Source: Guillardia theta CCMP2712
Taxonomy: Eukaryota > Protista > Cryptophyta
Direction of reading: 5' to 3'
Length of the DNA stretch: 64,000 nucleotides
Assembly: GCF_000315625.1 (NCBI RefSeq)
Contig: NW_005434669.1
Span: forward strand, 1,163,659 to 1,227,658
The notes beneath the pieces were generated by a model. The model was not told where the DNA came from, searched no databases, and saw only the letters and a program-made list of their open reading frames with translations. The translations under genes were made by a program, and so were the position numbers. Below are positions 1 to 64,000 of this stretch, one piece after another (within the stretch, counting starts at the first letter, position 1; the number at the start of each line of letters is the position of its first letter).

Positions 1-305
1 GCGGACCCGCGTTGTTCGGAGATGAGATGAGGGACCTCTACGCGAGCAGCCCCGACAAGTCCTTCCATGCTGCCCCTGAGCAGGTGCAGGTGCAGGAAGA
101 GAAGCCGAAGGAAGAGGAGGCGGTGGAGGAGCCGAAGGAGCAGCAGGTGGAGCGAGAGCTGCATACGTCGCCTGCGGAAGCGGAGGAGGCTATTGCAAGT
201 GGTGAGAAGCGAAAGGCTTCGATACCAACGCCAGAGACAACCAGCAGAAAGAAACGAGTCTGCAAGCAGAGAGTTGAGGATCAGATTCCCTTCCTTCTGC
301 GTTGA
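1..305 (+). CDS. 3' end of a gene entering from outside the window (Glu/Lys-rich low-complexity C-terminus)
   Basis: Open frame to TGA at 303-305 with coding-like composition (EEKPKEEEAVEEPKEQQ, basic RKKR patch); no family recognised. Confidence 0.4.
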   Translation, partial: GPALFGDEMRDLYASSPDKSFHAAPEQVQVQEEKPKEEEAVEEPKEQQVERELHTSPAEAEEAIASGEKRKASIPTPETTSRKKRVCKQRVEDQIPFLLR

Positions 306-332
306 TGTGATTCAACTTGATACTCCATTGAT

Positions 333-2690
333 CTAATACAACCTCTTGATCAACTTCACCCTCCTCCTGCTCTCACGCGCTCCTGTCCAGCGTCTCTGCA
401 TTGGAAACAAGCTTCCCGCGAAAGACGCCTGCAGCCTTGAGGGCCTGGACGTGATCCTTCCAGTGCTCGAGGAGGAGCAGCTGTGCTCTAGAGTCACCTT
501 GACCATGAGGCGATCAGGGAGCTCGAGAGGGTCAAGAGCGTCAGCACCTTCTTCCGCCATCCTTCCCAGCTCCATGGCAGCTGCACTTCTCTCGTCCATC
601 ACCTCACTCTGCATGCTATGTCAGCCTCACGTTCGAGCTCAGGTCCTCTTGCTCTCCTCACGCATCGTCAACAGCAACTCGTTCACTCTCTCTTGTGGGT
701 ACTCCACCACTTGCTTCGAAGACTCTCTCTGCTAGCATGTCAAGAAGAACCTGAGGGCAGCAGACTTCAGGTCTACTTGCTGCTCGACTTCGATGATGGA
801 CGCAGCGTTTGAGAGCATCTCTGACATTCCTAGAAGTTGAGAATACTCCTGCATGTTCTTCACGATTCCTACAGCTGCTTGATCGACGCCCCTCGCCACG
901 AGGTTGTGGAGGCACTCAGCTGCTCTTATCCTGATAGCTCTCCTGTCCGGGTTTTCATCTTCATCCTCCCGAGGTAGTCAGGACGGAGCGGAAGGCTCAA
1001 GAAAGGCACCTTGACAACCCTCTTGCGAACTTTCTCTCTTGGGAATGCTGCAAGAACATCATCATCATGGCACCATGTGCTGCCGAATACCAAAGTCTGT
1101 CAATTTCTTCCAGTCATTCTCCTCCTCAAGGTCTTGCATGTACTGGATCGCGAGCTTGATCTCGTAATCCTGCCTCCTGCAGTCGCAGCAGCATCAGTAC
1201 ATACATCGCTCTCCAGCCATCCATCTTTCGTTGTCTCTTCACCTCTTCTCTTCACGAAGGTTAAACTCTTGCAGTGCTTGTTCTGCACTCTTCTCCTCAT
1301 TCTCATCTTGTAACGTTGCTACCTTTCCATTCTCTTCCCTCCATTGCCGAACTTCAGGTGTTTCATTCGCTCCTGTCTCCAAGTCACGTCCTATCCACCA
1401 GGGGAGGGAGCTGGACCGAGGCTGGCATTTTCAGTTCCCAGCTCGAGAACCTCGTTGATGTTGCTTTGAAAGGCTCGGACTGCCTTGTCCACTCCTACCT
1501 CAGCCAGCTCCATCAGAGACTCCGCGGCCACCTGTCCAGCCCTCTCCTTCTCAGCTCTTCTCACCCCACAACCTCCTTCGCTTCACCTTGCGAACCTCCA
1601 GCTCGGGGTCTGTCAGGGCCTTCACCAACACGTCAACGATGTCTTGGTCGTCGAAGACTTGCTCGAGAGCTGCGAACTGAGATCGAATGGCGTCAGGGCT
1701 GGACTGATGGAACGAGCTTCGCATGGCGCTGATCACAAGCCATCGCATGTGGAAGTCGCCGTAGGTCTCGGGAGCGCCTTGATGGTAGGCGCGGATGAGG
1801 AAGTTGAAGACTTGAAAGTACAAGGACTTGAAGAAGAAAAGCCGCAAGTCATCTGAAGCACAAGGGTCGGTGCAAGTATGCAAGACAGAGACAAGACAGG
1901 AGACAAGACAGGAGACAAGACAGGAGACAAGACAGGTGACAAGACAGGTGACAAGACAGGAGACAAGACAGGAGACAAGACAGGTGACAAGCATCAGCTT
2001 CTCTTCGACCTTTCTCTTCTTCTTGCTCCCTCGAAACCCTTGTAAAGACCTCGCACAGGAGCTCAGTGCCGTAGTGTCTGACCCTCATGTCATGGTCCGA
2101 CGTCGCCTTGGCCGCTGTCTCCACTGCCTGCCGGTCAAGCGCCATGGCCAGCTAGCAACATGTAAGACAGCTACGGGTTGAGGGAGAGGAGAGACCGGAG
2201 ACATGGCGTCGAGAGCAGCATACCTCACTTTTTCGTTGTCATCGCTTGCTAGAGCTTTCACCATGTCGCACTCTTCTTGGATGTAACTCTCCTCTTTCAA
2301 ATCTCCTTGTGACTTGAGCCGAATCGCCTCCTCTGCTCGCTCAAGCACGAAGACGCTCTTCAGCACCACTGCAACGCTCGCTCGAACGTAGTGCTCCCCG
2401 TGACCCGCTAGCTCTTTGAGCCGACCGAGAACAATCTCCGAGCCCTGGCCTCCTTCCCCATCCCCTTCCTTCTTCTTCACCAGCAACCTGCCCACTCCTT
2501 CCTCCACAGCCGTCCTCACGTATCGCTCCAATGGCAGCGTCAGCAAGCCCAGCAGCTCCTGCATGAAGTCACATGCCTCTCCCTGGCCTTCGCTCTCTCA
2601 CCTCCTCTGCCTCTTTGTCTCCGTCCTGCGCTGCCCTCGCTCTGTCCTCTACTTGCCTTCTCCTGATGATCCGTTGCACCCCCTCCTCCA
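333..2690 (-). CDS. Multi-exon gene (possibly two genes) encoding a HEAT/ARM-repeat-like helical protein
   Basis: Minus-strand ORF pieces carry HEAT-like motifs (LAGHGEHYVRASVA, LASDDNEKVR, TSDHDMRVR, LVKALTDPELEVRK) separated by GT-AG introns (e.g. ~1853-2009). Ends are uncertain. Confidence 0.4.
1890..1991. repeat. 12-bp minisatellite (GACAAGACAGGA/GACAAGACAGGT) x ~8, intronic
   Basis: Directly visible tandem array with no spacers, inside a predicted minus-strand intron. Confidence 0.9.
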
Positions 2691-2730
2691 TTTCCTCCGC
2701 TCAACGGCCTGGCCCTAATACCCCGTTGGC

Positions 2731-4775
2731 ATGCTGCCCAAGCTCAAGGCCGGGAAAGCGGGCGGGGGGAGGGGCGGGGCGGGGACTTCAGGAGAAGCAG
2801 CAAGGCAGGTGCACGCTTCGAGCTCGATCGACGTTGCAGCTGGTGATCGGAGCGAAGACACACGGGGCAGCAAGAAGTTTGTGGTGAAGACGATGAGGTA
2901 CGAGGACATGCGGGCGTTCATGCTGCAGGCAGAAAGAGAGGTGGAGGAGACGCGAAGGGCTCTTGAAAGCAGCAAGAGGTGCATCGATGAAGCTGAAAAC
3001 GCCTTGCAGCAATCCGTCCGACAATCTGCCATGTGGTTCGTCGAGAAGATGCAACAGAGCAGCAAGCCAAGTAAGCAAAACAAGAAGAAATGGGTGGCTG
3101 TGCAAGCGGCGTCCTTCGTCTTGTCTCTCTTCTTCGAGATCAAGCGCAGGGCCGAGGAGACAACAGATGGAGTCGGGGAGGAGTCGTCGACCCCCGACAT
3201 GCAGGAGGAAGCAACAGACATAGTTCGAGAATTGCTGCTGAGCGTGCAAGAAGACAAGTCGCTCGATGAGTTTCTGCTGATGCTCGCAAAGGTGATGAGC
3301 GGTTGATGGAGGTCTTGCTTGCTCACTGTGTCTTGTGCTAGACCAGAGCGGCGGCTGAGACTGAGTGGATGGTCTTGAAGGAGAGGATACGGAAAGGTCC
3401 TTTCCTTGATAGCCTCAACAGGCTGTGGAACACCATCGACGAGTTTGAGTTTGGATACCCTCACCGGATCGAGGTGAACAAGAAGCACGTACAGGAGCTG
3501 AAGGAGTTGGTTGCCCGGTACAAGAACGAGCTCCGTGGTTCTGTCGAGAGTGTAAATCACACTCTGAGGATGGTTTTACACTCGGTGAAGATGAATGGTA
3601 TTGCAGTCTCGGGGAATATCGCCTTGCCATCGCCAGAGCATCTTTTTCAGGCAGAGTTGTTGATCTTTGATGAAGCCAAGGCAGGAAAGTGGAGCAAGAC
3701 AGCAAACGAAGATGTGCAGAACTTCAAGAAGTACTTCAACAGAGCCCTGACGAGGCTTCACGAGCTTGTCATCAACGCAGACCATGAGATGTCATACCGC
3801 ACAAGAACAAACTTGAAGAAGAGGCTCGAGAACATAGAGAAAGAGAATCAGAGTTTGACAGAAGAGATCGTTCAATACAAGCAAGAAATCAAAGCTACCT
3901 ATGAAAGTCAAGGAGCTGCTCTCGAGCCCCACGAGAGCTCTCACAGAAAACGGATGGACGAAGTTTCTCAGGAGAGGGAGAGGCAACAGCAGCAGCTGGA
4001 TCAGGTGCTCGCTAGCAAGCGGCTTGAACTCGAATCCAAAAGGACGCGGCTGGATCAAATGAAAGAAACGCTGGCTGGCAAGAAAGCAGACTTGCGAACG
4101 ATGAAGAAGCGTTCCAAGGAGACGAGTAAAGACCTGGACGAGGTCATAGCCGCTGCTTACGAGCGAGACGAGACTCTCGTCAAATGCCTTTCAATCATTA
4201 CGAGCCAAGAATCACTCGAGGACATCAAAGCGTCTATGCCATCCAAACAAAACATCAAGAATGAAATCTTCAAGTCTGTTGAGCTTCTTGACAGTGAAGT
4301 CTCTTCCCGTGAAGCAGAGTTGAAGGATGCTTCGCAGCTGATGTACGAACAGAAGATGTGCTGTCTTAGAGTCTTCAACGACGTTTCACACCAGCCACAA
4401 GAAGCCGTCCGACAGGAGATAGAGCGTCAGCAACAGAACAAACTTGACATGGATGAGATCGGAAAGCTCATTGATGACTACATGCACCACACAGACTTCT
4501 ACAGTTTGGATTCCTCAAAGCTCAACGCCTTCGTTCACCTGCACTTACCATTCGCAGCGTCTGAGGCCTGGAGAGACTTTCTGATGGCCAGGTATGATGA
4601 GATTTTCAACGACATGCAGGGCAAGGAATTGTACGTGTCTCATGATGACGAGGTGAAGGTCTTGATAGCCTCTCTTACTGACTACGGGTACTCGACGGAA
4701 GAAACGGCACAGATGTCGTATCAAGACTTGCAGAAATTATTACAAGAGGAGCAGAGAATATCGAGAATGGAATGA
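2731..4775 (+). CDS. Long coiled-coil protein, 2 exons (intron 3292-3341)
   Basis: A 50-nt GT-AG intron joins ORF 2731-3291 in frame to the 468-aa ORF (LAK|TRAAAETEWMVLK); heptad-rich E/K/Q/L composition. Start may be a later ATG. Confidence 0.7.
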
Positions 4776-5440
4776 TCTCAGTTAACTCTAGCATCATCAT
4801 GGAATCATCAAACATGTCTTGAAGCCTTGTTCACGCAACTTGGCAACCGTTGTGAGTTGCCTGGCATCTGAGCTCAGAGCCAAGTTGCTGCCAAGTACGG
4901 TTATGAGTACTAGTGACTACCGTACTAACAGTTGAAGTTACCGTCTATCACCTTTGGGCCTCGACTCGGATGCCGGCCGGGCCCGGGCGCCCGCTGCCAT
5001 AGTACGGCGAGTCCCGATCTTTTCCGATCACTCCCAGGCATTCTGTACCATTAAACTGTGATGACTAAAAGTTATATAATGATTGTTCCCGTTTTGACCT
5101 CTTGAGGTGATGTGGGGGAATGACTGCAGCAGGGGTGGTATGGTAAACACTCAAAAGGGGGGTAGGGGGACCCAAACAGAATCTCAGCCCCCTGCACGAG
5201 TAACCAGTACCCCAAGATTTCCGGGAAAAAGAAGGGGTAGTGACATAGGGTATCGTGTGAGCTGACCCGATATGTTCGATTTCCAGTTGCCAGTTTGAGG
5301 AGAGAAGGAGAGAGAAGGAGAGAGAAGGGAGATAAGGGAGATAAGGAGCAAGACAAAGATACATGGGGAAATACCCTTCATTTCTTTCTTTTTCAGGCCT
5401 CCTCTCCCCCTTACTTGTATGATTCTTTCCCTCAACTAAA

Positions 5441-8400
5441 ATGATTACTAGAATGGTTACTAGAATGTTTCCTTCCCTCAACAACAAAACCGTTTTCGCA
5501 CATCTTGTGTTGGCGCTGTTGGGCTTCGTACACGTTCAAGGAGATCGATGTACCGACGTCCCAACGTCCAGATGCTGCCCGGATGGCATCAAACATCTCG
5601 AGAGCAAGAACACGACCATCCCCATGCATCCTGTCGACAGAGAGGCTCTGGTGAACTTCCGACGCGCCATTGGGAAGCATGACGGGCTGCTCAACAACTG
5701 GTATATTGACGATCCGAGCTCGCATCCGTGTGACTGGTCAGGAGTGATCTGTGACTGCTGTGCGCTGTATCCAGCGGATGGGTTGGACTTCTGCGACGGC
5801 ATCGACACCACCTACCAGCATGTCTACCACCTTGACTTCGGCCCTTCCAAGCCTTCGAACAAACGCCTCAATGGCTATCTGTCGCCCTATCTTGGGAATC
5901 TGACGGAGCTGAGGCTGGCGTATCTTCATGTGAATGAGTTCTCTGGAGAGATTCCCCGAGAGATGGCGAGGCTGCAGAAGCTGCAGAGGCTGGTGCTTCG
6001 TGACAACCAGCTGACGGGTCCTCTGCCGGCCGAGCTGGGCTCCATGCTCGCGCTGAAAGATCTCAACGTCGAGGTGAACAAGTTTGAAGGAGCGATACCG
6101 CTGGAATGGTGCAACCTGATAAAGTCTGTCAATAGCAAAAAGTTGCTGGACGTCAACATTGTTACACCAGCCAACAACCCAAGTCTCTGCGGCCCTGTGC
6201 CCGAGTGTCTTGTGAAGCAGGGAAAGCTGCGTACTGCCAACGTGGTAGGAACGTTTCTACAGGTCGACGACTCGGTGGACAACCCCGGGAGGGTACAGGG
6301 AGTGTGCGACCTGACCCCGGCAGTGTGCAGGGCGGAGGAGGGGTGCGGCATCAGGTCGGAGACGGTGATCGCGTCGCTGCAGGAGTTCTCGTTCGAGTTC
6401 CCGGAGTTCTCGGACCCGGACAGCGGGATGCGGTCCTACTACTGGGGGATAGACATGTGCGACGACGAGACCTCCTGCCACGATCGAGACGACGCCATGG
6501 CCTTCACTGCCTTGACGGCCATCTCGTACAAGACCTCGGACGGGCTGACCATGTACCGGCAGAAGTACAAGGCCAACGGGCTCGCGCTGATCAACGGAGG
6601 GTGGTACAAGATCTTGCTGAAGGGATACAACGGGGCTGGGCCTCCTCTGTCGACGACGATATCGTCCAGGCCGTTCCTGGTGGACTCGACGCCTCCGCTG
6701 CCGTCTACTATCTATGACTCGCAGTTCTGCAAGGAGCCGATTTTGGTTCAAGACAACGCAGTGCTGGAGGCGTGCTGGTCAGACTTCGTGGAGGCTGAGT
6801 CAAGCGTAGTGCGGTATGAGTATCGCGTGCACAAGCGCAGGAGAGACGGAGAGAGCTCCGAGGCCGTGGGCGAATGGAAGAGCGTCAACAAGACGGCGTA
6901 CACAGCAAGGACCGGTCGTTATGCCGTGTCTGAGAGCGGGTACAGGCTAGAGGACGGGTGGGTCTACTTCTATGAGGTGAGAGCGACCAACGCAGCCGGG
7001 CTCAAGTCGAGCAGCTCGAGTCGAGGGGTGCTGTACTCGCCGACCAACCAACGGCTTCTGCTGGCGATCATCCTGTCCGTGATCATTCCTGTGGTGTTGC
7101 TGGGCTGCCTGGGGGGATGGGCGTACAAGCGGATGGAGCACCACTACCAGCACGTGGAGCAGCAGGAGAGGAGGAGGAAGCATCAGATGGACAGCATGAA
7201 GGAGATCTACGACGTGCTTGTTATGAAGCCTTCGCCCTTGGTCGGGAAGCCTTGCCCGTCGTCTTTAGACGCGAGTCACGATCTGAAAATGCATCATAGT
7301 GAAAGAGTGCGTGGAGAGTGTGACATGATGGATCAGCGAGCAGAGGCTGTCTTCACAGCTGAGAACGTAACCTTCGTCATCACCGACATGGAGTCCAGCA
7401 CGCTTCTAGCTGAGACCAACCCCGCCCTCTTCCGGGAGATCCTCGAGATCCACGACGCGCTTGTGCGGCAGCTGGTGGACGAGTACTCGGGGTACGAGGT
7501 CATGTCGCAGGGCGACTCCTTCGAGCTCGCCTTCGTCGAGCCGTCTCTCGCCGTCTGCTTCTGCAACGCCCTGCAGACGCGGCTGATGAAGCACGAGTGG
7601 GACAAGCGGGTGCTGGGCCTGTCGGGGTGCGAGGAGATGTACGACGAGCACGAGAGGCTGGTGTACCGGGGGCCGCGAGTGAGGGTGGGAGCGCACCTGG
7701 CGAGGAAGGGAAGGGACTTCACGGTGAGGATCCACGACATCACGCGGGACATGGTGTTCGAGGGGGAGGGGTACAAGATCGCTCAGGCGATAGGGAACGG
7801 GGCGCAAGGGGGTCAGACGCTGATCTCGCAGGAGCTGTTCGAGGCCATCTCCTTCTGCTCCGGACTGTACAAGGCAGGCAACCCGATCCTGCACGAGCTG
7901 GGGGTGTACCAGGTGGGAGGAGACAGCAGCAGCGTCAAGGGGACTCAGGTCAAGCTCTACCAGCTGTCTGGACCAGTGTGGAAGCTGCCGACGGAGCCTG
8001 TGCGAGGGTTTAGCGGGAGCCTGCGAGGGCTTCACCAGGTGACGGAGGGGCGGCAGCTGCGCGTGCACCCGCTCGAGCAGTCCTTGTCGCTGGCGAGGAT
8101 GAACACGACGTGCGTGTGTCTGGGGGTGGTGGGGGTGCCGGGGAGCAGGCGGGCTCTTGCTGAGGCGTGGATGAGAGAGACGGCGACGCTGGTGGCGCAG
8201 AGCTTCCGGGGGCACGTGATGGAAGGAGAGGGGGAGGAGGAGACGTTTGTGGTGTTTCCCAACCCCAAGTACGCGACTCACTTCGCCATGACCGCGCAGG
8301 TCGTCCTGCTGCACTCGACGCTGCCGTTCGAGGGGCTGCCGGACCTGTACAAGGAGGAGCACGGCATCGACGGGCAGCTGCTGTACGCGGGGCCGCGGGT

Positions 8401-9409
8401 GGGGATGGGGATGGTGACGTTGGAGGGGATGCTTCGGGAGTCAGAGGCAGCGCTGACGGAGGACCTGGAGGGTCTGATGGCGGGGGCGAGCAGGACGAGG
8501 CGACTGGCGCATGGGGGGCAGGTGGTGCTGGACGAGAAGAGCTGGAAGTACATGAGGAACATGATGCCGAGCCGCTGCGTGGGCATCGACCTGGGGGCTC
8601 ACTGGCTGGGGGGCGGGGCCTCGGGGAGCGGAGAGGTGCAGAAGCTGTACGAGATGAGCCCGAGCGTGCTGGCAGGACGATGGTTCCCGTCGATCGAGTC
8701 AGAGAGGATGGTGAGCAGGGGGTACCGGGAGTCGCCGGACCCGAAGCAGGGGATCGCGGTGATGTTCCTACGGCTCAAGGAGGCGGCGAGCGCGGGGCCG
8801 GAGGCGGAGGAGAGCTGGAGGGAGGGGCAGGAGAAGATCGGGCAGATCCTGCGACAGGCGCTGGAGGAGTACGGCGGGTACGAGTGCAAGGAGGCAGAGG
8901 CGGGGAAGTTCACGCTGGTGTTCGACGACCTGGGGATGGCCATGGCCTTCGGGCTGACGGTGCAGAAGGAGTGGGAGGCGCTGTGGGAGCCTTGGGGGAA
9001 GAGGAGGGAGGGAGAGGACGAGGGGCGGGGGAAGGAGGAGGAGCAGGGCAGGAAGTCGTCGCTGCAGGTGGGGCTGGCGTACGGGACGGAAGCGTTCAGG
9101 AAGCCGCTGGTGAGCGGGAGAGCAGACTACTTCGGGGCTCTGCCCAACCTGGCGGCGAGGATCATGTCGCAGGCGGAGGGAGGGCAGCTCCTGCTGGAGT
9201 ACGAGGGGGCGATAGCGTGGATGCGGAAGGAGGGGAGGGAGCTGCCGGGGGTGGGGAGGAACGCGGTGGTGGAGGTGGACTTGAAGGGGGAGGGAGGAGG
9301 GAGGCGGAGGGTGGAGCTGAGCGTGGCGGGGGTGTACCAGCTGAAGGGGGTAGAGCGGGAGAGGGTCTTGGCAGAGCCGGTGCTGAGGCCACTGGAATGG
9401 GGACGGTGA
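5441..9409 (+). CDS. Single-pass receptor nucleotide cyclase, copy A: signal peptide + LRRNT/plant-type LRRs + 2 FN3-like + TM + 3 class III cyclase domains; intronless
   Basis: 1322-aa ORF. LRRNT cap (DREALVNF..NW..PCDWSGVIC); LxxLxLxxNxLxGxIP repeats; FN3-like units (DPDSG..Y, VRATNAAGL); TM LLLAIILSVIIPVVLLGCLGGWAY (~7055-7126); cyclase motifs VTFVITDMESST, GYEV..GDSF, DYFG..PNLAAR, AxGGQ (x3). True start may be ATG 5465. Confidence 0.9.
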   Translation: MITRMVTRMFPSLNNKTVFAHLVLALLGFVHVQGDRCTDVPTSRCCPDGIKHLESKNTTIPMHPVDREALVNFRRAIGKHDGLLNNWYIDDPSSHPCDWSGVICDCCALYPADGLDFCDGIDTTYQHVYHLDFGPSKPSNKRLNGYLSPYLGNLTELRLAYLHVNEFSGEIPREMARLQKLQRLVLRDNQLTGPLPAELGSMLALKDLNVEVNKFEGAIPLEWCNLIKSVNSKKLLDVNIVTPANNPSLCGPVPECLVKQGKLRTANVVGTFLQVDDSVDNPGRVQGVCDLTPAVCRAEEGCGIRSETVIASLQEFSFEFPEFSDPDSGMRSYYWGIDMCDDETSCHDRDDAMAFTALTAISYKTSDGLTMYRQKYKANGLALINGGWYKILLKGYNGAGPPLSTTISSRPFLVDSTPPLPSTIYDSQFCKEPILVQDNAVLEACWSDFVEAESSVVRYEYRVHKRRRDGESSEAVGEWKSVNKTAYTARTGRYAVSESGYRLEDGWVYFYEVRATNAAGLKSSSSSRGVLYSPTNQRLLLAIILSVIIPVVLLGCLGGWAYKRMEHHYQHVEQQERRRKHQMDSMKEIYDVLVMKPSPLVGKPCPSSLDASHDLKMHHSERVRGECDMMDQRAEAVFTAENVTFVITDMESSTLLAETNPALFREILEIHDALVRQLVDEYSGYEVMSQGDSFELAFVEPSLAVCFCNALQTRLMKHEWDKRVLGLSGCEEMYDEHERLVYRGPRVRVGAHLARKGRDFTVRIHDITRDMVFEGEGYKIAQAIGNGAQGGQTLISQELFEAISFCSGLYKAGNPILHELGVYQVGGDSSSVKGTQVKLYQLSGPVWKLPTEPVRGFSGSLRGLHQVTEGRQLRVHPLEQSLSLARMNTTCVCLGVVGVPGSRRALAEAWMRETATLVAQSFRGHVMEGEGEEETFVVFPNPKYATHFAMTAQVVLLHSTLPFEGLPDLYKEEHGIDGQLLYAGPRVGMGMVTLEGMLRESEAALTEDLEGLMAGASRTRRLAHGGQVVLDEKSWKYMRNMMPSRCVGIDLGAHWLGGGASGSGEVQKLYEMSPSVLAGRWFPSIESERMVSRGYRESPDPKQGIAVMFLRLKEAASAGPEAEESWREGQEKIGQILRQALEEYGGYECKEAEAGKFTLVFDDLGMAMAFGLTVQKEWEALWEPWGKRREGEDEGRGKEEEQGRKSSLQVGLAYGTEAFRKPLVSGRADYFGALPNLAARIMSQAEGGQLLLEYEGAIAWMRKEGRELPGVGRNAVVEVDLKGEGGGRRRVELSVAGVYQLKGVERERVLAEPVLRPLEWGR

Positions 9410-12400
9410 TTGAACTGAAGGCGATGGGATAGTTGACTAAGATGTCAGTCAGATGAATTTAGTATAAGAACTTGAATCATGAATCGTGACTGACCTGTGG
9501 GGCACCGTTAGGCTGGGCCGCGGGGCGGTTCAATGTTGACCGGCCGGTCTGACTCAGTGTCAATAGGGCCCGGTCCACTTCACTGTGCAACATCCTGAGT
9601 CACCGGGCCCCGGATAGTCACTGTGACGGTGGTCGGGTTGACTCATCCTGAGCCAGGCCCGAACCCTGGAACTTGCACGAACCACATCCCCACTATGTCC
9701 CAATCCTTTATATGGTCCACCCCAACCTGAACTGAACCCCTCAAATTCTTGCCGTTGAAGTACCTACCGGGTACTTCCGTTATATACCTGGTTTAGTACC
9801 CTTACTTCAAACACTTTGACAGACGGTCCATCTGTCTCTTGCCCAGAGTCCACCCCCTCATTCTCCCACCACCCCCACCCCCACTTCCTACGCCTCATTT
9901 GGGTTCATCAGTTCACGTGGCGAGACTCGAGCTCCTCCGCCATGAATCTCAACAAGAAGACCATCGCCGATGTCGACGTCAAGGACAAGCGCGTTCTCAT
10001 GCGCGTCGACTTCAACGTCCCTCAGGACAAGTCCTCTGGTGCCATCACCAACGTCCAGCGCATCGTCGGAGCCATGCCGACCATTCAGAAGGCTCTTGAC
10101 AACGGCGCCAAGGCGGTCATCCTTATGTCCCACTTGGGCCGCCCTGACGGCAAGCCGAACGCCAAGATGACCCTCAAGCCCGTCGCCGACAAGCTCGGAG
10201 AGCTCATGAACAAGCCCGTCACCTTTCTCCCTGACTGCGTCGGCCCTGAGGTCGAGGCTGCATGCGCAAACCCAGCTCATGGCTCCATCATCCTGCTTGA
10301 GAACCTTCGCTGGCACGTGGAGGAGGAGGGCAAGGGCATCGAGCATTCCGCCAGCTGCAACGGCAAGAAGTGCTCTGATGACTGCAAGCCGTTCAAGGCC
10401 ACCCCTGAAGAAGTCACCAAGTTCCGCGAGTCTCTTTCCAAGCTCGGAGATGTCTACGTCAACGACGCCTTCGGCACAGCTCATCGCGCCCACTCATCCA
10501 TGGTTGGCATGAAGGGCAAGATGCCTTGCGTCAGCGGTCTCCTCGTTGCCAAGGAGCTCGAGGCCTTCTCAAGCGTGCTCAACCCGGACAAGGTCAAGAG
10601 ACCTCTCCTCGCCATCGTTGGAGGGGCCAAGATCTCCGACAAGATTATGGTAATTGAGAATCTGATCGACCAGTCCGACGGAATCATCCTCTGCGGTGGC
10701 ATGGCCTACACCTTCATGAAGGTCTGCTTTGGCATGTCCATCGGCAAGAGCCTTTACGACCAGAAGGGTGAAGTCTCTTCCCTTCCTCTCCCTAACTTTC
10801 GCACACTTGTGATCTCGTTTCATTGTTGCTTTCCCTCCTCCAGTCCTCTCCGACTTCTTCTCTGTCTCCGTGCATGTTGCATGCTATTTCACCTCTTCGT
10901 CTTGCTCCTCTAGGATGATCTCTTCCTGCTGTCTCAGTTACGCTCACGCTTCTACCAACTGAGACCTGTCTTTGCAGGAGCCGAGCTGGCCCCCAAGCTG
11001 ATGGAGAAGGCTAAGACCAAGGGGATTGAGATCGTTCTGCCCTGCGACTGGGCCTGCGGCCAGGAGTTTAAGAACGATCAAGAGATCAAGTTTGTGACCA
11101 AGGAGGAGGGCATCCCCGACGGCTGGGAGGGAATGGACTGCGGGCCTGAGTCGATGAAGCTCTTCCGCGACAAGATCCTCTCCTCCAAGACCGTCGTGTG
11201 GAACGGACCAGCTGGAGTGTTCGAGTTCGACAACTTCTCCAAGGGAACCAAGGCTCTCCTCGACGCGGTCGCTGAGACAACAGCTGCTGGAAACAACGGA
11301 ATCATTGGAGGAGGAGACTCTGCCACTGCTGCTGCCAAGTTCAACATGGAGGATCAGGTTTCCTTCGTGTCCACAGGCGGAGGAGCATCCTTGGAGCTGC
11401 TTGAGGGCAAGATCTTGCCAGGCATTGAGGCGTTGGATGACAACTAAACATTCAATAAATTAATTTCAAGTGAGCAGGACGGGAATGACATAATGGTGTT
11501 GCTGATGAAACAACTTGAGAACTCAGTGTTTTGAACATTTACCACGACCAAACGACAATCCTTGGGCAAACAGCATCGCCACCAGCAAGCGTAAGGTGAC
11601 ATGGAAAAAGTGACAACAAATGACTCAGGCCTTGGCTGGGAGCCGCGTGGCTGCCCCTTCAGCTTACGCCGCACTCAGAGGTCAAGGGCTGAAAGTTCAA
11701 TCCACCCTCGAACAAATGTCGGGGTCTCTGAACACGCAGCACACACGGCCCTGCGACATTCCTTCAACAAGTAACCCGTACGTCAGTCACGATTTCTTAT
11801 ACCAACTTCATTGCTAAACAAACTCACTGACTGACTTCAGTCACATTCCTCAGCCCGTGCTCCTACTCCTCCCCTTCCAGTGGCATCAGCACCGGCTCTG
11901 CCAAGACCCTCTCCCGCTCTACCCCCTTCAGCTGGTACACCCCCGCCACGCTCAGCTCCACCCTCCGCCTCCCTCCTCCCTCCCCCTTCAAGTCCACCTC
12001 CACCACCGCGTTCCTCCCCACCCCCGGCAGCTCCCTCCCCTCCTTCCGCATCCACGCTATCGCCCCCTCGTACTCCAGCAGGAGCTGCCCTCCCTCCGCC
12101 TGCGACATGATCCTCGCCGCCAGGTTGGGCAGAGCCCCGAAGTAGTCTGCTCTCCCGCTCACCAGCGGCTTCCTGAACGCTTCCGTCCCGTACGCCAGCC
12201 CCACCTGCAGCGACGACTTCCTGCCCTGCTCCTCCTCCTTCCCCCGCCCCTCGTCCTCTCCCTCCCTCCTCTTCCCCCAAGGCTCCCACAGCGCCTCCCA
12301 CTCCTTCTGCACCGTCAGCCCGAAGGCCATGGCCATCCCCAGGTCGTCGAACACCAGCGTGAACTTCCCCGCCTCCGCCTCCTTGCACTCGTACCCGCCG

Positions 12401-15400
12401 TACTCCTCCAGCGCCTGTCGCAGGATCTGCCCGATCTTCTCCTGCCCCTCCCTCCAGCTCTCCTCCGCCTCCGGCCCCGCGCTCGCCGCCTCCTTGAGCC
12501 GTAGGAACATCACCGCGATCCCCTGCTTCGGGTCCGGCGACTCCCGGTACCCCCTGCTCACCATCCTCTCCGACTCGATCGACGGGAACCATCGTCCTGC
12601 CAGCACGCTCGGGCTCATCTCGTACAGCTTCTGCACCTCTCCGCTCCCCGAGGCCCCGCCCCCCAGCAAGTGAGCCCCCAGGTCGATGCCCACGCAGCGG
12701 CTCGGCATCATGTTCCTCATGTACTTCCAGCTCTTCTCGTCCAGCACCACCTGCCCCCCATGCGCCAGTCGCCTCGTCCTGCTCGCCCCCGCCATCAGAC
12801 CCTCCAGGTCCTCCGTCAGCGCTGCCTCTGACTCCCGAAGCATCCCCTCCAACGTCACCATCCCCATCCCCACCCGCGGCCCCGCGTACAGCAGCTGCCC
12901 GTCGATGCCGTGCTCCTCCTTGTACAGGTCCGGCAGCCCCTCGAACGGCAGCGTCGAGTGCAGCAGGACGACCTGCGCGGTCATGGCGAAGTGAGTCGCG
13001 TACTTGGGGTTGGGAAACACCACAAACGTCTCCTCCTCCCCCTCTCCTTCCATCACGTGCCCCCGGAAGCTCTGCGCCACCAGCGTCGCCGTCTCTCTCA
13101 TCCACGCCTCAGCAAGAGCCCGCCTGCTCCCCGGCACCCCCACCACCCCCAGACACACGCACGTCGTGTTCATCCTCGCCAGCGACAAGGACTGCTCGAG
13201 CGGGTGCACGCGCAGCTGCCGCCCCTCCGTCACCTGGTGAAGCCCTCGCAGGCTCCCGCTAAACCCCCGCACAGGCTCCGTCGGCAGCTTCCACACTGGT
13301 CCAGACAGCTGGTAGAGCTTGACCTGCGTCCCCTTGACGCTGCTGCTGTCTCCTCCCACCTGGTACACCCCCAGCTCGTGCAGGATCGGGTTGCCTGCCT
13401 TGTACAGTCCGGAGCAGAAGGAGATGGCCTCGAACAGCTCCTGCGAGATCAGCGTCTGACCCCCTTGCGCCCCGTTCCCTATCGCCTGAGCGATCTTGTA
13501 CCCCTCCCCCTCGAACACCATGTCCCGCGTGATGTCGTGGATCCTGACCGTGAAGTCCCTTCCCTTCCTCGCCAGGTGCTCTCCCACCCTCACTCGCGGC
13601 CCCCGGTACACCAGCCTCTCGTGCTCGTCGTACATCTCCTCGCACCCCGACAGGCCCAGCACCCGCTTGTCCCACTCGTGCTTCATCAGCCGCGTCTGCA
13701 GGGCGTTGCAGAAGCAGACGGCGAGAGACGGCTCGACGAAGGCGAGCTCGAAGGAGTCGCCCTGCGACATGACCTCGTACCCCGAGTACTCGTCCACCAG
13801 CTGCCGCACAAGCGCGTCGTGGATCTCGAGGATCTCCCGGAAGAGGGCGGGGTTGGTCTCAGCTAGAAGCGTGCTGGACTCCATGTCGGTGATGACGAAG
13901 GTTACGTTCTCAGCTGTGAAGACAGCCTCTGCTCGCTGATCCATCAGTGATGAGGCAGTGTCTGACGTCTCGTCTCCATCCTCACTCTCTTCTTTTTCCT
14001 CACCGATGACCTCAAGACGTGGAACGACTTGTCCAGTAATAGGCAGCGGCATAAAGGCAAGCACGTCGTAGATCTCCTTCATGCTGTCCATCTGATGCTT
14101 CCTCCTCCTCTCCTGCTGCTCCACGTGCTGGTAGTAGTGCTCCATCCGCTTGTACGCCCATCCCCCCAGGCAGCCCAGCAACACCACAGGAATGATCACG
14201 GACAGGATGATCGCCAGCAGAAGCCGTTGGTTGGTCGGCGAGTACAGCACCCCTCGACTCGAGCTGCTCGACTTGAGCCCGGCTGCGTTGGTCGCTCTCA
14301 CCTCATAGAAGTAGACCCACCCGTCCTCTAGCCTGTACCCGCTCTCAGACACGGCATAACGACCGGTCCTTGCTGTGTACGCCGTCTTGTTGACGCTCTT
14401 CCATTCGCCCACGGCCTCGGAGCTTTCTCCGTCTCTCCTGCGCTTGTGCACGCGATACTCATACCGCACTACGCTTGACTCAGCCTCCACGAAGTCTGAC
14501 CAGCACGCCTCCAGCACCTCGTCTACTCGTGCAGTATCCTCCTCCTTGCAGAACTGCGAGTCATAGATAGTAGACGGCAGCGGAGGCGTCGAGTCCACCA
14601 GGAACGGCCTGGACGATATCGTCGTCGACAGAGGAGGCCCAGCCCCGTTGTATCCCTTCAGCAAGATCTTGTACCACCCTCCGTTGATCAGCGCGAGCCC
14701 GTTGGCCTTGTACTGCTGCCGGTACATGGTCAGCCCGTCCGAGGTCTTGTACGAGAAGGCCGTCAAGGCAGTGAAGGCCATGGCGTCGTCTCGATCGTGG
14801 CAGGAGGTCTCGTCGTCGCACATGTCTATCCCCCAGTAGTAGGACCGCATCCCGCTGTCCGGGTCCGAGAACTCCGGGAACTCGAACGAGAACTCCTGCA
14901 GCGACGCGATCACCGTCTCCGACCTGATGCCGCACCCCTCCTCCGCCCTGCACACTGCCGGGGTCAGGTCGCACACTCCCTGTACCCTCCCGGGGTTGTC
15001 CACCGAGTCGTCGACCTGTAGAAACGTTCCTACCACATGCGCGGTACGCAGCTTTCCCTGCTTCACAAGACACTCGGGCACAGGGCCGCAGAGACTTGGG
15101 TTGTTCGCCGGATGAACAACATTGATGTCGATGAGCTTGTTGCTATTGACAGACTTTATCAGGTTGCACCATTCCAGCGGTATCGCCCCTTCAAACTTGT
15201 TGACATCAAAGTACAGGTCCTTCAGCGCGAGCATGGAGCCCAGCTCGGCCGGCAGAGGACCCGTCAGCTGGTTGTCTCGCAGTAGAAGTCTCTGCAGCTT
15301 CTGCAGCCTCGCCATCTCTCGGGGAATCTCTCCAGAGAACTCATTCACATGAAGATACGCCAGCCTCAGCTCCGTCAGATTCCCAAGATAGGGCGACAGA

Positions 15401-15771
15401 TAGCCATTGAGGCGTTTGTTCGAAGGCTTGGAAGGGCCGAAGTCAAGGTGGTAAACATGCTGGTAGGTGGTGTCGATGCCGTCGCAGAAGTCCAACCCAT
15501 CCGCTGGATACAGCGCACAGCAGTCACAGATCACTCCTGACCAGTCACACGGATGCGAGCTCGGATCGTCAATATACCAGTTGTTGAGCAGCCCGTCATG
15601 CTTCCCAATGGCACGTCGGAAATTCACCAGAGCCTCTCTGTCGACAGGATGCATGGGGATGGTCGTGTTCTTGCTCTCGAGATGTTTGATGCCATTCGGG
15701 CAGCATCTTGACGTTGGGACGTCGGTACATCGATCTCCTAGAACGTGTATGAAGCCCGACAGCGCCAACAC
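5506..15771. repeat. Large inverted repeat: arms ~5506-9397 and ~11875-15771, with a ~2.5 kb spacer containing PGK
   Basis: The two receptor ORFs are reverse-complement near-identical, their shadow ORFs are duplicated, and homology stops at about the CDS ends. Confidence 0.95.
9942..11447 (+). CDS. PGK: Phosphoglycerate kinase, cytosolic type (exons 9942-10767 and 10978-11447)
   Basis: Motifs [82 protein letters not shown] intron 10768-10977 keeps frame (QKG|[10 protein letters not shown]). No targeting extension before MNLNKK. Confidence 0.98.
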
Positions 15772-15816
15772 AACAACAGAGAGCCAGTGTTTTGCAGGAG
15801 GTCGCGACAGGAGCAT
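11863..15816 (-). CDS. Single-pass receptor nucleotide cyclase, copy B (paralog of 5441-9409); intronless
   Basis: 1317-aa ORF with the same domain order and motifs. Differs in the signal peptide, LRR patches, one FN3 loop, the juxtamembrane linker, a few point changes and the last residues. Confidence 0.9.
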   Translation of the reverse strand: MLLSRPPAKHWLSVVVLALSGFIHVLGDRCTDVPTSRCCPNGIKHLESKNTTIPMHPVDREALVNFRRAIGKHDGLLNNWYIDDPSSHPCDWSGVICDCCALYPADGLDFCDGIDTTYQHVYHLDFGPSKPSNKRLNGYLSPYLGNLTELRLAYLHVNEFSGEIPREMARLQKLQRLLLRDNQLTGPLPAELGSMLALKDLYFDVNKFEGAIPLEWCNLIKSVNSNKLIDINVVHPANNPSLCGPVPECLVKQGKLRTAHVVGTFLQVDDSVDNPGRVQGVCDLTPAVCRAEEGCGIRSETVIASLQEFSFEFPEFSDPDSGMRSYYWGIDMCDDETSCHDRDDAMAFTALTAFSYKTSDGLTMYRQQYKANGLALINGGWYKILLKGYNGAGPPLSTTISSRPFLVDSTPPLPSTIYDSQFCKEEDTARVDEVLEACWSDFVEAESSVVRYEYRVHKRRRDGESSEAVGEWKSVNKTAYTARTGRYAVSESGYRLEDGWVYFYEVRATNAAGLKSSSSSRGVLYSPTNQRLLLAIILSVIIPVVLLGCLGGWAYKRMEHYYQHVEQQERRRKHQMDSMKEIYDVLAFMPLPITGQVVPRLEVIGEEKEESEDGDETSDTASSLMDQRAEAVFTAENVTFVITDMESSTLLAETNPALFREILEIHDALVRQLVDEYSGYEVMSQGDSFELAFVEPSLAVCFCNALQTRLMKHEWDKRVLGLSGCEEMYDEHERLVYRGPRVRVGEHLARKGRDFTVRIHDITRDMVFEGEGYKIAQAIGNGAQGGQTLISQELFEAISFCSGLYKAGNPILHELGVYQVGGDSSSVKGTQVKLYQLSGPVWKLPTEPVRGFSGSLRGLHQVTEGRQLRVHPLEQSLSLARMNTTCVCLGVVGVPGSRRALAEAWMRETATLVAQSFRGHVMEGEGEEETFVVFPNPKYATHFAMTAQVVLLHSTLPFEGLPDLYKEEHGIDGQLLYAGPRVGMGMVTLEGMLRESEAALTEDLEGLMAGASRTRRLAHGGQVVLDEKSWKYMRNMMPSRCVGIDLGAHLLGGGASGSGEVQKLYEMSPSVLAGRWFPSIESERMVSRGYRESPDPKQGIAVMFLRLKEAASAGPEAEESWREGQEKIGQILRQALEEYGGYECKEAEAGKFTLVFDDLGMAMAFGLTVQKEWEALWEPWGKRREGEDEGRGKEEEQGRKSSLQVGLAYGTEAFRKPLVSGRADYFGALPNLAARIMSQAEGGQLLLEYEGAIAWMRKEGRELPGVGRNAVVEVDLKGEGGGRRRVELSVAGVYQLKGVERERVLAEPVLMPLEGEE

Positions 15817-16115
15817 CTTCTTGTGTTATCTGAACCTTCAAGCCGCCATGGCTCTGCTCGTCTTCGTTGCTCTGACCTCCTATGCCGTCCTTGCCCGTGG
15901 GGCAATGACCAAGCTCTTTTTTCACGAACCACTTTGGTTCGTTAGACCTCCATTGAATTGCCTGCGCTCAAATTTGAAATTACAATATCCTATATTTCAA
16001 AATCTTCAATGATTTCTGCGCATGTTGAGTAAACTTTAGTACCTACTGATGGTTAAGATATGTCAGGCGCTGATATCTTACTTGATATCGAGCCACGTGA
16101 CCAGGCGTGCTGGTC

Positions 16116-16269
16116 CTCGTACTGATATTTAACTTAACTTTGAGTAAAGCGTGTTCCGCTGAGTTCAGTGACCTGTCAACTTCCGGCCCGGCCCGCCGGC
16201 CACTCCCCGATGACCCGGACTTACTGGAGAAATGCCTTTACTCAAAGTTAAGTTAAAAATCAGTACGAG
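16116..16269. repeat. 34-bp inverted repeat (1 mismatch) enclosing an 86-bp GC-rich core; MITE-like or cruciform
   Basis: 16116-16149 CTCGTACTGATATTTAACTTAACTTTGAGTAAAG matches the reverse complement of 16236-16269, CTCGTACTGATTTTTAACTTAACTTTGAGTAAAG. No clear target-site duplication. Confidence 0.85.
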
Positions 16270-16312
16270 ACTCAGAGAAATGCGCCCTTGCGGCTATCGA
16301 GGGATACAAGGA

Positions 16313-19300
16313 AATGCTTCCATCGCAGATCGTCAGAACTAACAGAGACAGCGTGTACATACATCTACAGCCATGAGACATCTTGTTCCTGCTGCTTCAC
16401 TCCTTGTTGCCCTTCATCTCGAGGTTCCTTGTACACCCTTGAGTTCGGATTTTCTCAGTGAACCTCTAGCAAGTCTTATCGTTCCATACGATCCCTTCCA
16501 TCCGGACAAGAGCAGGTGTCTTCTCATCTCGTCTGAACACTCCTCCTCACTGTTGGATAGCAAACCTCCGCGCACAACACCTCAACCAGAATGACACTCC
16601 GTTCATCGAGGCGCTGTTGGTAACCACTCTACCTGGAATCTTCAGGTTCAGTCACAAGATAGCAACCAGCGAGCAAGCCGCAAAGTCAAGACTTCCTTCT
16701 TCTTCCCTGGGCATCAGCTGGGCAGGTAGATGGTGGTATCGTACTCGCAACGTTCTTGCTGATGTTTGCCGGCAGAGGAACTCCATCAGTGTTGGACCAC
16801 AACGTCATGTGCGGCAAATCGGTGATGCTTCTGAGCACGATCCTGATGGTTTCTGATCGCTCCTCAACAGACAGAAATTCTCAAGTATGACCTTCCAGAG
16901 GACATCGAAGACATCGACTGCCTGAGGTCTTGCACGTCGACCCTGCTCTGACTCTCGCTCTCTGCTCATGCGCTTTCACGTGGCAAGCTTTCCCGAAGGT
17001 CCGATCAAGCATGCACAAGATCTGGCCTCTTCACTCTTCGGTGACAGCATCAACCCCTCCTCCCCCTCTTTCCCTGATCGATCTCGCCATGTCGTGTGAT
17101 CCGATGATGCAGGAGCGAGGTCGACTTTCTTCCTGTGCAACGGCAGCACGGTAGGGATTCTTGCCTCGGTGTTCGCGAGCATGCAGGCAAGAGCGTTCCC
17201 CTGCTCGTGTCTATTTTCTGACGAGTTTCTTACAGCTTTTCAAACGGTCAAGACGAACGATGTCGGAAAGGTTCACTAGGCTTTAAGCGTTATCTGGTAC
17301 ACTGACAGTTTCCTGACCTGTCGACTAGACCGCCGGTTGTCATCTTGCCCAGGTCAATGTTTTCTTTTGTCGAGACGTTGCAATCATGGGAGGAACAGAA
17401 ATTGTCACAAATCTTCGATTCAAGCTTTGATCATCTCGGGAGCTCAACCAGGTGTGGACGCTGACTCGCATGCATGCATTGTATCTGTGATGGGTTTGTC
17501 AACTGCACACTCACGAAGATGGTCAGTGTTCCTCAACCCCGAGCTCGACACAACCTTCGACGTTCATCATGGCTTCAACATGGAGGAAAGAAAATCTCAT
17601 GCACCAATAAGACGATGATGATGAGCCTACAAACAGGATCTTGAAGAGGCCTTGGCAGCAAATGAAGGGAACGTTGCAGCAGTCCTGATGGTACATGCTG
17701 CTCTCGGGGCAGGAGAAGTTTTCCTCATCGTTATCAGTTGTCGCCGACATACTATGGATCGATCCTGGATGTTAGAGCAGTTCAGCAAAGACTTCGTCAA
17801 GGTGGGCAGCTATCGTATCAACTCCATTTCGTCCTCCCACTTTGACCGCAGAGGAATGCTGGATCCCACTTATCGTGGATGAAGCCCACGGATCGCATCT
17901 CCGTAAGTCTCCTTAAGCTTCTTCATCTGTATCCATTTCCTCTCTCTCACTTATCCATCTGATCTCCTAGCGTTTTTGTCTTGTTTCCTCCTACGATCCT
18001 GCCGCTCTTTCTCCACATGAACCCCTTGCCCCTCGTGGAGGATAAGCCTTGCGACTCGTGTTTTGTCCTGTGATCTCACCGATCTTCATATTTCCTGCAG
18101 GTTTCCTCGCCGACGCAGGTCATCTTCCTCCTTGCGACGGCCTATCCTCAGGTGCTGATTTGGTTGTTCAGAGCATTCACAAGGTGAGGAGGAGGAGGAG
18201 GAGGAGGAGGAGGAGGAGGAGGAGGAGGAGGAGGAGGAGGAGGAGGAGGAGGAGGAGGAGGAAACCCGCACTGACTAGCAACAGACTCTCACGTCACTTA
18301 CACAATCATCTCTTCTTCATGTCGGAGGGGCGGAGGGAAGGAGCGGGGATAGGGAGGATCTCACTCGAGCTATTGCTGTTGCCCTGGACATGCTACAGAG
18401 CTCAAGTCCCTCATCACTGTGAGATGTGCATCCTTGCCAGTGAATGAGATAAAAAACTCTTTAATCGGCATGAGTGTAATAACGATGCTGCTGCTGCTGC
18501 TTTTATTATTGCTTTTGCTTTTGCTTTTACTATTGCTTTTGCTTTTGCTTTTACTATTGCTTTTGCTTTTGCTTTTGCTTTTGCTTTTGCTTTTGCTTTT
18601 GCTTTTGCTTTTGCTTTTGCTTTTGCTTTTGCTTTTGCTTTTGCTTTTGCTTTTGCTTTTGCTTTTGCTATTTCTATTAGTTGTTGATGATGGTGGTGAT
18701 AGAGATGTCCTTGTTGTTGGTGATAGTGATTGTGAAGAGCATCTGACAATGTTTGCAGACTTCTAGCTTCTCTTGATGCTACAAGGTGTTTTGTTGGTTT
18801 CCATCTCACTAGTGAGACATTGTAAAGATGGCAGTTTGGAAGTGAGGGAGGAGGAGGTAGAGAGAAACTTACTGCTGTCTCCCAATTGTCTAACAGGACA
18901 AGGAGGGCTATAAGTGAGATTTGCACCTCTACCGTCTTACAATGACATCGTTCAAGGGCGACTCAAACACTTCAAGCTGCTAGAGCAGGAGCACCGCATT
19001 CAGACTTGTATCGCACTGGACCCTCTGCGTCTCACCCTTCTCACTCCTCACGGACTCTCCGCGGAGGACGCGGCGGAGCTTCTTGAGAGCAGGTGTGAGA
19101 CAAACGAGGGTTGCTGAAGCTGCTGAGGAGGAGGCAGGCATGGAGTGTACGTCGAGATATCGGAGGGTCGTCTCCTCACCGCAGCTCTCGGAATTGCTTC
19201 AACTGCACAAGACTGTGCCAAGCTTGTACGAGGTGACAATCAGGAGGATGTTGACTACTTTGACTCGCATGACAGGCCTCCGTGTGCTGGACCAACAGGC

Positions 19301-19830
19301 CAGTTCTAGCCACAGAGAACGAGAGGAGAGAGCGGGGATGGTGGCGGAGGAGGAAGAGGTAGGGGTCGAGGGAAGCTTCATACCGGTCACCCCAGCAATG
19401 TCTACCAAACCCTCCCTTACCCCGCGGGAAGTATACTTCGCAGCTGTTGAGGAGGTTACATTCTTGTTTTCCGCTGCGTTGGCTCGTCTGAAGCATCACT
19501 CAGATCTCGGTTGATAACAGCGCCGGGCGAACGAGTGCGGAGACCCTTGTGACGTACGTTGCTTCTCGTCAAACTCCGGCTGATGCGGAGGCAGGTATCC
19601 TCCAGGGATTCCCATCCTCTTTCCTGGCGAGGTAAATGGAACATGCTACCAGATGAATCTCTGACTACAGGCAGCAGATTATCACCCAGCCTGCTGTCGC
19701 AGCATTAAAACGAGCACGAATAGACAAAGTAAGAGTCTGCAAAATCGGTTTGTGAGTTTCAATTAAATCTACAAGTAACTTGTAAGGGATCTTCGAAAGA
19801 GAGACGCCCTTGACGAAAATGGACAAAATC
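16313..19830 (+). CDS. Intron-rich hypothetical protein gene
   Basis: Successive plus-strand coding-like segments separated by short GT-AG introns (e.g. RFAPLPSYNDIVQGRLKHFKLLEQEHRIQ; VVSSPQLSELLQLHKTVPSLYEV). Family not recognised, boundaries approximate. Confidence 0.4.
18186..18261. repeat. (GAG)n microsatellite, intronic
   Basis: Visible array immediately after an AAG|GTGAG donor. Confidence 0.95.
18498..18668. repeat. (GCTTTT)n microsatellite
   Basis: Visible hexamer array; it generates the spurious poly-L and poly-AK ORFs. Confidence 0.95.
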
Positions 19831-19905
19831 AAAAAGAAGATAGAGATTGTTGGTGAATAGAGAACTTGGTTTTGCGTTTTTGTCTCTGTGCCTTGATTTG
19901 TTTCG

Positions 19906-21233
19906 TCATGATGACGGACTTGTGGCACTACCTTCTGGTCGCACCACTGATGGACTGGTCGCAGCTGAGTGTGGAGGGCAAGGACCGTCCTCGAGCTGCA
20001 ATGTCGTGAGCCCGAGGGTCACCTGGTCGCCGACAACCATCTGCGCATTCGGATCAATCGCTGTAAAGGCGAGTGAAGGGTTTCCAGTCAAACCTTTCTC
20101 GGGGCGGATGGGGCTCGATCGTTGCCCTCTCCAACAGGTCGAAGCCAGTCTCCATTCAGCTTTGTGCCGTTTGTCGAGGCAAGATCCTACAACACCCATC
20201 ACGAACAAACAAACCTGTGCCGTCGTATTTACCTGGATATACACATCTCCACGTGCATCGCGCCAAATCTTGCAGTGCCTTTTGCTCACTTCAGGGTCAC
20301 GAAGAAGAACCACGTCATTTGTGCGCGATCTTCCAATCTTAAACTACGCGTACAACAACAAGTCAACTCATGTCGCATGGTTTCTTGACAATCCTACCTC
20401 CCCTTGCTGCAGGTTGAGCGGTAGATGCGTGCTTGGATCGCATCTTACTGCTTCCTGAGCAGTGAGCAGAACAAGATGAAGTTCTGAAGGAAGCCAAACG
20501 AAGTTTGGATTGCGAATGATGTTCGGGATTGTGGAAAATGTACACGCCATAGCAGAACCTTCCTTGGCAGTCATGTTCTTCAGGACATGCCACCAAAGTT
20601 CAGAAGGGAGATCAGCCCTGACAAAGCACAGATGTAAGTCCAACTCCACGATCTTAAGACATCTATGTGAAATTACCAGACGACTGGGCGGATAAGAGTC
20701 CATCCCTCCTCACTAGAACACATCTTGCCGAGTTGCTTTAAAATCGCCAAAGGAGACTTCAACACGGTCGGCTCTCTCTGAAGCACATATCAGTCTCGAT
20801 CTGGCAGTACAATTCATTTCACCGTATCATTGAGCAAACATGCTTTAACGAGATCTCCAGCATTGTCAGTGCAGACCTCAATCTTTTGTACAAGGTGCCG
20901 CGAGGTGCGATGTTGCAGGTGGATGTATGTTGTCCCAGTTTCTCTCGATGAGTACCGATTCCTTGCCTGTTTGCAGCCACTCCCGAGTTTTTCATCAACC
21001 AATTCACCAAAAACGATCTTCTGGAGGAGCGAGACAAGGCCCATCATGTTCCTGCTGTTTTCATTGAAAGCCCTTGGCGTAGCATTCCTGCTGACATCGG
21101 CATCTGACGAAGAGGGCAAGCATCGGGAGTCTCTCCATTCAATTTCAAAATCCTTGGAGGCATTGTCGGTCTTGATCGTAATATTGACACCCTCCACAGG
21201 TGTAATGTCGCAGACTAACGCAGACGATGCCAT
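19906..21233 (-). CDS. FHA-domain protein with a putative F-box, multi-exon
   Basis: Spliced FHA: FKIGRSRTNDVVLLRDPEVSKRHCKI..VYIQ|DLASTNGTKLNG..GDQVTLG. Upstream, ADLPSELWWHVLKNMTAKEGSAMACTFSTIPNII resembles the F-box consensus. Confidence 0.7.
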
Positions 21234-21639
21234 GTTTTAAGTTCAAACCAACCGAAAAATCAACAACTCCGCTTTGATTTGATTCACAAGTTTTCTGCAG
21301 ATTCCTCGTCTAAAGTATCAGAGTGACATGTTGAACCACAATTGCACAGGTTACAACTGCCTATCGATCCGAGTCGTGGATGAATAACCCGAGGTATCCA
21401 CCGCCGTCAAACGCGTTCACAGCAGCCCCTGGAGCAAACAAGTGAAAGAGTCGAGCCAGTTAAGAAGGGTTGATCTCCTTGATAACAGAGAAGATGTGAA
21501 GATACGTGGATGCAAGAGGATGAAGGAAGGGAACGAAAGGAAGATGCGGAGGGAAGGTGGGCCAAAAAGCTAAAGAGCAGGAGACGGAAGATGCTGCAAT
21601 GGCGCGCGGAATGGAAGTGGAGGGCGTGCGCCACACAAA

Positions 21640-22620
21640 GGGGGTGGGTGGAGAGTTGGGGTGGTCAGAGGTAACTGGATTGAGAAGAGGGGGTAGGGTC
21701 GTATCAGCTATGTCGAGAAATTTACGACATTGGTGGGGTGAAATTCATTGAAAAGGGTGGGGTCCATGTTGTGGGCGGGGATTCGGGGGTAGTGGTATTT
21801 CAGTTTCATGATGGTGGGGTTGGGTGGGGTAGAAAAGTTGGGTTCTATACCAATATCCGGTACATTTCCTGTGAAATAAGGGGTCCTGTTTGAAAGGATT
21901 GGGGTCGAGATGAAATTTGAAGCTTTCATAGGGTAGGGGTAGGGTACAATCTGAGATACATTGCTAGGCTCCGGTGGGGTGTATATTCTAGGGGTTGGGT
22001 GGTAACAAAAGTGATGAATTGGTAGGGGTAAAGTGCATACTGGTCGGAAAGGGTGTAGGGGTCATGTAAGAGGTCAGAGACTATATTGACCGTTCATTGC
22101 GAGGGGGTCATCGAGGACAAAAGTACGGGTAGGATATCGTTCATTTCCAGGGAGAAAGGTGGGTAGTAGCTACCTCTCGGACTGTCAAATGGTGCTGAGA
22201 TGCTTTGGAGTACCCCAGTAATGAGGGTAGGGTACTCAGTAGTTAACGAACATGAAATAGGGGGTGGTGGGGTACGAAATGATCTCTGTTTCCTATGGTG
22301 GGTACCGGGTCTGCTTTTCAGGGGTAGGGGTGTTTTCCCGTAAATTTGTGCCGTTTTGGGAGCTGGGGGACATTCGGGTACCATTAGGGGAGAGAAGGGG
22401 TAGGGTCCATCGATGATTTCTTGAAATTGCAAATCTGGAATGGGGGTGGGTCACTCGGACAGACGGGTCTATTTTCTATATAATCAAAGGGGTAGTTGTC
22501 TAGAGCCTCTTGGAGTCGTATGACGATCGAAAGGGTAGGGTATCTAGATTCGTGGGGAGGGTGGTGAGGGTAGTAGCGGGAGCTGGGTAGGGTACAAGTC
22601 GGTTGAGAGGGATGTGTGGA
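21640..22620 (+). other. G-skewed intergenic tract rich in GGGTAGGGG/GGGTGGGG words
   Basis: Many G3-G5 runs on the + strand and no credible ORF; lies between divergent genes. Confidence 0.7.
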
Positions 22621-23425
22621 CCAGAGGCAGCAAATCAAAGCCATCTGACAATTAAGTCAAGGGTGTGCTGCCCTTGTAAGACTTTTACTCAATCTGTGAA
22701 GCCTACTGCCATTGGTTTTCGGAAGAGTAGATTATATTTTCTGTCTTGCGAATTCCTCTAGTGATTTCACTGAGGCGAACTTGAATAATGCTTCTAAGAA
22801 AGTGAAAAGATGTTTTTTGCTGTCCCTGGGATCAAAGGAAAAGACAATCTGAGGCGGATGTTCTGTTGCACATAAGCCGCTCTGGCAGTGGAGACGGAGC
22901 AAGAGCAGGCAACAAGAGCACAAACAAGAGCATAGAGGGGGAGCAGGAAGTAAGAGGCAAGTGGTCTTGGGCTCAGCCTTCGATTGAAAGTCGGAGTAGC
23001 CATGGGCAATAAGATATCAACAAGTGAAACCTTGGATAAAGAAGATTTGGAAAAGGTAAGCCACGACAACCAAAAACCTTTCTGTGCTTGAAGAAGGGAT
23101 GGGCGAACAGTGAAAGATAGACGGGCGGGAGGGCAGAGATGTAGGGGGGCAGAGGCAGGTAGAGGAGGCTGCTTCAGGATAATGTTATGGGTAACAACAC
23201 TAAAACAGTAAATGGGAGGCATGTCATGATTGATGGAAGGAAAGGTGATTTAATCGAACTTGCAATGGGATGCAGGGGATGTGTCAAATCAATACATCAC
23301 GATATGTCCCCATAACCTAAGAATAGAGGAAACGATTACAATTTAGATATGTAGAAGACGAGTTTGCATAAACCAGACAGGATAGGGGAGGACCACTCCA
23401 ACAGCAAGTGCCTGAAAAATCCTCA

Positions 23426-24518
23426 ATGGGGGGTTAGAAAAATTCTACCTCAGACAAGAGGACTCGAAACCCCAGATGACAGGATATGAGTATTGCACGT
23501 GACATACTTCCGGCTTATACTTCTCACTTCGAATGAACCCTTGCATGAATAGATTGAAGAACTAAAGATGATCTCCAACTTTTCGGACAAAGAGCTTAAC
23601 AGGTTGGTGATGCCAGATATGCTCTTGCACTCTTTGTTCCGAAACTGAATTGCTTACATCTCACTTTGCCGTTAAACAGATTAATACGAATATTCAATCA
23701 GCTTGATGCTGATAAGAGCGGAACTGTTGTACGTAGTTTTCTGTTTCTCAATGAATCTAATTTCTGATTGTTACAGGGTACCCAGGAGCTTTTTCAGATG
23801 AAAGAATTCAGAGCTAACCCCTTCATACACCGGTGGAGCTCTGTGTTCCATTGTTCAGCTGGCTGAAACTGTAGAAAAGGATAACAAAAGTCTCGCTGGG
23901 CAAAGAAGATGATGGCGACAACACCTCTCTGAGCATCCAAGAATTTGCGCAACTGATGTGAGCACTCAGCTTCATCCACGATTTTACGATGACAAATAAG
24001 CAGGAGTGTGTTTAGTATAAGAGCCACTCGCGAACAAAAACTGAGGTTTGCTCAGTCCTGAAAGTTCAAAAATTGACATGCTCTTTTCTGTAGATATGCC
24101 TTCAAAATATATGATGTTGATGGTGATGGAAAGGTAAACTATGTGATTCGTGGATAGCGCAGTTTATGTAGGGATAAGGCGTAGCTTTGCAAGACTAAGC
24201 CAATTTTCTATGCTGACATGGATATCTTGTCTGAAGATTTCTAAAGAAGATCTTAGAGAAACCCTTCAGCTCATCACCATGTCAAACGATGAAGATTTCC
24301 TTGAAGAGGTTTTGAATCAGGTATTTTGCAATCAATGCAAAGTAACCAACTTAAAGCTGTCAAAGGTGTTTCAAGAAGCTGATACTGATGAAGATGGTTT
24401 CATTTTGTTCGAAGACTTTTCTAAGGTTGCTCCCAGGAGCGCATTGGGTTAGCGGTTTACATTGCGGCAGGTGGTTATGAATTCAGACATCGAAGGCAAG
24501 CTTACCATCGATTTCTAG
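23426..24518 (+). CDS. Calcineurin B / CBL-like EF-hand calcium sensor, about 8 or more small exons
   Basis: Spliced read: IEELKMISNFSDKELNR|LIRIFNQLDADKSGT..NPFIHR..EQKLR|YAFKIYDVDGDGK|ISKEDL..|VFQEADTDEDGFILFEDFSK|VVMNSDIEGKLTIDF* (TAG 24516-24518). Start exon uncertain. Confidence 0.85.
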
Positions 24519-26699
24519 CCTATTTCTCTGAAAAATCTCATACTAAAAAGGACTGTATCGCATTGTATGTTTATTTGTAAATGATTTTGCTTCTACAAAT
24601 GCCAATCGATTCAATCTGAAGATCATGCCATTTCGTTACAAAGATTGGATTTAATCTTCCCATTTTCTTTTGCTTGCAATGTATCGAGGAGAAGTACACA
24701 ACGAATCACGGATATCTTATTTATTTACAGTATTGTTCGAACATGAGTTGAATTTTCAATATGGCTACTATTTACAACTGATTTACATTTCTTGGATTGG
24801 CGCAATCTCGCAGAACGAATCTCGTCCATCAATTCTTTTCCATCGCTCTTGACGCGAATTGCTACACATTTTTCATTACTTGGCTGCACATCGGGTTTTT
24901 CCATGTTGTCAACAAACGCTTGCTGTGCCTCGTTCAGTCTGAAACATTTTCTTCTTCGTGTGAGGCTGATCTCATGGATGACAATCTTCCTGCTTGATGG
25001 TGTATTGATCGATTCGGTACAGTCCGTGTAATGCATGGCAGATCCTTGCTAGTGCTGGAGGGCGGCACTCGACGAGGGTTTTGTAGGGTGCTCCGCGTGA
25101 CTCGGTAATCATGTAAATTACTACCAGGAACTTGCTGACATGATGGGTTCTACGATGTCATCCGCTGACTTCTTGGCCAGTCATGGAAGCTCTTAAAATA
25201 GTGTTTTAGCCGAAATCAGAGAGGTCGCAGGGTGTAGAGGGGACCTAGGGAGGATATAAGAGAATCGCTATGGGCTATGCCCCACATCGATTTGTTCCTC
25301 ACCCCGAGATCTGGCCGAGATGTCATCAAGACCTCGGGCAGGTTATCAGAACGTTTTAATTTCGTTTTCGATTTCTGTACTTCTTCAAGGATATGTATCC
25401 AAAACCCAAACGGTTAGGATCTCGCCGCCTGTCTGAAATGTTCCAACTCTTTCTGGAGCGAGCGTTGTGGCATACCCCGGTTTTGCTTGAGCACTTCAAA
25501 AGGAATACATCACCCAAGCACTGCAGGTGTGCTTTTTGGAGGAATCCTGAGATTCCTGTAAAAATCCCTCGTGACTTCTTCACCGAAATCCGTGACTGAC
25601 GAACGTTGCTTGGAATCTTCTTGTAGTAAATATGGTCTCACGGTCTCATCGGAACGGGGTACTTTCCGATGTGAATCAAGACAGGGGTGGTCCCAGTATA
25701 AAACGGTCACATGGGACTGATGACACGCTGACGCAGCAAAACCTGATCTCGCCTTGAAGCTCCACCGTCTGTCTAGCTAGACGTGACGAGATCTTTCGGT
25801 CCGCATGACCAGAACCCCTTGGATTTCTCAACCCAGGATACTCCTTCCATTTTAATTAAACTCCTTCACTTGTCTCGAAGATACCTTCTGCATATCACTA
25901 GAGATGAGATAAGAATCCTTGGTCTTCCTCTCCCTCCTCTTGCCTCTACCCTCTCCCTGTCATTTGTTTCATTTCTGCTTTCCCTTTCATCATATCCTAC
26001 CTCGGAAAGGAAACTTCACACGGCCATTTTGGATATTACGGTATCGGTGCAGATTGCAGATTTCGAGCTCTTATTCATTCATAGGAGGTTGTGGAAACTC
26101 TACTTCACACATTCTTGCCATGTCTTGCACAGAATGTTCTTTTGTCTTTCAATCGTTTCAAAGAAAGAACGTCAAAAAGATGTTCAGATTGAGTATTTCA
26201 CAACAAGCATATGTTGAATCAATGCCAAGCATGGAAAGCAAACAACAGTCCTTGAATCCGCAATTAGGACAGTATTACTTCAACTACAATGGAGAGAGAT
26301 TGTTGAATTCCATCCAAACAGCCAAAAGTAAATACTGCCTTCGAAAGAAGAGAAAGGCAACCAACGACTCTCCTTCCAATCAGCAAGTGCTTGGAGAGAT
26401 CATTCAAGAGTCGAACAGATATCTCTCATAGCTATACACTCAGTTAGAGAGTTTAAGCTAAGCATGTAAACCTACAATAAATCAAGATCCCACTCCATCC
26501 TGTGCTGATGAACCTCATTGAAATGAGGCAGTGACGCTGCATCATTCAATGATTAAGCCAGTGATGTTCACATAGCGACTCTGAGATCCGGATCGACATC
26601 TGACTGCATACCTTGAACATACTCAGTACGCAAGAGCTCCCAGCAGTGATGAATTTTCCTCAGTCTCACGGTCAGTATTGAAGTGACCGTACATAGCAT

Positions 26700-27430
26700 C
26701 ACGGTTAAATGTCGCCGGAGTCCACTCAGCCTGGCCGCCCGGCAGTGTGGCATCCGATGATCAGTGTACGGGGGCCGCACTATCACTCAGTCACCGTAAG
26801 GCTCAAAGTTAAGTTCAAACACTTGAGGCTCAGGTCACTTGTGATCGGACTGTCCCTGAGGCTCAGGTCTCACTTGCCAGTGCCACACTGTGACAGTCGG
26901 ACTGTCCGAACCGGAAGTCTGTCAAGCCCGGGCCACTGCCGGCCCCCAGGCCCCCAGGCCCGGCGGCCCGGTCGGACACTGGCCAGCGACCGTACGGCCC
27001 GGGGGGTTCTCCCGGGCCGACTCACCCTCGGCCGCCGCCGCCGAGTCCGCCATCCGACACTGCGGCTGCCGCAAACTGATCAGTGAGAGTCAGGCCGGGC
27101 TCCGAGCTCGGCAAACTTGGCTTGAAACTCGGAGCGGCGGCCCGCTGAGCGGCGGCCGCCGCCCGGTACGGTACTAGTCCAAAGTCACGCAGATATCCGA
27201 CTGTCACATTCATCGACCTTAGTTGCAACAAGACAGTTTTTGCTCAAGACCGAGTTTAATGCACACAAAACCAGATTTGAGGAGCACATGAGAGATAGAC
27301 TGTATGCTAGCGTACGGTACCTCAGTGGCAGTGGGCCGCCGGATCGGACTGCGATCCGATCCGATGATCCGGCGGTGATCGCCGCCGGACTGAGCCTCAG
27401 GCTCGGAAAAAAGTTTGACCGTATCCGGGA
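26700..27430. promoter_or_regulatory. GC-rich palindromic-word island upstream of the gene at 27458
   Basis: Dense CCGG, GGCC, CTGAG/CTCAG, GACTC, GTAC and GATC words, non-coding. The regulatory role is inferred from position only. Confidence 0.45.
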
Positions 27431-27457
27431 GTCACTACTGGCAAGGTCAGAGTCGCA

Positions 27458-29020
27458 ATGGAGCCGCAGCGCCGTCAAGCTGCGGTGACTCAAAAGCAAG
27501 CGCAGGTAACGAGGAGTCGGAGAAGTCGGAGGGAGGAGGTCCCGAGGGAGGAGGGAGTGACCGAGAAGAGAAGCCGGGAGAGGGAGAAGGGAGAAGGGAG
27601 GATGACAGACTTTTTTGCGACAGAACGAGCGGCTGGAGAACTTGATAGTGTCTTCGACCATCTCAGCGTTTCACAAAGACGCGTTGCTGATGCCACTGCC
27701 TGGAGACTTGACAAGCGTGAGCAAGGGCTGTTTGGGATCTATCTTTGAACTAAGACGTCGATTCATACGCTTCAGATCAAGAATCATATTGTTGTGACAT
27801 TGAAGAGAAACAACGGTTGTCCAGAGGATATTCTAGGGCAAGGTTGTTATTAACTTATTGAGCAGATTCGGCATCAGCACGAGTTGGAGTTGGACTAGAA
27901 ATTCAAATGATTGCCCTGGTAGAAATTGTATCATCAACCTGAAAGTTGACTTGTAGTGAAGGGCCAATTCTTGATCACATCCGTTCTGCCGAATGTGACT
28001 TGTTCTCTAGTCGCCTTCCGACTTGATTCAATGATTGCCAGGGATCGGCAGCAAACTGTGGGAGAATCTTTCCAGGGATGCAACTTGTTGCAGTCAATGA
28101 CATCAGACTAGTGGATAAGAAACTACACGTAAGGAATTTTGAGCAGGTTATGAATTCTGAGCAAGAATTCAACATTTGTGATAGGATGTTTCAAGACTCA
28201 TCCTTGGAGAGCCGAACACGGAAGTCAAACTTACGCTCATCAAGGCATGATTGCTGGCTGAGGGGTTTTCAACGACATGACTGCATTGTTTTGCAGAGCT
28301 ACTTCACAGACGCGGAGAAGGTAAATGACTTCATTGATCGATGTTAATGAAATCGATTCCTGTCAGTCCATCAAACATGGCTTGCAGCTTACCAATCAGA
28401 GTCTGACTCAACTGATTGAGGTGGGGTCAAACCAACACAATTTGTCCTCATAGCATGATTCGTGTGTATGTTGTACGTGACGGATTAGGTACAGAACTAC
28501 AACAATGCAAGATTCAGTCAGCGAGGATACGATGGTGAGTCCTTGACCTTTTGCTCCATGTTGAAGATGTTCTCTTGCTTCCTGGTCGGAGCTGGGGCTT
28601 CTGACTTACGTTTTGTGACGTATGATATAATACTGTTTGTCGAGCAGGCTACCAGGTCATCGCTAGCTTGCCAATGATACAATGATCGTGACTTGGAAAT
28701 CTCAGGAGCCATTGGTTCCAACCCGAATCGTCAATTTTGCTTACAAGCAGGAGGAGGAATTTGCAGGCAGAGGACATGTCAGCTCACACATCTTTTACAG
28801 CAGCTCGTCGTTACCTCCTGCTACACCTCAGACTCCTTTCACTCCGATGCAACATGTTCCAGCAGCAATGGTCAACGGCCAGTTTCCTACGGTGAAAGCA
28901 GCTCCGGCCGGCGCTGAGTTTCTGCGGCGAATGGTTTAAGAGCTGTTGCACATTCTCAGCAGCTCAGCAGCAGCACGCTGTCCAAGTCCGTAAGCATTCA
29001 GCCGACGACGTCGACAGAAA

Positions 29021-29051
<31 letters not shown>

Positions 29052-29226
29052 GGCAGGATCAGAAGCAGGGGCAGGGGCAGGGGCAGGGGCAGGGGCAGGA
29101 GCAGAAGCAGGGGCAGGGGCAGGGGCAGGGGCAGGGGCAGGGGCAGGGGCAGGGGCAGGTGCAGGTGCAGGTGCAGGTAAAGGAGCAGAAGCAGGAGCAG
29201 GAGCAGGCGCAGGCGCAGGCGCAGGC

Positions 29227-29300
<74 letters not shown>

Positions 29301-29378
29301 ATTCTACCGGCTGTTTGGGAGCAGCAATCTCTTCAAGTCAGTGAGCGTGAAGCCATCGGTATCAACGGTTGGGGGACG

Positions 29379-29416
<38 letters not shown>

Positions 29417-29478
29417 CAGAAGCAGCAGAAGCAGGTGCAGGTGCAGGTGCAGGTGCAGGTGCAGGTGCAGGTGCAGGT

Positions 29479-29527
<49 letters not shown>

Positions 29528-30848
29528 ACAACCAACAAACCAGTCTGACAGTGCCGCGCGAGCCCGTACGTTACATGATGACGATCAAGAAGAAAGTGAC
29601 TGTTTACAGATGAAGAACATAGAAGTAAAGAGCGCTGGAGAACTAGCAAGTCATTTTGTTCCGCTGAGCCATGTGAATCGAAAACTTGAAGTTTCCTGGG
29701 TGACTGACTGTCAACAAGGCGAGTTCTCAGCAAGCAGGAGGGCAGCAGATGGTTGGAAGAGAACCAGAGAATGCAGGGAATGTGCATGCGGAAGTTGGAG
29801 AGCTGCTAGAAGATGAAGAAAGTATTCCTCATGATCCTTTCGATGTTGAGAAAGAGCAGCAGGGTATGTTATGACTGCATGCTTGTGTTTGTTTACAATT
29901 GACAGCTTTACCCAGGGGCTCCTCTATCATCAGATTTATCAAAGTGTGTTATAAAGATTTCTTTCTGTTTGTTGTTCCTTGTAATCTCTTGCGTTCAGCT
30001 GGCCGATCAAAGCGTGCAGTCAAGGAGTTTCTCTGCAAACAGTCCTGATGAAAACGGACGACAAGACCTCTACGGTCGCTGTGGTACTTGATATTGAGAG
30101 TATGCTTTTCTTTCTAATGACCTTGCGCTGTCAGACCCAGACAGGACGCTATGAAGAGGTCAGAAGGAAATCTTGCTTTCTCAAAAATGATCCATGTTGT
30201 TAGGTTGTTGTCCTCAAAGTCTTGCAAGCATCAGGTAAGAACATTTCTTCTTCACGTGTGTTTGCGCTCACTTTCTTTCAGCCGATTCAAGGATGAAACG
30301 CAGAATGATGCGGGAGGTGCTATACTTTTCTGCCCGCCCCGTTCCTCCTGATCGTGCATCAACCTCTTCTCCTCCCCCTTCACTCTCCCTCTTCCTCCTC
30401 CTCCTCTGAGCGACATCAAGGTCGAACTGCTCTCGCACGTTCTACATCCCAACATCATTCAGGAATTTTCGTCTCCTCGTGCTTCAGTTCATAACCTTCT
30501 CAGCAGTCGAGGAACCGAGGGAGGGAGGAGGATGGTCGGGTTTGGACTTGGAACTCGTACGCGTACGGCTTGTAAGCATGGAAGGAGGCGGAGAGGGGAA
30601 TGGCGATAAGGAAGAGCTTGAGAAAAGTGAGGGGAGGTAGAGGGAAGGAGAGCAAGGGGGATCAAATGATTTTGAAGAATTTCTTATCTTCTTGCAGGAA
30701 AGTTGATTCTTTTATACAAGAATATGAAGTGATGCAACCAGAAGTTGTAGCCCTGGTCGTGAAAGGTAAAATTAATGTTGACAAGATAATCAAAAGCGAC
30801 ATCGTGAATGTCATCATCATCATCATTATCATCATTATCATCATAATT

Positions 30849-30939
<91 letters not shown>

Positions 30940-32456
30940 AGCAGCAGCAGCTGCTGCTGCTGCTGCTGCATTATCATCGTCATCGTCGTCGTCGTCGTCA
31001 TCATCATCATCATCATCATTACTGCAATGTTCTCAACAGGCTGCAGGTACACTTCAAGCTCTCGAAGCGATTCATGCGATGAATGTAAACGGAAAGATTG
31101 TTTTGTTGGAATGTTCTTGAGGAGCCAACAGTTCATTCATCGCGACATTCAACCCAGACACATCATGTATGATCGAAGAACAAAGAGCGTCAAGGTGAGG
31201 AGTGAACAGAACGTAATTGGAGGAGAGGGGAGATGTGAGCAACGTTGCAGTTGATCGATGCTGGACAAGCGATCAAGATAGGAAGCAGGAACATTGACAG
31301 GTCTCTTCTTACCCCCTCCCCTCCCTCCCCTTCTCCTCCCTCTCTCTGATTTCTTCTACTCCTCTGTTCTTCCTGCAGCTTTCTTTGCATGTGCTTTATC
31401 ATTCCTCATCCATTTTCTCCTCCTCCTCTTCCTCTTCTTCCTCCTCCTCATTTCTTGTACCTGCAGCAACCTTCTCGAGGCCAACGCTTTCTTCCTCGCG
31501 CCAGAGCAGGTGGGAACAAGTCTCTTCCTGCAAACCTCAACAAATCCTCACCACCATCTTTTCTCTCTTCTCATCTGCTCCATATCTTCTGCGCTTCTTC
31601 CGGTTTCTGTGCCCCTTCACCGTTTCCTGTGCCCGCACTCCTCCTCCTCCTCTTTCTCCTCCTATTGTCCTGACGGTTCCTCTCAAGATCCGGGAGGATC
31701 TCTTTCTCTCTTCCTCCTGCGACATCTGGTCAGTCGCAGTCCTCATGTTCTACTGCTCTACAGGTCGTCACTTCCTCCTCTCCTCTCCTCCTCTTGACCT
31801 TCCGTCCTCTCCCTCTCTATCTCCTTCTTCACGTTCTTACAGTAGTCAATTTCCTCCTAACTTCAACTTGCTCGCTCCGACTGCCCCCTCCCTACCTTTC
31901 TCACCTTCCCAACTTGTCTCCCTGCTCTTCTTCTTTCTCACTTGCTGATCCACCAGGTCAATTTCCCTTTGGAAAACAAGGAGACTCCATCAAGGAAATC
32001 TCCGACAAGATTCTCACTCAGGTGCTAGAGCATAACCTGTCCTGTCCTGTCCTGTCCTGCACTTTCTAGTATCTTTCCTTGCCTTGCCCTGTGATTGCTG
32101 GCTTTCTGATCTAGTTCTTCTTCAGCCGCACCGAGATATCGTTGCTGCCAGTCAAGGAAGAATTTCTCTCAAGTTCAAGAAGGTGAAATCATCTCCCGTC
32201 CTTCCTGCTGTTTGAACTCCCCGGTCCCTCTTGTCCTATCCCTCTCCCTGTCCCTATCTCTTGTTTTCCTCGAATCTAATTCTGAGACCTCGCACTCCTC
32301 GTCCTGCTCCTCTCGCCTGCTCTGCTTTTGCACATTCCTTTCCTTATCCTTTCCGTGTCACTGACGTGAGATGCACAGTTTTGCGACGAAATTCTCATCA
32401 AGGACGTCGAAAGGAGGATAGCTTCGGCGCAAGAAGCAATTCAACTTCTGATCTAA
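27458..32456 (+). CDS. Intron-rich gene with a C-terminal divergent protein kinase (likely pseudokinase) domain; may be two genes
   Basis: Exons read FIHRDIQPRHIMYD..VK|LIDAGQA, FFLAPEQ|IREDLFLSSSCDIWSVAVLMFYCST|GQFPF, FCDEILIKDVERRIASAQEAIQLLI* (TAA 32454-32456). Linkage to the 5' exons (27458-30100) is uncertain. Confidence 0.65.
29022..29527. repeat. Two (GCAGGN)n hexamer arrays (29022-29299 and 29378-29527)
   Basis: Visible blocks of GCAGGA/GCAGGG/GCAGGT/GCAGGC. Confidence 0.95.
30811..31019. repeat. Compound (CAT)n/(CAG)/(CTG)/(CGT) microsatellite, intronic
   Basis: Visible; lies between donor AAG|GTAAAA (~30766) and acceptor CAACAG (~31039). Confidence 0.95.
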
Positions 32457-32565
32457 CATCGCCAAATTCGTGATAGAATGCATTGACACTCGTAGTATTT
32501 TTCTATCATCCCAGTCTTGCATCGACTCTTTGTTGACAGATTTTCTCTTGTTTAACAAGAAGTCA

Positions 32566-33122
32566 TTATTGTGCATTCTTGTCACTTTCGTAATACAGAG
32601 AACCCCGGTGTGCTGGAGGACTGCAGGGGATAGGAATGAGGTTGTTGGGTGAGGGTGGTGAGAAATGATCAGCAGGAGAGTCAAGATGGTCTTGCAAAGG
32701 TGACCCGGACTGAGCTACTGAGAAAAGAAGTCAAGGAAAGCGATGAAGTTGATCGGAAAGTGCAGGGTGGAGGAGGAGAAGGTTGGGAGAAGGGAGAAGG
32801 AGAATAGAAAGAAGGAGGCTAGAGAGCAGGAGGAGGCAAGAGATAAGTGAGAGGAGTGCACGAGGAAGAGGAAGCGAGGGAGGAGGTGCAAGTGAATGAT
32901 AATAGGGGGGGGGGTGGGAGGGAGGAGCGACTGAGAAAACTCAAACCTTTCAGCTGTCTTTTCAGATCTTGAAGAGTTTGAGTCAAAGCAGCAATCTCAC
33001 CTACATCAGCATTCACTCAACATCTCCATATACTGAGACTCTTCAACTTCATTTGCTCTGTTTGCATCTTCCCTTCGTCTTCAATTGTGGTCAACCATGA
33101 CGACAACATAGCAAAATGGAAT

Positions 33123-33197
<75 letters not shown>

Positions 33198-35081
33198 CGA
33201 CATGTCCGTCACCTCGTAGCTTGTCATTCAAATGCCTTTCTCCCATCATCGCTCTCTCGCAGGCCTCAAGCTCCTCGTCTCGCTGAGCCACAGCAGCCTG
33301 AAGCAACATGAGGCACAAGAGATGAGCAAGAAGCGTGAGAAGAGGGGAGGGGAGAAGAGGGGAGGGAAGGGTAGAAGAGGGGAGGGGAGGGGAGGGGAGG
33401 GGAGGGGAGGGGAGGGCACAGCACCAAAGGCAGAGGGAAGGCGATGTTCTACCTGCATTCGCTGCTTCGCCATCTCCATAGTTTGTTGGAAAAGTTTTTC
33501 TACTCAAAGTGATCTACGTCAGTATGCAGACGCAGCTGTGGAACGAAAACAAGACAGGGAGAAGAGAGAAAAAAGAGAAAACGAATGTGTAGGAGAGAGG
33601 GACAGGAAGGAAGTGGGGGAGAAAGGGAGGAAGGAATGAGTTTGAGGGAGGGGAGGAGGGAGCGAGGGAGAGAGCGAGAGGGGGAGGAAATAGATGTATG
33701 AAGGTTCGAGAAATAACGCAAACGTTTGTATGTCTTACTTTGATTGCTGGAGATCTGAGATCGCTCATGCGCATCCTCTCGTGACTTGCAATATGTTTTT
33801 ACATTTCTTCGCAATTTCTTCTTCTCCTTACCTCCTCCAAAGCCTTTTCAAGCAACGTTGTCTCTGTTTGCAACTTGTGCAACTTTGCCTTGTAGTTTTC
33901 TTCCAGTCTGCCTTTGATTTCAGACATTGTGGATGTAGCGAAGAAGTGAGTTACAGGATGATGTTTTTGTTTGCACTGCACACAGCAACTCTGAGTTCTT
34001 CGTTCTCTTCAATTAGTTGAGTATTCTGCAACCTGCTGTCATCGTTCGGTCGGGCCGTCGGTCGGTCGGTCGTTTCCCACTCACATGAATAACTTGTTTG
34101 GTGAATGCGTCTTGTAAGCTTGTCAACTCCATCTGATAATGTGTCAGCTCCACATGAAGGGACATCAAGCCGAACTTCCAAGCCTTCTCCGTACCTGAAG
34201 CTCGCGTTTCTCTTTCGACAACTTTTCTTGTTTGATCTGGCAACTTCCAGCATGGGAGTTAAAGCAAGAGAGAAATATTGGCTGCGCTTGCACCTTTTCC
34301 ACAATTTCTCCATCAAGTTCACATGCTTGAAGCAACAGTCGTTGACGTTGGTCGCCCTCAGTTGCAACAAAACTTGATGATCCAACTCGTCAAATTCTTC
34401 CGACAGCGATATTGACATGTTTCCTCCCATCACTTTGCTCTCGTTTAAGTTTTGCAATGGTCTGATCGCTTCAGTGATGGGGACCTTGAGCAATCAATCA
34501 AGGGTAAGAGAAAAAGAACAAAACTCAATTGACATGTCATATCAAAATTCAAACAATCAGAACAGGTAATCTAGCAGCATTTACCTGATATTCTGCTGTC
34601 CCGTTGGAGCTTATTTCTTCGAACAAGAACTCGTAAACAAACGCCGCAGCTTCTAGTTCTTCCCCCATCTTCGTGTTGTGACCATGAGCGAACCCGATCA
34701 CATCTCCATGCGTCAGTGATTGCTTGCTGACTCGCCGTCTGTTCACAAATAACCCGTTAGGACTGCCATTGCATATGATCTGCCATCGGCATTCATCCGC
34801 ACGGCCCCTGAGCCTATGCAGGTCCATCCAGGCGTGAGCTCGAGAGATTCCCTCCCATGCCAGCTCAACGTCCGACCGCGAGTCTCTTCCAAAGGTCCTG
34901 AGAAGCTACTGAGCGCAGCGAGGAGCGAGCAAGGAACATACAGGCACTGGTGATGCGTCAGATCCACTACCTTGCCAGCCATCAGGCGTGTGTTGCTCTT
35001 CTCTCGCGCATCAGTCTCGTCGCTTCTTTCCTCGCCCTCCCACCATCGCTGCACAATCAATCTTGCGCTCAGACTCGTCAT
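32566..35081 (-). CDS. FHA-like domain + long coiled-coil protein, multi-exon
   Basis: WQIICNGSPNGLFVNRRRVSKQSLTHGDVIGF matches the C-terminal half of FHA; coiled-coil exons follow (EIKGRLEENYKAKLHKLQTETTLLEKALEE); predicted stop 32566-32568. Confidence 0.6.
33121..33193. repeat. (CAT)n(CAG)n microsatellite, intronic
   Basis: Visible array. Confidence 0.9.
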
Positions 35082-35159
35082 GCCAGGCTGCTCAACTGAC
35101 CGCCATCTTGGGGATCAAATGTCAAACTTCAAGTTCAAATTTTCAAAATTTCAAATTTT

Positions 35160-35720
35160 AGGGCTCACTCGAACAAATTTTAGGGCTCACTCGGCCTCCG
35201 GCCGGTTCAAGTTCGGCCCCGAACGGCCGGGTCCGGCACGGTGACCCGGGCCGTCTCACGCCTGCTGAGCCTCGGAGCGCCCGCCCGGCGGCGCCGCTCC
35301 GATCTACTACTGAGCCGACTCCTGTTCACGGGTGGCCCAGTAACCGTGAGTCACTGTCACGCTCAGTGACTTGAAGGGCCCCGGGCCCGGAGCGGCCCGG
35401 CCCCCTGGAGCCAGAAACTTGCCGGCGCGGCCCGCCCCCCCAGGAGCGGCAACCCAGGGGCGGGCAACTTGCAATCATTGAACGGTCCTGGCCCGTCATT
35501 TTGACTTACTAGTAGGATCCGAATGATCCGACGGTACACTGGGCTGGCTCACGGTGACGGTACTCGGAGGCTCAGTACGGTACTGAGAGTCACCGTGCAA
35601 TGGACCGCCGAGCGTGAAAGGCCATGGTTGTGACGGCCCGGCCCGCAATCCGATCATGGGCCCTTGTCCCGACTCGGTCCGGCGATAGTGGCAGGCTGCC
35701 TGGCCGCGCTGAAGTCGGTA
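35160..35720. promoter_or_regulatory. GC-rich palindromic-word island upstream of the minus-strand gene starting at 35081
   Basis: Same word vocabulary as 26700-27430 and 41955-42990. Confidence 0.45.
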
Positions 35721-35827
35721 TGACGATGATACTACCGAAAAGTGAACCGTTGATCAGGAAGGAGGAGCAACCAGTGATAGCGGTTGAGAGATTTAAGTTA
35801 TGAGATACTAGCAGAAAGACGAGCGAG

Positions 35828-38602
35828 TCACTCGCTCCTGAGGATGATGTGGCAGCCCGAGTCAGTCTCGACTATCCCTGATACCTCGCCCACCTGCCAG
35901 CATGTCAGGCCGTCGGTCAGCTAGGAAACGCGCACGAACTTGGAGAGAGAAGGAAGCCTCCTCGAATGGTTTCTGCATTTTCCCTCGCGCAAACGTTCCC
36001 AGGTCACCATGATCTTTGGCCGAGGAGCAGTCAGAATGTTTGTAAGCAAGCTCCTTGAACCTAAAGTGAAAGTCAGTACAGATGAAGGTGTAGAGAGAGG
36101 ATGAGGATGAGGATAAGATGCAAGTGATCAAAACGATTATTTCAGTCTTCAGCGTAAGGATCGCATCATTGTGGTTAAGTTAAAGATGTGATGCGCGGAG
36201 AAAGTGTAAAACCTCTGCATTGTGTTGCGAGACGAGGAGATATCGGCGAGAAGATCCGAGAGAATCTTTCTGGCTTCGTCCCTGCTTCTTGATCGGATCA
36301 CTTTGCCCTCCTCATCCCTCCAACTCGAGGGCCTTCGTGAATCTGAGAACATCCCAATCGTCACCATCACGAATAACCTCAGCACTCTTGCTCCGTCTTC
36401 TCAACGCCTCCAAATTCACCTTTGTGCTTTATAAGGATATGGTATGCTCCCACCATTTCCTTCTGCCTCTTATTCGGGGGACATTTCTGTGTCTCCGAGC
36501 TTCGCTTCATCCCGACGCTCTCCTTCTGCCCTCGAGAGATGACATACTTCCTCGTGCTCGCACCGAACTCCAGCACATCTCCATCCTTCACTTCCACCTT
36601 CCGCTCGGGCTACAGCGAAAGCGACTGAGCAGGGAAGGAGAAGAAGACCTTGTACCTCGATGTTTCTGCTGTTGACCTTGGTGCCGTGCGCCGATCCCAA
36701 GTCGAGGATGTAGACTTTCTATAGGCAAGTTAAGAGAGGAGGCGAAGAGCTGGAGGCAACCTGTCCCTCGGACTGTAAGATTGCATGCTGTCTGCTGACC
36801 GATGGATGCTCCATCACGATATCCGTTTCAAGGCTTCGACCCAGGGTCTATAGGTTGATGTTAGAAAAAGAGTTGGAGAATGAAAGGCGATATCTAAGAA
36901 CAAGATCCAACATCATCATGACACAAAATGCTGGAAAGTCAAGACACGCGTCAAACGATGATTGTTGAGCAGCATGACATGCGCAGGCAACACGAAAGTG
37001 CCATTTTGCATCACCAATTTTGAGTTTCCTGGCAGCTCAACACGATCTACAACTGTTTCGTCCTTGTATACAGTGACGAAGCAAGGGACGGGATCTGCTG
37101 CTTCCTCTACAACATGTTGGTCCCCATTCTTGTCTTTCTGCTCGTCGACAATCACTGGATTCTCTTTTTCCTTTCCTTCATCTGCGTCCTCGGGATCATT
37201 CGATAGCGAGAGATGGGGGTGAGTCACCCGCAGTCTTGTCGTCGGCGATGCCAAGCTTCTTCTGGTAGTCGTGCAGGGCCTTCATAAACCCTGCCGATCC
37301 TCAGCGACAGCAAAGACGCGACGAGTTACCTTCGTTGGGACGAGCGACCTTCCTGCACCTCACCACATGCGCGACCGCGCGAGAGGCAGGCCACTTGAAG
37401 CGATGGATGAGGTAGGCGACACAAAGCGACGCGCTCCTGGTGACCTCTGTCACTCGCCCATCGCCAACCCTTGAGGAGGAAGCGTGCACCTCGAGATTCC
37501 TGCTCCACAATGCACGAGTGTCGCATGCTTCTTCGAGATGGCTCGTTCGATGAAATTATTAGAAGCGTCGATGTGCTGCCGATTAAGTTGAGGGTCAGCT
37601 TCCACGCAAGCAGCAGCATTCTGTCACCTGCAGGATCCCGTCCGTGTCCACATCATCCTGCTGCAACCGCAGATGCTGCCGTTTGCTTCCGAAGGAGATG
37701 TCTTTGGGCCGTTGATGGATTGTAATGACTGAGCGAACATTGAGATGGTCCAGGCTGGTCTGGGGCACCAGCGTCATTGGCAGAACAAGTAGAACAGCGA
37801 GGCATCAACCTCGTCCTTTGCATGATCCCAGTCCCCCAGGTACAGTTCTCCTGGTATCACCTCAGCAGGATACCTTCTTGGCTCTCGTGGTTTCCCAAAG
37901 GTTGTACAAAGTCCTGGGTACTTTTCCAGGACGGTATCGAAAGGAACATCAAGAAGTCGGATGAGGCGCGGAAGGGTAAACTCATCGCTCTGAAGGAATC
38001 TAACAACCTCATGCTCAGGTGTGAGAGCTGCTGAGCCGTAGAGGACAAGTTCCCTCCCCATCCACAACGACGGCTGCCATAACCCTCGAACCCCAAGGAT
38101 TCGCTCTCGCTTCCTCTTAAGATCCTTGTGGTCGTTTGAGTCATGGCGGAGACTGGAATCTTCCAGCACCCTCCTGTTCCCACGGTTCACGATGGAGACA
38201 CAGAAAGCACCGCACACGTTCCCCTTGTGAAACTCTTTGTGCGGCCTTACGTCCACAATAAGAGGAGGTTTCCGCTCGTTGGCAGTGCCTTGGAAGCATG
38301 AGAACAAGTCAGACGCAGTGCATGTTTCAACAGGAGCTGCTCGTTTCTTGACTTCTTCCTGTCCTTGTCCCTGTTTTGTTGAAATATCCTCCTCCTCGTC
38401 ACCAGCCTCGTCCCACCTGTTTAGCAACCTCACTCACAGAAAGTATGAGATGTGGAAACAGAGCAGAGAGGGTGGATTCACAGAGAAACTTTGCTGCAAG
38501 ACATGTGATCGACATCATCGAACATGATTCCTCTGTCAAGATCTGCATGCGAGGCATCTGCGGTCGTAGATAGACCGCGCGTGCACCATCCTACCTTCCC
38601 AT
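35828..38602 (-). CDS. Rhodanese/Cdc25-homology + dual-specificity phosphatase + FHA + Pin1-type parvulin PPIase fusion protein
   Basis: Motifs [19 protein letters not shown]; [14 protein letters not shown]; [11 protein letters not shown]|[10 protein letters not shown]; RPNE|GFMKAL; [22 protein letters not shown]; [11 protein letters not shown]; HILIKHK|DSRRPSSW; [13 protein letters not shown]; [12 protein letters not shown]; ETDSGCHII; TGA 35828-35830. All are joined in frame by GT-AG introns. Confidence 0.85.
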
Positions 38603-39022
38603 GACGGTGAACGAAGGACTCGGTTTGAATCGAAGAGAATCGATTAGACTCGGCGAGTCACTGATTCCGGCCCGGCCCCGGCCCGGCCGCCCCGAACTAG
38701 ATGTTCTCTATTCAAAAGGTAAGAAACTTTTGTGTCCTAAAAAAGTAGTTGCCCCACCCACTTCCTGGGAAGGATTTGAGTAACAATTCGTCCTAGCTCT
38801 CCATGCTGATAGGAGGGAAGGAGTGAGGGAGTGAAGGAGCGGATCGAAGAAGGACGAAGACAAAGAGAAGAAGGGAAGGACAAGGAATAGCCAGTGCTGA
38901 ACAACAAACCTCTCCTACCTGTCGGCGGACTCTTATCGTTCCGTTGGTCGCTGAGTGAAACAACGCAAACGTCCAACATCATTGAGTGGATCAAAGGCGA
39001 CCTCCAAATTGTTTTCTCGAAC

Positions 39023-39655
39023 ATGGAAATTGATTTTGCTTTGTTCTTGTTGTTGCAAATTGTTCAGATTATTCTTCTGTTGGCAATTGCGTCGATTCTT
39101 CTTCTCCTTGTCTATCGCAAGATCGTCAGGCCCAAGTCAGGAGCATTCAAAACACTGATCGTTTTGGGATCAGGAGGGCATACAACAGAGATGTTAAGTA
39201 TTGCAAGTAGTTTGCCTGCGCCGTTGATTGATGATGCAACATTTTTGATCGCTTCTACGGATAGGATGAGCGAAATCAAACTGAGACAGAAGTTTCCCGG
39301 TGCGATGGTGAAGAAAACTCCTCGTGCACGGGAAGTGAAACAATCATGGATCACTTCTGTGTACACCACTCTGATTGCATCATTTCATGCAATGTGGTTT
39401 GTATTCATGATTCAACCTGATCTTGTCCTTTGCAACGGACCAGGAACTTGTGTACCCATCGCATATTCAGCGTTCCTGTTCCGTTTTTTCCTTATGCAGA
39501 GATCAAAGATTATTTTTGCAGAGAGCATTGCCAGAGTGAAATCCTTATCTCTCTCTGGAAAGCTCTTGTATCCGATAGCCGACGAGTTCGTTGTTCAGTG
39601 GCAGGAGCTCATAGAAAAGGCTCCACGTGCTCGTTATGTTGGCTTCTTGATATGA
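39023..39655 (+). CDS. ALG14: UDP-GlcNAc transferase subunit ALG14
   Basis: N-terminal TM, then LIVLGSGGHTTEM, PRAREVKQSW, PDLVLCNGPGTCVP, ESIARVKSLSLSGKLLY..ADEFVVQW. Confidence 0.96.
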   Translation: MEIDFALFLLLQIVQIILLLAIASILLLLVYRKIVRPKSGAFKTLIVLGSGGHTTEMLSIASSLPAPLIDDATFLIASTDRMSEIKLRQKFPGAMVKKTPRAREVKQSWITSVYTTLIASFHAMWFVFMIQPDLVLCNGPGTCVPIAYSAFLFRFFLMQRSKIIFAESIARVKSLSLSGKLLYPIADEFVVQWQELIEKAPRARYVGFLI

Positions 39656-39730
39656 AATGACTTGAACATGATGAGTGTAAATGTGATCGATGATAAGATT
39701 CATTGCGATTGCTATCTAAACGAATGGTCT

Positions 39731-40878
39731 CTATCCGCTGGATGAGAACAAAATCAAATAAGATGGATAACTCTGCGCATCTGAGGTGGAAACCAGGATT
39801 GTTGGTTTGTCTACTTTGTCTGCAAGCGTGTCAAATCTGTAGAGATCAGGAGTCAAAATATCATAGTAACGTATAGTAAATCCTCTTGGTCTCACCTCCT
39901 TTTTGTTCGAGATTCAGGGATGACGGGAGCCGATCCTTCGACATGATCACCGACTGTCACATCACACACGAAGAGAGTAGCCAAGAAGATCATTTTGCAT
40001 CCCACCAGACGGGCAGGATGCACAGCAAGAGACTTTGCAAGATCTTCGTCTACAGTTGCTGCAAACCGAGCTGCGAGATCGCTACAAGTGGCAAAGTAAC
40101 AGCCCTTGCCGTATTGATTCACGCCGTCTTGCCCTGCATGTACAAGCAATCCCTTCTCAGCGATTGATATGACGTTTGCAGATGTTTTGCATCCATGCCA
40201 GACAAGATCGCTTGCTAATGATTGACGCGATTCATCCGCTTTGAGTCGCTGTTGCATCATCTCCAGGTATTTCCTGGTTCTGCTTAACAATTCTTTGTTC
40301 TGAACGCGCATGATCCGGACGAGCGAAACCTGCGGCAGACCTTGAAAGAAGCGGTCCGAGACAAGCTTCCACTCTTCAGTATCTTTGTAAACTTTCGACA
40401 AGGCGAAGCTTGTAGTGCGGGATTTATGTTGCAAGAGAGGTAGGTTTTGTTCCCAATAACGTGTGATGTCATCTCTCTGCATGAAAGATGTGTAATCCTT
40501 TGCTGTGAAAGTTTCCATTGATGATTGTAAGAACTTTATGCACGCATCCCTTCTATTGTTGTTTGCTGCTCGGAAAATCATTTCCGATGAAGCGGTTTTC
40601 AATCGAAATACGCGGTCATCGTCATTTGTCACATTCAAGATGTCGTTGAAGGGAAATATTTTCACATCAGCCTCAGGATTGGAAAGGTCTTCTCTGTTCT
40701 TGGCAACGATGAAATGATTGCAAGTTATTCTGATGATTCTTCCCTTCCATGAAGTGATAAAGAACTTCTTGCTCTGCAGCTCAACAGCTTCATCAAGAAT
40801 CTTGTGTTCTACTGTGCGATTCGTTTTGACATCCACTCCTGTCTTGCTCTGGCCTTTTGTGCTTTTCTTGACCGGCAT
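39731..40878 (-). CDS. PH-domain + PARP-family ADP-ribosyltransferase (intron 39837-39895)
   Basis: PH-like N-terminus (SKKFFITSWKGR..FRAANNNRRDACIKFL); PARP motifs VWHG, YGKGCYFA, V.VG; last exon RFDTLADKVDKPTILVSTSDAQSYPSYLILF. Confidence 0.85.
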
Positions 40879-41298
40879 CGTGATTAGCTTTGATATGTCT
40901 TCTCAACATTTGTTCTCACAGCTCGTCGTTGTATCTCTCGTCAACGCTACTCTGTCGCCATCGCATTCCATTCTGGATTTCCTTGTGGTCAAAGTCCATT
41001 CAAGCTCCCCTCAGGGCTTTACTAACACAAGATGTAGGACAGCACCCCCCAGTACGGCGATGACTATTTATTTGTTGTTATAAAGACAGAGGCAGTATAC
41101 CTGCTGAAACATTGCCATGCCACGGATGGAGATGAAGGTGAAGAAGAGGACGGATAAAGACGTAACAATGAGGAAGCTTCTATGATTGTGATGTTCATTC
41201 GAAGTGATGAGAGGGGGATGACGCTGATGCTGCTGCCTGAAAAGACTGTTACGGGTATCCTTGAGAAAAGTTGACCTGAACCAGGCCGTCCCCACTTG

Positions 41299-41382
41299 GG
41301 GAGGGAGGGAGGGAGGGAGGGAGGGAGGGAGGGAGGGAGGGAGGGAGGGAGGGAGGGAGGGAGGGAGGGAGGGAGGGAGGGA
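41299..41382. repeat. (GGGA)n microsatellite
   Basis: Visible array. Confidence 0.95.
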
Positions 41383-41954
41383 GATTATCAAAACAGCTTT
41401 TAGTTTACCTTCAAGATAACATCTGTGCCGTATGCACCACCATTTATCATGAACTCAAGAGCGGTGTCCGGCAGGTACCTGAGATGTCTTGCGGGCATTG
41501 CAAGTCGACCATCGAAAGAGAGGTTGCCCTCCCTCTTTGTCTGGCCCCTTGCTCGCAAACCTCATTATCTCAGCAGGTGGGAAAGATTGAGGGAGTGAAA
41601 TCAGTAGTTGCGAATCATGAAACGAAAGATGTACAGGTCGCCTTTTGATATCTTCCTTCCTTGATTTTTTTGTTTTTGAATTGTTTTGATCGCCAGGTGG
41701 AGTTCAGCGATCCTGCAACTTGGCAGAACATTCGACAAGTTCTGATAGATAACGAATTTCCACCCGAGAATGAGAAGGAAGTTTGAAAGTTTGAAATTTA
41801 CACATACACAAGCATCTGCTGGAGAATCATCATAATGACTGTGGTTTGACTCTTTCAGATGGGAATGAGATTGCAATGATCATGCCCCTCTTCTTGTCTG
41901 TTCTATATTTCCCACCACGCTACCGCACAGCAATGACTGAAAGAACCTCACGAA

Positions 41955-42990
41955 TTCCCGGCCGGCCGGGCACTGACTAGGTGACACTGTCTGCCTCTCT
42001 TTACTCAAAGTGGACTCGAAGTTAAACAGTCCCATTGCCACTGGCGGCTGAGCACTGGCAGGCGGGGTCCCCGGGCCCGGGAAGCCTGAGAAACGCCGGT
42101 AGTGCGATCGGACCGTGTCTCTTCCAAGTTCTTGCACTGCCACGGTCACTGGCACAGTGTATGGCTTGTTACTTCATACATTGATTGACCGTACTGTCCG
42201 ATGATGGGCTTGAGTCAATGGCCCGTGACTGAGTCAACTGAGTTACAAGTTTGAGTCGGCTGAGAGTCATGCTCAGCGGCTGGCGCCCCCCGGAAAGTTT
42301 AGTTAGCCTGAACTTCGGAACGGTTGCCGCCCCGGGTCACTTCAACTTCGCAAGTGGCCGGGCCGGGCCCGGCGGCCGCCCGCGCCGCCGCCGGGCGCCG
42401 CGGCGCCGCGGCGGGCCCGGCGGTCACCGTGTCACAGGCTCAGCAGGGCCCGCCGACCGCAGTACGGTCGGACTCCGGGACGCGGGGCTCACTGAGTCCG
42501 AGTCAGCCCGGCCACTGAGACTACGGTGCCAGTGTCCCGGCTCCGATCAGCAGTGTTCAACGGTTGTGGGGCCGGGGCCGGCCGTGCGGCAGTGCTGTAG
42601 TGGTCCGACCGTCACTGACTCGGACTACGGGAGCCCGGCCTCACCGTCACGCGTGGCGTGACGCCCGGCCGGCGGGCCGGCCATCCGATCCGATGATCCG
42701 ATTGATTCGTGACTAAGCCGCGGCTGTCGAGTGCACTGCCACTGGCACCGTACCGTGACGGTGGCGCCGGCCCCCCCCGCCGCGCGCGACTCGGCGAGCG
42801 TACTAACAACTCCCGAGTCCCGGGGCCCGCCGGGCCCGCCGGGCCTTCCGGGCCGTCCGAAGTTTACGCCGGGTGGCCGCCGGCCGGCCCGGCCCCGGTA
42901 CTCCGACACTCCCAGCTATCATCTCCGAATATGGCATCACTGCCCGGCCACAGTACGGTAGTGAGTGGCCTGCTGCTTCCGGCCGGTCAT
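41955..42990. promoter_or_regulatory. Largest GC-rich palindromic-word island, between divergent genes
   Basis: Very GC-rich, with dense CCGG, GGCC, CCCGGG, CTNAG, GANTC, GTNAC, GTAC and GATC; the ORFs over it are low-complexity shadows. Confidence 0.45.
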
Positions 42991-44147
42991 CGTCTTTCCA
43001 TTATAAAAGGTTTTAGATATATACAAGTGTTTTGGCCTCTTCTGACAGCAGTACCATGAATAAAGTAAATTCTAAGATTAGATTTTTAGTATCATTTTAT
43101 GCCATCTATCATTGGAAACGGCTCTTATTCGCATTCTGGAATATTTCACAGCCATAAAGTTCAGAGTTGGCGTGCATTTGTTTCGGTAGAAATCTCTACA
43201 GCCCCCCTCGGAATGTACGAGAACAAAAACATTTTGTAAAATTGGGACAATTTATAACTATAATATATATTCGAATGTGCCATGAGGCCTATCGTGATAG
43301 GACAAGCTACGGTCGAGTGGCTAAGACTGTAGGACCTCCTACAACGCTAGGAACGCCTTCCCACATTGCTGACCCCCCACCCTCGTCTTTTCCACTGCTT
43401 CGAGAACAGACCCGTCCTTTACTCATAAAGTTTAGTACCCACCTAGCATTATTTGTGATGAACTAGAACAGTACGCGGCTTTTTCCTCTTTACTGTGTTA
43501 TTTGAAGGGGTAGTATCGTAACCCTTTCACAATGAAAACTACCTCTACCCACTCAAATGTACCCCTACCCCTCTATTGCATTCGGTTTGATCTTGCAGAT
43601 GGAATCGGAGTAGGAGAGATGGTGGACCAGGCGAAGGGGAGAAATGGCGAGATGAGAAGAGAGTTGCACCAGAGGACGAGGAGAAGAAAGCCAAACAATA
43701 TGATGTCATGAGCGATTCATTGAGAACTAAATTCATATGGAAAACAGTTATTTGAAGACGCAGGAGAAAAGATCCGGAGCTTTCGAGGCAAGGGAAGGAA
43801 GGCGGGGAGATCGTAGATATGCGATCCAAGTGGAGATCAGATACGAGTAGTGGCTATTTTAAGATTTGAGGGATCTAACCGGTCCAGATAGAATCTGAAT
43901 GGATGCCGAGGAGTTGGTTCGGAGTCAGATAGATCTAGCTTAGAATGAGAATCAAGAACGAGGCGATGGCTAGCCCTTGTTCACAATGCAACACATCACA
44001 TGGAGGTGTATCGCCTCTGGAACATACTTCAAAAATCATGAGTGTCTTCATTTGAAATTTCTCTTGTTATCACTCAGGCGTTCTCACTCTTGTTTTCTTT
44101 CAGATCCCCTAACTGTCTTCCGCCGAAGACGGAAGGTTTTCGATCAA

Positions 44148-46277
44148 ATGAAGTTTGATGGGTCCAATCATGAACCAAAGAATCCTCATGTGCGAGGCCA
44201 AGACCATCCTCACTGTGAAAGTCTTGACATGAAATCCCACTCATACGAAAAGAAAATCTGCATTGAAATACCGGAGTCAAGCATCAATTTCAACGGCCAC
44301 CTCCAGACAGTAGCAGAGAGTGAAGAAGGTTGTCTGAACCTGAGCATTCTGGATTCCGGTCACACTGTCAAAGATGATTTGCATCTCACTCTTAGCAGCT
44401 CTGGTCTGTGGATGGGGAGTCATGCATCCCAACAGCGCTTCCGAAGTGAGTTCAAGGAAGTGGATTTCATCGGAAAAGGTGGCTTTGGGAAAGTCTACAA
44501 GGTGTATCACTATTTGTCAGACAGAGAGTATGCAATCAAAAAGATTGAGATCAATGATTCCAACGCTGAGCATGTTCAGTCTGTGATACGCGAGGTTCGA
44601 ATGCTTGCAAAGCTGGACAATCACGGGAACGTTGTTCGGTATTACAACGCATGGATTGAAGAAGATTTCTCGGCAAGGTCAAAGCGTCCTTCTGTACAGC
44701 TTCTTTCCAATGATGGATGCGTGTTGGACGAGGAGGAATCGACAGAGTTTGAAAGTGACTTGGACTCCGACATAGAAACTTCTATGACCCTGAGGCGTAC
44801 CAGATCAAAGTCGGACTCTTGTTCACTTGACGCTTCTCCAGGAGGCTTGTGGAGGGGCGACAGCTTTCTCTCCGAGTTTGCTGATGAGCCCAATGATGAC
44901 GATGGCTGGTATGATTCTTGGGGTCATGAGGACACATCTGTAACCGAGGAGGAGGAAGAACATACTTCTCCTGTCGAGAGGAAAGGCAGTTTGGCTCTGG
45001 TTGCAAGTAGAACTCGCAGCGTGTCCAAAGAGCCATCGCCAAAACCCCGGTGCAGATGGAAATATACTCTTTATCTTCAAATGGAGTACGTGATGTGCAG
45101 GACATTGGAAGAATGGCTTAGTAGCGAAAACCGCAAGGAAGTTGATTATGCCGAATCTTTCAGCATTGTTCGACAAGTAACATGTGCTCTCGAATGGATT
45201 CATAGCCACGGAGTTGTTCACCGCGATCTGAAACCAAGTAATCTCTTCATTTCCATTGATGGAGTGATCAAGCTTGGTGACTTTGGCCTCGCACGTGAAA
45301 TAGCAAAATGCGCAGGAGACACGGAAGAGGCCAGCCCTCACTCTTACTCATCCAACCACACGCAGGGTGTTGGGACGCAAGTTTATGCATCACCTGAACA
45401 GCTGAAGGGAAGGCAGTGCAGTGACAAGTCTGATATCTTCAGCCTGGGGCTCCTCATTGTGGAAGTTCATCACGTCTTCAGGACTGGAATGGAACGCGTC
45501 ATGACCTTGTCAAACGCGAGACAGTCCATGTTCCCGGAGTCTTTTGACAGAGACTTTCGATTCATGAGTGCCATGGCACGCAAATGTGTCTCGGACAACC
45601 TGGACAAGAGGCCAAGCGCAGCTGAGCTGATGGTTTCTTTCTGCCACACGCCTGTGAACAAATCTCATCTGCTGCACCAAGATTTGAATGTCTCCAGCCC
45701 TAAGATTCGCATCAGCATGTTCCCCTCACCGGACAGCAGCCCGTCCACTTCTCCGCAGCAGGATGTCCAGTGTGATCCCTTTTCTGCTGACAAGCTCGAG
45801 GCGATCGATTTGAACCAGGACAATGACGCCGGATCGCCCGACGTGCCTGCACCGCGATGTTCGTGCACGAAAGCCAAGCGAGTGTTGCACGGAGACTTTG
45901 TTGCCGACGGCAGACATCATGACTCCAAGGAGCACAAGAATGGCAGGCAGCTGCAGGAATGTGCACAGGGCGAGGGATGCGATTGCACATGTCCTCGTGT
46001 GAAAGAGCTTGAGAAGATTGTTGACAAGTTGCTGCACGAGAAGCGAGTTGCTCAAGACCGCATCCAAGAGCTCGAGCGCCTTGTGCAACAACAGGTCGGC
46101 CTTTTCTTTCCTCTCTTTTTCTGCGATCTAACTCTATCGCCACAGGCAAGTCTTGCTGCGTCACTCCTGTGCCTTGGGAATGTTGTATATACAGATGATG
46201 GTTCCTCCTGCAAAATCCCTATCCTTCGGAATCGTGGACCGAAAACGCACAGCGGGCATATCTACTCCTTACAGTAA
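44148..46277 (+). CDS. eIF2-alpha kinase family protein, HRI-like
   Basis: RFRSEFKEVDFIGKGGFGKV, YAIKKI, REVRMLAKL..NVVRYYNAWIE, a long acidic kinase insert, LYLQMEY, HRDLKPSN, DFGLA, T.GVGT..Y.SPEQ, and a C-terminal coiled coil (VKELEKIVDKLLHEK..IQELERLV). A short upstream exon and a small 3' intron are possible. Confidence 0.9.
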   Translation: MKFDGSNHEPKNPHVRGQDHPHCESLDMKSHSYEKKICIEIPESSINFNGHLQTVAESEEGCLNLSILDSGHTVKDDLHLTLSSSGLWMGSHASQQRFRSEFKEVDFIGKGGFGKVYKVYHYLSDREYAIKKIEINDSNAEHVQSVIREVRMLAKLDNHGNVVRYYNAWIEEDFSARSKRPSVQLLSNDGCVLDEEESTEFESDLDSDIETSMTLRRTRSKSDSCSLDASPGGLWRGDSFLSEFADEPNDDDGWYDSWGHEDTSVTEEEEEHTSPVERKGSLALVASRTRSVSKEPSPKPRCRWKYTLYLQMEYVMCRTLEEWLSSENRKEVDYAESFSIVRQVTCALEWIHSHGVVHRDLKPSNLFISIDGVIKLGDFGLAREIAKCAGDTEEASPHSYSSNHTQGVGTQVYASPEQLKGRQCSDKSDIFSLGLLIVEVHHVFRTGMERVMTLSNARQSMFPESFDRDFRFMSAMARKCVSDNLDKRPSAAELMVSFCHTPVNKSHLLHQDLNVSSPKIRISMFPSPDSSPSTSPQQDVQCDPFSADKLEAIDLNQDNDAGSPDVPAPRCSCTKAKRVLHGDFVADGRHHDSKEHKNGRQLQECAQGEGCDCTCPRVKELEKIVDKLLHEKRVAQDRIQELERLVQQQVGLFFPLFFCDLTLSPQASLAASLLCLGNVVYTDDGSSCKIPILRNRGPKTHSGHIYSLQ

Positions 46278-46697
46278 CATGCGCCTGCTATATGCTTGAC
46301 CTTGTAGTCTAGAAGTCGCTGCTGAAGCCATTAGTAGTGTCTGTGTAAAATGGTATTTTATGAACTGTAATCTCTTCCTTGTGACCCTTGACCTGCAATG
46401 AGCATTCAACCTGCACCGAAATCTGATGGTCTCTTTCCATCGACAGGAAGGACGCATGAAGCGAAGACATCGTTTCTGATTCACACCACAGCTAAGTTGT
46501 CTCTTGCTTCCTAGCGTACACCACGTTCATCTCATGTTTCGTCAGATGTAGAGACTTTTTCTTACAGGTTCTTTTGCATCAACAATTCTACAAGCAAGAT
46601 AGACATTTTAATAACCAAAGATTCTGTCGTTCTCAAGGCAGAGGCTTCAGATGCGGCAGGAGGGGATCCTTCATCATCTCCTCTGCATCACTCCAAG

Positions 46698-47862
46698 TCA
46701 AATGAAATCTTTGAGAGAGAAGAAAGCTTTGTTACCAGCCGCACTCGCTGCTTCCACTCCCGAGCTTTCAGCCGCCATGACAGGAGATTGGAAGGCAGTG
46801 CGAGCCTTTGATTTTTGTTGTTTTCGACGGCCATGGGCTGCTGCTTCCACCGCATCGCCAGGTTTCTCCTTGAGCGGCGCTTGAATTTCAGCCGTCGAAA
46901 TCTTGCTCCTCGTGGCATGCACAATCTTTGCTGCAACTCGCTTTCGAGGAGCTGGGGGAGCGACTTCTGTGAGAGAGCAGATTGTCATCCCAGTTGTTTT
47001 TGCCTCCATGAACATCAGATGGATCAGCACAATAGATATGATTTTCATGCCCCTAACACCTCTATCACCTCGACAAGTCACCCTTGACTTGGCATGTGCA
47101 CACTCATTCTTGATCATCATCCACCCATCATCATATCATCATCACTTTCAACCCCAACAAGATCATCATGACATCCTAACATCGGGCACCTTTTACATTC
47201 TTTGAATCTGCGTGCTTTGTTGCTATGTTTGATAGACCTTGCAGTCGCTTGATGTCCTGGTACGCAAACGAAGCCCCGGCCACCACTGGGGCATGAGAGG
47301 GAATCGAGTTATCAGGGGTGTGAAGGAATCCCTTGGGAGGGATAAACTGTTGAGTCGATGTTTCTTCTTGTTGTGCTGAGGATTTCTGGCGCTTTTGCCT
47401 TGATACTGACGAATTACCCTGGGCTGGAGTCAGGACGAGCAGCTGCTTCGTTGCTTCACTGCATGAAGCTGCTTCACCTGGCCCAGTCCAAACGCCGAGA
47501 CGTAGACGAAGAGGAGCAGGCAAGCAATGCCTCCCAAGTTCATCAGCTTCCGACGCGTATCCAAAATCGTTGATGGGCGCGAAAGTCTGCAGACACGAGA
47601 AATTAGCAGGACTTGTCGTTCCATGACGCCCGCACCTTGCTGTCAGCACAAGGGAATCGTTGAAGATCCTTCGACTCCTTATGGTATTCTCATAAACATT
47701 GAGTCGAGAGTACAAGGTCATCAAACAGAGTTGTTCGCACCTTCTCTTGACATCAACATGAACCTCTCCAAAATGATCGAGAGTGACGTGTTTGTCTTCT
47801 GCAGACATGATCAATCCGACATTGCAAACGTGCGCGAGGTTGCGTGTACCTTTTCTCTTCAT
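46698..47862 (-). CDS. Hypothetical multi-exon protein with a basic C-terminus
   Basis: 228-aa and 140-aa minus-strand ORFs with GT-AG junctions; no family recognised. Confidence 0.45.
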
Positions 47863-48712
47863 GCGGATGGTAACTAGTGGAAGAACCAGATAGGAGGCAA
47901 AGGAGCGATTGAGAGACGAGCACGGTCACGATGACGGAGGGAAGTCAGCAGGTATTGGCGAGGAGAAGGAGGAAAGAAAGAGTAGGAGAGGAAGGAGGAG
48001 AGAGGACAAAGGTGAGCGAGCCGAAAAAAATGCTTATTATAGCTCTACGGCCCCATCCCCTCTCAGATCCCTCTCAGTGACCGGCACAGTAGCCGGCACA
48101 GACCTTACGGGCCCGGGCCGGGCCTGAGAATTCCACAGACGGACGACAGGCGCCAGGTCAACCAGCTAGTACGACCCAAACATGCGGATGGACATTTGTG
48201 GGGTAGGGGTACTACTATACTGTAATAGGCCCCGAAGATCATTGGAATAAAAATACAATTGATGGGGGTGGGGTAGTTTTGGGACATCGGAGCACATGGC
48301 GAGCCCAGGGCTTCCAGAGGTCGAAGAGGATGAGGTGGAGGACAAGAACATGCTGGGGTGACGTGAGATGAGATGGACAGAAGTATTTGAGACAGTCCAG
48401 TCCAGTGAGAAGAGTGTTCACAGGGACAGGAGGCGCTGGTTGAAATTTGTGTATCCAAAGATGCAACTACTACTTGTCGATTTGCGCTTTCTGAGCAAGG
48501 ATGCATTCAATCGAAACAAAACGGACAGGGATTGATATTCAATGAAACAATACCTCGAATGCTAAATACTGTGCCAGTGAAAATGAGCAGATGCGATATC
48601 TTGTAAAGACAGAAGCATGAGATCATGGCCAGGTCGGAGTCACTCTAGGGGCGACACACAGACAGTTCTACAGCCCCAGGCATACTATGGCCTAAGGTCA
48701 GAGCGCAAGCAC

Positions 48713-50728
48713 ATGAAACGTAAACGTTCTATACAGACATGGCATTTTCATGGGTGGTTCGCCTTGCTGATATCATTCAGCATGTCATGTCATGGCGTCG
48801 GCACCGCCGTCGATGGGGACGTAATTCTCACGCTTGGGCCCTATGGCTGCAGGGCTGGTCACAAATCACATGCCATGGTTTCTCAAACACGCTTGAAATT
48901 CGAAAAAGATGCTGATGATCAACATGGTTCGATAAAGATAACTTGAACAATCTGAAGCTAACTGTGCTGACAGAACTTCACGGCAAGAAGTTGTGCCTGT
49001 TCAGTTCTGCACTGCCGGATGCATCCACCTTTGCTACAGAGGCACAGACGTCGTTACATGAGCTCAGACGACTCAGTAGGCCAACAGCAAACCACTCAGC
49101 TACCTGTTGCTCCGCTCCTGATTCTTCCTTGCCCAAACTATCTGAGCATAACATGACATCGTTGCTTCGCTCTCACCTTTCAGGTTTGCGATATCACCGA
49201 TGTCCAATGTAACATTCCACGTTTTGACAAGTCAAATTTAGATCTCATCAAAGAAGGCTGGTGGCAAGACTGTCTCAACCAAAAACACTGTCATTCTTGC
49301 ATGTCTGTAAACCGGGAGGTAAGTTTAATGACTCCACCTAGGCGACACGATTGACATGAAATTCAGCAAACACCAGCTTCATTTGGTGTTGCCTGTCCGG
49401 TGAGCCTGAAATGGACCTTTTTCTTCTGCAAGAAATGTCTTGTCGGCTGCAGACCTCTGCCGCCACATTTCATTTCGTTGTACAGGTAACACAATTACAT
49501 TTCCAGTCGTTTTGTGTTGGAATTTATTGACTGCGAGCTTTGTTCGAAGACGTTGCAGACTGTGCAGACGATTTGCTACATTCGGTCCCATCAATGGACA
49601 TCGCATGTCGGCAGCTCATTGCAAAGAGCACAAGCATGCCGATGAGGTCGACGTGGTCTGCCGGAAGTTAGTTCGCTGAACACATTCGCTGCTTCATGTC
49701 TTATCGATTGATTTTCTAGATGTAGCTCTCCTGGATGTGCTCGACGGGCATTATTTGGACAGCCAAAGTACATGGATGACTTCAAAACTATGTCATCAGG
49801 AAACAGAAATGTTAATAGTAAATTCATTGTGATTCCAGAGCGATGTGGCTTCCATCGGAAGGTACCTCTGATTGTTTCTTTAGAACAAGTTCTCACAGTT
49901 TTCTTTCAGAAAGGTGATATGGGCTCGCCAAAGAAGTTTTGTCAGGTCCCAGGATGCTATCAATATGCCACGCAGGGCAGTAGGAGTTGGAACAATGGAG
50001 CGAGGCAAATACCTTGAATGAGTTGTAACTTGCTTACCACATTCTGCAGGGTATTTTGCGCTAAGCACAAGCCCATAGACTTTCATGACTTGAACTCTAA
50101 GGTAAGCAAAATGCTGAGTGTGTTGAACATTCTGATGGTACAGCAGCGATGCAAATTTCCTTTGGGTTGTGATAGGTTGGCAAACTACGGCAATCCAGCA
50201 GAAGGCTTAGCTAGGTTTGAAACCCTAAGATTGGCTTTGATCTGAGAACGTTCTTTGCAAACAGGTTTTGTGCGTCTCATCGCTCATGGGGCGATGTGCA
50301 CTTGAAGGTTTGCCGTAAGGTCAGAAGCAAGAAGGAGTGACTGCATATCCAGAGGCGGATTTGCAATCACTACAAGTGCTGGTCTACAGCGGCTTTTTCC
50401 ACGCGGGTAACATTTTTGCACTCGATCTTTATCATGTTCAGAACTCACCATCATGTTTCAGAGTATTCCTGTCAAACACTTCTGCAAAAAGCATTGGCGG
50501 CCAAAGGGTCATTTCGTTCGGCAACTTGATGGCAATCCCGTGGTACGGCGAAAAGAGCAAAGCTCGTCGGGAAAGAATGACATCAGTGGCGAGCAGGTGC
50601 TGCAGGGAGCTCCTGTCCTTCCGAGGCCCAACACTCCAGAACCTCGTCCGTCAACACATCCTCTCTCCGAATCGCATCTACTCTGCTTGTCACCTGTCAC
50701 GCCGTGCGAGAGTGGATTAACTCCATGA
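48713..50728 (+). CDS. Cys/His-rich EsV-1-7-type repeat protein, multi-exon
   Basis: Repeats of C-x(2-5)-C-x3-A-x-[FY]G-x(n)-C-x2-H: RCRLCRRFATFG..HCKEH; CSSPGCARRALFG..RCGFH; CQVPGCYQYATQG..FCAKH; RCKFPLGCDRLANYG..FCASH; CNHYKCWSTA..FCKKH. 5' end uncertain. Confidence 0.75.
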
Positions 50729-51770
50729 TGAACTGAACTTGCCCAACATCCTGTCTTCCGAAGTTCTACTTGTCATCTTCAACATGCCAGAAGTCGGAGA
50801 CCGTACGGTGGATCAACTTGACTTGAATGCATTGGATGAACTTCGGAACTTGCTACTGAGCCCGGGCCAGTCTGGCGCCAGCCTGAGTACCCGGCGGCCG
50901 CGACTCGGATACTATTATGATTGCGACGGCGGCTTGGCTCAAGCCGGGCCGGGCGCCGCCGCTTGACTCACACGGTGAGAACCTCGCCGGCGGCCGCCGG
51001 GCAGGCCCGGCCGCTTCACTGCCGTGCACTCCGATCGGACTCTGGCGCCGCCCGGTTCATATCCGGCGGTGACCCAGCGCGAGGAATGCAACGGCTGTAA
51101 CTGCCAATTTTGATTCTCCACGAGAGGACCCACCCCCCACCCCCTTCGGTGTATCCATACCCCATTTTTCGGACCCACTATAGTACTAAATAACCCACCA
51201 ATTCGGCTTGCATTCAATGCTCACCCTCTCTCACCTTCTACTCGTCTTCCTCACTCAGGCTGCCATGCGCGCGGCTGGCGTGGGGGATTGGGCGGTAGCG
51301 AGCGAATGAGATCTAGTTTCCTTCTCATTCCCTCCTTCCCCTCACTCTCTCTTCTTCTCGTCCGGAAATGTCCAATGCTGTTCCTAGCATGCCTTGTGTG
51401 TCTGCCTAGATTGCATGGCAGGAACATTTGAATTTTTATCGCTTCAGTGTTTTCAAGTCTCCTTCGTACTCACGAATTGCATTGTGTCTTAGAAGTATCT
51501 TTATCAGAGCAACGATTCTCCACTTGATTTCATGCCTTGTTTGTGACTCCATGTATTGTTCTCATGTTCGTGTGCCATGCACTTGAGGTTTCATACAGCT
51601 GTGCGATAGATCTTGGTTGTAGGATCATTTTGCAGATATCTTGCTCTGCTGTATCTGACATTATATTCGAAGGAAAGTGCCATGCAGCATTGTGCAGCCC
51701 GAGAGTGGATGCAAGATAGTTGATAACTGTTTTATTCGGGGGGAAAGTTCGCATTCTCAAACGCAAAGAA

Positions 51771-54700
51771 ATGTCTGTAGTTGCAAGGGAATACGAAGGC
51801 TCGCTTGTGTCTCAGCAAGCTGACAAGTTGTACAATGGAATACTCGAAGACCTCAACAGCTTTGCCAGAGGAAAACTGTCTCGTTCGCTGACCATCACGG
51901 ACGCGAAGAAAATAGTCAGTCTTGCAGTCTCGTGCAAGGGAAACCCAAATTCGTTTGATGAAAAGGTCAAGGCGGAACTCGGGTCGAACCTTCCATTTGC
52001 TGGAGACCTTCAGAGGAAGATCCTTGGCCGTGTTACCGACCATGCTGCATCCGTCAAGATGCAGCAGTCGATGGCAGGTTTTTCAGGTGGTGCCCGTGAG
52101 CGCGTGGAAGGGGGTGGCATCACGAAGGGAGGTCTTGTGCGCATCAACAGTGATAAGCCAGTCTTTAAGAAACCAGAAGCAAGACAGTCAGTTCTTGGAC
52201 TGCAAAGCCTTGCTCAGAAAAAAAGGCTAGAAGAAGGCATCACGCTTCCGAAACGTGGTCGTATGTCTTTTGAGAGTCAAGAGGAAAACGCCCTCGATGA
52301 TCAAGTCGCTGACTCAGGCAGTAACTCTCGAGGCTCGAAAGGGCAGCGACATTATCGTGTCAAGGGATCCGATAGTCAGCAAGATGATAATGATGGAGCG
52401 AAACGACATCGGGATAACTCCGGACAATCGTCAAGGCGCAACAATGACGAGTACAGAAAGAAAGGAGACAGTGACCTTGAAACCAGCGAATACACGCGCG
52501 GTTACCGTGGCCCGGGATCAGAGTCAGTCAGATCGTCTGCAAGCACTTGGGAACCTGACGCTCCGTCTGGCAGGCAGAGCCCTTCAGTTAATGGATCGGT
52601 TGCTAGCACCCCGGCTAGGACATCTGTAGACCAGTGGGATATTGTTGCAAGCACAGGTACCAAACCAGAACGAGAGCGTGCAGAAGCGTATGGCAAAAAT
52701 TTGCGAGACTACAGATCGGGCACGACAACTACAAGGACTTCTGAAATGTCGAAAGAAGAAATGCGAGAATATGAAGAAATGGAGCAAGCGCTAGATCGTG
52801 ATTGGTACGACAATGATGAAGGCGGGACGTTTCTTGATGAAACTGGTGCATACGATCCTTTCTCGAGCCTTGGTGGATCCGAGGCATCGGATAAACCAAA
52901 GAAGAGGATCTCTGCCAGACAACAAGCGTGGGATACAGACGACAATAAATGGATAGAAAATCAGCTTCTGAATTCTGGTGTTGTCACAGCCAACGCTAGA
53001 GAGAAAGACGAAGAAGAAACTGCTGGCAAAGTTCATCTGATGGTGAGAGATATAAGGCCTCCTTTTCTTGATGGCCGCGAAGTACACACGAAGAAACAGG
53101 ATGCCGTCGCGACTGTTCGTGACCCAACCTCTGATCTTGCACAAATAGCGAGGAAAGGATGCCAATCTATTCGAACCTATCGTGAGAAACGGGACTTGAA
53201 CAAATGTCGTGAACGCTTCTGGGAAGTCGAAGGCTCAAAGATGGGAAATTTGATGGGCCTGAAGGAAAAACCGAAAGATGACAAAGAAGATGTACAGCAA
53301 TTGAATGAAGATGGAGAAGTCAACTACAAAGCTACAGCGCAGTTCAAGGATCACATGTCAGAGAAGGCAAGTCTAAATATTTCTTAGTTCTGCTGTTTTT
53401 TGCCTCTTTCACTCCTTATCTTCATGACTTGATTGCAATTGTGTTGTGCTGTTGTTGTTGCTTGTGCACTGACTTGTCGTATTTCAGTCGGTCGCCGTGA
53501 GTGATTTTGCAAAAACTAAAACCATAAAGCAGCAGCGAGAAAGTCTCCCCATTTTCACTGTCCGTCACGAGCTTTTGAGGATAATTCGTGACAATCAAAT
53601 CATTGTCGTGGTCGGAGAAACAGGAAGCGGCAAGACAACACAAATGGCACAATATTTACACGAGGACGGTTATTCAAGTTACGGAAAGATAGGTTGCACA
53701 CAGCCTCGTCGCGTGGCTGCGATGTCAGTTGCAAAGAGGGTGAGTGAAGAAGTTGGCTGTGATCTTGGAGCTACAGTCGGTTATGCGATTCGTTTTGAAG
53801 ATTGTACCAGTGAATCTACTCTGTTGAAGTTCATGACTGACGGAATACTTCTTCGCGAGACTCTGAACGAGAAGGATTTGGACCAATACTCCTGTATCAT
53901 CATGGACGAGGCTCATGAGCGTTCTCTCAACACTGATGTTCTTTTTGGTATTTTGAGACAAGTGGTGTCTAGGCGTGTCGATCTCAAGCTAATAGTGACC
54001 TCTGCGACCATGGATGCCGACAAGTTCTCAGACTTTTTTGGTGGAGTTCCGGTGTTCCACATTCCAGGCAGGACATTCCCCGTTGAGATCTTGCATAGCA
54101 AATCGCCCGTGGAAGATTATGTTGAAGCAGCCGTCAAGCAGGTCATGCAAATCCACGTGAGTTACGCGAAAGGAGACATCCTTGTGTTTATGACCGGACA
54201 AGAGGATATTGATGCAGTCTGCTTCCTTGTGCAGGCAAGCTTGTTTGCTTGAGAGAAATAGCGCGTGACCTCATCTTTGCAGGAGCGACTTGACGAACTT
54301 AAGGCGGATGGCGCGACTGTTGCTGAGCTTGACATCATGCCCATCCACAGTATGTTGCCGTCAGAGCTTCAGGCCAAAATTTTCAAAGCCGTCAGCGGCG
54401 ATACACGAAAGCTGGTCGTTGCGACAAATATTGCGGAGACTTCACTTACTATCGACGGGATCAAATATGTCATTGATTGTGGCTTCTACAAACTCAAAGT
54501 CTACAACCCGCGAATGGGAATGGATTCTCTTCAAGTCACCCCCGAAAGTCAAGCGAATGCGCGACAGCGATCGGGACGAGCTGGAAGGTAATCATTGCTG
54601 CTCCTGATGGGAGGTGCTGAGATGAGGGGTAGGACTGGCCCGGGCATCTGTTGGAGGCTCTTCACAGAGACTGCCTTTGACTTTGAAATGCTTCATAACA

Positions 54701-56501
54701 CCATCCCCGAGATTCAACGGACAAATCTTGGAAATGGTATGGAAGACTCGAGCTCCTGATCGAATTAATCGACTTGTCTCAGTCATTCTCCTCCTAAAGT
54801 CTCTTGGAGTCAACAATCTTCTGGTACAACGACATGGCACAATTTTCCAGCAGGTGACATGCTTGAAATAGGATTTCGACTTTATGGATCCTCCACCGGA
54901 AGAGAACATGTTGAATTCGATGTATCAGGTACATAGCTTCTCCTTTCTAATGTCTGCTCACGTGTGTTGCCCAAGTTATGGATTCTTGGTGCGCTTGGGA
55001 ACACAGGAGAGATCACTGCGTTGGGGAAGAAGATGGTTGAGGTACTTGTGCGATAGTAGTTGACTCGGGAGTCACGAGCGGCGCAGTTCCCACTTGATCC
55101 TCCGCTGTCAAAGATGCTCATCCAGGCAGAGGAGCTGCGTTGCAATCAGGAAGTCCTGACGATCGTGGCGTGTCTCTCTGTGGGTGGGTTGAGCCACATC
55201 TTCTATCGCCCCAAAGATCGTGCGGAGGAGAGCGACGCAGCGCGCGAGAAGTTTGCGGTGCCGGAGAGCGATCACCTGACGATGCTGCACGTCTTCCAGC
55301 AGTGGAAGGCGAATGACTATAGGGCAGACTGGTGCTCTTCCCACTTCCTGCAGGTAGCTACTTCGACAGAAGTGTGTTGAGATCTCAGCTGAGATTTCTC
55401 AGGTCAAGTCGTTGAAGAAAGTGAGAGAGGTCAGGTCTCAACTGCAAGACATCTGCGCCACTCAGAGCATGTCGCTCTTCTCATGCGCGCATGACTGGGA
55501 CAAAGTGTGCAAACACGCTGCGCTTGCTTTGTGTGATAAGCTTGTAGGTGCGCCAAGCTGTTTGCTCCGCCTACTTCATCAACGCTGCAAGAATGAAGGT
55601 GGGGAAGAGAGTATCAATGTTAGATTATGTGTCTCAGATGAAATTTCAGGGAGTTGGAGAGTATGAAAACTTGAGGACAGCAATGAAATGTTATCTCCAC
55701 CCGACTTCATCCTTGTATGGAATCGGTCAGTTCTTGTCATCTACCCTTCGTGCGTTCTCTCTTATCCACTATGCAGGCTTCACGCCCGACTACGTGGTCT
55801 ACCATGAGCTTGTCCTGACCACCAAGGAATACATGCAGGTGTGACCAGTCCATCTCTGGTCACTTGAGTAACTGGACTGCAGTGTGTTTCCGTGGTGGAT
55901 CCCTACTGGCTTGCGGAGCAGGTGAAAGTGCGAGTGGAGTGGCGTTACTGTCTGAAACCTCTGCCAGGGCCCCATGTTCTTCCAGGTTAAGGAGAATTCG
56001 TTCCAAGGAAGGATGGCACAGAAGCGACGAAGTACGTGTAGGATGATCAGAGACTTGGCCCTGACTGCATTTAGGCGAAGAGGTGCTGAAGCAGATGGAA
56101 AGAGACCTCGAGAGGCAGCGGGAGCAGCAGCAGCTCGAGAAGGAAGCTGTTACCTCTCAGGTACATTCCGTCCTTTCTCTACTTCCATCTTCCTTCCGCA
56201 TCTTTCATCGCTGTAAATCGTTTCAGCATCTGATCCTGTCGCAGGCCAATCGGTCTCGCAGCTCAACCATCGCTGCTCCGGGCAAGTATGATGGTAGGAT
56301 GAAGTAACCTATGTCTTCCTATTGACGTGTTCCTCCTTACGCGTGTTGTTCCCTCTAGTGGCTTGCTCTTTCCTCTCTACTCCATCCCTTCCTCTGCTCC
56401 CTTGATGTTGCTGTGTGCTCGCATTGCGCTAACTCGTGTTGCCTCTCTGCACACGCGTAGGTCAAGCGCCACGACGTCCTCCTGCGCGTTTCGGCCTCTA
56501 A
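51771..56501 (+). CDS. DHX38: Pre-mRNA splicing DEAH-box helicase PRP16/DHX38
   Basis: [82 protein letters not shown]; C-terminus RRPPARFGL* (TAA 56499-56501). Confidence 0.95.
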
Positions 56502-56900
56502 AAAAGATTGACGTCTTAGCCTTTGGACGAAATCTAGATGTAAATATCAGAATCTTAAGACGAGAATGAGGCGGCAGTGAAGTGAAAATGAAACAACAAG
56601 AAGACATTTTTTATCTCACGAAGTTTCCCCGTCGGCCATCTCTCGCTTTGTCGCAATTTGTATTTGACAAGGCCGTACGCAATGGCTTTAAGAGCCGCTG
56701 ACTGCTTGCTCAATCGAGCACGTGAAGGAGGGGGTTGCCGCGAGGAAGTGTGGGAGTGAGGAGAGTCACGGCGGTCGAGATCAATATTGTACCCTTATCT
56801 GCGTGAATATTGTACTCGTATCTGCGTTATTGACCCACACTCATCACACCTAAGTAATAGCACATGCAGTTCTCAACTGGTTTCATCTTAATCTACATGA

Positions 56901-57643
56901 TCATGGCAGCATCGGAGGCCAGAAATTACTCCACTGTTGCAGAACCCCAGTCCCTTGTTTGCCCACTGCGTCCTCCATGGTTCCCAAAGCTGCAGAGCCT
57001 CGCATAACTTCGTGAGAGGATGTGGAAATCAAGTTGTCGGAAAGGTCCTGAGCTTCTTGTGCTAGCAATGTCCCGCTCAGCATGTGGTCAGCGAGCTCAG
57101 AGTGAATCACATCACGCCGTCTGTCGAACCCGTCTGTCTCATTGTTATGATGCTCGGGCAGGAAGAATGCATCAAAATCAGGAGGAGGTGACTGAGCTTG
57201 GCCAATTTTGGCATCCCCGTTCTCATGTTCTTGATCGTGTAAGCGCGGACTTCTAGTCCTGTCTGGTTCAGCAAAGCAGGGCGTCAAAATTTCCTGTGTC
57301 TTGAGTTGTACAGCAATGGATTCTTGTGTCTTCAGATGCAAAGCAATAGATTCTTCTGTCTTGATATGTACAGTAATGGATTCTTGCGGCTTGAGATGTC
57401 TGGAAATGGAAGAATTTGCTCGCTGCAATCTGAGTCACTCAAGGTTTTGAAACGGACGTAGAGTTACCATATTAAAACTGGTTCTGTTCTTCTTCTTTCT
57501 GGGTTTCGTGTCCTTCGAGCCGACCGGTCGACCAGGCCCTTTGTGAAGAGCACATACTGAGCAAAAGTCTGCCAAGATTCAGTCAGAAAGAGAGAGAGGG
57601 GGAGAGAGGGTTTAGGAGGAGAGAGAGGGTGAGAGAGGGTTAT

Positions 57644-57702
<59 letters not shown>

Positions 57703-58041
57703 AAGAGAGAGAGAGATGCGCATGCAGCGCTGTATTCACCATTTTGTGCCAATCTACATTGTAAACATCGTCGATGACTGTAGTACTCCTCCCGCTCCTC
57801 GACTGTCCACAGGAATTCCGTCGCGTGGGACCTGAGGTGTCGAGTAAGGGAAAGCAGGTGCAACGATGGTGGCCGACCAGGTTCTTCTGTTCCATATGTC
57901 GCGAATGGCTTTGGGACTCATCCCATACTGGAGCGCAACGATAGAGCTTTTAATGGTCTTCTCGTTTCCGTGCTCTCGCTTCTTGTAGATCTCTATCGCC
58001 AGCTGTGCGTTGAGCTGTTGCTTCGTTGTACTCTCAGTCAT
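56901..58041 (-). CDS. Putative DNA-binding protein: HTH-like 'SPKAIRDIW..RTW' domain + CxxC/CxxC + AT-hook-like motif
   Basis: Spliced read: LNAQLAIEIYKKR..VALQYGMSPKAIRDIWNRRT|WSHATEFLW..RCLQCRLAQN|DFCSVC..GPGRPVGSKDTKPRK; the last exon has four degenerate 10-aa repeats (LKTQESIAxH). Confidence 0.75.
57647..57716. repeat. (GA)n microsatellite, intronic
   Basis: Visible array within a predicted intron. Confidence 0.95.
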
Positions 58042-59699
58042 CGCGGCAGAGGTCACAGCAGTTGGCACGCAGCAGGTGACCCTCGTCAGTCTCCTATCAA
58101 CCGATGGCGACCCCAATGAGAGCCTGAGAATCGCTCGTCATCAAAGAATCAATGAAATAGACCAGTTCAACAAGTACAGATTGGGCAGCAAGTGTATTAG
58201 TGCCTGATTGCATGACAGATGGCAATCAAGTCTTGGTGTCAATGCAACATTGAGCAGATGGACATCAATCAATTTCTTTAGTACAAAGCACGATGACTGT
58301 ATGCGGAATGACTGTAATTCATCCTGAAAGTGACCATCGACAGCAAGCGAATCGCTGATCACACGCACATGTGCAATGACGGCAGACGGGACAAGGTAAG
58401 ACAAGCAATGACGGAAGGACGAAATCAATCATACATTCATGCAGAACAATACGATGCAGTTATGTCATGAGTGCAAACGTGTAGTCGTCCGAGCCAGTAT
58501 TCTTTTGAAAACGGCACAAACCAACTAGCAATTCGCAGCAGATACGAAACAAGCTCAAAGCTCATTACACTGAAGATTTGTACAAAACAGCATGGATCGA
58601 AGAGGAGTGAGGAAGTGGCACATCGAGACAAGAAGGGAGAGCCCGTGCTGCATGCAGATGGAGCATGGCGCAAGAGTAGACTGATGATGGCTCTTAGGCA
58701 ACGACAGACACGTACTGTACAAGGACGAAACATGGATGACAGAGGGCAACAGTGAGGAGGGGAAGGGCGAGAGAGTTCATGGAGATATTTGAGGCAGGTG
58801 TGGGTGACTTGGAGTATGCAAGGCGTGCTGAGTGAAGCGAACAAGGAGAGGCAAGACGGAAAGAGTAGGATACAAGAGACGCGGGGGACTGGCAAAAAAA
58901 AACGAGCAGAAGGGAGGAGGTCTGAAGTTTTCATCAAGAACGTGGAGGTGGGTGGAGGTGCGAGAGGAATCTAGTCCGAGGCTTTTTTGATTGAGATGTT
59001 TCGGGGGTGGGGGTAGTGACCCCTCCCCTACCAGTTTGAGAGGTGACTTCGACTCGGTAGATCAGTAGGGGGTACGGTAGATTTATTGAACTCTGTGGGG
59101 TAGGTGGTGGAAACAGAGCGAAATAAGGGGGTAGTCGAAACACCTGGCTCGTGCTCCATGGGATCAAGGTGGGGTGTTTTCATTGGCTTGTAGGGGGTAC
59201 AGGCAAGATAGAGGGGATGTGTGTGATGGGCATTGAAAGATGGAAAAATCTTAAGGGGTAGGGGTCGATGCAAAAACGAAAAGCTTCGTGTTCATTTATT
59301 CTCGCCCTTCCCAGCATGAGGGTCATGTTTTAGGCCGTAAAGGGGTTACCCTAAACCTCCCCTGTGAATGCCTATACAGAAGGGGTGGTTTATAAACGGT
59401 GTAATTGTAAGATGTCAGCTGTAAGAAGATCGGGCGGCCTCCTCTTGTGGTAATGAGCGAGGTCGTATCTGAAAACCGAAACAACTCTATTTGGAAATCC
59501 ATTTTCAATTTTACACTTAATGGCCCCCACATCTTTCTTTTTAGTTTTTTCTTTCGGAAAAAAGAAATAAAACTTTTTAGCACAGTCGTCTGAACCAACC
59601 TCCGGAGTGGCACGTCTGTACATCGTCGTGAGGAATGATGCAACCAAGACGCAGAAATGCCGACGGAAACGGAGATTACCTGCGAATGATCTGCACTTC

Positions 59700-62600
59700 A
59701 ATGTAAATCTGCAAGCAAACACCACAGGTCGAGGGACCTTGCTTCATTGATTACTTCTTCATTCAGGTTCACAAATCACATGGCGTTCACAGCATGTGTG
59801 ACATATTGTCGATTTAAGTCAGTTTCCTGCACAACTAAAACAGTCTCGAGGATGGCCCCTCCATGGGCATAGACTTATGTTTGTGAATAGACTATGGATA
59901 GAGACAAATCACTCTGGAGTGGCTTATTGTAGCTGAATGAAAAAAATACTTATGCACAAATAAACCTGTACATTGCCCATTTATTTGATTGCGTAAACCA
60001 CCTAATCATAAGCAAATCGTTCTACTTGCTTTCTCCTCCTTGTTGAATAGTTTGAGAATTTCATCCCGAGTAGAATCTGAGGAGCTAACTCTCATGCATT
60101 CTCGAGGATTTCAGGATAATAAACTCAAATAGGTTCGATATTGCAAAGTGCAATAGTCGTCTTCGTATCTTGATTTGACTCTGAAAGATTTGCTGAACTT
60201 TTTAATGAATTTGAGGCATCATTGTTACATGACAGGCAGAAATTGTCCGAATTGAGAGGTAAAAGAAGGGCTTGATGTAGGACGGCTAATTCTGCTGAAA
60301 CCGCATGATGCATCGACAAACTTCAAATTCGAGACAGAGAATATACTTTGCAGCCATTGACTACTCATGTTTAATAACAAAGATCTCTCAAAAGCAGATA
60401 TTTGTTTCTGTTCGGTTTGTTGTCATCCTTGAAAGTTGGAAAGGTCATGTAGATCGTTTCTGAAAGCCTCAAAAGACGGTGCCTTCATGTGAAAATACTT
60501 GTCAAATCCTTGATCCTTGCTTCTTGCTTTGTTTTGTCGTCATGGGCAGCGTTCCTCTTGCAGTTGATTGCACGGAAAGAACTTTATATATCCGCCTGCC
60601 ACATGCTTGGAAGCTGACAGAAGAATTTCCTTGTTAACTCCAAAATATCATTCAAAAGGAAGTCGGAGGATTTTTTGCAGCAACAAGACTAATCGATGGC
60701 TTCAGCTGAGCGACCTCGTTCAATTCTCAAGCAAGCTCATCCTACTTCAAGCGAACGTCTCTTGAGCATTGTAACACAGTTGTCTGTCATTAAACCGAAA
60801 CAGTTTCGAGCAGGTCTGACAAATTTCGTGTAGTCCTCAACTACAATTTTCGGGTATATTGTGATTGTGTGTTTGCTGCAATCAAATTATTTGTCTGGTT
60901 CGTTAACGAGGAACTCCTTCAAGATAGATTTGCTGTCGATTTCCGAGCAAAGCAGGTTTATCTTTAGTCAGTCTTCCGGTATCACACGCTTGATATCTTT
61001 TCGCTTCTTTCTTTTCTTGAATACGTTTTGCATATTTGAACAATTCTCTTTTGCATGAACAATTGTCTTCGCAGTTCTGGTATATTCTTCATAATGTCTC
61101 AAAACTATGGACGAAACTGTATTTCGCCAACATTTATCGAATCAAAGTGACAAAGTAGTTGGATGACTGTCAGCTTGTCTTCATTCGTAGCTTTTGTTCA
61201 TTATATCCTTGTTGCTGTCAGGTCTCAAGGTGGACAAACGATATCAAGTTATCGAGGAGATCTTGATGTGTGCTGCAATGAGACTGCTGTGACGCGTGTT
61301 TGCTTCGAGGCATGTTTGCTTCGTGACATGAGTAAAAACAGCCTTGTTCACGAAACGATGCGATCTGGTGGTATCTCGGTGGGGGGCCGAACAAAAAGTG
61401 AGATTTCAATCGATGTAACTTTTATGACCTACAAATATTCTTTCCTGCCCTTGTCTTGTGATCACACTACCGTTCATTTTGCTATCCCTCGTCCACGTTG
61501 TGTGCTGATGGCGCTTTAACCAAACATAAGATCAACCTGATTGAGCATGTAATCTCTTTCGTCGATGTCTTCATCACCCATCGGTGGGAATTCTCCGTTT
61601 ATCTGAGGCGCCCCGCTGCATCTTGCTGGTTATCTGCTTTTCTTCTCTATTGCCTTCTGCCTTTTCGACGTCTCCTGTCTCTTGCTTCCAAACATCCGTC
61701 CGTACATTTATCTTATGCATTTGCTTCTTTTCAATGCATTTTTATATACTTTTCTTGTGTTTTTTGTTCTGCCTGACTATCTTTTGATGTCCAACTACAA
61801 ACTCCCCTTGATTCTCTTTGCAATTGAATCGAAGGATAATTTTATTGATTCAGATCACACCATAGTTTCATATTGGTGGGTTGTGTCAGAACAGGCTGTT
61901 GGTAGGAATGGTGGCGGGAGCGAAGCCGTTGCTTCCTCAGAGGCTAAGTTGAACTCAAGGCAGGCGGCAGTGTTTGACCATTGGTAGACTCAAAGATTAG
62001 GGGAAAATCATCAGGAAAACGCAGTGATAGTATTTGGGCAAGCGAGTCAAGATGGAAAAAAAAAATTCATTCAAGCAGAGAGGAAAATGAGCAACCGTCA
62101 GCTCAGAATGCATGATGTACGCCAGACAACCTAAGGTGGGAACAGAGGGGGCGTGTTTCTCAACTGAGGCTGAGGGTATCGAATACAATAATGTCCGACT
62201 TGGCATGGAGGAAACATGAGTTCACAGATATAAGCCCAAACTCTCCGCTCTGATAATGAAATCCGCTGCTATTCCCGAGAATATTTCGTGGTATGCTGAA
62301 TTAGGCATGTTCTCTTTATGTTCTGTTATTAAAAGTCTGATTTCTAGATAACAGACATGACAACAATGTATTTTCTGTAGTCTATTCTGAAATGTTAAAC
62401 GCGCGATGACTGACAAGATGTGAATGAACTGTTATCCATTCTTCGGGGTTGTACATTTCTTGGAGAAATACTGTTCCCTTTGGTCATTTTTCTGCAGAGA
62501 CTCACTTCCGTCCATCTTTTGAAGATATTTTGGATTCGAGATGTCGTAATCTTCTGTCGATCTCACCAAGACTGCCAAGTTTAGTCATAATTTTGGGTCT

Positions 62601-63352
62601 CCCGAGCCATACTCCTTTTGTATCAGCAGCGATCCACTGCAAAAGCCTTGTGTTAACTCTATTATCATCGTCATTGCTGTCACATTGACTTGAAATTTCT
62701 GATTTACAACATTATCAGCATCATTGAAATCGTGCTGTGTATCTCTTCTACAACTACAGTAGTAGTTCATGGTCAACATCATAAACAGAATTTTCACATG
62801 ACTCTCTCCATACAAACAGTGTAATTATTTCAATCACTGTATCCTCTTTGAAATATCAGCTTGTATGTCAGGTTCATCACGCCTAATTTTCTATCCATAT
62901 AAAAACATTGATATTTGTGAGCTTATTACACACGTACCGCATCAGGAAGTAAGTCAGGATCCCTCTCATAATAATTTCCGATCGCGTTTTGAGCCATGTC
63001 TGGCAGCTCCATGTCGGGGGCTGGTAGAGCTTCATACACCTGTGGTTGCTTGGGATACCAACCAGCAGGAGCAGCATCAGCCTCTGAATTTCCTACTTGC
63101 TTTTTAATTGCCCGCATGCTTTCACAAAATTCCTGAATCGAACATTCATTTTGTTGCAACATCAATGCATAGAATTACAATCTTTTCCATTGTCGATTTC
63201 CATCTGGACTCATCGTCTTCAGAGAAGCTCGTAAAAAATCTTCTCCGTGTCTGTAAGTCTTGGTTAAATTGACTGACTGTTGTGCTTTTGCTTACCATCA
63301 AAGTATTTTCAAAAATCATTTCGATTTCACTCTTAAGTAGGTAGATAGACAT
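59700..63352 (-). pseudogene. AT-rich subtelomeric coding-like region; 5' exons look intact, downstream frames are broken
   Basis: A 46-nt GT-AG intron at 63133-63178 joins MSIYLLK..MEKI to EFCESMRAIKKQ in frame. Further downstream there are only short stop-interrupted protein-like fragments, and GC is visibly lower than in the rest of the window. Confidence 0.35.
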
Positions 63353-63654
63353 GGCTTTTTCCTTGAGATCAAACTATTCAGGCAAAAAAAATCGATAAAC
63401 AAAGTATGATACATGATAAGCTCTTTCATGGATGGCAGGCAGAGGGTTTGCCACTGTTCCTCCACAAAGAACAAACAACAAAAGGCAGCTTGATGTCTTC
63501 AGCATCAGAACAGCGTTCCGAAACTCGAGCTGAGGAAACAGAATATTTGATGAATCATGCATCTTCAGTCAATTCACTGTTTTGGCCAGACATGCATGTC
63601 GTGACCGAGGAGAATTTCAATGCATTCGTACCCAAGCGAGAGCGACATGGAGTG

Positions 63655-64000
63655 TTTAGGGTTTAGTTTAGGGTTTAGGGTTTAGCCTTTCGTTGGGTTT
63701 AGGGTTTAGGGTTTGGGTTTAGCCTGGTTTAGGGTTTAGGGTTTAGGGTTTAGGGTTTAGGGTTTAGGGTTTAGGGTTTAGGGTTTAGGGTTTAGGGTTT
63801 AGGGTTTAGGGTTTAGGGTTTAGGGTTTAGGGTTTAGGGTTTAGGGTTTAGGGTTTAGGGTTTAGGGTTTAGGGTTTAGGGTTTAGGGTTTAGGGTTTAG
63901 GGTTTAGGGTTTAGGGTTTAGGGTTTAGGGTTTAGGGTTTAGGGTTTAGGGTTTAGGGTTTAGGGTTTAGGGTTTAGGGTTTAGGGTTTAGGGTTTAGGT
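63655..64000 (+). repeat. Telomere (TTTAGGG)n with variant proximal repeats
   Basis: G-rich strand runs toward the window end; degenerate units at 63655-63727, then a pure array. Confidence 0.99.

Follow-up and report, generated by a model that had tools for sequence, protein, structure and literature searches.

How might a receptor that carries three cyclase domains, none of them complete, build an active site? This question is raised by a gene of the cryptophyte Guillardia theta CCMP2712 (contig NW_005434669.1), which lies in the 64,000-nucleotide stretch analysed here, referred to as the window. A sequence-only reading of the window had proposed that the catalytic residues are divided between the first and third cyclase domains, that these two domains pair within one chain, and that the dead second domain between them acts as an inhibitor or an exchangeable dimerisation partner. 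We consider it probable that the gene encodes an ATP-specific single-pass receptor adenylyl cyclase with one composite site, to which the first and third domains (D1 and D3) both contribute. The way in which these domains meet, and the role of the second domain (D2), called for a different assessment.

Gene and protein layout

The following features of the window are considered, where CHD denotes a class III cyclase homology domain (Pfam PF00211).

5441..9409, + strand: complete, intron-less coding sequence of the receptor cyclase, 1322 aa (open reading frame list)
5633..6082, + strand: ectodomain, with an LRRNT_2 cap (aa 65-105) and leucine-rich repeats (aa 145-214) (Pfam)
7055..7126, + strand: single predicted membrane helix (aa 539-562), followed by KR (hydrophobic run in the translation)
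7346..7990, + strand: D1, C1-like cyclase domain, aa 636-850 (PF00211, GRESAG4.1 match, structure alignment)
8093..8686, + strand: D2, degenerate cyclase domain without a usable catalytic set, aa 885-1082 (family profile, model)
8732..9370, + strand: D3, C2-like cyclase domain, aa 1098-1310 (GRESAG4.1 match, structure alignment)
11863..15816, - strand: inverted paralogue with the same three-domain module, 1317 aa (open reading frame list)

From its N to its C terminus, the product of the open reading frame at 5441-9409 consists of a signal peptide, a plant-type leucine-rich repeat (LRR) ectodomain, one membrane helix and three class III CHDs. The LRRNT_2 cap (PF08263, E 8.6e-10) exceeds the curated Pfam cut-off, and the LRR_1, LRR_14 and LRR_8 matches in the ectodomain are weak. 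No kinase family was found in a Pfam scan of the whole protein. The architecture resembles that of the plant LRR receptor kinases in its LRRNT_2 cap and repeats followed by one membrane helix, and differs in its output, which is a triple cyclase module in place of a kinase domain. Assembled contigs from public runs are colinear with the reading frame, and RNA-seq reads at 9144-9505 correspond to the 3′ end of the coding sequence. The inverted paralogue provides no independent evidence, because just 11 of the 693 module codons differ between the two genes; six of these differences are residue changes (A751E, W1055L and four among the last seven residues).

The presence of three class III cyclase domains, as first read from the sequence, was borne out by the fold model and by profile matches. 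The AlphaFold2 model of the module (pLDDT 90.9, pTM 0.89) contains three CHD folds. Against PF00211, D1 gives the whole protein a score of 25.9 bits, above the curated cut-off of 21.9 bits, and D3 alone reaches 13.1 bits, which is below it. D1 matches GRESAG4.1 at E 1.2e-14 (HMMER), and its model superposes on 1fx4 (GRESAG4.3) with Z 26.3 and an rmsd of 2.4 Å at 29% identity (VIA-align); the alignment takes in 213 of the 231 1fx4 residues and spans residues 1-236 of the model, a trypanosome-type domain that includes the C-terminal extension. D3 matches GRESAG4.1 at E 4.4e-4 as a single sequence and at E 9.3e-25 as a profile, and model residues 473-686 align to Rv1264 (1y10) with Z of about 20 (VIA-align).

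Division of the catalytic residues

All of the D1 and D3 motifs on which the original proposal relied are present in the translation where it had placed them. D1 keeps both metal-binding Asp residues, D649 (ITD, 7385-7387) and D692 (GDSF, 7514-7516), together with S653/T654 and the phosphate Arg R748 (7682-7684). At its Lys, Asp, Asn and Arg positions it carries M688 (GYEVMS), V772, K779 and A783, the last two being the ends of KIAQA. D3 keeps K1150 (GYECKE, 8888-8890), D1229 (RADYFG, 9125-9127), N1236 (9146-9148) and R1240 (9158-9160) of NLAAR, and K1302 (9344-9346); its first and second metal positions are occupied by R1111 (MFLRLK) and G1155 (AGKF). The full catalytic set is found once per chain in split form, with D649/D692 in D1 and K1150/D1229/N1236/R1240 in D3.

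Two alignments agree that these residues stand at catalytic positions. First, in HMMER alignments to the solved Trypanosoma brucei GRESAG4.1 and GRESAG4.3 domains, D649 and D692 fall on the Asp residues of FTD and GD, M688 and K1150 on the Lys of YEVK, and D1229/N1236/R1240 on DYYG...N...R. Second, the catalytic positions of D1 and D3 share columns in a single MAFFT alignment of 448 domains. D1 is thus of the C1 type and D3 of the C2 type, as had been proposed, and the Lys/Asp pair would predict ATP as the substrate.

The split architecture is a family trait and not a peculiarity of this gene. At E<=1e-30, 528 cluster representatives match the module profile. Residues were counted in 66 cluster representatives (alignment A2), of which 29 have three domains and 37 have two, lacking D2; the split between D1 and D3 is common to both. 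Members with names are those of the green algae Pyramimonas and Ostreobium and of the oomycete Phytophthora lilii (P0004). The metal Asp residues of D1 are kept in 63/66 and 65/66 representatives, and the position of R748 is Arg in all 66. In D3, the Asp is kept in 62/66, the Asn in 63/66 and the Arg in 65/66; the Lys position is K or Q in 63/66, and that of K1302 is K or R in 54/66. At the Lys/Asp/Asn/Arg columns of D1 and the metal columns of D3, the canonical residue is not among the commonest ones in these 66 representatives. Since the relatives that keep this pattern are only 25-33% identical to the receptor cyclase, it is not a product of chance. We searched the literature for proteins with three or with tandem cyclase domains and found nothing relevant and no characterised member.

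Because the residue split is conserved across the whole family, D1 and D3 would be expected to build one site together. We infer enzymatic activity, ATP specificity and the pairing of D1 with D3 from what was observed directly, namely the residues, their alignment and conservation, and the three folds. In the mechanism that we favour, the LRR ectodomain would lie outside the cell and the three tandem trypanosome-type class III domains inside. D1 would give the two metal-binding Asp residues, the Ser/Thr of the P-loop and the phosphate Arg. From D3 would come the Lys/Asp pair that specifies adenine, the Asn/Arg of the transition state and the Lys for the gamma-phosphate. Catalysis would require one composite site; D1 by itself, D3 by itself and a pair of identical domains would all be inactive.

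Might the module instead be a pseudoenzyme or nucleotide-binding scaffold with no cyclic nucleotide output, or make a product other than cAMP? D1 is the only one of the three domains to exceed the Pfam cut-off, and a canonical dimer was not predicted (see below), as a scaffold would allow. The two-domain relatives mostly have Gln at the base-specifying Lys position (31/37), and hence base specificity differs within the family. However, near-invariant catalytic residues in their proper halves at such low identity are hard to explain without catalysis, and the receptor cyclase itself carries Lys and Asp, as adenylyl cyclases typically do. We regard this alternative as very improbable.

Apart from this Gln, the two-domain protist relatives (such as P0094, P0083, P0005 and P0004) differ from the receptor cyclase in lacking D2 and in having other N-terminal parts. 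They resemble it in the clades of their D1 and D3, in the residue split, and in a conserved R-x-F-P linker.

The middle domain

D2 proved invisible to most searches. D2 alone gave no Pfam match, nor did any of the 29 D2 domains of the family, and a single-sequence PDB search with D2 alone gave no match either. Only a profile of the 29 D2 domains recovered it, by matching full-length GRESAG4.3/4.1 at E 4e-14. In the AlphaFold2 model, the order of its secondary-structure elements is the same as in D1, and the scaffold motifs are conserved among D2 domains. D2 is therefore a genuine CHD that has lost its catalytic set. It is catalytically dead, and mapping by hand placed G895, E928, G1015 and T1019 at catalytic positions, four in all. 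The more sweeping claim that D2 has none of the catalytic residues was nearly right; the same mapping indicates that D2 may keep the acidic E933 at metal position 2 and D1008 (DLEG) at the adenine-Asp position. A rough tree (aLRT-type support 0.83) suggests that D2 arose by duplication within the D1 lineage.

CHDs dimerise through a beta-hairpin arm. In the AlphaFold2 model, this arm is kept in D1 and D3, and a helix takes its place in D2. We envisage that D2, a cyclase domain conserved although dead, plays a part in structure or regulation. One such part would be that of a switch, in which D2 rests on the dimerisation face of either D1 or D3 until ligand displaces it, whereupon D1·D3 would close within one chain. 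Its position between both catalytic halves and its conservation in 29 representatives despite being dead are consistent with this, and the two-domain relatives indicate that the core design can do without D2. The missing arm hairpin argues against it, as does the predicted packing, which contains neither a canonical D1·D2 pair nor a canonical D2·D3 pair. The proposed role of D2 as an inhibitor or dimer partner that can be swapped thus gains no support, and we judge such a switch unlikely.

Domain packing

Two-domain solved chains (sAC, AC9 and 6yii) were used as probes on the predicted models, a comparison made without a positive control. Under this limit, which applies to every value here, the predicted D1+D3 of the module gave an rmsd of 26.5 Å over 331 residues against AC9, a natural two-domain relative (pTM 0.92) 15.7 Å over 316 residues against AC9, and D1·D2 of the module 23 Å against 6yii; the sAC comparisons gave 14.5-15.3 Å, with D2+D3 of the module at 14.5 Å, and Foldseek TM scores were 0.27-0.31. 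With the same lack of a positive control, no C1·C2-like pair of the sAC/AC9 type was found in the AlphaFold2 models of the module or of the two-domain relative. An independent model in the ESM Atlas, of a green-algal relative, agrees with part of this arrangement (over 431 residues, at 4.4 Å, TM 0.54).

The models do not show the proposed intramolecular pairing, and pairing in trans has to be weighed as an equal rival. Here the chain would form a fixed non-catalytic arrangement, and a site would arise only where D1 meets D3 of another receptor, for example in an antiparallel assembly of D1·D3′, D2·D2′ and D3·D1′ in which ligand-driven receptor association switches the enzyme on. The confident single-chain models lack the canonical pair in three-domain and two-domain forms alike. 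The conserved R-x-F-P linkers are ordered in the models, so that little of the linker is free, and about 74 residues, partly variable between paralogues, separate the membrane helix from D1. GRESAG4 domains, judging from PDB entry titles, crystallised as monomers. On the other hand, an antiparallel geometry is awkward for two chains in one membrane, D2 of the receptor cyclase lacks in the model the arm for a canonical D2·D2′ pair, and the single-chain AlphaFold2 geometry may be merely an inactive state. We hold pairing in trans to be possible and offer it tentatively. A stricter form, in which each chain is a rigid non-catalytic stack, as the confident models suggest, with D2 as its central spacer, and sites form solely across two receptors, appears to us rather doubtful. 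If sites did form only across receptors, the residue split would inherently keep a lone receptor silent, and the activation geometry would be one undescribed for class III cyclases.

Kinship with known cyclases

Among solved structures, D1, D2 and D3 are most closely related to GRESAG4 and next to Ma1120, and no tmAC or sAC chain was among the matches in sequence searches with the three domains. Because all three are closest to GRESAG4 and not to animal C1/C2, the C1/C2-type asymmetry seen here probably arose independently of animals, in keeping with the convergence first proposed. GRESAG4 works through homodimers of its one complete domain, and its ectodomain is of a different kind, without LRRs. 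The receptor cyclase resembles T. brucei GRESAG4.1 and GRESAG4.3 (PDB 1FX2 and 1FX4) in its large ectodomain, one membrane helix and cytosolic cyclase, and differs from them in having three domains, none of them complete, and an LRR ectodomain.

In the mammalian C1·C2 cyclases and in ADCY10, the first domain gives the Asp pair and the second Lys/Asp and Asn/Arg; the mammalian membrane cyclases and ADCY10 have one active and one degenerate site, and Lys/Asp specifies ATP. The receptor cyclase shares with them complementary catalytic residues on two cyclase domains of one chain. Unlike the membrane cyclases, it has one membrane helix, not twelve, and a dead domain between its halves; it is not close in sequence to tmAC or sAC, and its predicted packing fails to superpose on AC9 or sAC.

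The receptor cyclase would thus represent another, probably independent, origin of the animal-style design of one live and one dead site, reached from a trypanosome-type domain. It defines a large unannotated and unstudied protist family of LRR and other receptor cyclases, in which a conserved dead cyclase domain escapes standard domain annotation. Plant-type LRR sensing is predicted from these sequences to be linked to cAMP in an alga. The natural two-domain and three-domain versions should permit a direct test of what the inserted dead domain does.

Distribution of catalytic residues among the cyclase domains

How might the catalytic residues be distributed among the cyclase domains of this receptor? 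The sequence-only reading held that D1 and D3 carry complementary halves of an active site, with a dead D2 between them.

Window 5441-9409, + strand: receptor cyclase ORF, uninterrupted, 1322 residues
aa 636-850: D1, first cyclase domain
aa 885-1082: D2, second cyclase domain
aa 1098-1310: D3, third cyclase domain

Translation of the ORF placed all of the motifs cited for that reading at the codons given for them, and alignment of D1 and D3 to the solved T. brucei GRESAG4.1 domain confirmed that they occupy catalytic positions. First, in D1 (E 1.2e-14), FVITD and GDSF align with the FTD and GD motifs of GRESAG4.1, M688 falls on the lysine of its YEVK, and KIAQA falls on its N-M-A-A-R. Second, RADYFG...NLAAR of D3 aligns with YDYYG...NMAAR, with Asn and Arg kept 7 and 11 positions after the Asp. 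A profile of 56 D3 sequences confirmed this alignment (E 9.3e-25) and placed K1150 on the lysine; in this profile, Tyr/Lys/Arg and Gly occupy the two metal Asp positions. We take these key residues to be equivalent to D396/D440 of mammalian C1 and K938/D1018/N1025/R1029 of C2. Third, the same division is seen in an alignment of 66 relatives (29 three-domain and 37 two-domain forms).

Table. Conservation in the 66-sequence alignment
D1 metal Asp 1: 63/66
D1 metal Asp 2: 65/66
D1 Arg of R-x-G (R748): 66/66
D1 P-loop Ser: 64/66
D1 P-loop Thr: 60/66
D3 Lys position: K in 24, Q in 39 of 66
D3 Asp: 62/66
D3 Asn: 63/66
D3 Arg: 65/66
D3 Lys of L-K-G motif: K or R in 54/66

At the D1 positions for Lys, Asp, Asn and Arg, the alignment has residues such as N/D/T, V/I/R and E/A, and at the D3 metal positions K/R/Y/F and G; no commonly seen residue is canonical in either set. 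Because the complementary split is kept in relatives only 25-33% identical to the receptor cyclase, there is strong evidence at the sequence level that D1 and D3 jointly build one active site. At the base-specifying position, Lys is present in 21 of the 29 three-domain forms, and Gln replaces it in 31 of the 37 two-domain relatives (rows 30-66), with the Asp retained.

We consider it fairly probable that the receptor is a composite D1+D3 adenylyl cyclase. A ligand on the LRR ectodomain would alter the geometry of the cytosolic module or the way in which it associates, and the D1·D3 interface would close on ATP and two metal ions, the product being cAMP as predicted from the Lys/Asp pair. A second, pseudo-symmetric pocket would be degenerate, as in the animal enzymes, and D2 would be retained for a non-catalytic role. 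Within this composite reading, pairing of D1 and D3 in cis and in trans seem to us about equally likely.

Domain 2

D2 alone had no match in Pfam or PDB searches, and none of the 29 D2 domains matched PF00211. A profile of these 29 domains gave full-length matches to GRESAG4.3 and GRESAG4.1 (E 4e-14 and 2.8e-13), and scaffold motifs of the fold are retained (F...A..RF...Q..L...WP, G.L..GPR.A..H, an invariant GGQ and LG.H). D2 is the least conserved domain, with a mean pairwise identity of 26% versus 36% for D1 and 31% for D3. Its six key positions, mapped by hand, are G895, E928, E933, D1008, G1015 and T1019; as predicted from sequence, D2 cannot perform the usual metal binding and transition-state stabilisation. 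In the structural model, D1 and D3 keep the beta-hairpin 'arm', whereas D2 has a longer helix in its place (model residues 373-393). The proposal in the sequence-only reading that D2 is a swappable inhibitor describes a possible role, for which we found no support.

An R-x-F-P-type motif is conserved after each cyclase domain, the linkers spanning aa 851-884 and 1078-1097 (window about 7991-8092 and 8672-8731). Because this motif is part of the C-terminal extension of the trypanosome-type fold, the repeat unit would be a domain plus its extension, with almost no free interdomain linker.

A rough FastTree of 206 non-animal domains recovered a D3 clade (66/66, support 0.88) and a D2 clade (28/29, support 0.78) whose sister is D1 (support 0.83); domains of tandem arrays, mostly complete, are next to branch.

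Predicted packing

AlphaFold2 modelled the 693-residue cytosolic module from the 66-sequence alignment with a pLDDT of 90.9 and a pTM of 0.89. D1 of the model superposes on GRESAG4.3 (Z 26.3, rmsd 2.4 A, 213 residues aligned) and D3 on Rv1264 (Z about 20). A control model of P0094, a two-domain relative, reached a pLDDT of 94.9 and a pTM of 0.92. Both were compared with solved chains having two cyclase domains in a canonical dimer.

Table. Comparison of the models with canonical dimers
Three-domain module, AC9 (6r3q_A), D1+D3: 331 residues, rmsd 26.5 A, Z 15.3
Three-domain module, sAC (4clf_A), D2+D3: 293 residues, rmsd 14.5 A
Three-domain module, 6yii, D1+D2: rmsd 23 A
Three-domain module, sAC and AC9 (Foldseek), adjacent pairs: TM by target 0.27-0.31, roughly what a single domain would contribute
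P0094, AC9, D1+D3: rmsd 15.7 A
P0094, sAC, D1+D3: rmsd 15.3 A
P0094, sAC and AC9 (Foldseek), D1+D3: TM 0.27-0.31

The predictors thus place the tandem domains confidently, yet the models do not arrange them as a C1·C2 dimer. Part of the arrangement recurs in an ESM model obtained independently for a green-algal relative (TM 0.54 and 4.4 A over 431 residues). This packing may represent a resting state, the catalytic interface may instead form between chains, or the arrangement may be a modelling artefact. Since the comparison had no positive control, we treat the predicted packing as a serious caveat to the composite-site reading, not as a refutation.

Relationship to known cyclases and the wider family

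In its working design, the predicted composite enzyme resembles animal membrane and soluble adenylyl cyclases, although it is of another lineage. Because the homodimeric trypanosome type is nearest to D1, D2 and D3 alike, the active-site asymmetry likely arose independently of the animal cyclases. Unlike a GRESAG4-type enzyme, however, the receptor cyclase has no complete domain, and it is therefore not of that type. Full-text literature searches did not find 'three cyclase domains', 'three cyclase homology domains' or 'tandem cyclase domains', nor any paper on this receptor cyclase family; the elements that appear to be new are the family, the Pfam-invisible dead domain D2 and the unexpected predicted packing.

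Relatives recovered by a word-based search were few; three of these (P0001-P0003) have the whole three-domain module and the same residue split. Against 1.84 billion representatives, a profile search had 22,951 matches at E<=1e-3, 528 of them at E<=1e-30. When the best 150 matches were sorted by domain models, about 28 proved to be additional three-domain proteins and about 37 to be two-domain D1-D3 proteins, whose linkers are mostly 40-130 residues long; many others are arrays with between two and seven cyclase domains. Most domains in many of these arrays retain the residues that could be scored (Lys, the second metal Asp, the adenine Asp, Asn and Arg). Some protist proteins (P0012-P0015, P0113 and P0159) have four to seven tandem cyclase domains; one, from Diplonema japonicum, is a five-domain array in which one domain is degenerate and the other four retain all five scorable residues. 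Named members come from the green algae Pyramimonas (P0027, P0038) and Ostreobium quekettii (P0020, 'unnamed protein product') and from the oomycete Phytophthora lilii (P0004).

Ectodomain, gene copies and transcription

A Pfam scan of the whole receptor found a plant-type LRRNT_2 cap (E 8.6e-10), weak matches to leucine-rich repeats, and a single Guanylate_cyc match that does not extend beyond the first half of D1 (25.9 bits against a cut-off of 21.9). It had no match in the extracellular stretch from the repeats to the membrane helix (window 6300-7050, aa about 290-535). By eye, this stretch resembles the juxtamembrane ectodomain of P0001-P0003, for example in a RATNAAGL-like motif; their ectodomains are otherwise unlike that of this receptor, and P0002 and P0003 have Receptor L domains. 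The sole candidate membrane helix, read from the translation, is the hydrophobic segment aa 539-562, with KR directly after it.

The gene has an inverted neighbour.

Window 9816-11447: phosphoglycerate kinase gene between the receptor copies, two ORFs with an apparent intron near 10.8-11.0 kb, a split that marks the DNA as eukaryotic
Window 11863-15816, - strand: inverted, near-identical receptor gene copy

Only 11 of the 693 codons of the cyclase module differ between the copies, which suggests a recent duplication or gene conversion. The copies also differ in the signal peptide, in patches at aa 209-242 and 433-440, in the juxtamembrane region (594-629) and in the last seven residues. Over window 6001-10000 and 12001-14000, the receptor genes have a much higher G+C (0.60-0.66) than most of the window (0.41-0.55), and a marked strand-specific GC skew.

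Several public runs yield assembled contigs colinear with the ORF at 5441-9409. In one RNA-seq run (60-nt reads), coverage is confined to window 9144-9505, on a single strand; the 3' end of the gene is therefore transcribed, and this support applies to that end, not to the full length. Many of these reads have short unmatched 5' tails, and the library has the appearance of a 3'-tag library.
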